Shown here one piece after another: positions 1-64,000 of a stretch of 64,000 bases of DNA (positions within the stretch are counted from its first letter, which is position 1; each line of letters begins with the position of its first letter). The stretch is taken from assembly GCA_951406725.2 (NCBI GenBank), contig OX597820.1, positions 13,082,001 to 13,146,000 on the forward strand, in the 5' to 3' direction. The position numbers were made by a program, and so were the translations under genes. This stretch comes from Octopus vulgaris. Its lineage: Eukaryota. The notes under the pieces were generated by a model. That model saw nothing but the letters and a program-made list of their open reading frames with translations. It made no database searches and was not told where the DNA came from.

Positions 1-712
1 CTTGTACCAAAATTGGAAAGAATTATTACGTTTATTTCTTATATTGGAGCAAGATGCTAAAATAGTTAAGTTATGACAAACTTATGATTAAATACGCTCC
101 GGCAGTGACCATCCTGTCATTTTTGTATATTAGGATCAAATTGTCTCATTCTTATTTATCGATGATGGTAGTTTGTTGTTTCAAAGAAAATTGATTACTA
201 TTTCTAGCAGGCTGAGCAATTACTTAGGCATTTGCTCGTTGTTTTACAAGCAATTACCACCACAGGTGTAATGAGAGCAAATCCAAAGGGAACTGAAAAA
301 CGATCGCGTATTACATACGATGAAAGCAGGACGGTGACTCTGTAAAATAATCCTAAATCTAATCATAGTAAAGATAATATAATCTTCACAGTATATACAA
401 TTTCTCCTGGGATTATTTATCGCAGGACTTCGTTTATGATACGCTAACGTATTTTTAGATTAGATCTCAACACTTGCATACTAAACTTATTTTCGATATT
501 TACTGTCGGAGCGATTGCAAAAGCAATAAAGGGGATGTTTCAAAGCAAATGGTACAACTGTAATCTACGTTGGTTTATTTTTATAAGATCTTAAACCAAC
601 CGTGAACAAGCCGGGATCAAATGATCTAATACTTGCTCATACGCACGCATGCACACGCATAATACCCATACCTACACACTCTCATAGACATATATTTTAA
701 TACATGAACGCA

Positions 713-717
<5 letters not shown>

Positions 718-786
<69 letters not shown>
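718..786. repeat. (TA)n microsatellite
   Basis: Perfect TA run. Confidence 0.95.
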
Positions 787-789
<3 letters not shown>

Positions 790-1281
790 TCCCGATTAAC
801 TACGACATATCGGCTATTCTGGTATTTTAATGACTAACTAGCGTACGTGCATGCATCTCGTTTCACACGGATTGCTTTCAGTCATCACGCAATTTATATG
901 ATATATAAGTATTTTCTATAATGGGAAAATGTTAAAATTAGATATCAGATAGTGCAAACGTTATAAAACAAAATAGCATAACGTTATAGATTGACCATTA
1001 ATACAGAACTTTTAGAAACAGGGTCTTTGAATAGACAAAAATATGTTGAATAGCCTAAACGAATAATCGGATACTTTAGTATGTCGAAAAGAAATTCACT
1101 GAGGCCTGTTTCTATGTGTTTCTCGACAGAAGAAAAATTAATAAATAGGAAGACACAAGGCTCTTACGTATTTCTGGTAAATATTTTAGCGTCTAACTGT
1201 GACCGAAAGTCAAATAGATTTTGGGGTTATTTGAAGATTTCGTAATCCTTTTATCGAGTCAATTATCGTCTGTCTTTCACT

Positions 1282-1640
1282 TATTTCATTCATTGAACCG
1301 TGGCCATGTCGGAGCAAAGCTATGAAGGGTTTAATCGAACAAATTGACTGCAGTCCTTAAAGTTGTCAAGCCTAGTATTTATTTTATCAGTCACTTTGGC
1401 CGAAACTCTAACATTCGTTAGATAAGTTATAGGACGTACATCCTCACATGCACACGCGCGTGCACACACAGACGTATATGCATGTGTGTGACGAACATTG
1501 TTTCCGCCAATCCAGTTCACTCACAAGGCCTTGGTCGGCCCAGGACTAGAGCAAAAGACGCTTGCTCAAGGCACTGCACTACGGGAACGAACCTGAAGCC
1601 ACACGGCTGAAATGCGAGCTTCTTAACGCCACAACAACAC
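1282..1640 (-). mobile_element. Degenerate tRNA-derived SINE, family A
   Basis: Diverged matches to family A blocks (ttcattcattgaaccgtggccatg; cactcacaaggccttggtcggcc; acgcttgctcaaggcactgcac). Confidence 0.75.
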
Positions 1641-2372
1641 GATACAATTTTGAACTGTTAAGTGAAACATTCTTGCTACAGACATCGTTAGTATCTCCCA
1701 ATTCTGTTGTTTCTTCTTTGTTGGGTGCCAATGTTAGGAATAAGATTTTTGCGAATTCCCCACATATATATCATAAACATATGTTCATATAAAGATTAAA
1801 ATAACACTGACATAATAAACAGAGGTATGCATAGCAGTTTATGTTTCCAGTTTAAGGTAGAATATTATTGAATTCGGTTCGTAATCTTTCAAGTTCTTAA
1901 CTAAGTCCAACTAGAACATTTAAGTCCTGTTGAAGGCAAGAGATTCTCAGAATGTCGACATCACTGTCAGGTCTCTTCTGATCAATCTTCTCTGTATCAG
2001 TTACCGAAAGACTTTAGATTTTCATCAAGTCCAAGAAAGCATAAAAACCGTAGACAATTCTCTTCCTCCTTAACTCCAATGTAATAAGTAATAAGTAAGG
2101 CACATTTAGCTATTTCTCCGTAGACTGAAAGAGTGAAGAATAGCCTTGATTGATTTTCAAACGCTGTTGGTTTCTCACCAGTGGTGTCCACATCAATCGG
2201 ATCAATGCCAAAGAAATAAATAAATAACCATTCTGTTTATATATTCAACAATTACAATAGCGTCAGACTACTGGGGCGCATAACTTGCATACTGTAACTG
2301 TTTAATATTTTATTTAATATCAGAGACCTGTCAACCGGGTCCTCAGTCCAAACAACATAGACACACACGCAT

Positions 2373-2447
2373 TGAGTACTAGGCTTACAAAGAATAAGTC
2401 CTGGTGGCTGCAGTCAAATGACTGAAACAAATAAAAGAATAAAAAGA
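2373..2447 (+). mobile_element. SINE A 3' tail fragment, tail-to-tail with the next copy
   Basis: agtactaggcttacaaagaataagtcctgg...gcagtcaaatgactgaaacaaataaaagaa equals the SINE A 3' end with an internal deletion. Confidence 0.85.
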
Positions 2448-2475
2448 CTATTTTCTTTTTTCTTTTTTTTTTACA

Positions 2476-2869
2476 TTTACTTGTTTCAGTCATTTGACTG
2501 CGGCCATGCTGGAGCACCGCCTTTAATCGAGCAAATCGACCCCGGGACTTATTCTTTTGTAAGCCCAGTACTTATTCTATCGGTCACTTTTGCCGAACCA
2601 CTAAGTAACGGGGACATAAACACACCAGCATCGGTTGTCAAGCAATGCTAGGTGGACAAACACAGACACACAAACACACACACACGCATATATATATACA
2701 TATATACGACGGTCTTCTTTCAGTTTCCGTCTACAAATCTACTCACAAGGCTTTGGTCGGCCCGAGGCTATAGTAGAAGACACTTACCCAAGGTGCCACG
2801 CAGTGGGACTGAACCCGGAATCATGTGGTTGGTAAACAAGCTACTTACCACACAGCCACTCCTGCGCCT
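2476..2869 (-). mobile_element. Full-length tRNA-derived SINE, family A
   Basis: Minus-strand head aggcgcaggagtggctgtgtggtaag (A box) and ggttcagtccc (B box), internal (TA)/(TG) microsatellite, tail ggcggtgctccagcatggccgcagtcaaatgactgaaacaagtaaa. Near-identical to many copies in this window. Confidence 0.93.
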
Positions 2870-3480
2870 ATATATATATAAATTAAATGTCTGTTAAGAC
2901 CGAAAAGATTACGGATCCCCTATAGTTTGTTGTGGTTTCATAATGGCAAGGGAAAGCGCTCGAAACAAATTTGCCCGGGAGAGCGCGCCAGTCTCTATGC
3001 AGCGGGTAATTTCCCACACACTCCGGAGCATATTAGCGAAAGTTGGATAAAGTGTGTGACGTAAAACGAGTAAACGCGTGTGCATGTTTGTCCCTGTATG
3101 TATGCATTTCTCTTGATGTAAGACAGAAAAATCAAACGATTGTGTGTGTGTGTATGTAAATGTGTATGATTGTATGAATCCTGAAGTAATGATTGAAAAT
3201 ATCTTAGCTTTCAATATAATAGCACTTGGACATCAACTCAGTGCTACAATTTTTTTCTGAAGGAAGTGGGTAGTTTGTCAATGTCTGGTTTTCTACGTCG
3301 TTTTTCAACTAATGAATTCCCGCAGCGGATTTTCTCAAAACTTCTATTGTGATAATTTGTAGCACTTAGCATTGCAACATTTTGTCCACAATTCCTGCTA
3401 ACCGTTAGCCCACCCTCTTCGTCGCTTGCTCACTCGCTCACTCTTCTCTATACACTTCGCTTTTATTCTATCTTTATGCC

Positions 3481-3504
3481 TATATATATATAGAGAGAGA
3501 GAGC

Positions 3505-3535
<31 letters not shown>

Positions 3536-3554
3536 GAAAAGTAGATATAGATGC

Positions 3555-3637
<83 letters not shown>

Positions 3638-3666
3638 TATATACACATATATATATACATACGTAC

Positions 3667-3737
<71 letters not shown>

Positions 3738-3762
3738 TACATATATACATATATATATATAT
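3481..3762. repeat. Compound (GA)n/(TA)n/(TACA) microsatellite
   Basis: Directly visible; explains the YIYI ORFs. Confidence 0.95.
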
Positions 3763-4023
3763 TTCACTTACTTTCTTTTATTCATTACTAATGTTTATCA
3801 GCATACATCTTTCAATATTTCCACAACTTATGAAAATGTATATGTCTGTATGTGTGTGTATTTGTGCGTCTGTAGTTATATGTATACATATATATATATA
3901 TATGAATACATACATGTGTGTAAGTATGAATATATCACTTTGTGCGTCCTTTTGACTTCTGTTGTTTTTCCTGTTTTAGTTTTCATTTTTGATTTCACTA
4001 TATATGTGCGTACGTACATATAA

Positions 4024-4062
<39 letters not shown>

Positions 4063-5174
4063 CATACATACACACACATGTATGTATGTATACACAAATA
4101 TACATACATACTTATATATAGAATTGATTAAATATTATTTACAGAACAATACAGAAATACAATACAGTCAGCAAGCAGGAGCAAGAACTCCATTGTCAGA
4201 GGCAGACCCAAAGGGTTTTACTTATTTACCAAAGTTATTGTGCTTTTTTATTCATCTCAAAATGATTACAGGAAGCTGGAGTATTCACAATGGTAGTATA
4301 GATATGAGTAGGTTTTATAGAAACTCTGTAGCCGAGCCGTCCTATCGGCCTTGACATGACTTTACGTATTTTTACATCATATTAGCGACATGTATAATGT
4401 TGTGTGTGAACATTGACCTCGCCCTTTAAGACATTGCGCACGGGAAGTACGCAATTTGATCTCTCAAGATGATCCCGCGTGTTGGTCCTTGCTACGACTG
4501 AAAATTTCTTGTAGCAATTGCACATACATAACATAGAAAAGGCAGCATGTTACATGCTAGTATTTCTCATCTGGAAATAGGAAATAGTTTTAGCTTTCAT
4601 CAAGTACAGTCTTCCATAAAGTTCAGGCGAGAAACTGAGGAATAATGATAAACATCTGAAAGGTTATGTTACTGCTACTCATATAGACATCCTAGAACGA
4701 TTCCATTGAAAGCCGTTCGACTAACTGCTATGGTGATCCGAGTCCACACAGACATACTGTCTCTTTCATCTAAATTTCCTCCACTCCTTTAATGTCCTTC
4801 CCTCATCTCTGGTATTCTCTATTCTCATATATCATGTTTTAGCCATCCACCTCAAATTTCACACGAACCATTTTATGCTCAATATTTTGAAATCGGTGAC
4901 TGGAATACCTTCCCTATAAAGTTTTTTCCTGCAAAGAGCCAATTTCAACTATTCAAATGGAAAATAGCAACATCCTTTTCAGGGGTCTCGCAGCAACCTT
5001 TTCTTCCAAAGCTAGCAAATGAAAATAGGCAAATTTGTGATGCATTTCTGATTTCATTCCACATAAGTAGTTGCTTCTATGATGCTATTTTTCTTTTTCT
5101 TGTACTTAGATTTTTCCATGGCGTATAAGTGACTAATATCACAACATACTCCATGGACGTCAAGCTGATTTTTC

Positions 5175-5385
5175 TCAGGGTTGAAGGCCAGACATTTTGT
5201 GAAGAGGAAGCAAGTCGATAAAACAGACTCGAGTAAATGACTGGTACTTTAATTTATCGACCCTGAAGGGATGAAAGGTAACGGTGTTCTTGGTGAGATT
5301 TAAACTCAGATCATGAAGAGCCGGAAGAAATGGCGTTAAACATTTTGTCCGACGCACTATGAACTCTGGCAGCTCTCCCCCTTCC
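5175..5385 (-). mobile_element. SINE family B (degenerate)
   Basis: ctggtactttaatttatcgaccctgaagggatgaaagg...aactcaga is the reverse complement of the family B core. Confidence 0.8.
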
Positions 5386-5724
5386 TCAATATCTCTTTTA
5401 TACCACACGAAAACTAGCTACAAATCATATTGCTTTCACTTTGTTTTAGTTTTCTATTTTCCAGACGACGTCTGTGTATATTACCATTTCGTAAAAGTTT
5501 GCAGTTATCATCATTTTATATCTCTTTTAACGAAACAAAACTTTTTGGCGCCAACCAATCATCTCTCAGATATTGATTTTTATTATTGCTATGTCTATAT
5601 GTACATAAAATTAATATCTCTTGAGTTCAAAACAGCACCTGACAGACAACCGTATGCATAGGTTTCATGACGGCTAACATGTGGGAGATAATCTGCTCTA
5701 GACAGCTTGCCAGTTTATCTCATA

Positions 5725-6121
5725 CTAGCAGTATCGCCCGGCGTTGCTCGGGTTTGTTTCGACCCTTTCGAATTGGAATTTTTGAAAAAATAAAAATTCT
5801 GCATTATGTAGCTTGTTATTCTCTTTAAGTGAACATTTTTCTGGTTGAAATACACCGAAAAATGGCAACACAGCAGTAAAAAAATCGTAAAAAAATAGGG
5901 ATTTTCATAGAAAAAAAAGCACCTTTTTGATGTAAATAATTTTTGGTGTTAACATGGTCCGATTTGAATTTTTTCTTCTACGGAAGGAAGAGGAAGCCTT
6001 CTTTTATCATACTTTCAATTTTGGTCAACTTGCGCCGCAGGGTCTCGGAGGAGATAGTGTTAGTTGAAGGCTACCAAACCCGCCATACACAGACAACTTC
6101 AGCTTTATATAGAGAGAGAGA
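5725..6121 (-). mobile_element. Non-autonomous Helitron
   Basis: On the minus strand it starts TCtctctctctatataaag and ends with hairpin cccgagcaacgccggg plus a short spacer and CTAG. Inserted between host A and T with no TSD. Confidence 0.88.
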
Positions 6122-6324
6122 TAACATTCTTTAATGACACCACTAGAAGTTTCGTGACTTCAACAAGCCAAGGCAAGTAGAGTAAGCATTCTTTTTGATT
6201 GAAGTCGATTTTTTTACTCATGAACTAATGTCTATCATGTAACACGACTCTTTCAACACGACTCTTTCGAGCATTTATGTGATATTTGAAACAAAGAAAT
6301 ACGTTGTTCATGGTTACTTATATA

Positions 6325-6555
6325 CTCTTTACTCTTTTACTCTTTTACTTGTTTCAGTCATTTGACTGTGGCCATGCTGGAGCACCGCCTTTAGTCGAGC
6401 AAATTCACCCCAGGACTTATTCTTTAGAAGCCTAGTACTTATTCTATCGCTCTCTTTTGCCGAACCACTAAGTTATGGGGACGTAAACACACCAGCATCG
6501 GTTGTCAAGCGATGTTGGGGGGGACAAACACAGACACACAAACATATACACACAC

Positions 6556-6642
<87 letters not shown>

Positions 6643-6830
6643 CACATACATATATATACATATATACGACTGTCTTCTTTCAGTTTCATCTATCAAATCC
6701 TCTCACAACGCTTTGGTCGGCTCGAGGATTATAGCAGAAAACACTTGCCCAAGGCGCCACGCATTGGAACTGAACCCGGAACCATGTGGTTCGGAAGCAA
6801 GCTACTTACCACCCACCCACTCCTACGCCT
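6325..6830 (-). mobile_element. Full-length SINE A with expanded internal (CA)n/(TA)n
   Basis: Head, core and (gtaaaaga)n tail all present. Confidence 0.93.
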
Positions 6831-6956
6831 ATATATTAATTTCTTCAATAAATACTGGCATAGCTGACGTCGGGTTCAGTCTCATTGTGCGGCACCGAAA
6901 GCCTAGAGCCAAGCAAGTGTATTTGGTAGAGATAAATTGCATGCAGAACCATAGGA

Positions 6957-7377
6957 TACATACATACGTGCACACACACATACATACATACATACATACA
7001 TACATACATACATACATACATACATACATACATACATACATACGTACATACGTACGTACATACATACATACATACATCCATCCATACATACATACATACA
7101 TACATACTTACGTACATACATACATACATACATCCATACATACATACATACATACATACATACATACATACATCCATACATACATACATACATACATGCA
7201 TGCATGCATGCATGCATACATACATACATACATACATACATACATACATACATACATACATACATACATACATACATACATGCATGCATGGATACATACA
7301 TACATACAAACATACATACATACATACATACATACATACATACATACATACATACATACATACATACATACATACAA
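6957..7377. repeat. (ACAT)n tetranucleotide array
   Basis: About 420 bp of ACAT with GCAT/CCAT variants; the HTYI/MYVC ORFs are artefacts of it. Confidence 0.95.
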
Positions 7378-7516
7378 ATAACAATACCTTGTTGTTGATG
7401 TTGAAATTCCAATGAAGGAATTTTGGATCTAGGTTAGAAACCGGCTTTTTCCCTATTTGCAAAAAAATCTTGAAATAAAACTGAACAAGGACACACACAC
7501 ACACACACATAAACAG

Positions 7517-7529
<13 letters not shown>

Positions 7530-7558
<29 letters not shown>

Positions 7559-7770
7559 GTGTCTGTATTTGTCGCCCACCCCACGCTGCTTGGCAACTGG
7601 TGTTGGTTTGCTTATTGTTCCAGTAAATTAGCGATCCGGTCTAAAAGACTGTAGAATAAATAACAGACTTAAGCATATGAACTAGAGAAGATATTTTCGA
7701 TTAATACCTTCCAAACTTCAGCATGGCCGCAGTCCAATGAGTGAAGCAAGTAAAAATAAAAACAAGAGAA
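7530..7770 (+). mobile_element. Degenerate SINE A 3' half
   Basis: (TG)n followed by diverged core and tail cagcatggccgcagtccaatgagtgaagcaagtaaaa. Confidence 0.7.
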
Positions 7771-7880
7771 GAATATTCATTGACAGAACTATAACTAACC
7801 GGTTGCTGTAATTTATTCTAATTTAACTCAGACTTGGAAGGAAACATGCCCCAGTATTATTTTGAGATATTGTCTACATA

Positions 7881-8480
7881 AAGGCGGCGAACTGGCAGAA
7901 ACGTTAGCACGCCGGGCGAAATGATTATCGGTATTTCGTCTGTCTTTATGTTCTGAGTTCAAATTCCGCCGAGGTCCACTTTGCCTTTCATCGTTTCGGG
8001 GTCGACAAATTAAGTACCAGTTACGCACTGGGGTCAATATAATCGACTTAATCTGTCTGTCCTTGTTTGTCCCCTCTGTGTTTAGCCCCTTGTGGATAGT
8101 AAAGAAATATATATTTCGTCTGTCTTTACATTCTGAGTTCATATTTCGCCGAGGTCGACTTTGCCTTTCATGTTTTCGGGGTCGATAAATTAAGTACCAG
8201 TTACGCACTGGGGTCGATTAATCTCTTTGTCTGTCCTTGTCTGTCCCCTCTATATTTGGCCCCTTGTGGGCAATAAAGAAAAAGAAATATTAGCACGCCG
8301 GGCGAAATGCCTGTCGGTATTTTGTCCGTCTTTACGTTCTGAGTTCAAATTCCGCCGAGGTCGACTTTGCTTTTCATCCTTTCGGAGTCGATAAATTAAG
8401 TACCAGTTGGGTACAGGGGTCGATTTAATCGACTGGCAGCCTCCCCCACAATTTCGGACCTTGCGCCTAGATTAGAAAAG
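7881..8480 (+). mobile_element. SINE family B trimer
   Basis: Head aaggcggcgaactggcagaaacgttagcac, then three copies of core gttctgagttcaaattccgccgaggtcgactttgcctttcatc...gtcgataaattaagtaccagtt. Confidence 0.92.
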
Positions 8481-8685
8481 GATACATTGTCCAAATAGTA
8501 TTAAATTAACTAATGTAGATTCTCTTTATTGTGCACAAGTGTGAGGTGCTTTGATTTCTATTTCTATTGACTTGAGTGGACACATGGAGGTGGTCTCATG
8601 CCGTGGAATCAGTGGTATATTTCCTATTACCGGTACAATGTGTATCTAAGACATCCATTCATAAGTGAGATATTCAACAACTCGG

Positions 8686-8900
8686 GGGTGGCGAGCTGAC
8701 TGAATCATTAGCAGACCGAGCGAAATGATTAGCGCTATTTTATGCGTCATTACGTCCTGAGTTCGTATTCCGCTGAAATCGATTTTGTCTTTCATCCTCT
8801 CGCGATCGATAAAATAAAAACTAGTTGAGAACTGGATCGATGTAATCGATTTACAATCCTCCCCCGGAATTGATGGCCTTCTGATAAAAGTTTGAAACTA
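8686..8900 (+). mobile_element. SINE B monomer (diverged)
   Basis: ggtggcgagctgactgaatcattagca head and recognisable core. Confidence 0.8.
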
Positions 8901-9174
8901 TTTCTACCTTCAGTACACAAATGACATGGTTGTTTACAGTTAATTGTTCTTAGACACAGATTTTTATTAGATTATATTTCTAAGTGCAAGACCGGACTTG
9001 AAGAATATAGCTTACACTTAAATTAGTCCAACTTGGCTTTTTGGCTCTTGAGGAACTTGTATAAGACTAAGGTTTCACTGGTGTCTCTAGAATCAAATCA
9101 GTTACGTGACTCACTAAACCTGACTCCATTATAGGACTCCGTTTTAATTGTTTAATCTATCTTTTAATTACCGT

Positions 9175-9383
9175 CTCTTTTACTCTTTTATTCTTTTATT
9201 TGTTTCAGTCATTTGACTGTGGCCATGCTGGAGCACCACCTTTAGTCGAGCAAATCGACCCCTTTGTAAGCCTAGTACTTACTCTACCGGTCACTTTTCC
9301 CGAACCGCTAAGTTACGGTGACGTAAACACACCAGCATCGGTTGTAAAGCAATGTTGGGGGACAAACACAAACACACAAACTC

Positions 9384-9432
<49 letters not shown>

Positions 9433-9600
9433 TATATATATACATATATACGACGGGCTTCTTTCATTTTCAGTCAACCAAATCAACTCACAAGGCTTTG
9501 GTCGGCCCGAAGCTATAGTAGAAGACACTTGCCCAAGGTGCCACGCAGTGGGACTGAACCCAGAAATATGTGCTACTTACCACACAGCCACTCCTGCGCC
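9175..9600 (-). mobile_element. SINE A, near full length
   Basis: Family A head, core and tail with small deletions. Confidence 0.92.
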
Positions 9601-10149
9601 AATTGAATTTTATCTAAATTGTATTTTTCAAAATGAAATATCTCATTGTTCATTTCAATGTTTGATATATCAGTGATTTTGAAGTGTTGTCTGTGGTTTC
9701 ACAAACAAAACATTAATATCATGCTATATTCACAATAGTGGTTGGCCTTTCTCATTGTTGATCGACGATATTACCGAAACATTGGCGTAGCGCCCTCTGC
9801 AATGACTAAGCTGTTTTCAGAAGTAAGTCTCTTACCCCGAGTACGCTTACCACCTCTCCATACACGGGTATACCACGAAGGAAACACAAGTCAATAAGTT
9901 CGCATTATCCACGGAGACACAGAAGATCTTCAGTAAGTATAACTGTACATATGTACCTTAGGGTTCCATTCATCGGATTTTCGGTAACTCCATTAGACGT
10001 TTTCGAACGCTAAGTGATTCCAAAAGGCAACCTGAGGTTGTTATTATAATGGATATCATTAATGCAAAAACAAGTCCCGCTCTCTCGTCTTCTAGGCTTG
10101 GACTGATACAACAAGAGCTATGAGACCTGATTCACAATAATATTTATAA

Positions 10150-10885
10150 TACTGCCGCCAATGTTGACTTTACGTTTCATCTTCTCAGGGTAGATGACAT
10201 AAGTACCAGTTTTCCTCCCTCTAAAAAAGGTTGGCCCTGTGCCAAAATTTGAAACCAGTATTATAAATACTGGTTTCTAATTTTGGCACCAGGCCAGCGC
10301 TTTCAGGAAAGGGGATAAATCGATAACATGGACCTCAGTACTCAACTGGTACTTATTTTATCGCTCCCAGAAGGATGAAAGGTAAAATGTGGACTTCGGC
10401 TGGATTTGAAATCAGAACGTAAAGACGTACGAAATGCCGCATTTTACCTCGACAGAGTAACGATTCTTATTTCTTTATTGCCCACAAGGGGATAAACACA
10501 GAGGGGACAAACAAGGACAGAAAAACGGATTAAGTCGATTATATCGACCCTAGTGCGTAACTGGTACTTATTTAATCGACCCCGAAAAGATGAAAGGCAA
10601 AGTCGACCTCGGCGGAATTTGAACTCAGAACGTAGCGGCAGACGAAATACTTATTTCTTTACTACCCACAAGGGGCTAAACATAGAGAGGACAAACAAGG
10701 AACAGACAAACGGAATTAAGTCAATTACATCGACTCCAGTGCGTAACTGGTACTTAATTTATCGACCCCGAAAAGATGAAAGGCAAAGTCGACCTCGGCG
10801 GAATTCGAACTCAGAACGTAACGGCAGACGAAATACGGCTACGCATTTCGCCTGCCGTGCTAACGATTCTGCCAGTTCACCTCCT
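10150..10885 (-). mobile_element. SINE B cluster: plus-strand 3' fragment (10150-10260) tail-to-tail with a minus-strand multimer (10270-10885)
   Basis: Repeated core cgaccccgaaaagatgaaaggcaaagtcgacctcggcggaatttgaactcagaac; palindromic junction aaaccagtattataaatactggtttc. Confidence 0.88.
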
Positions 10886-10943
10886 CAATAGTATAAATAA
10901 TATCGCTAGCTTAAAATTTATAAAATAATTTTATAAACCTTTA

Positions 10944-11188
10944 TATGAAGCTGGATCTCTTCCTATGAAGCTGGATCTCTTCCTGTCAGGTGTCCCAGAT
11001 GAACCAACTTCACGGCAGGAGGGGCAGATGAGGGCAACTGCATCGAACTCTCTCATGCACCAAATAGCAGCTGCTAGAAAGCCTTCATGAAGTGAAACCA
11101 AGTAGCAACACCAAATGGCGGTGCCCCAGCATGGCCACAGCTCATAAGCTGAAACTGGAAAAATCAAAATCAAATCAAAAATCAAAAC
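10944..11188 (+). mobile_element. 5'-truncated CR1-type LINE 3' end
   Basis: Translates MKLDLFLSGVPDEPTSRQEGQMRATASNSLMHQIAAARKPS*, the CR1 ORF2 C-terminal LDxFLxxVPDEP motif. Followed by 3' UTR and an (aaatc)n tail; 20-bp tandem duplication at the 5' junction. Confidence 0.82.
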
Positions 11189-11772
11189 CATGACTAGTGA
11201 TAAGGTCATGGTGACAAAATATTTATACAGAATAATTTAATCTAACCAGTCTTCTTGCTGTTATAATTATAATTAGAAAAGACAGCGACATTAAACTCAT
11301 TCTGATGCCATTATGAAACAAAAGAAAATCTTTCGATAAAAAAGTCCTTGACACATGTTTCAGGCTTTCTTGGAGATATTTATTTATCAGATGTCACTTA
11401 TACGACTGCTAATAAATTGCAGAGACATCCGAATAATTTTCTTTATGTTATCTTCCTTGATGCTCTTCTTCATATTGTTGTTGATCTTTTGCTGTGGTTT
11501 TTTTTTTCCCTTCTCCTCCTCCTCCTCCTCCTCCTTCTTACCGCTGATGTTATTGTTGCAGCAGATGCAGCAGCTTTTCAGGTATTTTTTTTTATTGTAA
11601 TTGTTTTACGGTTTGTATTTTTGAAAAAAAATTGTAAAAAAAGGAAGAGGAAACGATTCGTATTCATTGCGGTTAGCGAAGAACCATGTTCTCATTTGTT
11701 TCTGTCTTTTATTAGTTGGTTTTGTTGCGTTTCTGAATTGAATTGAGTGCTGCTACTGTTGCTTCTGCTCAT

Positions 11773-11778
11773 AATGAC

Positions 11779-11864
<86 letters not shown>

Positions 11865-11903
11865 CGACGGTGGTGGTGGTGGTGGTGGTGGTGGTGGTGG
11901 TGG

Positions 11904-11942
<39 letters not shown>

Positions 11943-11990
11943 CGACGACGACGGTGGTGGTGGTGGTGGTGGTGGTGGTGGTTGTGGTGG

Positions 11991-12029
<39 letters not shown>

Positions 12030-12152
12030 CGACGACGACGACGGTGGTGGTGGTGGTGGTTGTGGTGGTGATGATGATGATGATGATGATGATGATGACG
12101 ACAACGACGACGGTGGTGGTCGTGGTGGTGGTGGTGGTGGTGGTTGTGGTGG

Positions 12153-12191
<39 letters not shown>

Positions 12192-12320
12192 CGACGACGA
12201 CGACGGTGGTGGTGGTGGTGGTTGTGGTGGTGATGATGATGATGATGATGATGATGATGACGACAACGACGACGGTGGTGGTGGTGGTGGTGGTGGTGGT
12301 GGTGGTGGTTGTGGTGGTGG

Positions 12321-12362
<42 letters not shown>

Positions 12363-12398
12363 CGGTGCTGGCGGTGGTGGTGATGATGATGACGATGA
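11773..12398. repeat. Compound (GAT)n-(GAC)n-(GGT)n array with higher-order repeat
   Basis: Alternating blocks; the rare variant acaacg recurs at 12101 and 12263. Confidence 0.95.
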
Positions 12399-12520
12399 GA
12401 TGGAGAGACAACGGAATATGTTGACGACAGAGCTGATATTTCTCTCAGAATTTATTTGTTATAGTTGTTGTCGTTGTTATTGTTGTCATTGAAGGTTACA
12501 ATAATTATAATGATGTTGGC

Positions 12521-12553
<33 letters not shown>

Positions 12554-13042
12554 AAGGATGTTGATAGTGTCATATGGTTTCTTACAGTGCATTTCTTGAG
12601 TTCCCCCTTATATTCTTTTTTCTTGTGTAGTAAGTGGATTTAGTTTTATCATAATATCCCTAAAGATATATATATATATATATATGCATATGTGTGTGTG
12701 TACATGTATATCCGTTTCTTCGCACGAGAGAGATTTTACTTTTAATAAAGATGGAATTCCGTCGTCACTGGAAATGCCGCCTCGGGCTCCTAGTATTAAC
12801 TACGCAGAACAGTGTCAAACAAGTAGCAATTGTTATAATAGGAGGAGACGATATGGAAAATTGAAGTGCATCGAAAATAGCAACTTGACTTGCGACATCT
12901 GTTGCTTTAACAAAATAAGAAATGCACGAAAAGTTGACGTAAATAATGAGATGTGCTTCGAACAGGGAAGCAGACCACCATAAATGAGATAGTCATTAAT
13001 ATAGCATAAAATGGCGGTGTTTAAAATGAAAGCTAACAACAT

Positions 13043-13774
13043 GAAAAATACTTCTGTGCATTGCTTCGCTTCCTTAGTCTTACTAATCTACCTCAATGAT
13101 TTTACGATTCTAGTAGATTTAAATCTGCATACCCACTTCGCCTAAAACTTCATAATTATACAACCGTGTACAAAAATAATTATATTTCATATATTGCAGG
13201 AGTGGCTGTGTGGTAAGTAGCTTGCTAACCAACCACATGGTTCCGGGTTCAGTCCCACTGCGTGGAACCTTGGGCAAGTGTCTTCTGCTATAGCCCCGGG
13301 CCGACCAATGTCTTGTGAGTGGATTTGGTAGACGGAAACTGAAAGAAGCCCGTCGTATATATGTATATATATATATGTATGTGTGTGTGTCTGTGTTTGT
13401 GTGTCTGTATTTGTCCCCCTAACATTGCTTGACAACCGATGCTGATGTGTTCATGTCCCCGTAACTTAGCGGTTCGGCAAAAGGGACCGATAGAATAAGT
13501 ACTGGGCTTACAAAAGAATAAGTCCCGGGGTCGAGTTGCTCGATTAAAGGCGGTGCTCCAGCATGGCCGCAGTCAAATGACTGAAACAAGTAAAAGAGTA
13601 AAAGAGAGTAAAAGAGCAGGAAAAATACTTCTGTGCATTGCTTCACTAGTCTAGTCTTACTAATCTACCTCAATGATTTTACGATTCTAGTACATTTAAA
13701 TCTGCATACCCACTTCGCCTAAAACTTCATAATTATACAACCGTGTACAAAAATAATTATATTTCATATATTGC
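13043..13774. repeat. 155-bp direct repeats (13043-13197, 13620-13774) flanking a SINE A
   Basis: gaaaaatacttctgtgcattgcttc...tatttcatatattgc occurs on both sides of the SINE. Confidence 0.92.
13196..13617 (+). mobile_element. Full-length SINE A
   Basis: gcaggagtggctgtgtggtaag through gactgaaacaagtaaaagagtaaaagagagtaaaagag. Confidence 0.94.
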
Positions 13775-15479
13775 GTAAAAGTACGCATTAATCATATCCA
13801 TAGCGTCAACTGTTTAGACCGTAAGCCGATTAAATAAAAGCTAACAGCATGAAATATATTTATACAGTCGCCTTAATTCGCATAAATCGTGTCACCTATT
13901 TTATCATTGTAACAAAAATATTTAAAACTCCTTCAAACACCGTTTTGAGGAAATACTACAATGTACATGCAAAGCATCCTGGTATGTAGTCAATACAGAT
14001 AACACAGAATATCATAAAATAGCGTCACGATTAATTAATGCACTCGTTATAACCTGCGCTTGTGTATCTCACGGGAACAAGCCCTATTTGTAGCTCACAC
14101 TTCGAAATATAAGTGATAGACCTTGAAATTCCCAGAAGCTCAAGAAACAGTCCATATTTGAGTACGAATCCATGTTGTTACTATGTAAGGTTGTAAAGGC
14201 CATGTTGTCAAGTCGTGTCACATGAAGCAGATAAATTAACGTCACTGAATGCTTTGTGTGAAGACAGAAAGACAAAGTTATGAAAATTCATGTTTTGAAA
14301 TTAGCGGAATAATTTTTATAACTTTTTGAAAGGATATGTTTTTATGGAATATTTCTAGCGATGCAAAAATCAGGGTAATTCACAAAAGCTTTGCAAAGAT
14401 ATTGTGTAAAGTAATCAAATGACTTTGAAGAGATATTTAAAGTCGATTTTAGCGAAGTAATATCACAAATAGAGCATCAATTTCCTTCATATTTTAGCCA
14501 AATATAAACCAATCAGAGACGCCTCTTTCAGTATTAGTCGCTGATTTCCAATGTCCAGTTTTTTTTAATAATCAAATACAAACTTCAGAGCCAGAGAATA
14601 ATGCAAAGTTCATAGACTGTTACAACAATAATCATTCACCACTAAAAATATGATAATTAAAATAAATTGATTGCACTCAATGTACTTCAGTTTGATTGTT
14701 AAAGTAATTATTTGTGGTTATAATAAGATCAAAAATAATTTGATGGTGATCAACAAAACTCGTTTAATTCATGTAATGTATTTTGTACACTTTATACATT
14801 TTATTTTATACTTTGTAATTGTTACCCACTACTCAGAGATTGTCATTCATCCTTCGGCAATCGATACACGATGCATTGATCGCATATATAGTATATATTA
14901 TATGGATTGTTCAATTGACTGCACTCTTTTTCAATAAAACTACATGACTCACGAATTTTCAAGTGAAATTATATCTGCAGACGGACTAGCTGTCAATATA
15001 TCACTGAAAAGAGAGAATGCAATAATGATAGATAATATAGAGTTTCGTTAAATGATGACGATGGTTAAGTATTGAATAAGTTGCAGAATATAGCGATCAC
15101 AATGCATACTGCTGAGATGACTGCAAATAGAATTTATGATAAATGTTTATTAATGGTGTAGAACTTTTCTGAGCTGTTGAAAAAGGTAAAACTATTTTAG
15201 AAAAGACAATTGAATGCTGGGTATTGTTAGTGCGTTGTCGAAGACTATTTGAGAATCGGTGGAGCGGTGGGTGGAAAATCTGCGGAGATGCATGAAGATT
15301 ACTAGGATATAATGAGGGGTTTGTTGGAAAGCACTGGGTGTAAAGAAAATATCAAAAATTAAACATAACTTAATCTACCCAGGAATAAAGTGGAAGCAAA
15401 TGCTAGGGGTTCCGAGAGTATTTTTAATTGAATCAATATCGAAAATAATTCAATAAAAAGCCAAACAATTGTTTTCACT

Positions 15480-16300
15480 TTAATTTTATTTTTATCTTTT
15501 ATTTGTCCGTGTTTGTATTTGTAGGTTTGTATTTAGAACTTGTATGTTTGTTCATCAATTCCTCTTTGTTTTTTTTTACACAAAACATATTTAGGATAAC
15601 GAATGCAGTTTACGCACAGCGGTAGCTGATTCCATAACAAATTATACACTTAGCGAATTATGAATCTGCCTTTCTTTTATTTTGTTACTGACTAATTCCG
15701 GATCTGAATTTATTCAATAGGCAGAAATATGGGTAGTTTTCTTATTAATTTTTAATGGATTTTTATTTTAGATTTCAGCTAATATTATTGATATTTTGTT
15801 TCAAACGTCTGTTCATGGCAATTAGTTTTCCTAGCCGTCGAATTATTTTCTAATAGATCTATGCAAACAGACGCATTAACGTCAAACATATTTTAGTCGT
15901 TACACGTATTTGAGGATAACTGTAATACTCAGAGTATTACATGTAAGATTCTTGGATTTATTTCTATGCTTGTGATGTATTTTGTACAAGGTCTTGTTTC
16001 TTTAATGCATGTACTTTCAATTTGAATCCTGAACAATAAATTCGTTTTCTGGTTTTGTACGTCAAATAACAGTAAAATGGTTACAAATCAAAGTCTAAGT
16101 TTTCAAGTAAGTCTCTTCACTTTCCTTCCTATTTCGTAGTGATTTCACTATTGATATCGAACAAGGATTTCGCGTGATTCATTTAGCTATCGTCATTTTA
16201 TGATATTCGAAAATAAACAAAAAAAGCATCTACACAGAACAAAGCATTAAAAAATTTTAGAGAACAATTAATCGCCAACTTCAATACGATTGCTGTCAGA
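15480..16300 (-). mobile_element. Very old L2/CR1-like LINE remnant (tentative)
   Basis: Minus-strand LLWNQLPLCV (LINE C-terminal WNxLP motif) near 15610-15640, followed by an A-rich tail. The rest is too decayed to read. Confidence 0.3.
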
Positions 16301-16998
16301 ATTTCATAAGTTTTGTGTAAGATAGCTTTCTACAATTTCCTTTTAATTCGTAGTTATGTTTCAACCTCTGATCTAATTCACAAATTATTGCATTATTCAT
16401 ATGGATGAAATTGCCTATGAAGACAATAGTTGCTGGAAAAACAATAACACAATGCCACCGTGTAATAGAACGAATAGATCAAAAAGCTAAACTATAGTTG
16501 AAATCGTTAAAGTTCTCTTCGGATAATACTATTTCTCCCATAACCATAGTTTAGACTGTTAATGTCCTTACAATTCTCTTTGTAGATTTCTTTGTTTCTG
16601 TTCGGAGATTTAATAATGGATTTGGTTTTGGTTGTATTAAAATTTGTCCGTATAGTTATGGTCATATTGATACATGTATTTGTGACTGTGTTCAAGGTCA
16701 TTGTTGCATTTAAATTTATGAATAATGGTTAATTTTACATCATAATTAGGTGTACATTATTAATGTCGTGGTTTTGTACAATTCAATTTTTCACACTGAA
16801 ATCCCGTGATGTATTCATGATTTTCTATTCAAGTCCATTAATGTCTTCCTTCTAAGGATGTTTATAATATTAAATTTATCCTGTCATTGATATTCTCATT
16901 GCAACAGAGCTATATATTTCAAATTCATTTAAGGTTCAAATCCGATAAATTTCCAGCAATTTTCTTAGTGAAATTGTACGTTGATAAGAATTGCTACT

Positions 16999-17256
16999 GT
17001 TTTACTCTTTTGTTTCAGTCATTTGATTGTGGCCATGCTGGAGCACCGCCTTTAATCGGGCAAATCGATCCCAGAGCTTATTTTTTGTAAGCCTAGTACT
17101 TATTCTATCGGTGTCTTTTGCCGAACCGCTAAGTTACAGGGACTTAACACACCAGCATCGGTTGTCAAGTCAAGCGATGTTGGGAAGACAAACACAGACA
17201 CAGACACAGAAACGTATACACACACACACACATACATACATACATACATACATACA

Positions 17257-17327
<71 letters not shown>

Positions 17328-17486
17328 GACAGGCTTTTTTCAGTTCCCGTCTGCCAAATCTACTCACAAGGCTTTGGTCGGCCGGAGGCTATAGTAGAAG
17401 ACACTTGTCCAAGGTGCCACGCAGTGAGACTGAGCCAGGAACCATGTGGTTGGTAAGCTACTTACCACACAACCACTCCTATGCCT
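16999..17486 (-). mobile_element. Full-length SINE A with internal (CA)/(TACA)/(TA)
   Basis: Family A head, core and tail. Confidence 0.92.
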
Positions 17487-17639
17487 AGTCAATAAAAGCG
17501 ATCAATATCTATATTTTGGAAACTTTTCCCTCGACCTCTGAACTCATAAGGCCGGTTACTTTGTTTCTTTAGCGTATAAGTGAACGAGCTCACAACGTTC
17601 CCCTGAAAGAGGTGCCAGTCCATTGCGGGATTCATAGAC

Positions 17640-17830
17640 AGAAATTCTGAGGGATGGGGTAATTGATTACATCGACCCCAATACTTGACTGGTATTTTAT
17701 TTTATCGACCTCGAAGGTTTGAAAAGCAAAGTAGATTTTGGTGTTATTTGAATTCAGAAAGTGAAAAGCTGGGAGAAACGCCGCTAAGCCATTTGTCCAA
17801 ACGTGCTAACAAGTATATCAGCTCGTTACT
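17640..17830 (-). mobile_element. Degenerate SINE B
   Basis: gattacatcgaccccaatacttgactggtattttattttatcgacctcgaagg. Confidence 0.75.
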
Positions 17831-18461
17831 TTCTTAAGCTGCAAAATCACAAAACTTTACAGTTAGCATTCCTAAACCAAGAAATGTAATTTATATACGT
17901 TAGGGAAGTCGAATGATGCATATATCTTTTGCGAACCATTCTAGACTGTTGTGATTAATGTGATTGATACCAAGCGAAAATTAACATCCGTCTGCAAGAA
18001 AAAAAAACCGTGAACAGAATGATATCGAAGAAGCTGGTGTCTCAAATTACAACAGTGCGCTTGACTACAATAAAAGGAGCCGAAGACCAGATTATGTGTA
18101 TTAATAAAATATCATGCGACAACGATTTATTGATAAAGTTCAAAATTTGAAGATATGCTAATAGGGATTAGTATTGTACTAAATAAGATTTGCATAGCTG
18201 TCGTAGATTGTTACAAAAGCTATTTCCGGAAACAGAGTTATTAAGAAGATATTCTTTAGCGATTATTTTGTTTCATTATCATGAATCTTAATCGCTATAT
18301 TTAAAACGGATATTGTTTAAACAGGCATATTTATTTAAATAAGATTCATTTAAAAACAAATACAACTTTCAAACCGTATTTTCGAGACAGTGCAATACGC
18401 TTCCTTTCCTATTTATTTCCGTTGCAGTAATCTTGTATTAGAAAACTTTAAATGTTTTTAC

Positions 18462-18667
18462 TTAATCGGCTTACGGTCTAAACAGTTGACGCTATGAATA
18501 TGATTAATGCGTACTTTTACACAATATACGAAATATAATTATTTTTGTACACGGTTGTATAATGATGAAGATTTAGGCGAAGAGGCTATGCAGATTTAAA
18601 TGTACTAGAATCGTAAAATCGTTGAGGTAGATTAGTAAGACTAGGGAAGCGAAGCAATGCACAGAAG
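18462..18667 (-). repeat. Inverted copy of 13628-13833
   Basis: ttaatcggcttacggtctaaacagttgacgcta...gaagcaatgcacagaag is the reverse complement of the segment at 13.6-13.8 kb. Confidence 0.92.
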
Positions 18668-19009
18668 ACGAGTAACCAGCCTGAGAAGTATATGTTTTAA
18701 CCAAGCGTAAAAACTAGGTGACAGGTTGAATTTTTTCGTCTACTCCAGACAAAATATGACGACAATTGTTTCTTTTATCAAGACGAAATATCGTACTTAC
18801 AGAAAATTTGGAAAAGAAGATTGTTATATTCACACCTTTACCGGGTTTATTAGCGACGCAAATAAACGCTTGCGGTTGCTGTGTTACAACCAAATTGTAA
18901 ATGGTTGCTAGATTACAACTATATCACGGCCGACACCACAATTAAATGTGTAATGAATTAAGCATGAACATGTTAGGCAAGTCGAATCAACATTCTTTTT
19001 TTTTTTTTG

Positions 19010-19210
19010 TATGCAACAGAATCGTTAGTACGCCGGATAAAATGCTTAGCGGCATTTTGTTGATCTTTATGTCCTAAGTTCAAATTTCTTCGGGATCGAT
19101 TTTGCTTTTCATTATTTCAGAGTCAATAATAGAAAGTACCAATTAAGCACTATTCATCGACCAAGTCCTCTCGGAGAAAAATTACAGGCTTTGTGTCTAT
19201 TGTAGAGAAA
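19010..19210 (+). mobile_element. Degenerate SINE B
   Basis: cagaatcgttagtacgccggataaaatgcttagcggcatttt head and diverged core. Confidence 0.75.
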
Positions 19211-20094
19211 ATGTTTTATACAAGAATGATTGGCCCTTACATAACTGCAAAGCATCCTAAACATTAAATGTAGCTGATATGTTTATCATCGTTCGAAGTG
19301 GATGTAAACACTTCAGAAAAACTACACAAAGTATTAAATATAGGAATCCATCAAAATTCATGAGAAGCCTTGGAAGGTCAACACGTCAAAGTTTCTTGTG
19401 TTAGCGTATCATAACAAGTTGAAACTTAGAATATGTCTAAATTGATCCTTTGGTATTTCTAATCAAAATATGACAACCGAACCCTTACCAGATTTATGGG
19501 TTAAGTCATTTTATAAATACGTTTACTATTAGAAACGGAATAAACATCGCAGAACGCGTATTATACGCTGAACCTCGATACAAAATCATATTTCCTTGAT
19601 AATCTTATAATGACATTTCTCGTTGATTTTCGCCCCTAAGTTATAGGTTGCCAGTGTTTTCTATTTCAATCGTCCGTAACATATCTACTCTGACAGAACT
19701 GTCACGGCTAATTAACAAGTAGTAACATAAAAGCTATTTGAAAACATTTACGTTTTCTTTGAGCAAAATACGTAATTATAGAGGCGGGCTTTCTTATTTT
19801 TGATATCTATATTATTACTTACCGGAGTAACACTGAAACAGAAATTCGTATAAAAAGGAAATGAAATACATATTCTGTACTAAAGTGTAAAACTTGACTT
19901 AGAGAAAGTTCGAGCTGACGCTGAGGTGTAAGATTAAGGCAGACAGAAAGCAGAAGCTTCGAAATAGGTAAATTTCTTCAAGAGTCTAGATGTACGAGTG
20001 AAGAGCTGAGTAAAGTATAACTGGCGGAGTATGGCTTAAGATGTCTTTTTGTGAAGTGGCGTAAAATTTAACTTTCATTCTTCCGAATGTATCA

Positions 20095-20326
20095 GGGGTA
20101 GGCATGGTTGTGTGGTTAGGAATCTCGCTTTGCACCCACATAGTTGTAGGTTCATTCCTACTGCGTGGCACCGTGAGCTTGTGTCGTCTTCTGCTATAGA
20201 TCTGTCCTGACCAATGCTTTGTGAGTGAATGAGAAACTGTGTGGAAATTCGTATGTATATATGTATGTATGTATTATGTATGTATGTATGTATGTATGTA
20301 TGTATGTATGTATGTATGTATGTATC

Positions 20327-20372
<46 letters not shown>

Positions 20373-20535
20373 CGTGCGTGTGTGTGTGCGTGTCTGTAGT
20401 ATTTCGCCCCAACCCATTGCTTGACAATCGATGTTGGTCTGTTTATGCACCCGCAATATGACGGTTCGGTAAAGAAGCTGATGAAATAAATACGTGTCTT
20501 TTAAAACATAATCACTGGCGTCCATCTGTTCGAGC
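20095..20535 (+). mobile_element. Degenerate SINE A
   Basis: ggcatggttgtgtggttag head, ctgcgtggcacc, internal (TATG)/(TG) array. Confidence 0.75.
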
Positions 20536-20667
20536 AAACCATTTCCAGCCTAATGCTTGAGACAAGTTGAAAATCACAAGCACAGGCGATGATTATATTT
20601 ATAATCGATCCTCCAACAAATGGAAAGTATAGTGTCGATGACATAAATTAACATTTTTACTTCACAA

Positions 20668-21050
20668 CTAGCAGTATCGCCCGGCGTTGCTCAGGTTTGT
20701 AAGGGAAATAACTATAAAGCATTTTTAGAGAGTTATAGCCAAAAGATAGCAAAAAGATGGAAAAAAATGATGGTAAATTTTTTTTTAGTTAAAAAAGGTG
20801 GAGTTGCGTCCCCTAGACAGTTTGCGGTTTGTGTTTCTGATTCTCGACCCCATGTCGAATTTATCGATTTTTTTTCAGAACTGGGGGAACTTTTCAAAAT
20901 TTTCGCTGTGTTAGTTTTGAATTATGACATTGGGCTATGTGTGTGTCAAGTTTCATCAGAATCGGTTGAAAGCCGTGGTCAGGGTGAGGGTACAAGCAAA
21001 CAGACACACAGAAACACGCACAGACAAACTGTCGTTTATATAGAGAGAGA
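20668..21050 (-). mobile_element. Non-autonomous Helitron
   Basis: Same 3' terminus as 5725-6121 (ctagcagtatcgcccggcgttgctc on +), 5' TCtctctctatataaac on minus, A|T insertion site; different interior. Confidence 0.88.
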
Positions 21051-21207
21051 TATACATTACATCTTCTGTTAGCGGCCATGCTGGGGCACCACCTTTAAAG
21101 GTAATAGTGATACAAACTGATCCTTGTACATATAGTTTTAAGTCTATCGATATCTTAGACTGAAATACTTACGTCATCAGTTATCAGGTGGTATAGGTAG
21201 GTGAGAA

Positions 21208-21438
21208 GACGGCGAGCTGGCAGAATCGTTAGTACTCCAGGCAAAATGCTTTGCGGTATTTCGTCTGCCGCTACGTTCTGAGTTCAAATTCCGCCGAGGT
21301 CGACTTTACCTTTCATACTTTCGGGGTCGATAAATTAAGTGCCATTTACGCACTGGGGTCGATGTAATCGACTTAATACTTATGTCTGTCCTTGTTTGTC
21401 CTCTCTGTATCTAGCCCCTTGTGGGTAGTAAAGAAATA
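21208..21438 (+). mobile_element. Full-length SINE B monomer with 18-bp TSD
   Basis: Flanked by ggtataggtaggtgagaa at 21190-21207 and 21439-21456. Confidence 0.93.
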
Positions 21439-21639
21439 GGTATAGGTAGGTGAGAAACATAAACACAAAATCATACACTGATAAGTATATATGCAGCCTA
21501 CCAAATTCCTACCTTACCGAATGAATATTCCAGTCATTTTATCTTAACTTCGATTTTTTGGCAGTTTCCCAAGAATATTCTCAAGAAGTATAGCGAGGTG
21601 AAAACACATACAAAGACACAAATATATGCATTTATACAG

Positions 21640-21793
21640 CAGGCTTCCACGCAGTTTCCGTCTACATTCACACGTAAAGCATTGGTCGGTCCAGGGCTAT
21701 TGTAGCAGATTCTTGGTGCAACACAGTGGTACTGAACCAGAAACCATTTCGCTGCAAACCGATCCTCTTAACCACACGGGCATATCTGCGCCT
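21640..21793 (-). mobile_element. Degenerate SINE A 5' part
   Basis: cagtttccgtctac...ttggtcggtccagggcta...tctgcgcct. Confidence 0.7.
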
Positions 21794-22596
21794 ACGTCTG
21801 CGTACATTTCGTTTTTGTGTTTCCTTCCAATATAGTTTTTCACAATATGAAGGTCAATCCAAACAGCCAGAAAAAGTTGGTATTTTGATCAAAATCACTT
21901 GCTATTTTAGAATTATACTATTAACATAATAATATCGTAAAATAGCATTTTAATAAAAGAAAATTTTTCTTTCAATATTAGCGCCAGAGGATGTCATTTC
22001 GGTATTCTTCGCTTTTACAGTAAACAGTTATTAGAATTAGAAAAATCCGTCACGTAAGCAGGGTCAAAATATTGTTAAGATGGAAGAAAAAAATGTGTAT
22101 TCACAGCATGAATGTTTCCTCCAATATTATTTGTTCCGTGCTCTTATTTAATGGAAGTTAAAATGAACATCGGAAGAACGGCTTCTGTGAAAAAAGAAAC
22201 AAAAATAGTTACTACTTCAAACACCTGACAATATATTATGGGGAAAAATAAATAATGTATTTTGGTGAAAACAAATTTAAAAGTATCTTAGTTATAGTAT
22301 TTTATTAGTCTAACAGGAAAATTAATACATTTTAATTTTTCATTTGTGTATCAATACATGAATGAATAAGAGGTTATTTTTTAATTGAAATCATTGTTTT
22401 CACAACTGTGCTGCGGTTATTCTTTGATAAAATCAGGGAAGATAACTCTGACAAAAACATCTTAGAGATGAGTGAATACATTCATTCGTGTAAAGGAACT
22501 CAAATTGCTGGAAATAGCGGCAAAATTTCCTTTAAATCGCATCCTCTTGTCTTAAATAAGGATTTAAAAAATGACATTGAGCAATTTATTTGTACA

Positions 22597-23045
22597 GGCG
22601 CAGGAAAGGCCTCGTGATTAATGAAAACATGGCTTCACGTCTAGTCCTACCAACAGAACGCTAGGTAAGTGTCTTCAAACATAGCTCCGCACCAACGAAT
22701 GCCATGTGAAGCCCGTTTTGTGTTTATATATGTATATACATTCATTCACACACACACACACACAAACATAGATATGAATGTATGATTGTCTTTATCTATT
22801 TGTGCGTGTTGTCTTCTCTGTATTTGTCCTCCACTAACCCCTTGGTATCCAGCGTTGGTTTGTTTATCCCCTCATAGCTTAGCGGCTCGGCAAAAGAAAG
22901 CGAATAAACAAGCACCTGAGCAGTGTATACAATAATTTCATTATATTAAGCACCAGGCTTCAAATAAGCACTGCAGTGAATTTCTTCGACCGAAACCCTG
23001 CAAAGCAGTGCCCCAGCATGACCGCAGTGCCAAATAAAAGATAAA
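22597..23045 (+). mobile_element. Degenerate SINE A
   Basis: aggcgcagga head; agcttagcggctcggcaaaag core; gcagtgccccagcatgaccgcagt tail. Confidence 0.65.
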
Positions 23046-23384
23046 CAATAAAGACAACCGAAAAAGACAAGATGGCTACATCTGAAATACCTTTCATTGA
23101 TCTAATCAATCGGGATTGTCTCCGAGCTAAACAACAGCAGCAGCAGTAGCAGTTACATCAATGGTTACATCAATGCAGAATTTTACGAGAGAAAAGGAAG
23201 AAGCAATAAAAAAGCATCGGAGTAATTTGAATAAGAAGTCAACAAGTTCTAAACCTCTAAACGAGGATGTTACGTCCATTATATCACAGCCGCAAACTGG
23301 GAACGATGTCTGTAGTGTCTAGGTTAAATATAGTAATATTTTTCATAGGTTAGATATGTAATACGCGTGTGCCCGTGTAAGTGT

Positions 23385-23519
23385 ATGCATATGTATGTGT
23401 GTGTCTGTGTATGTATATATATATATATATATATATATACATACATACATATATATATATACATATATATATATGTAAATATATATATATATTCACATAT
23501 ATATATACATATATATATA

Positions 23520-23578
<59 letters not shown>

Positions 23579-23586
23579 CATATATA

Positions 23587-23639
<53 letters not shown>

Positions 23640-23824
23640 GTCGGTGTTTGTAGATGTGCATATGTGTGGATGTATGTATGAGTGTGTTTATGCGAGTGTG
23701 TGCATGCGTCTGTGTGTCAGTGCATCTGCGTGCGAGAGACTATATTTATGATATTGTGAGCACGGAGATATATTATATGACTTGTTCACTTTCAACACAC
23801 ACACACACACACAAACATATACAA

Positions 23825-23880
<56 letters not shown>
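23385..23880. repeat. (TA)n/(TG)n/(CA)n microsatellite cluster
   Basis: Directly visible. Confidence 0.9.
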
Positions 23881-23883
<3 letters not shown>

Positions 23884-24272
23884 CTAACTAGAAATGGAGA
23901 CAAGGTCCAGGCGGCAGAGAATAATGCCTGTTGTTATGTTGTTACGCTTACATAAGCCTATAGAATTACGAGACTAAAATTTTAATAGGAGGCAATCATG
24001 CAACATAACGAGAGGCAAGAAGAAGAGAGCAACACCTAATAGGTTTTTGTCCAGTAAAAATGCAATTAGAAATTCCATACAAAATACTCATTGAGTGTCG
24101 ACATTGTGGTTAGGCGCTATCAGAGCCGAGTGTAAAGAAAACTCGTTTTACAAACGCGTGATTTGGCGTTCAATTCTACGTTGGAAGTGTATCGGCTGCC
24201 ATAACCCCAGGTTGACTATTGCCGTGTAAGTGAATACAGTGGTCTCAAAATTGTGTAGAAGCTTGTTATGTG

Positions 24273-24301
<29 letters not shown>

Positions 24302-24308
<7 letters not shown>

Positions 24309-25428
24309 TAAATTAGAGATAAAACCACTATTAGGCAAATCAAACAGTGAAAAACATAAGCCAATACATAAAATTAATTTAAAAATATAAAAGTTAAAAT
24401 TTTAAAATTATTTAAATAATTTAAACTTATAAATTTTATATATATACATACACATACGTATATATATATGTATGTATATTTTTATATTTATATATTATTT
24501 TATTTATTAATTAATTAATTTATTTATTTATTTATTTTTAATTATATAAATATCAAGAGTATTAAAAGTTTAATAAAAGATAAAGAGTAAAACACTACGA
24601 TCGTTTCATGGCTGTACCAATTCGAATAATAATAATTTAAATTCAATTAATAATTCGAATTATGGTTACAGTCAATCTTCAGGTTAATTGAAATATTTTA
24701 AAAAATAATCAGAAATATTTAAACAATATTTTTAAAGATATAAATAATATAATAATTTTACTTATAATAAACTCTATTATCAAACTAGAAACTTAAAACT
24801 TAACGATTATGATTATATCAAAATCGATTATAATGTTAAATATTAATTTTAATTTTTAAAGTAAGAAACCCACCAATAATCTAATATCGGTAATAGTCTA
24901 TATCTAATTACATAAATATTTATTTTTTAAAAAATGAAAAAAAATGACTATTATAAATAAATTATCAATGAAAATATGTAAATGTATATAAATATTATAA
25001 TTAAGAACTAAAATATTCTCTATAAATAGATATATATGCACATATAATAAAGACCTAATAAATTAATTTTTCATATTTAAAGATGAAATAGCTAATTTCA
25101 AAAATACAAACAAACAAACTTAAACGAACTTTCGGAAATCTTATATTTAAAATACTTATAGAAATAATCATTTCGTTGTTATATAGTATCGAATAAATAC
25201 TATAAATACTATAAATATATTTATCAATGGGAATAAAACTAGCAAATATCAATTTAAAATGATAATAACTAAGTTATGCTATTAAGTTAGACATGGCCTG
25301 GACCAATATTTGGTCGAAACATATCTAAGTTTATCTAAGTTTATCTAATTTTAATTATAAGAAATTTAAAACTACTATTAATGCTATTAAAACATGTATA
25401 AACATAAACTTAACTTTAGACAACTCGT
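24302..25428 (-). mobile_element. Extremely AT-rich Penelope-like (probably non-autonomous) element abutting (TA)n
   Basis: Bordered by (TA)n; carries a minimal hammerhead motif typical of Penelope-like terminal repeats; no intact ORF. Confidence 0.55.
24593..24686 (-). ncRNA. Minimal type I hammerhead ribozyme motif (Penelope-type)
   Basis: Minus strand: CUGAAGA, long stem II (ugacuguaacca..aauucgaau / auucgaauu..gguacagcca), GAAA-C-GAUC-G-UA with palindromic ACGAUCGU. Stem I is weak. Confidence 0.6.
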
Positions 25429-25600
25429 ATAAAAAGACAAAACCCGTCAATGGGCCGAAGAACTCAGAAGAGTCAACGGCCATCCAATAAATTATGTAAA
25501 GTTGTGTGGGTATATTTTGTGTTGTGTGTGTGTGTGCATGTGTGTGCATGTGTGTGTATTCTTGTGTGTATTTTTGTTTATGAATTATTCTGAATAATTT

Positions 25601-25644
<44 letters not shown>

Positions 25645-25869
25645 TCTTTATATATATATATATATATAGAAATTATTCAGAACAATTCATAAACAAAAAT
25701 ACACACAAGAATACACACACATACACACACACACGCTCACACACACACGCTCACACACACACGCTCACACACACAACACAAAATAGACCCACACAACTTT
25801 ACACAATTTATTGGATGGCCGTTGACTCTTCTGAGTTCTTCGGCCCATTGATGGGTCTTGTCTTTTTAT
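25429..25869. repeat. Long inverted repeat centred on (TA)n (arms 25429-25601 and 25669-25869)
   Basis: Arms share tgggccgaagaactcagaagagtcaacggccatccaataaatt and tattcttgtgtgtatttttgtttatgaatt in opposite orientation. Confidence 0.92.
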
Positions 25870-25943
25870 CCCGCAGAGTGTCCAACAGTCACCCTCCTCA
25901 CCAAGTGATCTTGGTGGAATTTCCAGTTTACACACACACACAA

Positions 25944-25988
<45 letters not shown>

Positions 25989-26002
25989 CATACATACATA
26001 CA

Positions 26003-26034
<32 letters not shown>

Positions 26035-26108
26035 CATAGACACACATAATATTTGTATGTATATATATATTTATATATATATACACGTATGTGTATGTGT
26101 GTAATAGT

Positions 26109-26335
<227 letters not shown>

Positions 26336-26899
26336 AGATATCGGTTCTTCGCTCGATTTCTCTGGGAGCCACTTTCGGAAACTATCTCCTATGTATCTAT
26401 CCACCTATCTGTTTTTCTATCTACGTATCTGTTACTCAATATGTCTGTGCAGGAGTCTGTGTGTGTTTATGTATGTGTGTCTGTCTGTCAATCTGTGTCA
26501 CGTATAATTTACATAGTTATTTTTCAATCTCTTTCAAAACCTATTTGAAGATATTGGTGTGTGCTACCTTACAACTTGTAAAAGAGCAGTTTGTAAGTTA
26601 TTCAATCCCAGACGATTTGATTATAATCACACATAATTATATCATTAATAAAAGACTGCTCGTTTAGTGATAAAAGATTTTATCGTTAAGAAAATCCATT
26701 GACATCCACCATGTTAGGCTTTACAATAAATGTTGCCAAAATTGTTATTTTTATTATCTCTTCGCTGGAAAGGTCAGTCATTTACAAATGAGTGAACAGC
26801 AGCCACGTAAAATAAAAAAGTTTTTCTGAGGAACATAACGTACTGCCCGGTCCGGTAATCAAAACCGATGGAAATCCTCACTGAAAATCTTCATGGAGA

Positions 26900-27420
26900 A
26901 CCAAAATTAATACTATATGATAAAACATTAAAACTCGTATCTTCCTTCAAATATGTTGGCAGGTTAACAAATCTTTATGAAGGAATTTCAAAAAACAGAT
27001 TTTAGTTGTTATGGATATCTTTTGGAAATTTACTTTCTTTTACTTCATTGGCTTATATAGAATCTTGAATATCAACTTCTAAAAGATGCATTTTGAGTTC
27101 TTTGTTTTGGCTTCAAAACATGGGCGTTACATTCAAAGCTGTTTAATCATTTGGACTTGTGTCAGCAAAAATATCTTCGTCTAAGTTTGTATGTAAATTT
27201 TAGAGACTGTGTAAGCGATGTCGAGGCACAAAAATTTTCATGCAATCTTACAGACTGAAGTTAGCCGACTGTCTTCTTCATATAGAAAAAAAGATAATCG
27301 AAATGTCCATCATATGGAAAACAACATAATTGGGCAACTGCCATTCAAATCGATGTTAAGATGCAAGGACTATAATATTCCTTCGGTAAGGTGAGGAAAA
27401 ATGGAATAAATATAGCAACA
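26900..27420 (+). mobile_element. Decayed RTE-type LINE RT C-terminal fragment
   Basis: Translates LKLVSSFKYVG and FGFKTWALHSKLFNHLDLCQQKYLRLSLYVNFRDCVSDVE (RTE FKYLG / YGxETW...LRxIL..W.D.V motifs) with frameshifts. Confidence 0.65.
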
Positions 27421-27879
27421 GGACAACAAAATTATACTCAGCACATCAAGAAAATTTGAAGAAAATCTCTTTAAGCAGACGAGTTTAACCGAGACCAATG
27501 GAAGAATTTCTCATATATACCAACAATACTTTCAATGCTCAACTAACAAACGAATGTTCCTTTCTACGTGTTGTCTTTTTAGTCATACAAATGTAGATTC
27601 ACCAAAATATGATAAAAGTAGATTACCACCACCACCTAAACATGTCTGCCAGTGTTGCTATAACGAGGCACATGGACAAATGTCTCCATGTAATACTAAT
27701 TATTATGATTCAAGTGAGAAGCGATGATGAAAACATGGATGTCAGAGATATCTGCATTCCATAAAACCATATACGTCAATGCTATCGCAAACCGGTACTT
27801 GTACCAAATTTTAGCAAACTGGAATGGGCAGTTGAAGAAATCCGTAACTTGCACATCAAGACTAGAAAGAGACTAATCC

Positions 27880-28285
27880 AAGCGAAATTGAAAAACCTGA
27901 AAAAAGAACAGAAAATATCTGACAGGAGAAGGCGTTGCATGGTAGATTCCCAAAGATAGTTGCAGCAATTAGTACTTGTGAGACATGGCTATGGTTGCTG
28001 AAAGGAAAGCTGAAAAGAGAGACATCTGTTCTCGATGGACTTGCTGGAGGATTAAATGTTAAGACGAACCAAGTTAGGAAAATCAAGCAAAAATATATAA
28101 TCAAAGATTTTAAAAACATCCCTGCAACAAAGGGACAATCAAAACAACGAATACAGTTGAAAGCCCAACGGCTTAGAAGGTATGACAAGAGAATAAAATG
28201 TTATTGACAAAACAAGATACTCAAAAGGGACTCAAGGAAATTTTATATGGAAATTGGCAAAAATAAGCCTCCTGTTGAGTGTGTA

Positions 28286-28287
<2 letters not shown>
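27880..28287 (+). mobile_element. Rearranged R4/Dong-type LINE remnant (family C 3' end)
   Basis: QEKALHGRF...TWLWLLKGKLKRET (post-RT region), then KQRIQLKAQRLRRYDKR...KFY (pre-RT region), then tail ctgttgagtgtgtatg-(AAT)n. Confidence 0.75.
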
Positions 28288-28328
<41 letters not shown>

Positions 28329-28495
28329 CAACAACAACAACAACAATAATAATAATAATAATAATAATGATAATAATAATGATAATTATAATAATAATGA
28401 TAATAATTATGATAATAATAATAATAATAATGATGATAATAATAATGATAATTATAATAATAATGATAATGATAATAATGATAAAAATAATAATG

Positions 28496-28539
<44 letters not shown>

Positions 28540-28588
28540 GATAATAATAATAGTAATAATAATAATAATAATGATAATGATGATAATG

Positions 28589-28630
<42 letters not shown>

Positions 28631-28656
28631 CTGATAATGATAATGATGATAATAAT

Positions 28657-28740
<84 letters not shown>

Positions 28741-28747
28741 GATAATG

Positions 28748-28825
<78 letters not shown>

Positions 28826-28890
28826 TAATAATAATAATAATAATAACAACAACAACAACAACGATGACGACGACGACGACGATGATGATG

Positions 28891-28927
<37 letters not shown>
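28288..28927. repeat. (AAT)n array with AAC/GAT/GAC variants
   Basis: Directly visible; poly-N/I/L ORFs are artefacts. Confidence 0.95.
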
Positions 28928-28929
<2 letters not shown>

Positions 28930-29482
28930 GTCCTGATGCAGTACCAGGCAGTGGCTCTCATGGCTTCTGATCTTAACTGATTGGAAGTGTTATCATGTAC
29001 ATTGTTTTGTCTTGGTATAAAAAATGGGCTACAGCAAATATTCTGCTCAATACCACAGATTTGCTTCTCACTTGTTTGACCATAACCTGTTGAGCATGCC
29101 CCTTATTGGCTGACAATATGTGCATCTCTGATCACGGGCAGAAGTAGTGGGGGAGCATCATAGCCATGTGTTGAGAGGCATTCTTTGGAGTTTGAAAATT
29201 CACCTCTGGAAATATGGACGCTTCGCTCAAGATTCTTGAACAACCCTTATTCAGGGACCATTTGAGCAGGATGGGTTACTCGACCAGAAGAAAATTCTAA
29301 CTGGGCCCCATCTGCAAGGTCATATGTTGTTTATCTTGATATGAGATCACCATGTCGCGCACATATGGTTGTGATACACGTGCCTAGTGTACCCTTATCA
29401 GACGGGTAGTCATAACGGGTATATTGGGCTTCGTATATTTTACCCCAGTGTCACTTTGATGGCATGCACTGCTCTCTCACTC
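28928..29482 (+). mobile_element. Unclassified ~555-bp insert inside (AAT)n, probably the 3' region of a microsatellite-targeted retroelement
   Basis: Complex sequence with sharp (AAT)n boundaries on both sides, within the Dong cluster; no recognisable ORF. Strand assumed from neighbours. Confidence 0.5.
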
Positions 29483-29529
<47 letters not shown>

Positions 29530-29530
29530 T

Positions 29531-29618
29531 AGCGGGGTTCTTGGCATCTAAGGCTACCTGTTGTAGCCCGATGTTAGGATTCTTTTCTTTTCCAACAGTC
29601 TAATCTGTTGAGTGTGTA

Positions 29619-29620
<2 letters not shown>
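29531..29620 (+). mobile_element. 90-bp 3' end of Dong-type family C
   Basis: GVLGI* ORF end, short 3' UTR ending ctgttgagtgtgtatg (same as 28272-28287), (AAT)n on both sides. Confidence 0.75.
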
Positions 29621-29655
<35 letters not shown>

Positions 29656-29753
29656 CAACAACAACAACAACAATAATAATAATAGCAACAACAACAGTAA
29701 TTATAATAATGATAATAATAATAATGATAATAATAATAATAATAATGATGATG

Positions 29754-32106
<2,353 letters not shown>

Positions 32107-32526
32107 GCCAACAGGCCAGATATAGATGTCAGAGTTCATGAAGAAAAAAATGCTTTCTAATTGATGTATCAATACCGGCTGATGACAACGTTACTCTAAA
32201 AGAAATGGAGAAACTCTCAAAATACAAAGACTTGGAAATAGAGGTAACCAGAATGTGGAATCTGAAAACAGAAACAATTCCTATCATAGTAGGTGCATTA
32301 GGCATGATAAAAAAATATTCAGACAAATACATAACAAAAACACCAAGACTTACATACATATATAACATACAGAAAATTGCACTACTAGGCACTGCACACA
32401 TCCTACGCAGAACACTTTCCATACAATAACCATCAGAGCATCACAACAAATCACAACACATACCCAAGGCACACAGAGCTGCGCTCGGTAGTGAAGTGAA
32501 AGCACGCTATAAAAATAAAACTACTG
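32107..32526 (+). mobile_element. Dong family A 3' fragment, copy 3
   Basis: Same truncation point and private mutations as copy 2. Confidence 0.93.
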
Positions 32527-32542
32527 AATAATAATAATAATG

Positions 32543-32605
<63 letters not shown>

Positions 32606-32618
32606 TTAATAATAATAA

Positions 32619-34518
<1,900 letters not shown>

Positions 34519-35130
34519 TTTATATTTTGCATATCTAAACGTGTCTGTCTGTGTTTATGAACAGACATTTGCACATAATTCAGAAAATGGTATGCATTAG
34601 AGCAGCCAATAAAGGATACGAGACCAAACATTACGACTAAAATCATAACTGATTTAGCCATTTGACTATTATATAAAAGAGAAGTTTTTAAAGACTAAAT
34701 ATGCCATAATATTATAATTTCCTTCATACATCAGCTATAAATTTCAATGAAAAGCATATCAGAAACATTCGGCGGTATATGTATTGTATTGATATGATGT
34801 ATATTGATTTTCTATCCAATGAAAATTGTAATCCTCTAAAATTTTGGAATTTATATGAAACAATGAATAAATGTATGTGTTCATTAGAATATTTATTTAT
34901 TCAAGATATACGGAATTTCACATTTAGAATAACAATGGCGTTATTTACATGTAAAAGTTAAGATTTACGTGATGTACAAACTACAAAAAGAAGGAAAGTT
35001 TACGTATTGGATATGAAAATATTGCGAAAAACAGCAAACATTTGAGCAAAACGAAGAATTATGGTCCATTTCTATAGAGATAGTGAGGATTAGATAAATA
35101 AACAGTGTATTTGCTAATAGTTATCATATA

Positions 35131-35661
35131 CAGGGTTATTCAAAAAGAATATAGCGATTTCATTACGTAATATTTTAATAAGGAAAATAAGGAAACGGAA
35201 TAGAAAACTCCAGCTAAGTCACAAGTATTTACTCACAATCAACTTTTATTTCCTGTCTTACAAGTGTTCAGTGCAGCACGGGCAACATCAATGCGATAAG
35301 GGAACTCCTCCCAGACGCGTATCAGCATATCAAAAAGCAAGTGCATTATGGAACTAAAGAGTAAATTTGCTTTGGTTTGAGACGATTCCAGAAGATATGC
35401 ACATAGAAGGGAAATGGAAAAACTTTGATAAAGCATTCAATCTGACAGCCAAATAAGTAGTTAGTAGGTGGCCATATGCTGATACCTGCCTGGGAGGAAT
35501 TCTCTTATCGCATTGATGTTGCCAATGCTGCAGGTGGTAGCCACATTGAACAATTGTAAGTCAAGAAATAAAAGTTGGTTCTGAGAGCTGGAGGTCTCTA
35601 TTGTTTTTCCTTATTAAAATATTGCGTAATGAAATCGGTTCACTCTTTTTGAATAACTCTG
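35131..35661. mobile_element. Fold-back Tc1/mariner-type MITE
   Basis: Left TA|cagggttattcaaaaaga, right tctttttgaataactctg. Arms of about 200 bp each contain a transposase C-terminus (DMLIRVWEEFPYRIDVARAA; GGSHIEQL*). Confidence 0.88.
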
Positions 35662-35737
35662 ACAAATAATATATTCCCGTGATTCATAATGATCGACATT
35701 GAATATGGAATATTATACATACACACATGCGCGCGCG

Positions 35738-35768
<31 letters not shown>

Positions 35769-35968
35769 TTATAGATGCATACATATATATACATTGTTAT
35801 TCCCGAAAACGTTAAATGTTTTTTGGGGTGGGGGACAGTGAGTATCGAAGTATATACGGCTATAGATAATCGTATGTAAATATTGGGTTTAAAACCATTT
35901 TAAATCGAAAAATTCGAATGGTGCCTTCGAGTTTTTTTCTAACCAGAATATTTTTTCAACGCAATATT

Positions 35969-36108
<140 letters not shown>

Positions 36109-36289
36109 TGGACCTGTCTCAAGGTTGGTTCCGAGTATAGTGTAGGTATAAAAGAACAAAACGTGCTTTGTGTGTGTATAGCGCATTCTTGTCAGACAAT
36201 AAATGTGTTCTGCTATATGTTTTTGTGAAAGCCTGTGTCCCTTGGCTACAGCGGTTAAGGTTGAGTAATTGTCGTGCTGGTGACAGGCA

Positions 36290-36511
36290 TTCTTTTCTTT
36301 TCTACTCTAGGCACACTGCCCGAAATTTTGGGGTAGGGGCCCAGTCGATTAGATCGGACCCAGTACGCAACTGCTACTTAATTTATCGACCCCAAAAGGA
36401 TGAAAGGCAAAGGCGACCTCGGCGGAATTTGAACTCAGAACGCAGCGTCGGACGAAATACCACAAAGCATTTCGCCCGGCGTGCTAACGATTCTGCCAGC
36501 TCCCCGCCTTT
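36290..36511 (-). mobile_element. SINE B monomer (short-tail variant)
   Basis: Core and head cccggcgtgctaacgattctgccagctccccgcctt. Confidence 0.9.
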
Positions 36512-36787
36512 TGGTGAGAGGTACTGTGCCAGTTCTCTTATCTCCAGACAACAGCCTCATCATTTTCCTGAATGGATTGTCAACTTTGAATGATTCTTGA
36601 GTCTCGAAATCATCTCCCTTCGTCACTGGTGGTGCTGGTCTTTATTGCCGTTTGTTATCTACGGTACCCTTATCCCAGAGACGGAGATAATTTTAATAAT
36701 TCATCAATTTATATTGTATGGCATTTGATAAACCCGACTTTGACTATGTCACAGAATAATATAGTGAGTTACAAGGCAGTAGCAATA

Positions 36788-37170
36788 GTGGAGGCGCAAT
36801 GGCCCAGTGGTTAGGGCAGAGGACTCGCGATCATAGGATCACGGTTTCGATTCCCAGACCGGGCGTTGTGAGTGTTTATTGAGCGAAAACACCTACAAGC
36901 TCCACGAGGCTCCGGCAGGGGATGGTGGTGATCCCTGCTGTACTTTTTCACCACAACTTTCTCTCACACTTACTTCCTGTTTCTGTTGTACCTGTATTTC
37001 AAAGGGCCGGCCTTGTCACTCTCTGTGTCACGTTGAATATCCCCGAGAACTACGTTAAGGGTACACGTGTCTGTGGAGTGCTCAGCCACTTACACGTTAA
37101 TTTCACGAGTAGGCTGTTCCGTTGATCGGATCAACCGGAACCCTCGTCCTCGCAATCAACGGAGTGCTTA
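36788..37170 (+). mobile_element. Full-length tRNA-derived SINE, family C
   Basis: A box tggcccagtgg, B box gtttcgattcc; imperfect TSD cagtagcaa(t/c)ag on both sides; other copies at 50.4 and 59.0 kb. Confidence 0.9.
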
Positions 37171-37478
37171 CAGTAGCAACAGAAGTACATGTAGGAGGAG
37201 GAATAGAGGGAGGAGGAAGAGGAGCAGGGAAGGACTTAATTCTACTTCTTGAAGATTATTGTCCTCTTCTTTTTGTTTTCCCTTTCGCAACAGAGATTAC
37301 CTAGCATGCAATATTATTTCGACATCTTTGCCATCGATCATTTTTGTTTTGTCTTTGTAAGAATAATACTGGAGATTGATGGGCAGAACTTGACGATATC
37401 GGATTTACTGAACTTGCATCGAGTTTTGCTATAGACCCGGTCAACTACGACATTACTGTTATCCCACAGCAATAAGCC

Positions 37479-37992
37479 GTATGTATGTACGTATGTATGT
37501 ATGTATGTATGTATGTATGTATGTATGTATGTATGTATGTTATGTATGTATGTATGTACGTATGCATGCATGTATGTATGGATGTATGCATATATGTATG
37601 TGTGTGTATGTATGTAAGTATGTATGTATGTGTATAAGTACTCATATATATATATATATATAGCATTATCATATTGCATATATATATACATATTCTGCAT
37701 GAGTATACACATGTTTATATATATGTACGTATATATACATAAAAACACATATATACATGCATATATATCTATTTACGTATATACTCACACAGAATATATA
37801 TATATATATATATACAAATATATATATATATATATATATATACAAATATATAGAGAGGTACATATAGATATATACATACATATATACATGCTTACATATC
37901 TATAGATGCATGTACATACTCACACAGAACATTTATATATGTACATACATATATATATATACATATATATAGAAATATATATATATATATAC

Positions 37993-38050
<58 letters not shown>
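37479..38050. repeat. (TATG)n/(TA)n/(GA)n compound microsatellite
   Basis: Directly visible. Confidence 0.92.
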
Positions 38051-38052
<2 letters not shown>

Positions 38053-38499
38053 ATATGATACATGCTATCTTCATGATTAGACAAGAAAACAAGCCATAAA
38101 ACTTCGTCAGACTTCACTAAACACAAATGTGTTTTGGCTTCCAAGGCCACAGGTTCAAAAATATTACGAACATAAAATCTGTTTATCTAGAAAATATTGT
38201 TTTTGTCTAAAGATGTCTTCAATGCTGATTTCCTTCAGAACTTCCTTTTCTTTCTTTCATACTTCAGCTCACCCTTCTTCCTTGATTCCACCTTCTTTTT
38301 CACATCCCTCCTCTCACAGCTTTCTCTTTCTTCTCCTCTTCATTTTGCTCCTCAGATTTTCTGTCTCCTGTCCTCTAACTTCTCCCATTCTCCTTTTCTT
38401 TTGCTTTACCATGCTTTTGTCTTTCCACAACTACTTTACTACAATTGCTGCCCCTATTATCTATCTTTTAATCTATCTAACTATCTGTCCGCCTGCCTG

Positions 38500-38594
<95 letters not shown>

Positions 38595-39072
38595 GACTAT
38601 CTGTCTATTTATCTATCTATCTATGTATGTATCTATATCTATTTATATATCTATCTACCTGCCCGGCTGTCTGTATGTATGTCTACATATTTATCTATCG
38701 CTATTTTTATTAGCCAACTCCATTGATTCTGCTGCGTTTCTTATATTTCATAATCTTTTTGCTTTCATTTTGTATTTCCGATTCTTCCTTTCAGTAATAA
38801 ACACCTCACATTTGTCCTTCTTTTACTTCGTCTTCATGATATTCATCTTCCTTTCTTTCCTTCTTCATCTCATCCACTTATTGCCACCTACCTATATATA
38901 TATATATATATATATATTTGTGTGTGTAAGTGTATGTATATTTGTGTGTGTGACTGTATGTATCTTTGTGTGTGTGTGTGTGTGTGTCTGTGTGTGTGTA
39001 TGTGCGTGTCTAATAACTATTAGTGACGGAGGTGGTCTTCGTAACGAAGATTAATTTTCTCATCCAACTTAC

Positions 39073-39430
39073 CTTGTAAGGGGTCATTTTGGACGTTATA
39101 GGGTGCGGAAATCGATCTGAGATATCATCCTTTGTACATATTACATCGGCCAGCATAATGTGTCATCGCTGACTGTTTAGCCATTATTAAACAATACTAG
39201 TTTGACAGATTTGTGATGTAGCATTTCGTGATAGGCTGTCTGTTGCTGACGAAGTGCAAATTACCCTGAAATCAGGTGATGCAACAATCATATCCGCTCC
39301 GTCGGTGCTGACAGTACTTCGCCTAACTTCATTGTTGTCTGCAGTGTCGTCTCATTTAAAACGAATCGATCAATGTTCATAATGTACGTGTAAACAACCT
39401 CTGAAATCGATGCGGCCATTTATATGAAAA
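39073..39430 (-). other. Candidate host exon (5' UTR plus possible start MLADVICTKDDISDRFPHPITSKMTPYK)
   Basis: Unique sequence bounded by acceptor ttattcatttctag| and donor AAG|GTAAGT on the minus strand; no homology recognised. Confidence 0.35.
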
Positions 39431-39949
39431 CTAGAAATGAATAACCAACAGTGATACGCACATGCTCATCTTTGAACGAATGTAAATACGTATGTGTGTG
39501 TTGAAATCCTAGTATCCGTTGAAACTTCTCTTAACAGCCCTGCGATTTGCGATAATTGACCCGAGTTTCCTCTCCAGCCCTCGTATTTGTAAATATAATT
39601 TAGTTTCATTATTTTCAGTTTATTTTCTCTGCCTGTTAACCGCTATGATCCTCCATAAATAGGGTGTTTCTCTGTCCATATTTGAATATTATGTCTTTGA
39701 ATGATTTGTATCAATTGCAGTATCTCAAGAGCAGTCATGGGCAAACGGTGACCCGTGGAACTTGTTGAACAGCAAGTCTTATGGAATGTTACCTTGAATT
39801 CTTTCAACAGTGCGGTCCACAGTCCACCTGCTGATGAGCTATCTTCGTGTCGTGGGCTCGCTTCTCGGAAACCCTGTCTATAGACTGTAGAGAATAGTAA
39901 ATCGTTATACACAGATGAATAATCCCTTTAAGTCGATCTGACAAATCTC

Positions 39950-40106
39950 GATCTGACACTTGTTTCTTTCTGTGTTCCTTTCTGTGGAAGAGCGTAGGCT
40001 CGAAACGTAAAATACTTTTTCAATTCGTGAGCGTTATACTAATACATCTGTTTGTTTTCTACACCACCTGTCTTCGTATTTTGTTTTTTTCGTGAATTCT
40101 CTCCCT

Positions 40107-40108
<2 letters not shown>
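39950..40108 (+). mobile_element. Penelope-like terminal fragment ending in (TACA)/(TA)n, with degenerate hammerhead at 39978-40012
   Basis: cttt-CTGTGGAA-gagc(gtag)gctc-GAAACGTA-aaa. Confidence 0.55.
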
Positions 40109-40156
<48 letters not shown>

Positions 40157-40264
40157 ACAAAATTTAGAGGACAATTTTTAATCTTCGGATTTTTTTAAAA
40201 ATATGCTAAGCCACTGGTTTTAATTGATTTTAATTGATTAATATCAATTTCTACCCTTATTTAA

Positions 40265-40317
<53 letters not shown>

Positions 40318-40329
40318 GCTCTTGAAAGT

Positions 40330-40552
40330 TCGAAAGTCATCTTGCACCATAGGGTTTCCCGGATTCTGTTCCATATATAATCCCCTTCTGGAGAGGACGC
40401 CGGCACATGGTAGGATTATTCATTTTTGCCAGCTTAGTGAACTGGAGCTATGTAAAATGAAGTGTTTTGCTCAAAAGCACATCGCATCGACCGGTGTAGG
40501 AATCAAAACCTCATGAGTACAACACCCCGACCACAAAGCCATGCACTTCTAC
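40330..40552 (-). mobile_element. Degenerate SINE family D
   Basis: ggattattcatttttgccagcttagtgaactggagc...gtgttttgctcaa matches 57140-57371. Confidence 0.75.
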
Positions 40553-40850
40553 CTACATTGGTATAGATAGGTATACATATTGTTAGATACATAGATATAC
40601 ATATACATATTTATGTCCTCGTCGTCAAATTATTGGACGATTTAACGATTCGCTATTAAGTATATATAAAATTAACATAAACAACAGTTTGCAATGTTCC
40701 ACCATAAAGGAGAACTATAAATACTACTAAGTGACTGGGGAGTTTGGAAATACCTACAATGCAAGAAATAAGAGCTAAGGCGCTCATATTTGGCGGCAGT
40801 TATAATTCTCCTTTTTGATGAAACATTGCAAACCGCTGTTTATATAAATA

Positions 40851-41257
40851 GAGGTACAGGAGTGGCTGTGAGGTAAGTAGCTTTCTTACCAACCATATGG
40901 TTCCGGGTTCAGTTCCACTGCATGGCACCTTGGGCAGGTGTTCTACTATATCTGCCGACCGTATATATAATATATATATACATACAAATATATGTTTATA
41001 TATACACATGCATATATACATATATATATATATATGTATGTATGTGTGTGTGTGTGTATGTGTGTTATCCCCCAACATCGCTTGACAACCGATGCTGGTG
41101 TGTTTACGTCCCCGTAACTTAGCGGTTCGGCAAAAGTGACCAATAGAATAAGTACTATGCTTACAAAGAATAAGTCTTGGGGTCGATTTCTTCCACAAAA
41201 TGCGGTACTCCAGCATGGACGCAGTCAAATGATTGAAACAAGTAAAAGAGAGTGAAG
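40851..41257 (+). mobile_element. SINE A with internal deletion
   Basis: Head caggagtggctgtgaggtaag, core and tail present. Confidence 0.9.
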
Positions 41258-41261
41258 AGTG

Positions 41262-41316
<55 letters not shown>

Positions 41317-41345
41317 GTGTGTGTACTTTTGAATTCATAAATATT

Positions 41346-41558
41346 CTTTTCTACTCTAGGCATAAGTCCCGGAATTTTTGGGAAGGGGGATAGTCGATTA
41401 GATCATCCCCAGTACGCAACCAGTACTCAATTTAACGACCCTGGAAGGATGAAAGGCAAAATCGACCTCGAAGGAATTTGAACTCAGAACGTAAAGGCAG
41501 ACGAAACACCGCTAAGCATTTTGCCCGGCGTGCTAACGATTCTGCCAGCTCGCCGCCT
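41346..41558 (-). mobile_element. SINE B monomer with ~18-bp TSD
   Basis: Flanked by tttgaatt(c/t)ataaatatt. Confidence 0.9.
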
Positions 41559-42345
41559 TTGAATTTATAAATATTGGATATAAATATTTCCTAAATACAT
41601 ACTGCAAACTTTAGCCATGCAAATCTCAATGTTTTGCAATAAATATTATTTAAATTTGGTTTCGCATCTTTGTAGAATATCTTAATATATGAACCACACG
41701 TTGAAACACCATTGATATATCTTTAAACAAATTTACGTCGCAGTATTGTTTACTCTTCAGAGCTGAATGTGAGAAAAATATTTAATCGAGACGTTATATT
41801 TTCTTGATTTCTTTTCATAAGTCAATACCTTCTTTTTCTGCGGCCTTCTTTCTGAAAATATTTATTTATACATATGTATATTGAACATAAATAACACGAG
41901 AAACCAATACGTAAAATCTATTTTTCTCCCTTTTAAGTCGTTCAAACGATTTTTATCTGACACACAATTTGCCGCTTTTTTTTTCTCGACAAAATTGTCG
42001 TGATTATATTTGTCCTATGAAAGATATATTTTACTTTATACATATTTCTTTGTGAATTTATGTGTGTTACGATGTAGAGATATTAGCGTACGTATGTATG
42101 CATAATGGCATGTGAAGGTATTTATACAAAATGTGGTTTTAAAAAAGATCGTGATAAAATAAACTAGATTTTCCCGATCAAGCTAAATATATTTCGGCGC
42201 TTCACTGGAATGATTTACATAATTCAATGTTTTAATTTTTAATACCAATGCACGGTCAGGTTTTCTTTATATATTTGTGAGGCCTTTTAAACACAAGATT
42301 AATCAAGTGTACGAGATAAAAAATTTGCACTTTCTTATATGCATG

Positions 42346-42406
<61 letters not shown>

Positions 42407-42562
42407 ATATATACATATGTGTATATATATATATACACATATATATATGTATATATATACATATATATATATGTATATAAGTGTATATATATATGTATAT
42501 ATATATATGTGTGTGTGTGTGTCTAAGTATGTATGTATATATATATATATATATGTATATAG

Positions 42563-43077
42563 ATAATAGAAATATTAAAATTACTAAGTCTCTATAAAAG
42601 AGATTACGGCAGCGTTTACTGGAAATTAATTGTTATCGCCATATTAATATGGCATTCTTATAGATATAAGAATAATCGCTGCCGCTGGTCAGCTCCATGA
42701 GGCCACCGCCTCATAGATAGCTATTGATACACGATCTGTATCCATTATAACCTTCGAACAAGGGATGTCAGCCGCTTCACACTGCCAGTCCGACAGCTAC
42801 AGACGCGTTTCGGGGTATTGCCCCATGTCAATGTAGCGCAGTCAGACACCGCAGGTGTCGCCACTGACGTCTCTGTTCGAAGGTTTCTATTTACCTAGTT
42901 TCAGTGGAATACATCCACTTGTTTTCAATAATAGAAATATTAAAATTACTAAGTCTCTATAAAAGAGATTACGGCACCGTTTACTGGAAATTAATTGTTA
43001 TCGCCATATTAATATGGCATTCTTATAGATATAAGAATAATCGCTGCCGCTGGTCAGCTCCATGAGGCCACCGCCTC

Positions 43078-43085
<8 letters not shown>
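42563..43085 (-). mobile_element. Retrozyme-like element: 365-nt unit in 1.4 tandem copies (158-bp direct repeats 42563-42720 and 42928-43085)
   Basis: Near-perfect direct repeat with period 365; non-coding; many local hairpins; central hammerhead fold; sits between TA-rich and (GATA)n microsatellites. Confidence 0.75.
42796..42837 (-). ncRNA. Type I hammerhead ribozyme fold with variant core
   Basis: GCUACA-UUGACAU-GGGG(CAAUA)CCCC-GAAA-CGCG-UC-UGUAGC: 6-bp stem I, 4-bp stem II, palindromic ACGCGU stem III, GUC triplet. Confidence 0.72.
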
Positions 43086-43147
<62 letters not shown>

Positions 43148-43149
<2 letters not shown>

Positions 43150-43542
43150 GCGTAGGAATGGCCGTGTGGTAAGTAACTTGCTTACCAACCACATGGTTCT
43201 GGGTTCAGTCTCACTGCGTGGCACCTTGGGCAAGTGTCTTCTACTGTAGCCTCGGGCCGACCAAAGTGAATTTTGTAGACGGAAACTGAAAGAAGCCCGT
43301 CGTATATATGTATACATGTGCGTGTGTGTATATGCTTATGTGCCTGTTTTTGTCCCCTCAACATCGCTTGACAACAGATGGGGGTGGGTTTACGTCCCCG
43401 TAACTTAGCGTTTCGGCAAAAGAGACCGATAGAATAAGTACTAGGCTCACAAAGAATAAGTCCTGGGGTCGATTAGCTCGACTAAAGGCGGTGCTCCGGC
43501 ATGGCCAAAGTCAAAATGACTGAAATAAGTAAAAGAGTGAAA
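43148..43542 (+). mobile_element. SINE A, near full length
   Basis: Family A head, core and tail. Confidence 0.92.
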
Positions 43543-43548
43543 ACATAG

Positions 43549-43588
<40 letters not shown>

Positions 43589-43833
43589 GTATATCTCTAC
43601 TATGCGTATATGTATATAAGTATATTCATGGCCATCAAGCCTAGCCCTGTTTATCTGCATCATTATCTCCATACCATCACAACTAGATTTTTCTTATAGC
43701 CGCTGTTTACACCGAGGACCTCGTCCTCAATAAAGTCTTCACTATTTAGGGTCAAATCATGTGAGCACTACTACGTGTTTTCTATATTGAGCATCTCTAG
43801 CTCCTATCATTTGACTGTATATATACATATGCA

Positions 43834-43867
<34 letters not shown>

Positions 43868-44336
43868 TGTGCGTATACACATATATGTATGCCTCTTACT
43901 GCGCCTAGGGTTAAGATAGTGCTATGTGGTGTTGCTCTTATTTCTAGTAATACCGTCTGTCAATAAATTTGCCTTTAGGTTAAATTGTTAATAAGCCACA
44001 CATATTTTTTTATATAGTTTTCACTTCTACCCTTTTTGAAATCAGCACATGTTTACAGAGGTTTTTTTTTTATAAGTCGAGGAGGTGAGTTGACCTTAAC
44101 CCTAGGCGGAGTAAGAGCCACTGACGAGAATTAAGATGTTCTGCATCAAAATTCGAAGTGACTAGTGATATGGCTATGTCTGCAGCCATAGAGAGCTATG
44201 TCTCCCTTGTCAGCTTACTAAGATAGTGCTTTTATGGCTAATGAGTTGTTTTTGACTATTAATTCTAGCAATACTGGCACAATTTTATACCCTCTGTCAT
44301 TTTAGTGACGTCTCTATATACATACATTATATATTT

Positions 44337-44589
44337 TATAAAAGGGCTTAGTAAAATAAATTACTTTGCCGCTTACTGAACTCATTAGAAATAGCAACTA
44401 AAAAACTTTTTTAAAACTATTTCTAATACTTAAAGAAAACCTCTCTCATAAAGGTGAGTTGAGTTGAGCAAACACTTTATGAGAGAGGTTTTTTTAAGTA
44501 TTAGAAATAGTTTTAAAAAGTTTTTTAGCTGCTATTTCTAATGAGTTCAGTAAGCGGCAAAGTAATTTATTTTACTAAGCCCTTTTATA
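44337..44589. repeat. ~115-bp inverted repeat with 21-nt spacer (probable Penelope-like inverted terminal repeat)
   Basis: Arms 44337-44453 and 44475-44589 are near-perfect reverse complements; runs into (TA)n at 44695. Confidence 0.9.
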
Positions 44590-44690
44590 TAATGTAATAA
44601 TTTGAATTCGCCTTAAATGGTCCCTTTGCATACTGAACACTTGGTGAAATTGATTAATAATTAATTAATTTTACCCTCAATTGTTGAAAT

Positions 44691-45402
<712 letters not shown>

Positions 45403-45473
45403 GAGTACAGAAATTCGGGGTGAGTATGATAATAAGCACCTGTATATACCGTTTGGTGGTGTAGGTGGTAGAG

Positions 45474-45815
45474 TAAATTAATCAAAATAAAAACATGATG
45501 CCAAGGATTCAGCGGTACATATGTTTCGGGCCTTTATTAGACGGGTTTATAACAATGCATAATGTATGTCTGTGGCCTACATTGAGAGAAGAACGAGATG
45601 GACGCTTCATTTTTATGCTGTTGCCGCATTATGTCGTACGCGAATGAGAGGATTTGCATCTCCAACCAAGAGTTTTTGATGTAATACAAGTTGTTGTGCG
45701 CGGCTGAAGAAGGCCACAGACATACATTATGCATTGTTATAAATCCGTCTAATAAAGGCCCGAAACATATGTACCGCTGAATCCTTGGCATCATGTTTTT
45801 ATTTTGATTAATTTA
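45474..45815. mobile_element. Penelope-like terminal repeat with inverted partial copy (105-bp arms 45474-45578 and 45711-45815)
   Basis: One visible mismatch between arms; ends in (TA)n; contains a hammerhead. Confidence 0.8.
45700..45777 (+). ncRNA. Minimal type I hammerhead ribozyme with canonical core
   Basis: GCGG-CUGAAGA-aGGCC...GGCCc-GAAA-C-AUAU-G-UA-CCGC: 4-bp stem I, stem II with long insert, palindromic ACAUAUGU, GUA triplet. Confidence 0.8.
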
Positions 45816-46224
45816 TATATATATATATATATATATACATACACACACGCACAGGCGCGTATACGAGTAACTCTAGTTGTCAGATAAAGGTATCTAAAAT
45901 TTAGGAATGAACTACACAAAAATTGTATTCTATGTATAATAAGATCATTTTCTATAGTTATTTACACGGAGATTATTCGAATTAGTAGTGAATATTATTT
46001 CATATATACTTCTAGTAAATTAAAAGAAGTTATCTTGCTTATATATATATTAAAGCTAATTAGAAGAAGATATCATATAGCAACTGTTTACATGATCCTT
46101 CGCTAGGAAGATTTATCATTAGAATCTAAGGAGAAAATTAGTCTAAAACAATGTTTGTGCAAACACGGGAACGGTATATAAAGACAAGACTAATTAGCAG
46201 TAATTAGCGCATAATAACCAGCCA

Positions 46225-46417
46225 CACCAACACACACATTAATATACTCACACACATGATTAGATATGTAAATATATATATATGTATACATTTATACACC
46301 TCTATACGTATAGATACACACACATACACACACACACATATATATATATAGACACGATTAGATATGTAAATATATATATGTATATATTTATATACATGTA
46401 TACGTATAGATTCATAC

Positions 46418-46457
<40 letters not shown>

Positions 46458-46472
46458 ATATGTATGTATGTA

Positions 46473-46526
<54 letters not shown>

Positions 46527-46670
46527 TATATATATATATTTATATCAATATACATACATATAACATCTGTGTGTATGCATGTCTCTGAATATTATGTGTT
46601 GTATGTCATAATATATAGATACATATAATACACACACATATATATTTCAAAATTACATACAACAAAATAC

Positions 46671-46702
<32 letters not shown>

Positions 46703-46849
46703 CTATATATGCATGTATGTATACATAAACACTTGTGTGTATATGTGTGTGTGCCTCATAATTTCTATGTCATTTCATTACACAATTGTATACACACTAT
46801 ATGTTTCATGTTTAACAGACTGAAAGAACATGTATACATATACATATAC

Positions 46850-46897
<48 letters not shown>

Positions 46898-47077
46898 GCA
46901 CACACATAGAAATACATACATATAGTATATTATTATATAAATATGTGTACGTATATATATATATATATATATATACTTATACACACACTCATATATGTAT
47001 ATATATATATATGGATGTGTGTGTCTGTGTATGTATATGTATGTGAATGTGTCATTGTGTGCTTGTGTGTGTGTGTG

Positions 47078-47133
<56 letters not shown>

Positions 47134-47515
47134 AGCTCCGAGCAAATATGTAAGCAGGTGGGTGTACTCATGAACGCACCAGTATTTATTCGTATTGGAT
47201 TTTACATAAACCACCACCGCACATTACTGCTCCTCTCACCACCACTCTATCATAAGTTAAATAAACGGTAATACCTCTCACGTTTCCTGCAACTACACGA
47301 GGATTATTTTCTTAATCTTAACGGAAGGATTTTGTGCAATGTCTTATGACATTGCTGCCTTGCCTACGAAGCAACCTGTCAAAACAAACTGCATTATTCG
47401 GATATATTACACTTCAGAAACTATCAATAACCACTGTTTTACACTCACTTGCCTCTCTAATCTCCCGACGTATTTCTATTTGCGTTAAACCGTATTAAAA
47501 TACTAATTACATACG

Positions 47516-47558
<43 letters not shown>

Positions 47559-47604
47559 ATCTGTATTTATATATATATAGAGAGAGAGAAATATATATAT
47601 ATAC

Positions 47605-47683
<79 letters not shown>

Positions 47684-47730
47684 CATATGCGTTTATATGC
47701 ATATATATGTGTGTGTGTGTGTGTGTGAAC
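46225..47730. repeat. Extended (TA)/(CA)/(TG) low-complexity region
   Basis: Mostly dinucleotide repeats with one unique interruption at about 47130-47510. Confidence 0.88.
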
Positions 47731-47940
47731 TATATGCATATTTGTATGCAAGTATAAATGCAGATGAATTTCTGATACATCCTCGATTATATTTGCGTGC
47801 ATGTGCACTCGCTATTTATATGCGATCATGTGTATACATGCATGTTAACTAGTTGTCTATCGCTTTATCTGTCTGTCTATTTGTCTGTCTGTCTGTCTGA
47901 CTCTGTCTCTCTCTTCAAGATATATATATATATATGTATA

Positions 47941-48515
47941 TATAAAGTGCGCTGTGATTAAATTGTTTTCTAAATTACACAAAAATGAAAATAACTCTGC
48001 CATCTCTTTTTAACAGATATATTTACCATAAGTACATTGAAATATCTTCAAATACTAAGGAGTAAATTGGTTCAATAAATTCGCCATTGGCTTCAACTAC
48101 GGCTTCAACACGACTTTAGAATTTCCTGAAAATCTTCTGGACGGTGTCCTTCTTTAAATAGGTGAATGCAGCCATAATCCTTGCTTTCAGTTCATTTTTG
48201 GGTATTACAAGGAGATTTGTTGGTCTCTTGCTAAATTTGCGCCACACATAATAATCAAGGGGGTTGCAGGGTGGGGATTTAGGTGGCCAGATGTTAGGGG
48301 TGGTGTGATCACAGAAAGTGTCTCACAGCCATGACTGGGTTTTCCTGCATGTGTGGCATGGTGCAGAGTCCTGTTCCCAGAAATAAGGTGTAAGCCTCCA
48401 TGTTGTGTGTAAGACTGTGTAGGTAGCCGAATGGAGGCATAACGTCGTCATCACTAGCGATCAATCCAAACACCATGATGACGACTGGATGTCTGATTTT
48501 TATCACTCTCGGTAA
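47941..48515 (-). mobile_element. 3' half of a decayed DD37D/maT transposon
   Basis: Minus strand: VFGLIASDDDVMPP, HFCDHTTPNIWPPKSPPCNPLDYYVW; homologous to 58320-58938 including the terminal region. Confidence 0.88.
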
Positions 48516-48614
48516 ATATCCTCAGATTGCGCTGTCCTTAGATTTACACCCAAACAAACACTCTGAAATGTTCGTATTAGAGCTGGCTTGAATAGGTAAC
48601 ACGACTCTTTGATA

Positions 48615-48995
48615 TCGGGGAAGCGGGTGTTAATCGATTACATCGACCCCAATGTTCGACTGGTAGTCATTTTATCGAGATTATAAAAAGCAAAATCAAT
48701 CATGGCGGAATTCGGGATCAGAAAGTAAAGACGGACGAAATGCCGCAAAGCATTTTGTCCGGCGTGTTATCGGTTTGGCTGCCTTCTAGTATCCTATATA
48801 TTGTTCTTTTATACTTTCATTTGTTTCAGTCATTTCCCTGCGGCCATGCAGGAGCACCTCCTTTTAGTCGAACAAATGGACCCCAGGACCTATTCTTTGT
48901 AAGCCTAGTACTCACTCCATCGTTCGATTTAGCTGAATCGCTAAGTTACGGGGACGTAAACATACAAGCATCTGTTGTCAATCGATGTTGGCGGG
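48615..48995 (-). repeat. SINE B + spacer + SINE A 3' part; inverted duplicate of 51943-52320
   Basis: Same junction and unique spacer gtatcctatatattgttcttttatactttc in opposite orientation. Confidence 0.9.
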
Positions 48996-49287
48996 CAATG
49001 ATGAAGGAAGAGGAGCATTTAACAGCGCCACCAACTGCAATGAGTGACGTGTGATATCCCTGACGATCTCCAATGTAAAAGAAGTCGAAAGAATTATATA
49101 GCAACCATCAACGAGGAGTATGACAGCCGAAGGTTGAAAGGGAGCTCCTCAAGAACCTATTCACTTCCCAATGTCTTGTCACGCCGCCTCGAATTTGTGG
49201 GACTACTCAACAAGGCCCAGAAGAGGAAAACAGTCTGCAAGCTACAGGATGACCAGGTATGGCTATGTTTCCTATGTGCATAATGGG

Positions 49288-49328
49288 GATGATGATGATC
49301 AGCATCATCAACATAGTGGTAACTGTGG

Positions 49329-49377
<49 letters not shown>

Positions 49378-49398
49378 GACGATGATGAAGACGACGAC

Positions 49399-49438
<40 letters not shown>

Positions 49439-49569
49439 TTCATGATGATGATGTTCATGATGATGAAGACGATGATGATGATGTTCATGATGATGATGAT
49501 GATGATGATGATGTTGATGACGATGATGAAGATGATGATGAAGACGATGATGAAGACGACGACGACGAC

Positions 49570-49621
<52 letters not shown>

Positions 49622-49749
49622 TTCATGATGATGATGTTCATGATGATGAAGACGATGATGATGATGTTCATGATGATGATGATGATGATGATGTTGATAA
49701 AGATGATGATGACGATGATGAAGATGATGATGAAGACGATGATGAAGAC

Positions 49750-49798
<49 letters not shown>

Positions 49799-49878
49799 TT
49801 CATGATGATGAAGACGATGATGATGATGTTCATGATGATGATGATGAAGATGATGATGATGATGATGATGATGATGAT
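49288..49878. repeat. (GAT)n array with GTT-CAT and GAA-GAC variants, higher-order period ~180 bp
   Basis: Motif gttcatgatgatgatgttcatgatgatgaagac at 49438 and 49621. Confidence 0.95.
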
Positions 49879-50174
49879 AATTTGCGTAACTTCGCTTCGA
49901 GTCATATGAGTAGATGAAGTCACAGAGGCTTTGTGCCGTTGCAAAGCGCCATAGATTAGCTAGCACTTGCCTAATCAACAGAACAGAAAGCCAAACGCTT
50001 CAAATCCCATGATGCAACCTAACATGTCGATTATGTCACATTTCATAGAATGATATGACCTATGACCTTGGGAACTGCTCACTAATGCCATCGTTGCTTT
50101 GATGTTCTTGCTACTGGTTTATATAATTCCAGCAGACGTGTGAAGGATTGGCCTCATTATAATATAATATAATG

Positions 50175-50218
<44 letters not shown>

Positions 50219-50364
50219 ATATAATGTAATGTAATATATATATATATATAATATAATATATCGTATGATATAATATTGCATAACAATTATATATATATAT
50301 ATATGTATATATGTACATACATACATAAATATGTATGTAGGTATGTGTGTGCGTGTGTGTCTGT

Positions 50365-50560
50365 GTGGAGGCGCAATGGCTCAGTGGTTAGCGCAGCGGA
50401 CTCGCGGTCGTACGATCACGTTTTCGATTCCCAGACCGGGCGTTGTGTGTGTTTATTGAGCGAAAACGCCTGAGGTTCCACGTGGCTCCGTCAAGGGATT
50501 GTTGGGAAGTCTGCTGGGCTCTTTCACTACGACTTCCTCTCACTCTTCCTTCCTTTTTCC
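50365..50560 (+). mobile_element. SINE C 5' half
   Basis: gtggaggcgcaatggctcagtggttagcgcagcggactcgcgg...ttcgattcccagaccgggcg. Confidence 0.88.
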
Positions 50561-50659
50561 ATTGTACTTTCAACATTTCAGCTAGAAAGCAAATCTAACT
50601 AGTTTCGGTGTTTATTAGCGGTGACCAGAGACTTGCTAATGCTTTCACATGTACAGAGA

Positions 50660-51040
50660 GTAGAGTAGATCAGTGTATGAAAGTTTGATTAAGAAGTCTC
50701 ACCTTACAATCACTTAGTTTAAATTTCAGTCGCACTGCGCGGCAACATGTGTAAGCGTCTTCTGCTATAGTTCAATGCCCTGAAGCTATAAAACACCCTT
50801 CACACACACACACACAGACACACATACGTGTGGAGGGGAGGACCTTGGATGGGCTTGCCCCCAAAACATATGTTCCTTTTTTCACAGCTTCATAACTTAG
50901 CGTTCCTGCAAAAATGATACTAGAGTAAGTACCAGATTTAAATATGTACTTGTACCTCTTTGTTCGGCTAAACCCTTCAAGGCAGTGCCCCAGTATGGTC
51001 GTAATCCAATGAATGAATGGAAACTAGTAAGAATATTAAA
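50660..51040 (+). mobile_element. Degenerate SINE A
   Basis: cagtcgcactgcgcggcaac; taacttagcgtt; ggcagtgccccagtatgg. Confidence 0.65.
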
Positions 51041-51449
51041 GAGAGCAGAGGATGCACAAACTCCGACAAAGCTAAACTATTCTTGAAAATTTCGTAACAG
51101 TGAAATGCATTAATTTATGCTAATTAAATGTTCAGACATACAGAAATGTAAAATAAGCCTTACATATGTTTCTTTTGAGTAAACAAACATTCTCGCATCA
51201 CTTTAGCAAATAAAAAGAAAACTATGCTTAAACCATCTGTTTATTTATATTAACAATCTCTCGTAGTGTTTCTATTAATTCAGTCATTTATACAGTAATT
51301 TAAGCAAACCCACTGAGTTTTTTTCTGATTTTCTTTTTCTCAAATAGATATAATCTCTTAGATTCTCAGCAGCCATTTACTGACAAACAAGTAACACACA
51401 CCAAAACAACAAAGATCGTTGTGAAATATATCTAAACATTAGGCAATAT

Positions 51450-51606
51450 AGGCGCAGGAGTGGCTGTGTGGTAAGTCGCTTCTTTACCAACCACTTGGTT
51501 CCGGGTTCAGTCCCACTGCGTGGCATTTTGGGCAAGTGTCTTCTACTATGGCCTTGGGCCGACCAAAGCCATATGAGTGAATTTGGTAGATGAAAAGAAG
51601 TCCGTA

Positions 51607-51703
<97 letters not shown>

Positions 51704-51882
51704 TGTAGGCCCAGGAGTAGTTCTGTGGTAAGTAGCTTGTTTACCAACCACATAGTTCCCGGTTCAGTCCCACTGCGTGGCACCTTGGGCAAGTGTCTTT
51801 TACCATAGCCTCGGGCTGACCAAAGCCGTGTGAGTGGATTTGGTAGACGGAAACTGAAAACAGCCCGTCGTTTATATAGATA

Positions 51883-51913
<31 letters not shown>

Positions 51914-52125
51914 GTGTGTGTTTGTGTGTATTTTGTGTTTGTCGCCCCAACATCGATTGACAACAGATACTTGTGTGTTTACGTCCCCGTAACTTAGCGG
52001 TTCAGCTAAATCAACCGATAGAGTGAGTACTAGGCTTACAATGAATACTAGGCTTACATTTGCTCGACTAAAAGGCGGTGTTCCAGTATAGCCACAGTGA
52101 AATGACTGAAACAAATGAAAGTATA
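51450..52125 (+). mobile_element. SINE A head (51450-51607) + (TA)n + second full SINE A (51707-52125)
   Basis: Two consecutive family A heads and one tail. Confidence 0.9.
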
Positions 52126-52149
52126 AAAGAACAATATATAGGATACGAG

Positions 52150-52350
52150 AAGGCAGCAAAACCGATAACACGCCGGACAAAATGCTTAGCGGCATTTCGT
52201 CCGACTTTACTTTCTTATCCCGAATTCCGCCATGATTGATTTTGCTTTTTATAATCTCGATAAAATTACTACCAGTCGAACATTGGGGTCGATGTAATCG
52301 ATTTACACCCGCTTCCCCGAAATTTCAATTTTTGTACCAAAATTTGAAAT
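52150..52350 (+). mobile_element. Diverged SINE B
   Basis: acacgccggacaaaatgcttagcggcatttcgtccg...ggggtcgatgtaatcga. Confidence 0.8.
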
Positions 52351-52658
52351 CAATGTATAGAATACCAGAGATATAAATGAAATAACTCGAAGAAAGAACG
52401 GTTCCAAAGTTTGGCTTCGATCCAACAATCTTAGAGGGAATGAGTGAGTGTATTACATTAGCCTCCCCCCCACCACCACCGTTCTTGACTGGTATTTTTT
52501 TATCGATTCTGAAAGAATGGAAGATTAAGATGACCGTGACAATATCTGATTTCTCAACGTAAGGTCAGAAGAACGTAAAGCTGCTTCATCAGTCTCACCG
52601 ACTCTTACAGAGAAAAATAAAGAACTATTAAATATGCACGTCATTATTAAAGAGTCGT

Positions 52659-53461
52659 TTGAGAGGCAGTGAGGTGGCAGAAACGTTAGCACGCCGTGCG
52701 AAATGCTTAGTGGTAGTTCGTCTGCCGTTACGTTCTAAGTTCAAATTCCGCCGAGGTCGACTTTGCCTTCATCCTTTCGGGGCGATAAATTACGTACCAG
52801 TTACGCACTGGGGTCGATTAATCGACTTACTACGTTTGTCTGTCCTTGTTTGTCCCCTCTGTGTTTAGCCTCTTGTGGGTAGTAAAGAAATAGGTATTTC
52901 GTCTGCCGCTACATTCTGAGTTCAAATTCTGCCGAGGTCGACTTTGCCATCATCCTTTCGGGGCGATAAATTACGTACCAGTTACGCACTGGGGTCGATT
53001 AATCGACTTACTACGTTTGTCTGTCCTTGTTTGTCCCCTCTGTGTTTAGCCTCTTGTGGGTAGTAAAGAAATAGGTATTTCGTCTGCCGCTACGTTCTGA
53101 GTTCAAATTCTGCCGAGGTCGACTTTGCCTTTCATCCTTTCGGGGTCGATTAAATAAGTAACAGTCGCGCACTGGGCTCTATGTAATCGACTTAATCCCT
53201 TTGTCTGTCCTTGTTTGTCCCCTCTATGTTTAGTCCCTTGTGGGTAATAAAGAAATAAGAAATAAGAATCGGTAGCACGTAGGAGGAAACGCTTAGAGGT
53301 CTTTCGCCCGTCGTAACGTTCTGAGTTCAAATTCCGCCGAGGTCGACTTTGTCTTTCATGCTTTCGATGTCGATGAAATAAATACCAGTTGAACCCTGGA
53401 ATTAATGTAATCGACGTACCCTCGATCCCAAACCTGCTGGCCTTGTGCCAAAATTTGAATC
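52659..53461 (+). mobile_element. SINE B tetramer within a single 17-bp TSD
   Basis: Four core copies (181-bp period for the near-identical ones), flanked by cattattaaagagtcgt at 52642-52658 and 53462-53478. Confidence 0.92.
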
Positions 53462-53864
53462 CATTATTAAAGAGTCGTGTTACCATTAAATGATCTTACG
53501 ATAAGTTATATCTCCAGCAGCAAGAAACAGCCATAAGATTTCCTACGTTTCGTTCAACAATACGCATAACACCTAGAAATCGAATGCTTCAACTTCGTCA
53601 TATGGATACTGTTTGCTATGATTTCGTTGGCTTTGAGGCAAACTTATTCTTTAAAAAAATTATCAGTATTATTAGATTAAAAAAATAAATTTTCTTTAAT
53701 TATCAGTGATAGTGTATAACGAAAACCTATTATGATACATAACACAAGTGCGTTGAATTAAATAGCTTTAGTCTCTGATATTACCTTCCCGCAGCTAATC
53801 TGTAAGACTACTAGAATTAATATATTTCGTTAGCTACTGGCTGACAGTGTTTAAACTATAGAAA

Positions 53865-54155
53865 TCTTGTTTTTCTTTCCAACCTATCCGAGTTCTTGTT
53901 CCATGGCTCTTACAAGAAGAAAACATTAATGAAGTTAAAACAAAGAAAATCATTTCTATTACATTATTAGCTTTATATTCTGGGGGTGGCTTGGGGGGGG
54001 GGGGGTTCTGCCAGAAATTAAGTGCCAGGCATGGCTGAGCATCTGGAATTTTAGCAGATTTGAGTGAACAAAATTACTACCGATCGTCTTGTTTTTCTTT
54101 CCAACCTATCCGAGTTCTTGTTCCATGGCTCTTACAAGAAGAAAACATTAATGAA
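53865..54155. repeat. 69-bp direct repeat (53865-53933, 54087-54155) flanking a 153-bp insert
   Basis: tcttgtttttctttccaacctatccgag...gaaaacattaatgaa occurs twice. Confidence 0.92.
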
Positions 54156-56334
54156 TAACATATTTATACTGAAGACAGTGTAAGAATATATACATTTAAC
54201 AGAGAAGCGAGGGTATCAGGAGAGTAGATAGATAAAGAATAATGAGATTGTACGTTTTAACATCTCTTATAGATGTACAGTAAACGCAATGTTTAAAACT
54301 ATGTAAAAGGATTTGGCGTTTTTTAAATCTGTTTAGAAATTAATAAATATTTATAGCATATTAAAGTTACATTGGACTAAGTTCAAAGAGTTAAGCAAAA
54401 TGAAATCAGCAACAGAAATTATCTCTAAAGGAACTTATATATCCAAGTTAAAATGTTGGCAGTATTAAGATTTCAGTACATAAGAGACAGAGATGTATTA
54501 GAATTTATTTTAGTTTGAATGTTATTCGCTAAAGGCACTCCTTCGTGTGGAATAAGTATTGATTAAATAGATAACCTTACATGATTTATAATCTTTAAAC
54601 ACCTTAAACACTTTGAATAAATTTGATGGAACAAACTTAAAATAGTTACAATGTTTTAAATCACTCATGGCAACGAAATAGTGAAAACGAACATCTTGAG
54701 GTGGGCTAAATGTTTAAATTATACACCACAGGCACTGGATAAAAGAATTTTACACCGTATTAATCACAACAGAATGTACAATGATACCCAAAATAAAAAA
54801 ACATTAGGTCACGACCTGAAACTGCGATAAATCTGAAAATGCTTGATGGAATGGCCTCTAAGCTATTCTGTTAGAGAAATTGTTAGGTACTGAAGTATGT
54901 CACGATGCCTTGGAAGTAATTCTGTTATTCTGCTTTCCTCTACAGAATCTCAAGGAATTCGATCGTATGTAATTCCATTTAATTTCGAAACGTTTCATTG
55001 ATTAGTGAGTTATTTTGGGAATAAATGAGTTGGAATGGATAAGAGATATAAAGCGTAAAGAAGAAAATTATGAAACGAAGGAAAGGAAAGGGAAATAAAA
55101 ACGAAGTTGGGAGTGGGTAGGAGCAGAGATAAAGAGTAGCAAACGAAGCTAAATTAACCTTAATCTTAAGGCAACTGCTGCAACGACCTCTAAACGAATA
55201 TCTTGAATTAGCTGCTGATGTTGATGCTGCTGATGTTGATGCTGCTGTTGTTGCAGATATTCCAGTTATTGTTGCCGTTTGCTATATCCAATCGTATTCT
55301 TATTTTATAGTTTTTTCAATTTTTCTGAAATAGTTTCCAGTTTTCTGTCAGCATTTTTGTTTCCGTTTTTTTTTTTTCCATTTTTTTTTTTCTGCTAATA
55401 GAAAGATTAAGCCAAATTTGGAATTAGTGTAAATCATATGAAAGAAAATGTGTTTACTCTATCGCTTATTTCCAGGCAAAATTAGACGCTATTGTAAAAC
55501 GAGGTGGCGATTTTATTTGTAAATGTGTGCGTTTTGCTTTTCGTTCATTATTTCCCATCGACTTATTTTCTTTTCTTTTAAATTAAAAATAAACTTTACA
55601 GTTGAAACATTTTCTAGAATGTTCTTCACATGAGAAATATTCAAATCTATTTTACCGTTCATGCAATTGATAAATTAAAAAAAAGAAAAAGACATTAATT
55701 TTGAGAAATTTCGGATGAATTGTTGCGGAATAAATATATTGCTAATTGCGAACAACAAAAAACATGAGCGTTATATTTCGTTCATTTTTATAATAATGAT
55801 GTATATTTTTTCATTGTGTCCAAAGGGGTGGAATTAAAATTAAGAAAACAGAATAGATGTCTTAATCAATCTAATTAATAAACATAATTTGTTATATGCT
55901 TTTCCCTTTTTAGTTTATGCGTAACGTAAGAAGGGAAAAATGTTTGTAATATTATCAATTAATTTGGGACAGGATATTTTAATGCACATATGTTGTGGTT
56001 GTGTTTGCTAGTATTATATTTGTATTTTTGCTATTATTTCATTTCGTATAAAAATGATGGAATGGTGAATGTCTACAAAATTGATAAACAGCAGCTGTGC
56101 TACATAATTGCAGGACAAAAACAAAAATAAAAGCAACAAACAAACACATGGTGTATGCCTTTGGGAATAAATATGATGAAATACATTCGCATAAACACAT
56201 TTACGTACAAATGTGCTTCGTATACAGACATACGTATCAATATTGGTCATACATATACACACGGTTATACATATATATTAATATATATGTATATATTTAT
56301 ATACAAACGCATACATAAATACACATACTCATGC

Positions 56335-56459
<125 letters not shown>

Positions 56460-56531
56460 CGCATGTATATACTATGTACTAGCTGTTGGACTTGGAGTTG
56501 CTCGTGTATTCTGTGTTGAAGTTAAACTTAC

Positions 56532-56812
56532 CTCTGACCGTGTATTGAAATCTTCTACTTTCCCCGTGCCAACCCATTGATATGTTATATCTGGTTCGAC
56601 AGGCTGTTGCAGGATGAGTAGTTGTGTGACAGGCGAAGGAAAAATGGTCCAGAGCAGGTAACGGAGTTTTTGTTGATGGAGCGAAGTTTTGTTGATGAAT
56701 TGGAGTTTTGCAGCCGATGACGTCGTGGTCAGCCATATACTGACATCAACTGACTGCCATGAGCCTCGCTCACTCATCAATCATCATCAAAATTGGACAA
56801 AAAATGTAAAAG
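56532..56812 (-). other. Candidate host exon containing a translation start
   Basis: Acceptor attttttcctgcag| and donor GAG|GTAAGT on the minus strand; unique, GC-elevated; two frames open to the donor (ATG 56777, phase 0; ATG 56736, phase 1). Confidence 0.5.
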
Positions 56813-57139
56813 CTGCAGGAAAAAATAATATCGTTATGGGAATTTCCATTGTGCTCTCAAAAATTGATGCTAACTAAGCATTATCGAGTTATCGAAAAAA
56901 ATCCGGTCTTATTTGAACTTCAGGGCCTGTGATCTACATATGTGCTAAAAATCATTAAACTCGGTTGGACGGTGTGGGAGGAGTAAGAATAAATCCAAAC
57001 AGACAGACACCATTACACATCTATGTGTATATATGTATGTATGTATGCATGTATGTATGCATGTATGTATGTATGTATGTATGTATGTATGTATGTATGT
57101 ATGTATGTATGTATGTATGGTTGAACTTCGGTAGGTTCC

Positions 57140-57371
57140 AGGTAAAGGTTACCTACTCGAGTCATGCCGATTCCCGATTTCCATGGCGCATAAATTCCAC
57201 ACCAGGACGGAACGCAGGACCGTCGCAAGATTACTCAGTTTTGCCAGCTGAGTGGACTGGAACAATATAAAACAAACTGTGTTGCTCAACGAATTTCCTT
57301 GTCCAGGAATCGAAACCATAATCTCATAGTCATGATTCCAACAGCCTAACCACTAAGCCACGTGCCTCCAC
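57140..57371 (-). mobile_element. tRNA-derived SINE family D
   Basis: Minus head gtggaggcacgtggcttagtggttagg (A box), gtttcgattcc (B box); body ccagtccactcagctggcaaaa. Confidence 0.85.
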
Positions 57372-57644
57372 TATCAACTTAATTATTTGCACAGTGAATC
57401 AACGTGTAAGACAGTGACGTTTCCACAGTCAATCATATCCGTATATTAATTTTCAGCAACTACGCGCCTAGCACAATCTGACAACGGCGTACCTCTGACG
57501 CACACGTTCAATCCATCGGACGGGTCTCTATACAGCTTCAAATGTTGCTCAGAATATATAGTGACCTATTTACGGAAGAGGCTATAACACATGGCGCTTA
57601 CTCATGATGCCCGTTATACATACATAGATACATACATATATACA

Positions 57645-58938
57645 TATAGCGTATGCAATGGGTAAGTTGTTGCCATTTTATATTTTTAAATTCGCGTATG
57701 CGCTTTGTTTGTTTTTGATTTTATCGACTACACAGTGTAGTAGGGTCAGTTGGGCACCGTCTGTGTGAAAAATAGAACCATAACGCAATTCTCTCTGCCA
57801 GAAATTTGAAAAGGAAAGAACATGCTGTACTCATGGGATTCGCACGGGTATCTCCAATATGAAACTTTGTTTCTTTGGGTGCCAATCTGAGGAGAGTGCA
57901 GAGGATTTGGAAAGACTTGGATGAATCTAATGGTGATTACGAAGGTATAGTAACTCGGAAAACTCACTCTGATTGTTCTTATGAGACAATAACTCCTGAA
58001 TGTGTTGCTGAGATCCAGGTCAACAATCCCTCCAAGTCAATCAGTTCCATCTCCAGGAACACAGGAGTACCTCAGTTTCTTATTAGGCAGGTAGTGCGTG
58101 AAAACTTTTGGTATTCTTCATACAAGATGAGAAAGGACCAAGTTTTATCCCAAGCCATCAAGGACAAGAAAGACCGCGCTACAAAGCTTTTGAATAAACT
58201 CAAGCAACCCCTCCAACCAAACATGCTTTGTTTTTTCTCAGACGAGAAATATTTGTGCAGGGAACAGAGGGTGAACATACAGTGCAACCGTCGGCTTGCC
58301 GTGTCCCCAAAACATGTACTGAGACTGATAACTATCAAACATCCAGTCAACATCATAGTGTTTGGAGTTATCACTAGTAATGATGATGTTATGTCTCCAT
58401 TCATCTTCCCATACGGCCTCACACTCAACACGGAGGCCTACACCATGTGCCTGGAGGAGGTAGTGTCGCCCTAGTTCAATAGGGTGGCTGCTGGAAGACC
58501 GTATGTCTGGCAACAGGACTCTGCACCATGCCACACAAGCAGGAGAACCCAGTCATGGCTGTCAGACAATTTCTGCGACATCACCCCTAACATCTGGCCA
58601 TCTAACCACCCAGACTCCAATCCCATTGTTTATTATGTGTGGGACGCATTTGACTGAACGACCAACAAAAGTCCTTGTAACACCAAAGATGAACTGAATT
58701 CAAGAATTATGGTAGCATTTACCAATTTAAACAAGGAGAAAATCCAGAAGACTTGGAGGAGATTCCAAGGTCGTCTGGTGGTCGTGATTGAAGCCACTGG
58801 CGAATTTCTTGAATAAATTTACTAAATAGTATTTCAAGATCTTATAATATAATTTTGGTAAATATATCTGTTAAAACGAGATGTCTGCGTTATTTTCATT
58901 TTTGCATAATTTTGATGACAGTTTATTCACTGCATTCT
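57645..58938 (+). mobile_element. Full-length but decayed Tc1/mariner-superfamily DD37D (maT) transposon
   Basis: About 1.3 kb with degenerate TIRs; transposase motifs FFSDEK, VFGVITS, YVWQQDSAPCH, WPSNHPDSNPI(V)YYVW; in-frame stops. Confidence 0.88.
57875..58815 (+). pseudogene. maT/DD37D transposase pseudogene
   Basis: ORF 57875-58474 continues in frame after a TAG; third catalytic Asp is mutated to Val; second stop near 58655. Confidence 0.85.
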
Positions 58939-58950
58939 CTCTCTCTCTCT

Positions 58951-58998
<48 letters not shown>

Positions 58999-59033
58999 TT
59001 TATTATGAGAAATGCGTTCGTACTAGGTAACAT

Positions 59034-59285
59034 GGAGGCGCAATGGCCCAGTCTCTCACTGGGCCATTTCTCTCACTCTTACTTCTTGTTTCTGTTGTAC
59101 CTGTATTTCAAAGGGCCGGCCTTGTCACTCTCTGTGTCACGCTGAATATCTCCGAGAACTACGTTAAGGGTACACGTGTCTGTGGAGTGCTCAGCCACTT
59201 ACACGTTAATTTCACGAGCAGGCTGTTCCGTTGATTCGGATCAACCGGAACCCTCCTCGTCGTAACCGACGGAGTGCTTCCATCC
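59034..59285 (+). mobile_element. Internally deleted SINE C with TSD
   Basis: Head cut after atggcccagt; 3' two-thirds intact; flanks act(a/t)ggtaacat. Confidence 0.9.
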
Positions 59286-60374
59286 ACTTGGTAACATTGT
59301 CTCAGATCAAATCGGTTGCCTGGCAACTACTAAATAACAGTCCGTAACTAAATAACAGTCAAACACTATGAAAAACTTTGGAAATTGTCATTTGTTACAG
59401 TTAACCTGACCGTACAACTTTTCTATTTTTGCTTATAATGGCTTCTTTTCAAGCGAGTTTAACTTCTTTTTTCTTAATTACCCTATATAAAACATTGTTA
59501 CCATCTCAAATTTTATTTAAGCTTTTACATGTTTAATCAGTTCTCACAAAAGTAATTTCCTCTGTCACGTGGGTTCAGATTAGGAGACCAAGTCATTATT
59601 CAGAGACTAGAATAACCAAAACTCTACATTGCGCTCCTGTTAACTTCATTTAAATTTTTTTTAGGCCAGTTGCTGGTAGTATGCTACACAGCAATTTGAG
59701 CGAAATTTTATATCAGTGCATTAGTAAAGCTGGTTTCAATATGTTAACAACAAATGTAATTCTTCCTTTCGTGTTTCGGGATTCAATATATCATGGACTT
59801 TGAACATTCTTTGCATCTACACGTCTTACTTAAGTCCGATGTATGGATTCTCTAGAATCTAATTTAGACATCAAGAAAACTATATCAAAGACCGTACAGA
59901 ATATTAATCTTGAGATAATTAAAAAAAAAATGGTGGTTTGAGTTAGCGACGAACACCCGCGAAGATGACGATACATGCACACGCACACACGCACGCACAA
60001 ATATGTATATAAATAGGTTTTTAGAACTCCGGGAAAACTAAAAGTATTTTACATCAGAAAAAAGGAAAAGGCAACAAAATTCCAACCGTCCTTCATAAGA
60101 CACAAAACCATCTTATATATGCGAAAGTTATTAAAATCTTTGATTGAAGTATACACTTTCGAATCTAATTAAGATCTTCTTATGACACCAAAGTTCATGA
60201 CTTTAATCACGAATGGTAGATTTTTAAGGATAAAGTGGTCGACAGGGAAATCGGCCACCGAATGAAAAAGAATGCAACGTTCGCTACGAACATAAACGAA
60301 TTCTGTAAACTGGTTCTTCACGCGTCAAAACCGTTTAAAGAATGTGATCGTTAATTATCATCAAAGATGGTTAA

Positions 60375-60469
60375 TTCAGAAATTCCACATTCTAGTTACC
60401 TCTATTTCCAGGTCTTTGTATTTTGAAAGTTTCTCCATTTCTTTTAGAGACACGTTGTCATCTGCCGGT
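60375..60469 (-). mobile_element. Isolated 95-bp internal fragment of Dong family A
   Basis: Reverse complement of about 30875-30968 (ADDNVSLKEMEKLSKYKDLEIEVTRMWN). Confidence 0.9.
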
Positions 60470-60930
60470 CACTGAGAAACTACACAAACCGCTTCTTTTG
60501 AGCCAAGAGGTTTTTTTTATACATCTTACAGAATAACTCATCAAATACTTCGAGTCAACTAAACTTAATATTATACGATCTTCCACACAGCTTGTTATTA
60601 CATGCACTTCTTTATACCAGATCGAATATTCGAGCAGATTAACCATCCAATATTACTTATACTCAAAGTGACCGCTGTTTCTTAAAAGTAAATAAATTAA
60701 TACATCCATGTCTGCTTAAATTAATTTCTTCATTAACCAGAAAGCTAATGAAATTAATGCCAATTTTCATGAATGAAAAATATTTGAAAGGTTTTCTCTC
60801 TTTACCTGCGTGAGTTGTTGAGTATTGCTGTCTGAGAGAATTTTTGTTTAAGTTTACCGATGATGGTTCTTTTAACATACCGAACTACTTGGTAAAATTA
60901 TTAATTATTAATTAATTAATGAATTTTACC

Positions 60931-60932
<2 letters not shown>

Positions 60933-61014
<82 letters not shown>

Positions 61015-61170
61015 CGATGGGCTTCTTTCAGTTTCCACCTTCTAAATCCACTTACAAGGCTTTGGTCGGCCCAAGGCTATAGTAGAAGACACTTGCCCGA
61101 GGTACCACACAGTAGAATTGAACCCGGAACCATGTTGTTGAAAAGCAAGCTACTTACCACACAACCACCC
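60933..61170 (-). mobile_element. SINE A 5' half (61012-61170) running into (ATT)n
   Basis: gggcttctttcagtttcc...gctacttaccacacaaccac. Confidence 0.88.
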
Positions 61171-61484
61171 CTGATTGTGGTTGCAAATTATTTACGCAGT
61201 ATATTTTGTGAATGATAATCTGATATATTTTCCCATAAAATACTCGTATCATTTCTACTTGAACGAAAGGATTGTTAGCCGCAATAATCTCTTGCAATGC
61301 CTAAGTGTACATGTTTCCATTAATACATGTATATGGGGTTTATGTTCGGTTCTAATGTGTCTCTTTTTCCGTTTTTATGAAATTAGAAAAGTCGATATAA
61401 GTGAGAATAGAAAACTGTGGAAATAGTTGTTCTTCATTCTATAAAATGAAATGACTGCAACGACTGCTACAATCGCCAGAGCAT

Positions 61485-61495
61485 TCATCACCGTT

Positions 61496-61526
<31 letters not shown>

Positions 61527-61935
61527 CAGTCATAATAACCATCGTAATCGTCATCCTCACCATCACCATCATCATCATCATCATCATCATCACCACCACC
61601 ACCAGCACCATCATCATCATCATCATCATCATCACCATCACAATCATCATTACCACCATCATCATCATCATTATTGCCATCAGCATCATCATCATCGTCA
61701 TCATCACCCTCACCACCATCATCATCATCATCATCACCATCATCCTCATCACCATGATCATCGTCATGATCATCATCATCGTCGTCGTCGTCATCATGAT
61801 CAACATCACCATCACGATCATTATCATCATCAGCATCATCATCATCACTATCACGTTCATCATCATCACGATCATCATCCCCATCATGATCATCATCACC
61901 ATCAGCAGCAGCAGCAATGGCATCGTCCTCACCAT
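61485..61935. repeat. Degenerate (CAT)n array
   Basis: Directly visible. Confidence 0.9.
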
Positions 61936-62169
61936 CCTGTTCATTATTATTACCACATATGTTTCTACGAGTAACGACGTTACCGGGCTGGTGTTGCAGT
62001 CAGCGCCACCAATCATTACCAGCAACAGGAACTCATAAACATCGTCTTAACAATAAAATTATCCATAACTGTTACACTCCGTTGCAATCCAATTGAATTA
62101 CTTGCTCTTCAGAGTGTGACGTAATCTCTGAGTTGAAACCGTGGGTGGCGGTGGGGTGGTGGGATGAGG

Positions 62170-62539
62170 CGTGCGAAAGAGGAAAAAGATAGAAAGAAGT
62201 TAGAGAGAAAATAATTAAAATGATGTAGTAAGGGTGAAAGAGAGGAATGAAGAACGGGAGGGTAAAAGGAAAAGGAAAAGGAAAATGAAGAGGTGGAAAG
62301 CAGCATTGATAATGTCATAAAGAGAGAAGGATAAATAAGTATTGAGGAAAGGAAAGGAAGTAAGAAGAAGGAAAGGGGAAGAGAAGGAAAGACGGCAGAA
62401 AGATAGAAACAACGAAAGCAGGTGGATAAATAGGTAGATAGATATAGAGAGAAGGGGTGGGAAAAAGGGAGAAATGGAGAAAGAGAAAGAGACAGAGAGA
62501 AAGAGAGAGATAAACAGTGAGACAGACTGACAGACGGAC

Positions 62540-62628
<89 letters not shown>

Positions 62629-62866
62629 GATAGATGGATGGATGGATGGATGGATGGATGGATGGATAGATAAATACATACATACATACATACATACATA
62701 CATACATACATACATACATACATAAATACATGCATACATACATACATATATAGAGAGAGGGGGAGGGTAGAAAACAAATAGATAGAGAAAAAGAAATAAA
62801 GAAAGAAAAAAGAAAAGAAAAGGAACGAAAGAAAGAGAGAAGGAAAGGAAGAAAGAAAGAAAAAAG

Positions 62867-62913
<47 letters not shown>

Positions 62914-63095
62914 GAAAGACAGGAAAAATGAAAAACAGGCTAGAATATCGAGAAAGGAAAGGCGGTGGAGGGATCAGGCAGTTCCTGGATTAATGAAGAT
63001 TAAATAAATGAATATATAAAATGCCAAAAAAGCAAACGGAGAAGAAAGAGAAGAAAACGGAAAGAAAGAGAAGAAAACGGAAAGAAAGGAAAAAA
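62170..63095. repeat. Purine-rich low-complexity tract with (GATA)n/(GGAT)n/(TACA)n/(GAAA)n
   Basis: Directly visible. Confidence 0.9.
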
Positions 63096-63539
63096 TCCGT
63101 AAGAAAATCAAAATAAAGTTGATTAGAAATTTCGGCTAAAAATAGTGGAGAACATCAAGTCATCTATGATGAACATTTAATGTAATAAAATTGATAGTAA
63201 TTGTTCAATCATTAGAAGGGAACGATTGGCTCATTAGACTAACGAGACGGCTGTAATCCACTTTACCATAAATCATGACAATCGTTTTGTGATTTAAGAG
63301 TGTCTTAATCAAGGGGAGGTAACAAACATGGGTGTGCGATGTCATAAGGTAGCGATATTAAGACGCTTTGTCAATCAAACTTATTGCATACATCGGAGTA
63401 CGAGACGAGGTTTTGCTTTTTATTTACAAACAAAATGGCCGCGCGTCTAAAGCGACCGTCTGACGTATGGAATACCAAGTGTAAGGGTTGTATTACGAAA
63501 TACATTAAATTTATTGTTATTTGGGGGGGGGATCACAAC

Positions 63540-63690
63540 ATATAGGTGACAAGTTTGCTTCCTATTTACATGTTTCTGGGTTCAGTCCCACTGCGTGGCA
63601 CCTTGGGTGTCTTCTATATCCCCTCGTCTACCAAAGCCTTGTGAAGCGACCGGGTAGTCGGAAAATGGAAGAAGCCCGTCATATATATAC
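63540..63690 (+). mobile_element. SINE A 5' part interrupted by a Helitron
   Basis: gggttcagtcccactgcgtggcaccttggg...gaagcccgtcatatatatac. Confidence 0.85.
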
Positions 63691-63699
63691 GCATACATA

Positions 63700-64000
63700 T
63701 CTTCTTTATATATAAAAGTAAGGTTGTGTGTCTGTCTCCTACGATTTAGATTCCTAACTACTCTCACATTTTGCGGTGCAGTTTAACCAAAAGCGGGTAT
63801 CTTATAGTCGTGATTCATATCGAGCCCTTCAGGGTATTAGCGCGCATCTACGATGAGTCTACGATTTTAAAAAAAAATTACCACCATTTTTTCCCATTTT
63901 CAATGCATTTTTTTGCTATTATACAAGGGAAGTAACTCTCTAAAAATGTATTATTAAATCGCAGAACGTAAAAAGCTACAGTAACCCCCCCCCTTTGTGG
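63700..64000 (+). mobile_element. Non-autonomous Helitron 5' part (runs off the window)
   Basis: A|TCttctttatatataaaag start; shares aaaaaaaattaccaccattttttcc...taactctctaaaaatg with the 20668-21050 element. Confidence 0.75.

What the first reader, a model, noticed from the sequence alone, without database searches (positions are those of the whole stretch)
42563..43085. Retrozyme/circRNA-like 365-nt unit carrying a hammerhead with a non-canonical core
Seen: a 158-bp direct repeat with period 365 nt, i.e. 1.4 copies of a circularly permuted non-coding monomer. The minus strand reads ACUGC-GCUACA-UUGACAU-GGGG(CAAUA)CCCC-GAAA-CGCG-UC^UGUAGC-UGUCGGACUG-GCAGU. This is type I hammerhead topology: perfect stems I and II, stem I extended past a bulge, palindromic ACGCGU stem III, GUC site (predicted cut 42802/42801). 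The core is U3-U-G-A-C-A8-U9 rather than C3-U-G-A-N-G8-A9. Known: positions 3 and 8 form a tertiary Watson-Crick pair, so U3-A8 is compensatory; metazoan non-LTR retrozymes are tandem monomers of a few hundred nt with minimal type I hammerheads and produce circRNAs; loop CAAUA resembles the Schistosoma loop II CAAAUA. Inference: a cephalopod retrozyme family invisible to CUGANGA searches, possibly mobilised by Penelope-like RT. A9U is unusual and may impair catalysis.
Basis: partly seen in the sequence, partly recalled or inferred. Interest (0 to 1): 0.9.

Follow-up and report, generated by a model that had tools for sequence, protein, structure and literature searches.

The report
Ribozyme retroelement parasitised by site-specific LINE
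This is one slightly damaged copy of a roughly 2,000-copy, 365-base mobile repeat that carries a hammerhead-shaped RNA with a rare but known U3-A8 core and likely spreads as a self-cut RNA circle using Penelope-type enzymes, and a separate retrotransposon lineage inserts at one fixed spot just upstream of that hammerhead in this repeat family and its relatives.

Summary
Observation confirmed: 161-bp repeat, period 365, type I hammerhead on the minus strand, predicted cut 42802/42801. It is one of about 2,000 dispersed copies (1-5.5 units). The family core is UUGANAA (94 of 100 listed copies); A9U is a private defect of this copy (1 of 100). Stems I, II and the helix-III palindrome covary across subfamilies. 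U3-A8 is already described, including in Penelope-like elements (PLEs). Insertions carry PLE marks: two fixed 3' ends about 62 nt apart, microsatellite targets, scattered 5' truncation, inverted arms. A young Neptune-like PLE here has the same U3-A8 core. So this is a non-LTR retrozyme; cleavage and circular RNA are untested. Unexpected: three homologous families carry CUGAUGA, CCGANGA and UUGACGA cores, and an L1/Tx1-type LINE lineage (5.4-kb autonomous, 1.7-kb ORF1-only) inserts 33-38 nt upstream of the hammerhead core in three of the four families (20 of 25 and 25 of 30 fetched copies), with target duplications and tandem arrays. One LINE-retrozyme composite was copied as a unit with PLE marks. 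I found no report of a retrozyme-targeting LINE.

The parts
42563..42927 (-). complete 365-nt retrozyme unit (subfamily A), ending at fixed 3' end 2 and running into (TA)n
   Evidence: copies 95-99% identical elsewhere in G000
42928..43088 (-). 5'-truncated upstream partial unit (0.44), starting in a (TATC)n tract with TATCT microhomology; shares with the full unit a variant seen in no other fetched locus
42788..42847 (-). type I hammerhead: stem Ib 42847-42841/42794-42788, loop UGC/U, stem I 42837-42832/42801-42796, core 42831-42825, stem II 42824-42812, GAAA 42811-42808, palindromic helix III 42808-42803
42825..42825 (-). A9U, private to this copy; predicted to add a U9-G12 pair onto stem II
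42801..42802 (-). predicted GUC cleavage site (untested)
   Evidence: position from hammerhead numbering
42850..42866 (-). position homologous to the LINE target duplication in subfamilies B and C; empty here, and the subfamily A sequence differs at it
42623..42634 (-). alternative fixed 3' end 1 of the family (about 62 nt before end 2; PLE-type tail boundary), not used by this copy
42521..42562 (.). TA-rich microsatellite at the 3' insertion end
43089..43149 (.). (GATA)n/(TATC)n microsatellite at the 5' insertion end

Best explanation
The window holds a 1.44-unit insertion of a non-coding, multi-copy retroelement whose RNA is predicted to self-cleave at a U3-A8 hammerhead, likely circularise, and likely be reverse-transcribed into microsatellites by a Penelope-like element, while this copy's own hammerhead is likely impaired by a private A9U change. 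Steps: (1) tandem units are transcribed (inferred); (2) hammerheads cut once per unit, probably best as dimers through the palindromic helix III (inferred from structure and covariation); (3) a host ligase closes the monomer (inferred from PMC7229834); (4) a Neptune-like RT/GIY-YIG enzyme nicks (TA)n-type DNA, primes at one of two AT-rich points of the RNA about 62 nt apart and copies round it, giving 0.1-5.5 units, scattered 5' ends and inverted arms (insertion anatomy shown; enzyme inferred); (5) an L1/Tx1-type LINE lineage uses genomic copies of subfamilies B and C and of two sister families as its insertion site, 33-38 nt upstream of the core (shown), so a read-through LINE transcript would carry an intact hammerhead and be cut about 65-70 nt into target sequence (predicted), and the composite is sometimes copied as a unit (shown once; enzyme inferred).
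For: Copy number: 2,023 first-look candidates; 2,504 exact UUGANAA-type matches against 26 for the reversed control, 93 of the first 100 by my reading family 1; 2,121 exact matches to the 31-nt 3' terminus, control 0. Core: with the 7 core letters left free, 329 matches; of the first 100 listed U3 100, A8 100, UUGANAA 94, CUGANGA 0, position 7 C/A/U. Covariation on 28 chosen sequences: 98.1% of cells paired, two-sided changes in stem I (AU 17, GU 3, GC 8), stem II (GC 20, AU 7), stem Ib and the palindrome (GC 18, AU 8); 0 of 500 shuffles reach the covariation score; slid controls 30-44% paired. Insertion anatomy: 105 of 117 arrays end at end 1 (53) or end 2 (52), 97 of these 105 into a microsatellite; 29 of 36 inverted pairs have one arm of each; 5' ends are spread, 11 of 117 within the 30-nt bin round the cut. 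This matches the PLE description in bioRxiv 10.1101/2021.04.23.441226 (passages). Arrays up to 5.5 units; subfamily B units within an array differ by 0-3 letters in 9 of 10 multi-unit B loci. Young PLE with 781-aa open frame, RVT_1 + GIY-YIG, UUGAUAA hammerheads in both terminal repeats and two 3' ends about 35 nt apart into (TA)n. LINE targeting. Composite copied.
Against: No cleavage, circle or transcription was shown; the runs found were contigs and none is on record as RNA. In 10.64898/2026.07.22.740005 only 1 of 9 predicted Xenopus retrozyme dimers cleaved in vitro. The minimum-energy fold sequesters the core, 7 kcal/mol below the hammerhead fold of the 60-mer. No DNA homology between the retrozyme and the PLE terminal repeats sampled, and their tails differ (62 vs 35 nt), so the true partner PLE is not identified. 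Rfam gives no hammerhead hit. Related sequences can beat shuffles without structure; the two-sided changes reflect a few subfamily events, and 'pairs with a change on both sides' was not above shuffles (128 of 500). In subfamily A, within-array and nearest-other distances are similar, and L064 (B) has 3-6 differences within, so a single circular template is not proven.
Confidence: 0.8

Rival explanations
1. The unit is a truncated or solo terminal repeat (pLTR) of an autonomous PLE not yet found, and the tandems are ordinary PLE partial tandems with no independent circular RNA.
For: All insertion marks are PLE marks; PLE terminal repeats here carry the same core; Xenopus retrozymes match pLTRs.
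Against: In 50 stretches fetched by the 3' terminus none has a PLE frame contiguous with the unit; seamless arrays up to 5.5 units; canonical-size stems I and II and a highly paired 365-nt fold, unlike the AT-rich minimal hammerheads of the PLEs sampled.
Confidence: 0.08
2. The element spreads through uncut linear multimeric transcripts; the hammerhead is conserved but slow or unused, so circles are rare or irrelevant.
For: Core sequestered in the predicted fold; low in vitro activity reported for PLE minimal hammerheads and for 8 of 9 Xenopus dimers; scattered 5' ends fit this as well.
Against: Core and stems are kept across four families 30-45% apart with only position 7 free and structure-preserving changes; long arrays with identical units and array-private variants; mussel and coral retrozymes of this size do cleave and circularise.
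Confidence: 0.1
3. The LINE is not site-specific: it landed in a retrozyme once or twice and the composite was amplified by the PLE machinery.
For: One rearranged composite occurs at two unlinked loci; 5 of 20 short-element regions and 1 of 14 long-LINE loci lack an upstream target; a near-identical LINE clade shares one flank type.
Against: The same position relative to the core is hit in three families with different target sequence; 5'-truncated LINEs join upstream target (L241, L242, L249); LINE-LINE tandems separated only by the duplication; L241 has the LINE of one clade with another flank.
Confidence: 0.07

Closest known systems
Metazoan non-LTR retrozymes (Cervera and de la Pena 2020, PMC7229834; Li et al. 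bioRxiv 10.64898/2026.07.22.740005)
   Same: Non-coding tandem units of 350-390 bp as in mussel, one type I hammerhead per unit, highly paired predicted circle, GC under 50%, co-existence with PLEs.
   Different: Family-wide U3-A8 core, with sister families at C3-G8, U4C and U3.G8; explicit PLE insertion anatomy; mostly dispersed 1-2-unit copies; no expression data here.
Hammerheads in PLE terminal repeats (Cervera and de la Pena 2014, PMC4209133), including the Schistosoma Cercyon U3-A8 variant
   Same: U3-A8 covariation, palindromic helix III, copies in opposite strands 100-700 bp apart.
   Different: Here stems I and II have canonical size with an internal loop, and the unit has no ORF.
Neptune-clade PLEs (anatomy per bioRxiv 10.1101/2021.04.23.441226)
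   Same: Partial tandems, inverted 5'-truncated arm, one-ended tail, microsatellite targets.
   Different: Tail about 62 nt rather than 30-40; non-autonomous; clade of the resident PLE assigned from its RT-CxxC-GIY-YIG order only, no tree.
Target-specific Tx1-clade LINEs (Tx1 into Tx1D, Tx1-Mar into Mariner-N4_AMi, Keno into U2, Kibi/Koshi into microsatellites; PMC4494074, passages)
   Same: APE-RT-zinc-finger ORF2, CCHC ORF1, fixed site in a multi-copy element, target duplication, tandem arrays, non-autonomous companions.
   Different: The target is a ribozyme-bearing retroelement; position is kept relative to the hammerhead across families with different sequence; no poly(A) tail; an intact hammerhead lies directly downstream.

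Membership tests
Type I hammerhead ribozyme | three-helix junction with open helix I and covarying stems | tested here: met
   two-sided changes in stems I, Ib, II and the palindrome; few independent events
Type I hammerhead ribozyme | conserved core with a 3-8 pair, G5, A6, A9, G12-A14, A15.1-U16.1, NUH site | tested here: met
   family: U3-A8, A9 in 94 of 100 listed; this copy fails A9
Type I hammerhead ribozyme | match to an Rfam hammerhead model | tested here: not met
   no match at E <= 10 in 42570-43080; only the A9U copy was scanned
Type I hammerhead ribozyme | site-specific self-cleavage | not testable with these tools
   needs transcription assay
Non-LTR retrozyme | short non-coding tandem unit with one hammerhead per unit, multi-copy | tested here: met
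   no ORF of 120 aa or more overlaps the element
Non-LTR retrozyme | [quoted passage not shown] | tested here: met
   met by other loci, up to 5 hammerheads in a row; not met by the window copy, which has one
Non-LTR retrozyme | expressed as linear and circular monomer RNA | not testable with these tools
   only assembled contigs were available
Non-autonomous PLE passenger | fixed 3' ends with one-ended tail, inverted 5'-truncated arm, microsatellite target | tested here: met
   105 of 117, 29 of 36, 97 of 105
Non-autonomous PLE passenger | sequence homology to a resident PLE terminal repeat | tested here: not met
   no blastn match to 42 GIY-YIG-selected stretches except one separate retrozyme copy; only core and palindrome shared; PLE sampling partial (150 of 6,136 candidates scored)
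Solo pLTR of an autonomous PLE | contiguity with an RT-GIY-YIG frame at some loci | tested here: not met
   0 of 50 stretches; one ambiguous chimera with a short PLE fragment, L131
Target-specific Tx1-clade LINE (the inserted element) | ORF1 with CCHC knuckle and APE-RT-zf ORF2 | tested here: met
   best solved relative L1 ORF2p E 5e-66
Target-specific Tx1-clade LINE (the inserted element) | more than 20% of copies flanked by one target type (criterion in PMC4494074) | tested here: met
   20 of 25 fetched, of 33 matches; 25 of 30 fetched, of 282 candidates
Target-specific Tx1-clade LINE (the inserted element) | RT phylogeny inside the Tx1 clade | not tested
   no named Tx1 reference among the 38 homologues; Tx1 versus L1 is inferred from domain order and behaviour

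The most novel reading that the evidence does not exclude
A three-tier parasite: a LINE lineage has specialised on hammerhead retrozymes and borrows their ribozyme. Read-through transcripts are cut by the downstream hammerhead to leave a 65-70-nt target-matched 3' tail in place of poly(A), which guides priming back into the same retrozyme family and explains why the site is held relative to the core while the target sequence changes; an upstream hammerhead can set the 5' end, so the LINE also rides as a kilobase circle on the PLE machinery. The four cores (U3-A8, C3-G8, U4C, U3.G8) give a natural series for testing it.
Probability: 0.3. Interest if true: 0.88.

Novelty: new variant of a known kind. 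Interest (0 to 1): 0.68.

Why it matters
The retrozyme alone extends a known class to a lineage where my searches found no report, and gives unusually clear genomic evidence that PLE enzymes mobilise retrozymes, which the literature treats as a hypothesis. It also shows that CUGANGA-based screens would miss the largest family here (2,504 versus 677 pattern matches). The LINE that targets it is the surprising part: a site-specific retrotransposon aimed at a ribozyme element, tracking it across families. It offers a compact system to test whether a self-cleaving ribozyme can replace the poly(A) tail and contribute to target choice, which bears on programmable retrotransposon insertion.

Tried and rejected
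Rfam: 38000-48000 gave microsatellite-driven miRNA noise, no hammerhead among the 150 of 206 rows shown; none in the element. RNA evidence: no RNA holder listed on record; 24 runs, all contigs; 4 runs laid show pieces, the tandem joint and A at position 9, but no molecule ends, so nothing on expression. L061, two hammerheads 5.8 kb apart, was tested as a full PLE and is a LINE insertion instead. Search for a partner PLE by DNA similarity, by shared 3' terminus and by chimeras gave no partner. The Mantel test of LINE versus flank distance (rho 0.28, p 0.11) is unusable because one row's flank was another LINE. A first family-3 pattern had the wrong gap and gave 0; corrected. The tree of 30 short-element 3' ends (190 nt, no support values read) groups them roughly by target family, with family 3 split; treated as a hint. 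Homologue and atlas searches named only generic RT-endonuclease proteins. No earlier findings of this scan matched. Literature searches that found no cephalopod retrozyme or retrozyme-targeting LINE: (listings and abstract starts only; subscription journals, Repbase entries and bioRxiv supplements are not covered and could hold such a record).

Full report
Observation. The repeat is real: 42563-42723 and 42928-43088, 161 bp, spacing 365, two mismatches, flanked by a TA-rich tract and a (GATA)n tract. Numbering the unit q1-q365 from 42927 downwards, the core is q97-103 and the predicted cut falls between 42802 and 42801. The whole unit folds far better than shuffles (z = -9.5; z = -12.5 as a circle); the hammerhead region alone does not (z = -0.96), and Rfam has no hit.

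Family. The genome (2.8 Gb, 227 contigs; a size and microsatellite load that fit an octopus from my recall, not from a call) holds many copies: 2,023 candidates, the 40 best scored at 98-100%. With the seven core letters free, 329 sites match; among the first 100 listed (my hand count) U3 is in 100, A8 in 100, UUGANAA in 94, UUGACAU in 1, CUGANGA in none, and position 7 is C, A or U. So U3-A8 is the family state and A9U is private; contigs of four runs labelled as four organisms read A at that position at all or nearly all depth. In this copy U9 is predicted to pair with G12 on top of stem II, so it is likely impaired. A looser U3-A8 pattern gives 2,504 matches against 26 controls, the canonical pattern 677 against 18, and the 31-nt 3' terminus 2,121 against 0. 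Subfamilies lie about 2% (A), 12% (B) and 14-19% (C and others) from the window copy. On 28 sequences chosen for diversity, 98.1% of cells pair, with two-sided changes in stem I, its extension, stem II and the helix III palindrome (ACGCGU to ACAUGU); 0 of 500 shuffles reach the covariation score, but the number of covarying pairs is not above shuffles and the events are few.

How it moves. Of 117 arrays from 75 loci, 105 end at one of two points about 62 nt apart, 97 of these run into a microsatellite, and 29 of 36 inverted pairs have one arm ending at each point; 5' ends are spread with no pile-up at the cut site. This is the anatomy described for PLEs: partial tandems, inverted 5'-truncated arm, a tail on one end only (10.1101/2021.04.23.441226, passages). 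The lack of 5' ends at the cut argues against a linear cut monomer as template and fits a circle or an uncut multimer. Arrays reach 5.5 units; in subfamily B, units of one array are mostly identical or nearly so while other loci differ; both units in the window share a variant seen in no other fetched locus. A young PLE with a 781-aa frame, RVT_1 then GIY-YIG, has UUGAUAA hammerheads in both terminal repeats and two 3' ends about 35 nt apart into (TA)n. It shares core, palindrome type and target, but no alignable DNA, so it is a candidate, not a proven partner. No PLE frame was contiguous with the unit in 50 stretches.

Sister families. A 354-nt tandem family with a CUGAUGA core aligns end to end with the unit (score 210; 200 shuffles 98 +/- 11, max 136). 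Two more are homologous above all of 100 shuffles: one with CCGANGA (482 exact matches) and one with UUGACGA (29 matches; U3.G8 in 12 of 12 loci fetched). U3-A8 and U4C are known natural variants (PMC3088659, passages; PMC4209133, abstract to methods); U3.G8 as a family consensus did not appear in what I read.

The LINE. One retrozyme copy holds a 5.4-kb element with a 515-aa ORF1 frame (CCHC knuckle) and a 1,140-aa APE-RT-zf frame, a 17-nt target duplication and no poly(A). A search with its 3' end scored all 32 candidates and gave 33 matches; of the 25 fetched, the 20 best end at the same retrozyme site (17 followed by retrozyme, 3 by the duplication and another LINE), at 16 loci, and the 5 most diverged end elsewhere. 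Of 14 single loci read upstream, 11 are full length with upstream target, 2 are truncated and join upstream retrozyme, 1 joins an inverted arm; one cluster has five LINEs in tandem. Copies differ by 0-1.7% and 6 of 16 keep both frames open. A junction pattern gives 41 matches, control 0, and reveals a 1.7-kb ORF1-only relative (26% identical ORF1). Of 30 copies fetched (40 scored of 282 candidates), 14 are at the site in family 1, 8 in the CCGANGA family, 3 in the UUGACGA family, 1 at an unknown duplication, 4 elsewhere. In all three families the element ends 33-38 nt before the core and 65-72 nt before the cut, although the target sequences differ. Autonomous relatives 78-87% identical sit in the UUGACGA family. 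None of the 41 junctions has the subfamily A sequence, a weak hint of escape or of youth. Fifteen of 20 short-element regions have upstream target; five do not. One rearranged retrozyme-element junction occurs on two contigs, 96.5% identical over 1,028 nt, once inside a PLE-type palindrome, so a composite was copied as a unit at least once.

Mechanism. Shown: family, core state, covariation, insertion anatomy, LINE targeting. Inferred: transcription, cleavage (probably dimeric, as for palindromic helix III motifs in PMC4209133), RtcB-type ligation and PLE-primed copying (model in PMC7229834, parts 2-4 of 6 read; 10.64898/2026.07.22.740005, parts 1-3 of 5 read). For the LINE, endonuclease specificity for a safe multi-copy target is the conservative reading, as for Tx1 elements that target other transposons (PMC4494074, passages). 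The bolder reading is that the hammerhead left intact downstream trims read-through RNA to a target-matched tail; that paper notes that co-transcribed target can strengthen specific integration, but nothing here tests it.

Verdict. The association with a hammerhead-tracking LINE lifts it to a new variant. Searches showed no report of either a cephalopod retrozyme or such a LINE, within the limits of that library. Interest 0.68.

Noticed in passing
G000:C2:73044600-73069000 (L249-L252): Five LINE copies in tandem inside a retrozyme array, separated by the target duplication or one retrozyme unit.
   Followed up: yes
L095-L102 (e.g. G000:C6:133343000-133351500): Young PLE with a 781-aa RT-GIY-YIG frame, an upstream frame of about 479 aa, and a 3' region of repeated CCAAT-like and TGACGT motifs before a TATA-like element.
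   Followed up: partly
L154 (G000:C1:169824500-169829500); L139, L142, L143, L151: 354-nt sister retrozyme with the canonical core; no LINE junction seen in it; L313 has a duplication of unknown origin that could belong to it or another family.
   Followed up: partly
L315-L326: Low-copy family with a U3.G8 wobble core and a longer palindrome, mostly in inverted arrangements.
   Followed up: partly
L131 (G000:C1:30481822-30484852): Retrozyme arm joined to an N-terminal fragment of another PLE family, duplicated in inverted form; template switch or insertion into an old PLE.
   Followed up: partly
L004:1896-2752: Retrozyme 3' end and PLE 3' end face each other across one (TA)n tract.
   Followed up: partly
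L080, L086: Another PLE family whose terminal hammerhead-like motif has GCAA in place of GAAA.
   Followed up: no
window 29814-31130 and 33489-34271: Two frames (438 and 260 aa) that look, from recall, like C-terminal parts of restriction-like-endonuclease non-LTR elements next to (ATT)n tracts.
   Followed up: no
window 44330-44596 and 45474-45815: Two MITE-like inverted repeats, 86 nt at 95% and 105 nt at 99%.
   Followed up: no
window 40842-41229 and 43138-43515: Two copies, about 80% alike, of a common SINE-like repeat; one begins right after the (GATA)n tract beside the retrozyme.
   Followed up: no
window 57863-58474: 203-aa frame resembling, from recall, a Tc1/mariner transposase fragment.
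   Followed up: no

Follow-up and report, generated by a model that had tools for sequence, protein, structure and literature searches.

What is the compact, hairpin-rich repeat unit that sits inside a microsatellite at this locus, and has selection acted on its structure? The window, by which we mean the whole 64-kb stretch of DNA that was analyzed, is animal-like and rich in microsatellites (116 tandem-repeat rows, ~35% G+C). Comparison of the window with itself gave a period of 365, which defines a tandem unit at 42563-42927. This bears out the monomer length of 365 nt given in the preliminary description, which had wrongly begun the unit at 42580.

The unit and its copies

The full unit is taken as a candidate retrozyme monomer on the basis of its period, its fold (z of about −10) and its 471 to 1538 matching contigs per sequencing run, and it is read on the minus strand, the sense of its ribozyme. 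No open reading frame of at least 100 aa overlaps it. Upstream in the same sense lies a partial copy of 158 nt (42928-43085, minus strand), which carries 1 mismatch relative to 42563-42720, lacks the ribozyme and stops at an internal ATAGATAG, which leads into the microsatellite. The locus thereby holds 1.43 units in total. On the left, the target flank is an (AT)n-rich microsatellite (42346-42565), whose final ATAGATA overlaps the unit's first bases; on the right it is an (ATAG)18 microsatellite (43078-43149), which overlaps the internal ATAGATAG of the element. ATAG-like letters are common to element and flank at both ends, and no target-site duplication is discernible at the element (42563-43085). 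At 42594 and 42714 the two window copies agree in states seldom met in the family, as one template or a local duplication would produce.

Other short repeats lie in the window. A SINE-like repeat that contains a microsatellite, and is probably octopus-type, occurs in two copies (80-82%), at 43138-43515 and 40842-41229; judged by this SINE, from 43150 onward, the window may be octopus-like. Related-looking units of 180-186 nt form tandems of two to three copies at 7932-8269, 10466-10836 and 52712-53257; the hammerhead scan found no motif there.

Of 24 listed runs, 20 contain the unit stretch in whole or in part, and these span ten studies and four organism codes. Four runs, one per organism, were analyzed in detail; three of them have the label or size of genomic DNA, none is recorded as RNA and one may be the window's own source. 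These runs contain 1538, 828, 937 and 471 contigs that match the unit, and all four show the head-to-tail junction (42924-27 to 42563-65), though at low depth. The 365-nt unit is a multi-copy genomic repeat. In one run (X1), junction-bearing contigs account for no more than ~1% of the depth summed at 42927, so the sequence after 42927 is unseen in most copies. Four contigs of the same run exit the unit at the point where the second copy in the window stops, passing into (AT)n (a loose end behind 42711).

The hammerhead motif and its relatives

On the minus strand, 42788-42847 is a type I hammerhead motif, as judged from its sequence, a motif scan, pair probabilities and covariation with two metagenome loci, L007 and L012. 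Helix I has 6 bp (42837-32/42801-796), helix II has 4 bp (42824-21/42815-12) with the loop CAAUA and is followed by GAAA, and helix III is a 6-nt palindrome (42808-03). An outer helix of 7 bp is followed by an internal loop, UGC/U. Pair probabilities of the hammerhead helices reach 0.88-1.0 in the circular fold, and cleavage is predicted between 42802 and 42801. This geometry is the canonical metazoan one in the accessible text of PMC4209133 (helix I of 6 bp, helix II of 4 bp and a short palindromic helix III). It is combined here with a U3-A8 core, which the same text reports for the minimal hammerheads of autonomous elements; these have a helix II of 7-8 bp, a helix I of 4-5 bp and an extra base before helix II.

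The core of the window copy reads UUGACAU (U3 to A8, then U9), and that of the family U3-U-G-A-N7-A8-A9, with N7 varying in 55-84%. Position 9 (42825, minus strand) is U in the window and A in ~100% of the depth in all four runs, making it a private change. An A9U substitution in the hammerhead core impairs cleavage and probably does so in the window copy, where U9 pairs with G12 at 0.61 in the computed ensemble; our literature search found no paper on the effect of A9U. Because its ribozyme is single and carries A9U, the window copy would be unable to release a monomer on its own, and the locus is probably a dead end.

A scan of the 64-kb window with three core patterns found only this one motif, on the minus strand, and none on the plus strand. 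Searching the window against Rfam gave no hits at the gathering score and, at E ≤ 10, only microsatellite-driven matches with no ribozyme among them. Rfam also returned zero matches in L007 and L012 despite their intact hammerheads.

These two loci come from a search with an unchanged 18-mer from helix II, which matched 26 public loci; the other 24 were dropped because no hammerhead context was visible by eye. Both L007 and L012 have C3-G8 cores. Across the three hammerheads, 39 of 39 cells are paired and six of 13 pairs change on both sides (five of the six helix I pairs and the palindrome center), a number as high in 1 of 500 shuffles; this covariation is that of three sequences, with helix II identical by choice of query. 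L007 (1-1112, minus strand) is a 580-bp head-to-tail repeat with one intact canonical type I hammerhead per unit. In L012, a Penelope-like GIY-YIG frame contributes its 3' end (251-706), which is followed by a possible minimal hammerhead-like motif noted by eye (822-864), then by a (CA)/(TA) microsatellite (918-950) and a hammerhead unit related to that of L007 (955-1439). Scans of viral contigs with the 18-mer and the patterns gave 0 matches, as did a metagenome scan with a pattern that contained the private core base.

The four runs also contain a second, divergent subfamily, in which the helix III palindrome ACUAGU replaces ACGCGU (45, 39, 25 and 30 contigs, seen as loose ends); ACUAGU is identical to the palindrome of L007 and L012. 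In a monomer model, the two-base loop is free to vary. That a palindrome was kept when helix III was swapped whole is what a dimer model requires, and it supports action as a dimer of the kind set out in the accessible text of PMC4209133.

Folding and variation of the unit

The preliminary description proposed a branched structure, and computation finds one far beyond chance on both strands. Linear folding of the 365-nt unit gave predicted minimum free energies of −133.4 (plus) and −146.0 (minus) kcal/mol, against shuffle means of −83 and −92; z was −10.4 and −9.5, and none of 100 shuffles folded as well. Circular folding likewise placed the energy far below the shuffles, with z of −9.4 (plus) and −10.2 (minus). 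With RNA or DNA parameters, either half of the unit taken by itself is significant (z −4.6 to −9.3), and folds with DNA parameters are strong too (z −4.6 to −6.4). Folding alone separates neither one strand from the other nor RNA from DNA.

Compared with 174 plus-strand tiles of 365 nt from the window (10 shuffles per tile), the unit ranks fifth by excess energy (−52 kcal/mol versus a median of −2.4). It had been suspected that hairpin density is above that of the flanks, and this rank upholds the suspicion, in a window where z lies below −5 for 22 of the 174 tiles. Three long inverted repeats and one trinucleotide array make up the four tiles ranked above it. The strongest-folding tile of the window belongs to a young MITE-like inverted repeat at 45474-45815 (105-nt arms at 99%). 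A second such repeat lies at 44326-44601 (86-nt arms at 95%), an older inverted repeat with ~200-nt arms at 72% at 35131-35661, and a fold-back palindrome of ~440 bp, partly microsatellite and with 83% identity to its own reverse complement, at 25429-25869.

To call the unit almost wholly built of hairpins was an overstatement, as its paired fraction is 0.61 versus 0.57 and 0.60 in shuffles. The excess resides in helix quality and not in the paired fraction: 11 helices have at least 6 bp, whereas 100 shuffles average 5.3 and 6.1 and reach at most 8 and 10. Such strength is expected for the retrozyme class, since the accessible text of PMC7229834 already portrays retrozyme circles, of 170-400 nt, as highly self-paired. 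It exceeds that of the 580-nt L007 unit, the sole comparator computed, whose energy is no better than that of its shuffles (z −0.7 linear, −0.6 circular).

Every complementary arm in the preliminary description is present in the sequence, and all of the hairpins named there form except one, the first of them being shorter on the minus strand. This first hairpin (42587-605) has 7 bp on the plus strand, including one G.U, and 4 bp on the minus strand. The exception is gacacc-gca-ggtgtc (42845-59), which has a pair probability of 0.00 on both strands because its bases pair with 42782-94; within it, 42848 is variable, at 37-57% of depth in the four runs. Helices with p > 0.5 on both strands are 42607-14/42677-84, 42638-53, 42654-73, 42691-93/42720-22, 42697-714, 42726-42, 42749-71/42864-85 and 42903-19, and 91 pairs are common to both strands, of 107 on the plus and 111 on the minus strand. 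The predicted architecture comprises a cluster of short hairpins with a multibranch arm (42587-42742), in which loops vary and partner changes fall in the stems at 42655/42672 and 42728/42740. A long imperfect rod (42749-42885, minus strand) appears to close around and present the ribozyme, and a terminal 6-bp hairpin (42903-42919) has no substitution listed.

Does natural variation bear on this fold? The variant set has 27 variable places in 28 rows, a minor second row at 42848 having been dropped. Variants are paired at 14 of 27 places on the plus strand and 13 of 27 on the minus strand versus 58-61% expected, a depletion in stems that is not significant (P = 0.13-0.31). For transversions, when two private sites are left out, 4 of 12 are paired (P = 0.05-0.07). 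Eleven variants fall in helices common to both strands, and six of these form three partner pairs (42655/42672, 42728/42740 and 42793/42842) whose changes together restore Watson-Crick pairing; the chance of three is 0.001-0.004. At 42655/42672, where both changes are transversions, the variants take 7.4%/8.7% of depth in X1, 6.6%/7.5% in X2 and 1%/38% in X11. Note that partner changes are unphased, that they may be three single events and that divergent copies are clipped as loose ends. We also considered A-to-I editing as a source of the stem variants; the 8 T/C and 5 A/G sites in the set carry no polarity. At the common stem transitions (42599, 42712, 42740, 42782 and 42793), five of six pairs give G.U on the plus strand and an A.C mismatch on the ribozyme strand, a lean that is not significant. 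The proposal that the structure is under selection is thus supported but not proven, with the three partner pairs among 11 stem variants and the swap of the helix III palindrome on one side and the non-significant stem depletion on the other.

Origin of the unit and related systems

We think it likely that the window copy is a solo, probably disabled member of a non-autonomous, hammerhead-bearing retroelement family, namely a metazoan non-LTR retrozyme, and that this family is probably moved by Penelope-like elements. The family, its junction, its architecture and branched fold, and the microsatellite flanks with their short shared sequence are all directly apparent. Metazoan non-LTR retrozymes have 150-450 bp and <50% G+C in the accessible text of PMC7229834; the unit has 365 nt, 43% G+C, a canonical type I hammerhead, a head-to-tail multi-copy arrangement and a self-paired predicted RNA. 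Penelope-like elements show a microsatellite bias and partial tandems in the accessible text of PMC8557442, and the locus is a partial tandem with 5' truncation in a microsatellite target. The available part of a 2026 preprint (bioRxiv 10.64898/2026.07.22.740005) proposes that animal retrozymes derive, as non-autonomous forms, from Penelope-like elements; by its definition the window locus is not an active one, having one hammerhead, with A9U. For octopus or other cephalopods, our literature search found no retrozyme report, although supplements of PMC7229834, PMC13282606 and the preprint, beyond their accessible text, may list the family; the giant squid genome has 235 hammerhead-1 hits in the accessible text of PMC6962438. 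Our verdict is a new, high-copy family of metazoan non-LTR retrozyme that is common to four organisms.

By analogy with the accessible text of PMC7229834, PMC8557442 and the preprint, we infer transcription, cleavage, circularity and an autonomous partner. Tandem source copies would be transcribed from the minus strand, and two hammerheads, paired via their palindromic helix III, would excise monomers. These would be sealed into circles by a host ligase, and the branched fold may keep the circles compact and stable. An autonomous Penelope-like reverse transcriptase (RT) with its GIY-YIG nuclease could then start cDNA synthesis in an AT-rich microsatellite and go around the circle more than once (1.43 times here), until it stopped where an internal ATAG matches the target.

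It is unlikely that the unit is instead the pseudo-LTR, at the 3' end, of an autonomous Penelope-like element, so that the locus would be a 5'-truncated partial-tandem insertion and the fold would serve that 3' end (RT recognition, processing) and not a free circle. The partial tandem and the microsatellite target are hallmarks of such elements in the accessible text of PMC8557442, and a U3-A8 core is reported in them in that of PMC4209133. In all four runs, more depth is summed at the unit's 42563 end than at its 42927 end; this hints only weakly at 5' truncation, as depth summed over contigs is no copy number. However, the junction lies at the same place in four of four runs, whereas random truncation predicts variable joints, and the geometry is canonical, with neither a helix II of 7-8 bp nor a helix I of 4-5 bp. 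The 150 of 173 filtered window frames that were scanned contain no GIY-YIG or RT domain, bar a distant zf-RVT fragment, and no autonomous partner was found among them. Pseudo-LTR and retrozyme overlap as readings, in that a retrozyme may be a freed pseudo-LTR. A frame at 29814-31127 (plus strand), between (AAT)n arrays, has a zf-RVT match with E 9e-6, just under the cut-off, and is probably a LINE 3' end.

Two further proposals concern replication as RNA. It is very improbable that retrozyme circles also copy RNA to RNA in the animal, with the antisense under structural selection of its own, as the strong fold and the wobble lean might suggest; if true, genomic retrozymes and viroids would be joined by a living link whose U3-A8 core standard searches miss. 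We give hardly any credence to an endogenized viroid-like circular RNA with RNA-to-RNA replication and structural selection in both polarities. Both polarities fold at z of about −10, there is a weak wobble lean to the antisense strand, and RNA-RNA replication is left open in the accessible text of PMC7229834 and PMC4209133. Watson-Crick stems, however, fold on both strands by construction, and the 18-mer has no match in viral contigs. Hammerhead viroids and viroid-like replicons carry a self-cleaving ribozyme in both polarities and replicate from RNA to RNA with no DNA stage; the plus strand of the unit has no ribozyme motif by the three-pattern scan or by Rfam at E ≤ 10, and a DNA stage of the unit is evident from the window and the runs. 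The earlier term "viroid-like" therefore holds as a likeness of shape only, given a multi-copy genomic DNA repeat in four organisms, its insertion in microsatellites and a ribozyme on one strand. Scarcely plausible, too, is selection of the hairpins as single-stranded DNA (either cDNA or a DNA repeat that recombination or rolling circle amplifies) with the ribozyme a relic, for although the DNA-parameter fold is strong and the non-significant lean in stem transitions gives G.U/T on the plus strand, that of first-strand cDNA, the kept catalytic core and the helix III palindrome swapped whole point to selection on an RNA ribozyme.

As a retrozyme, the family unites canonical ribozyme geometry, a U3-A8 core known from Penelope-like elements and the insertion signature of those elements. 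It thus offers a good invertebrate system in which to test whether retrozymes arose from Penelope-like elements, a proposal that the available part of the 2026 preprint considers mainly in vertebrates. With so many copies and so strong a fold, the family also lends itself well to a covariation study of retrozyme circles.

Among known systems, hammerhead viroids and viroid-like satellites are alike in size class, branched fold and hammerhead, whereas the window ribozyme is on one strand only, is free to fold and not blocked, and belongs to a DNA repeat in animal genomes. Penelope-like pseudo-LTRs with minimal hammerheads, as described in the accessible text of PMC4209133 and PMC8557442, share the partial tandem, the microsatellite target, U3-A8 covariation and a palindromic helix III; the window unit differs in its canonical, not minimal, geometry, its fixed 365-nt junction and a locus with no linked reading frame. 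L007 and L012 have an identical helix II and loop 2, a palindromic helix III and a 6-bp helix I, to which L012 adds the same UGC/U internal loop and L007 a head-to-tail repeat; they differ in their C3-G8 core and show no similarity beyond the ribozyme. Set beside published families by description, the unit differs from metazoan non-LTR retrozymes in the accessible text of PMC7229834 (Mytilus, 350-390 nt; axolotl, 330/350 nt; Acropora, 220-245 nt) by its U3-A8 core (theirs is C3-G8), its 1.43 units and its mutated core. It is like them in being a short non-coding unit with G+C below 50%, a single type I hammerhead in each unit, a short palindromic helix III, a head-to-tail junction and a self-paired fold that leaves the ribozyme free to form.
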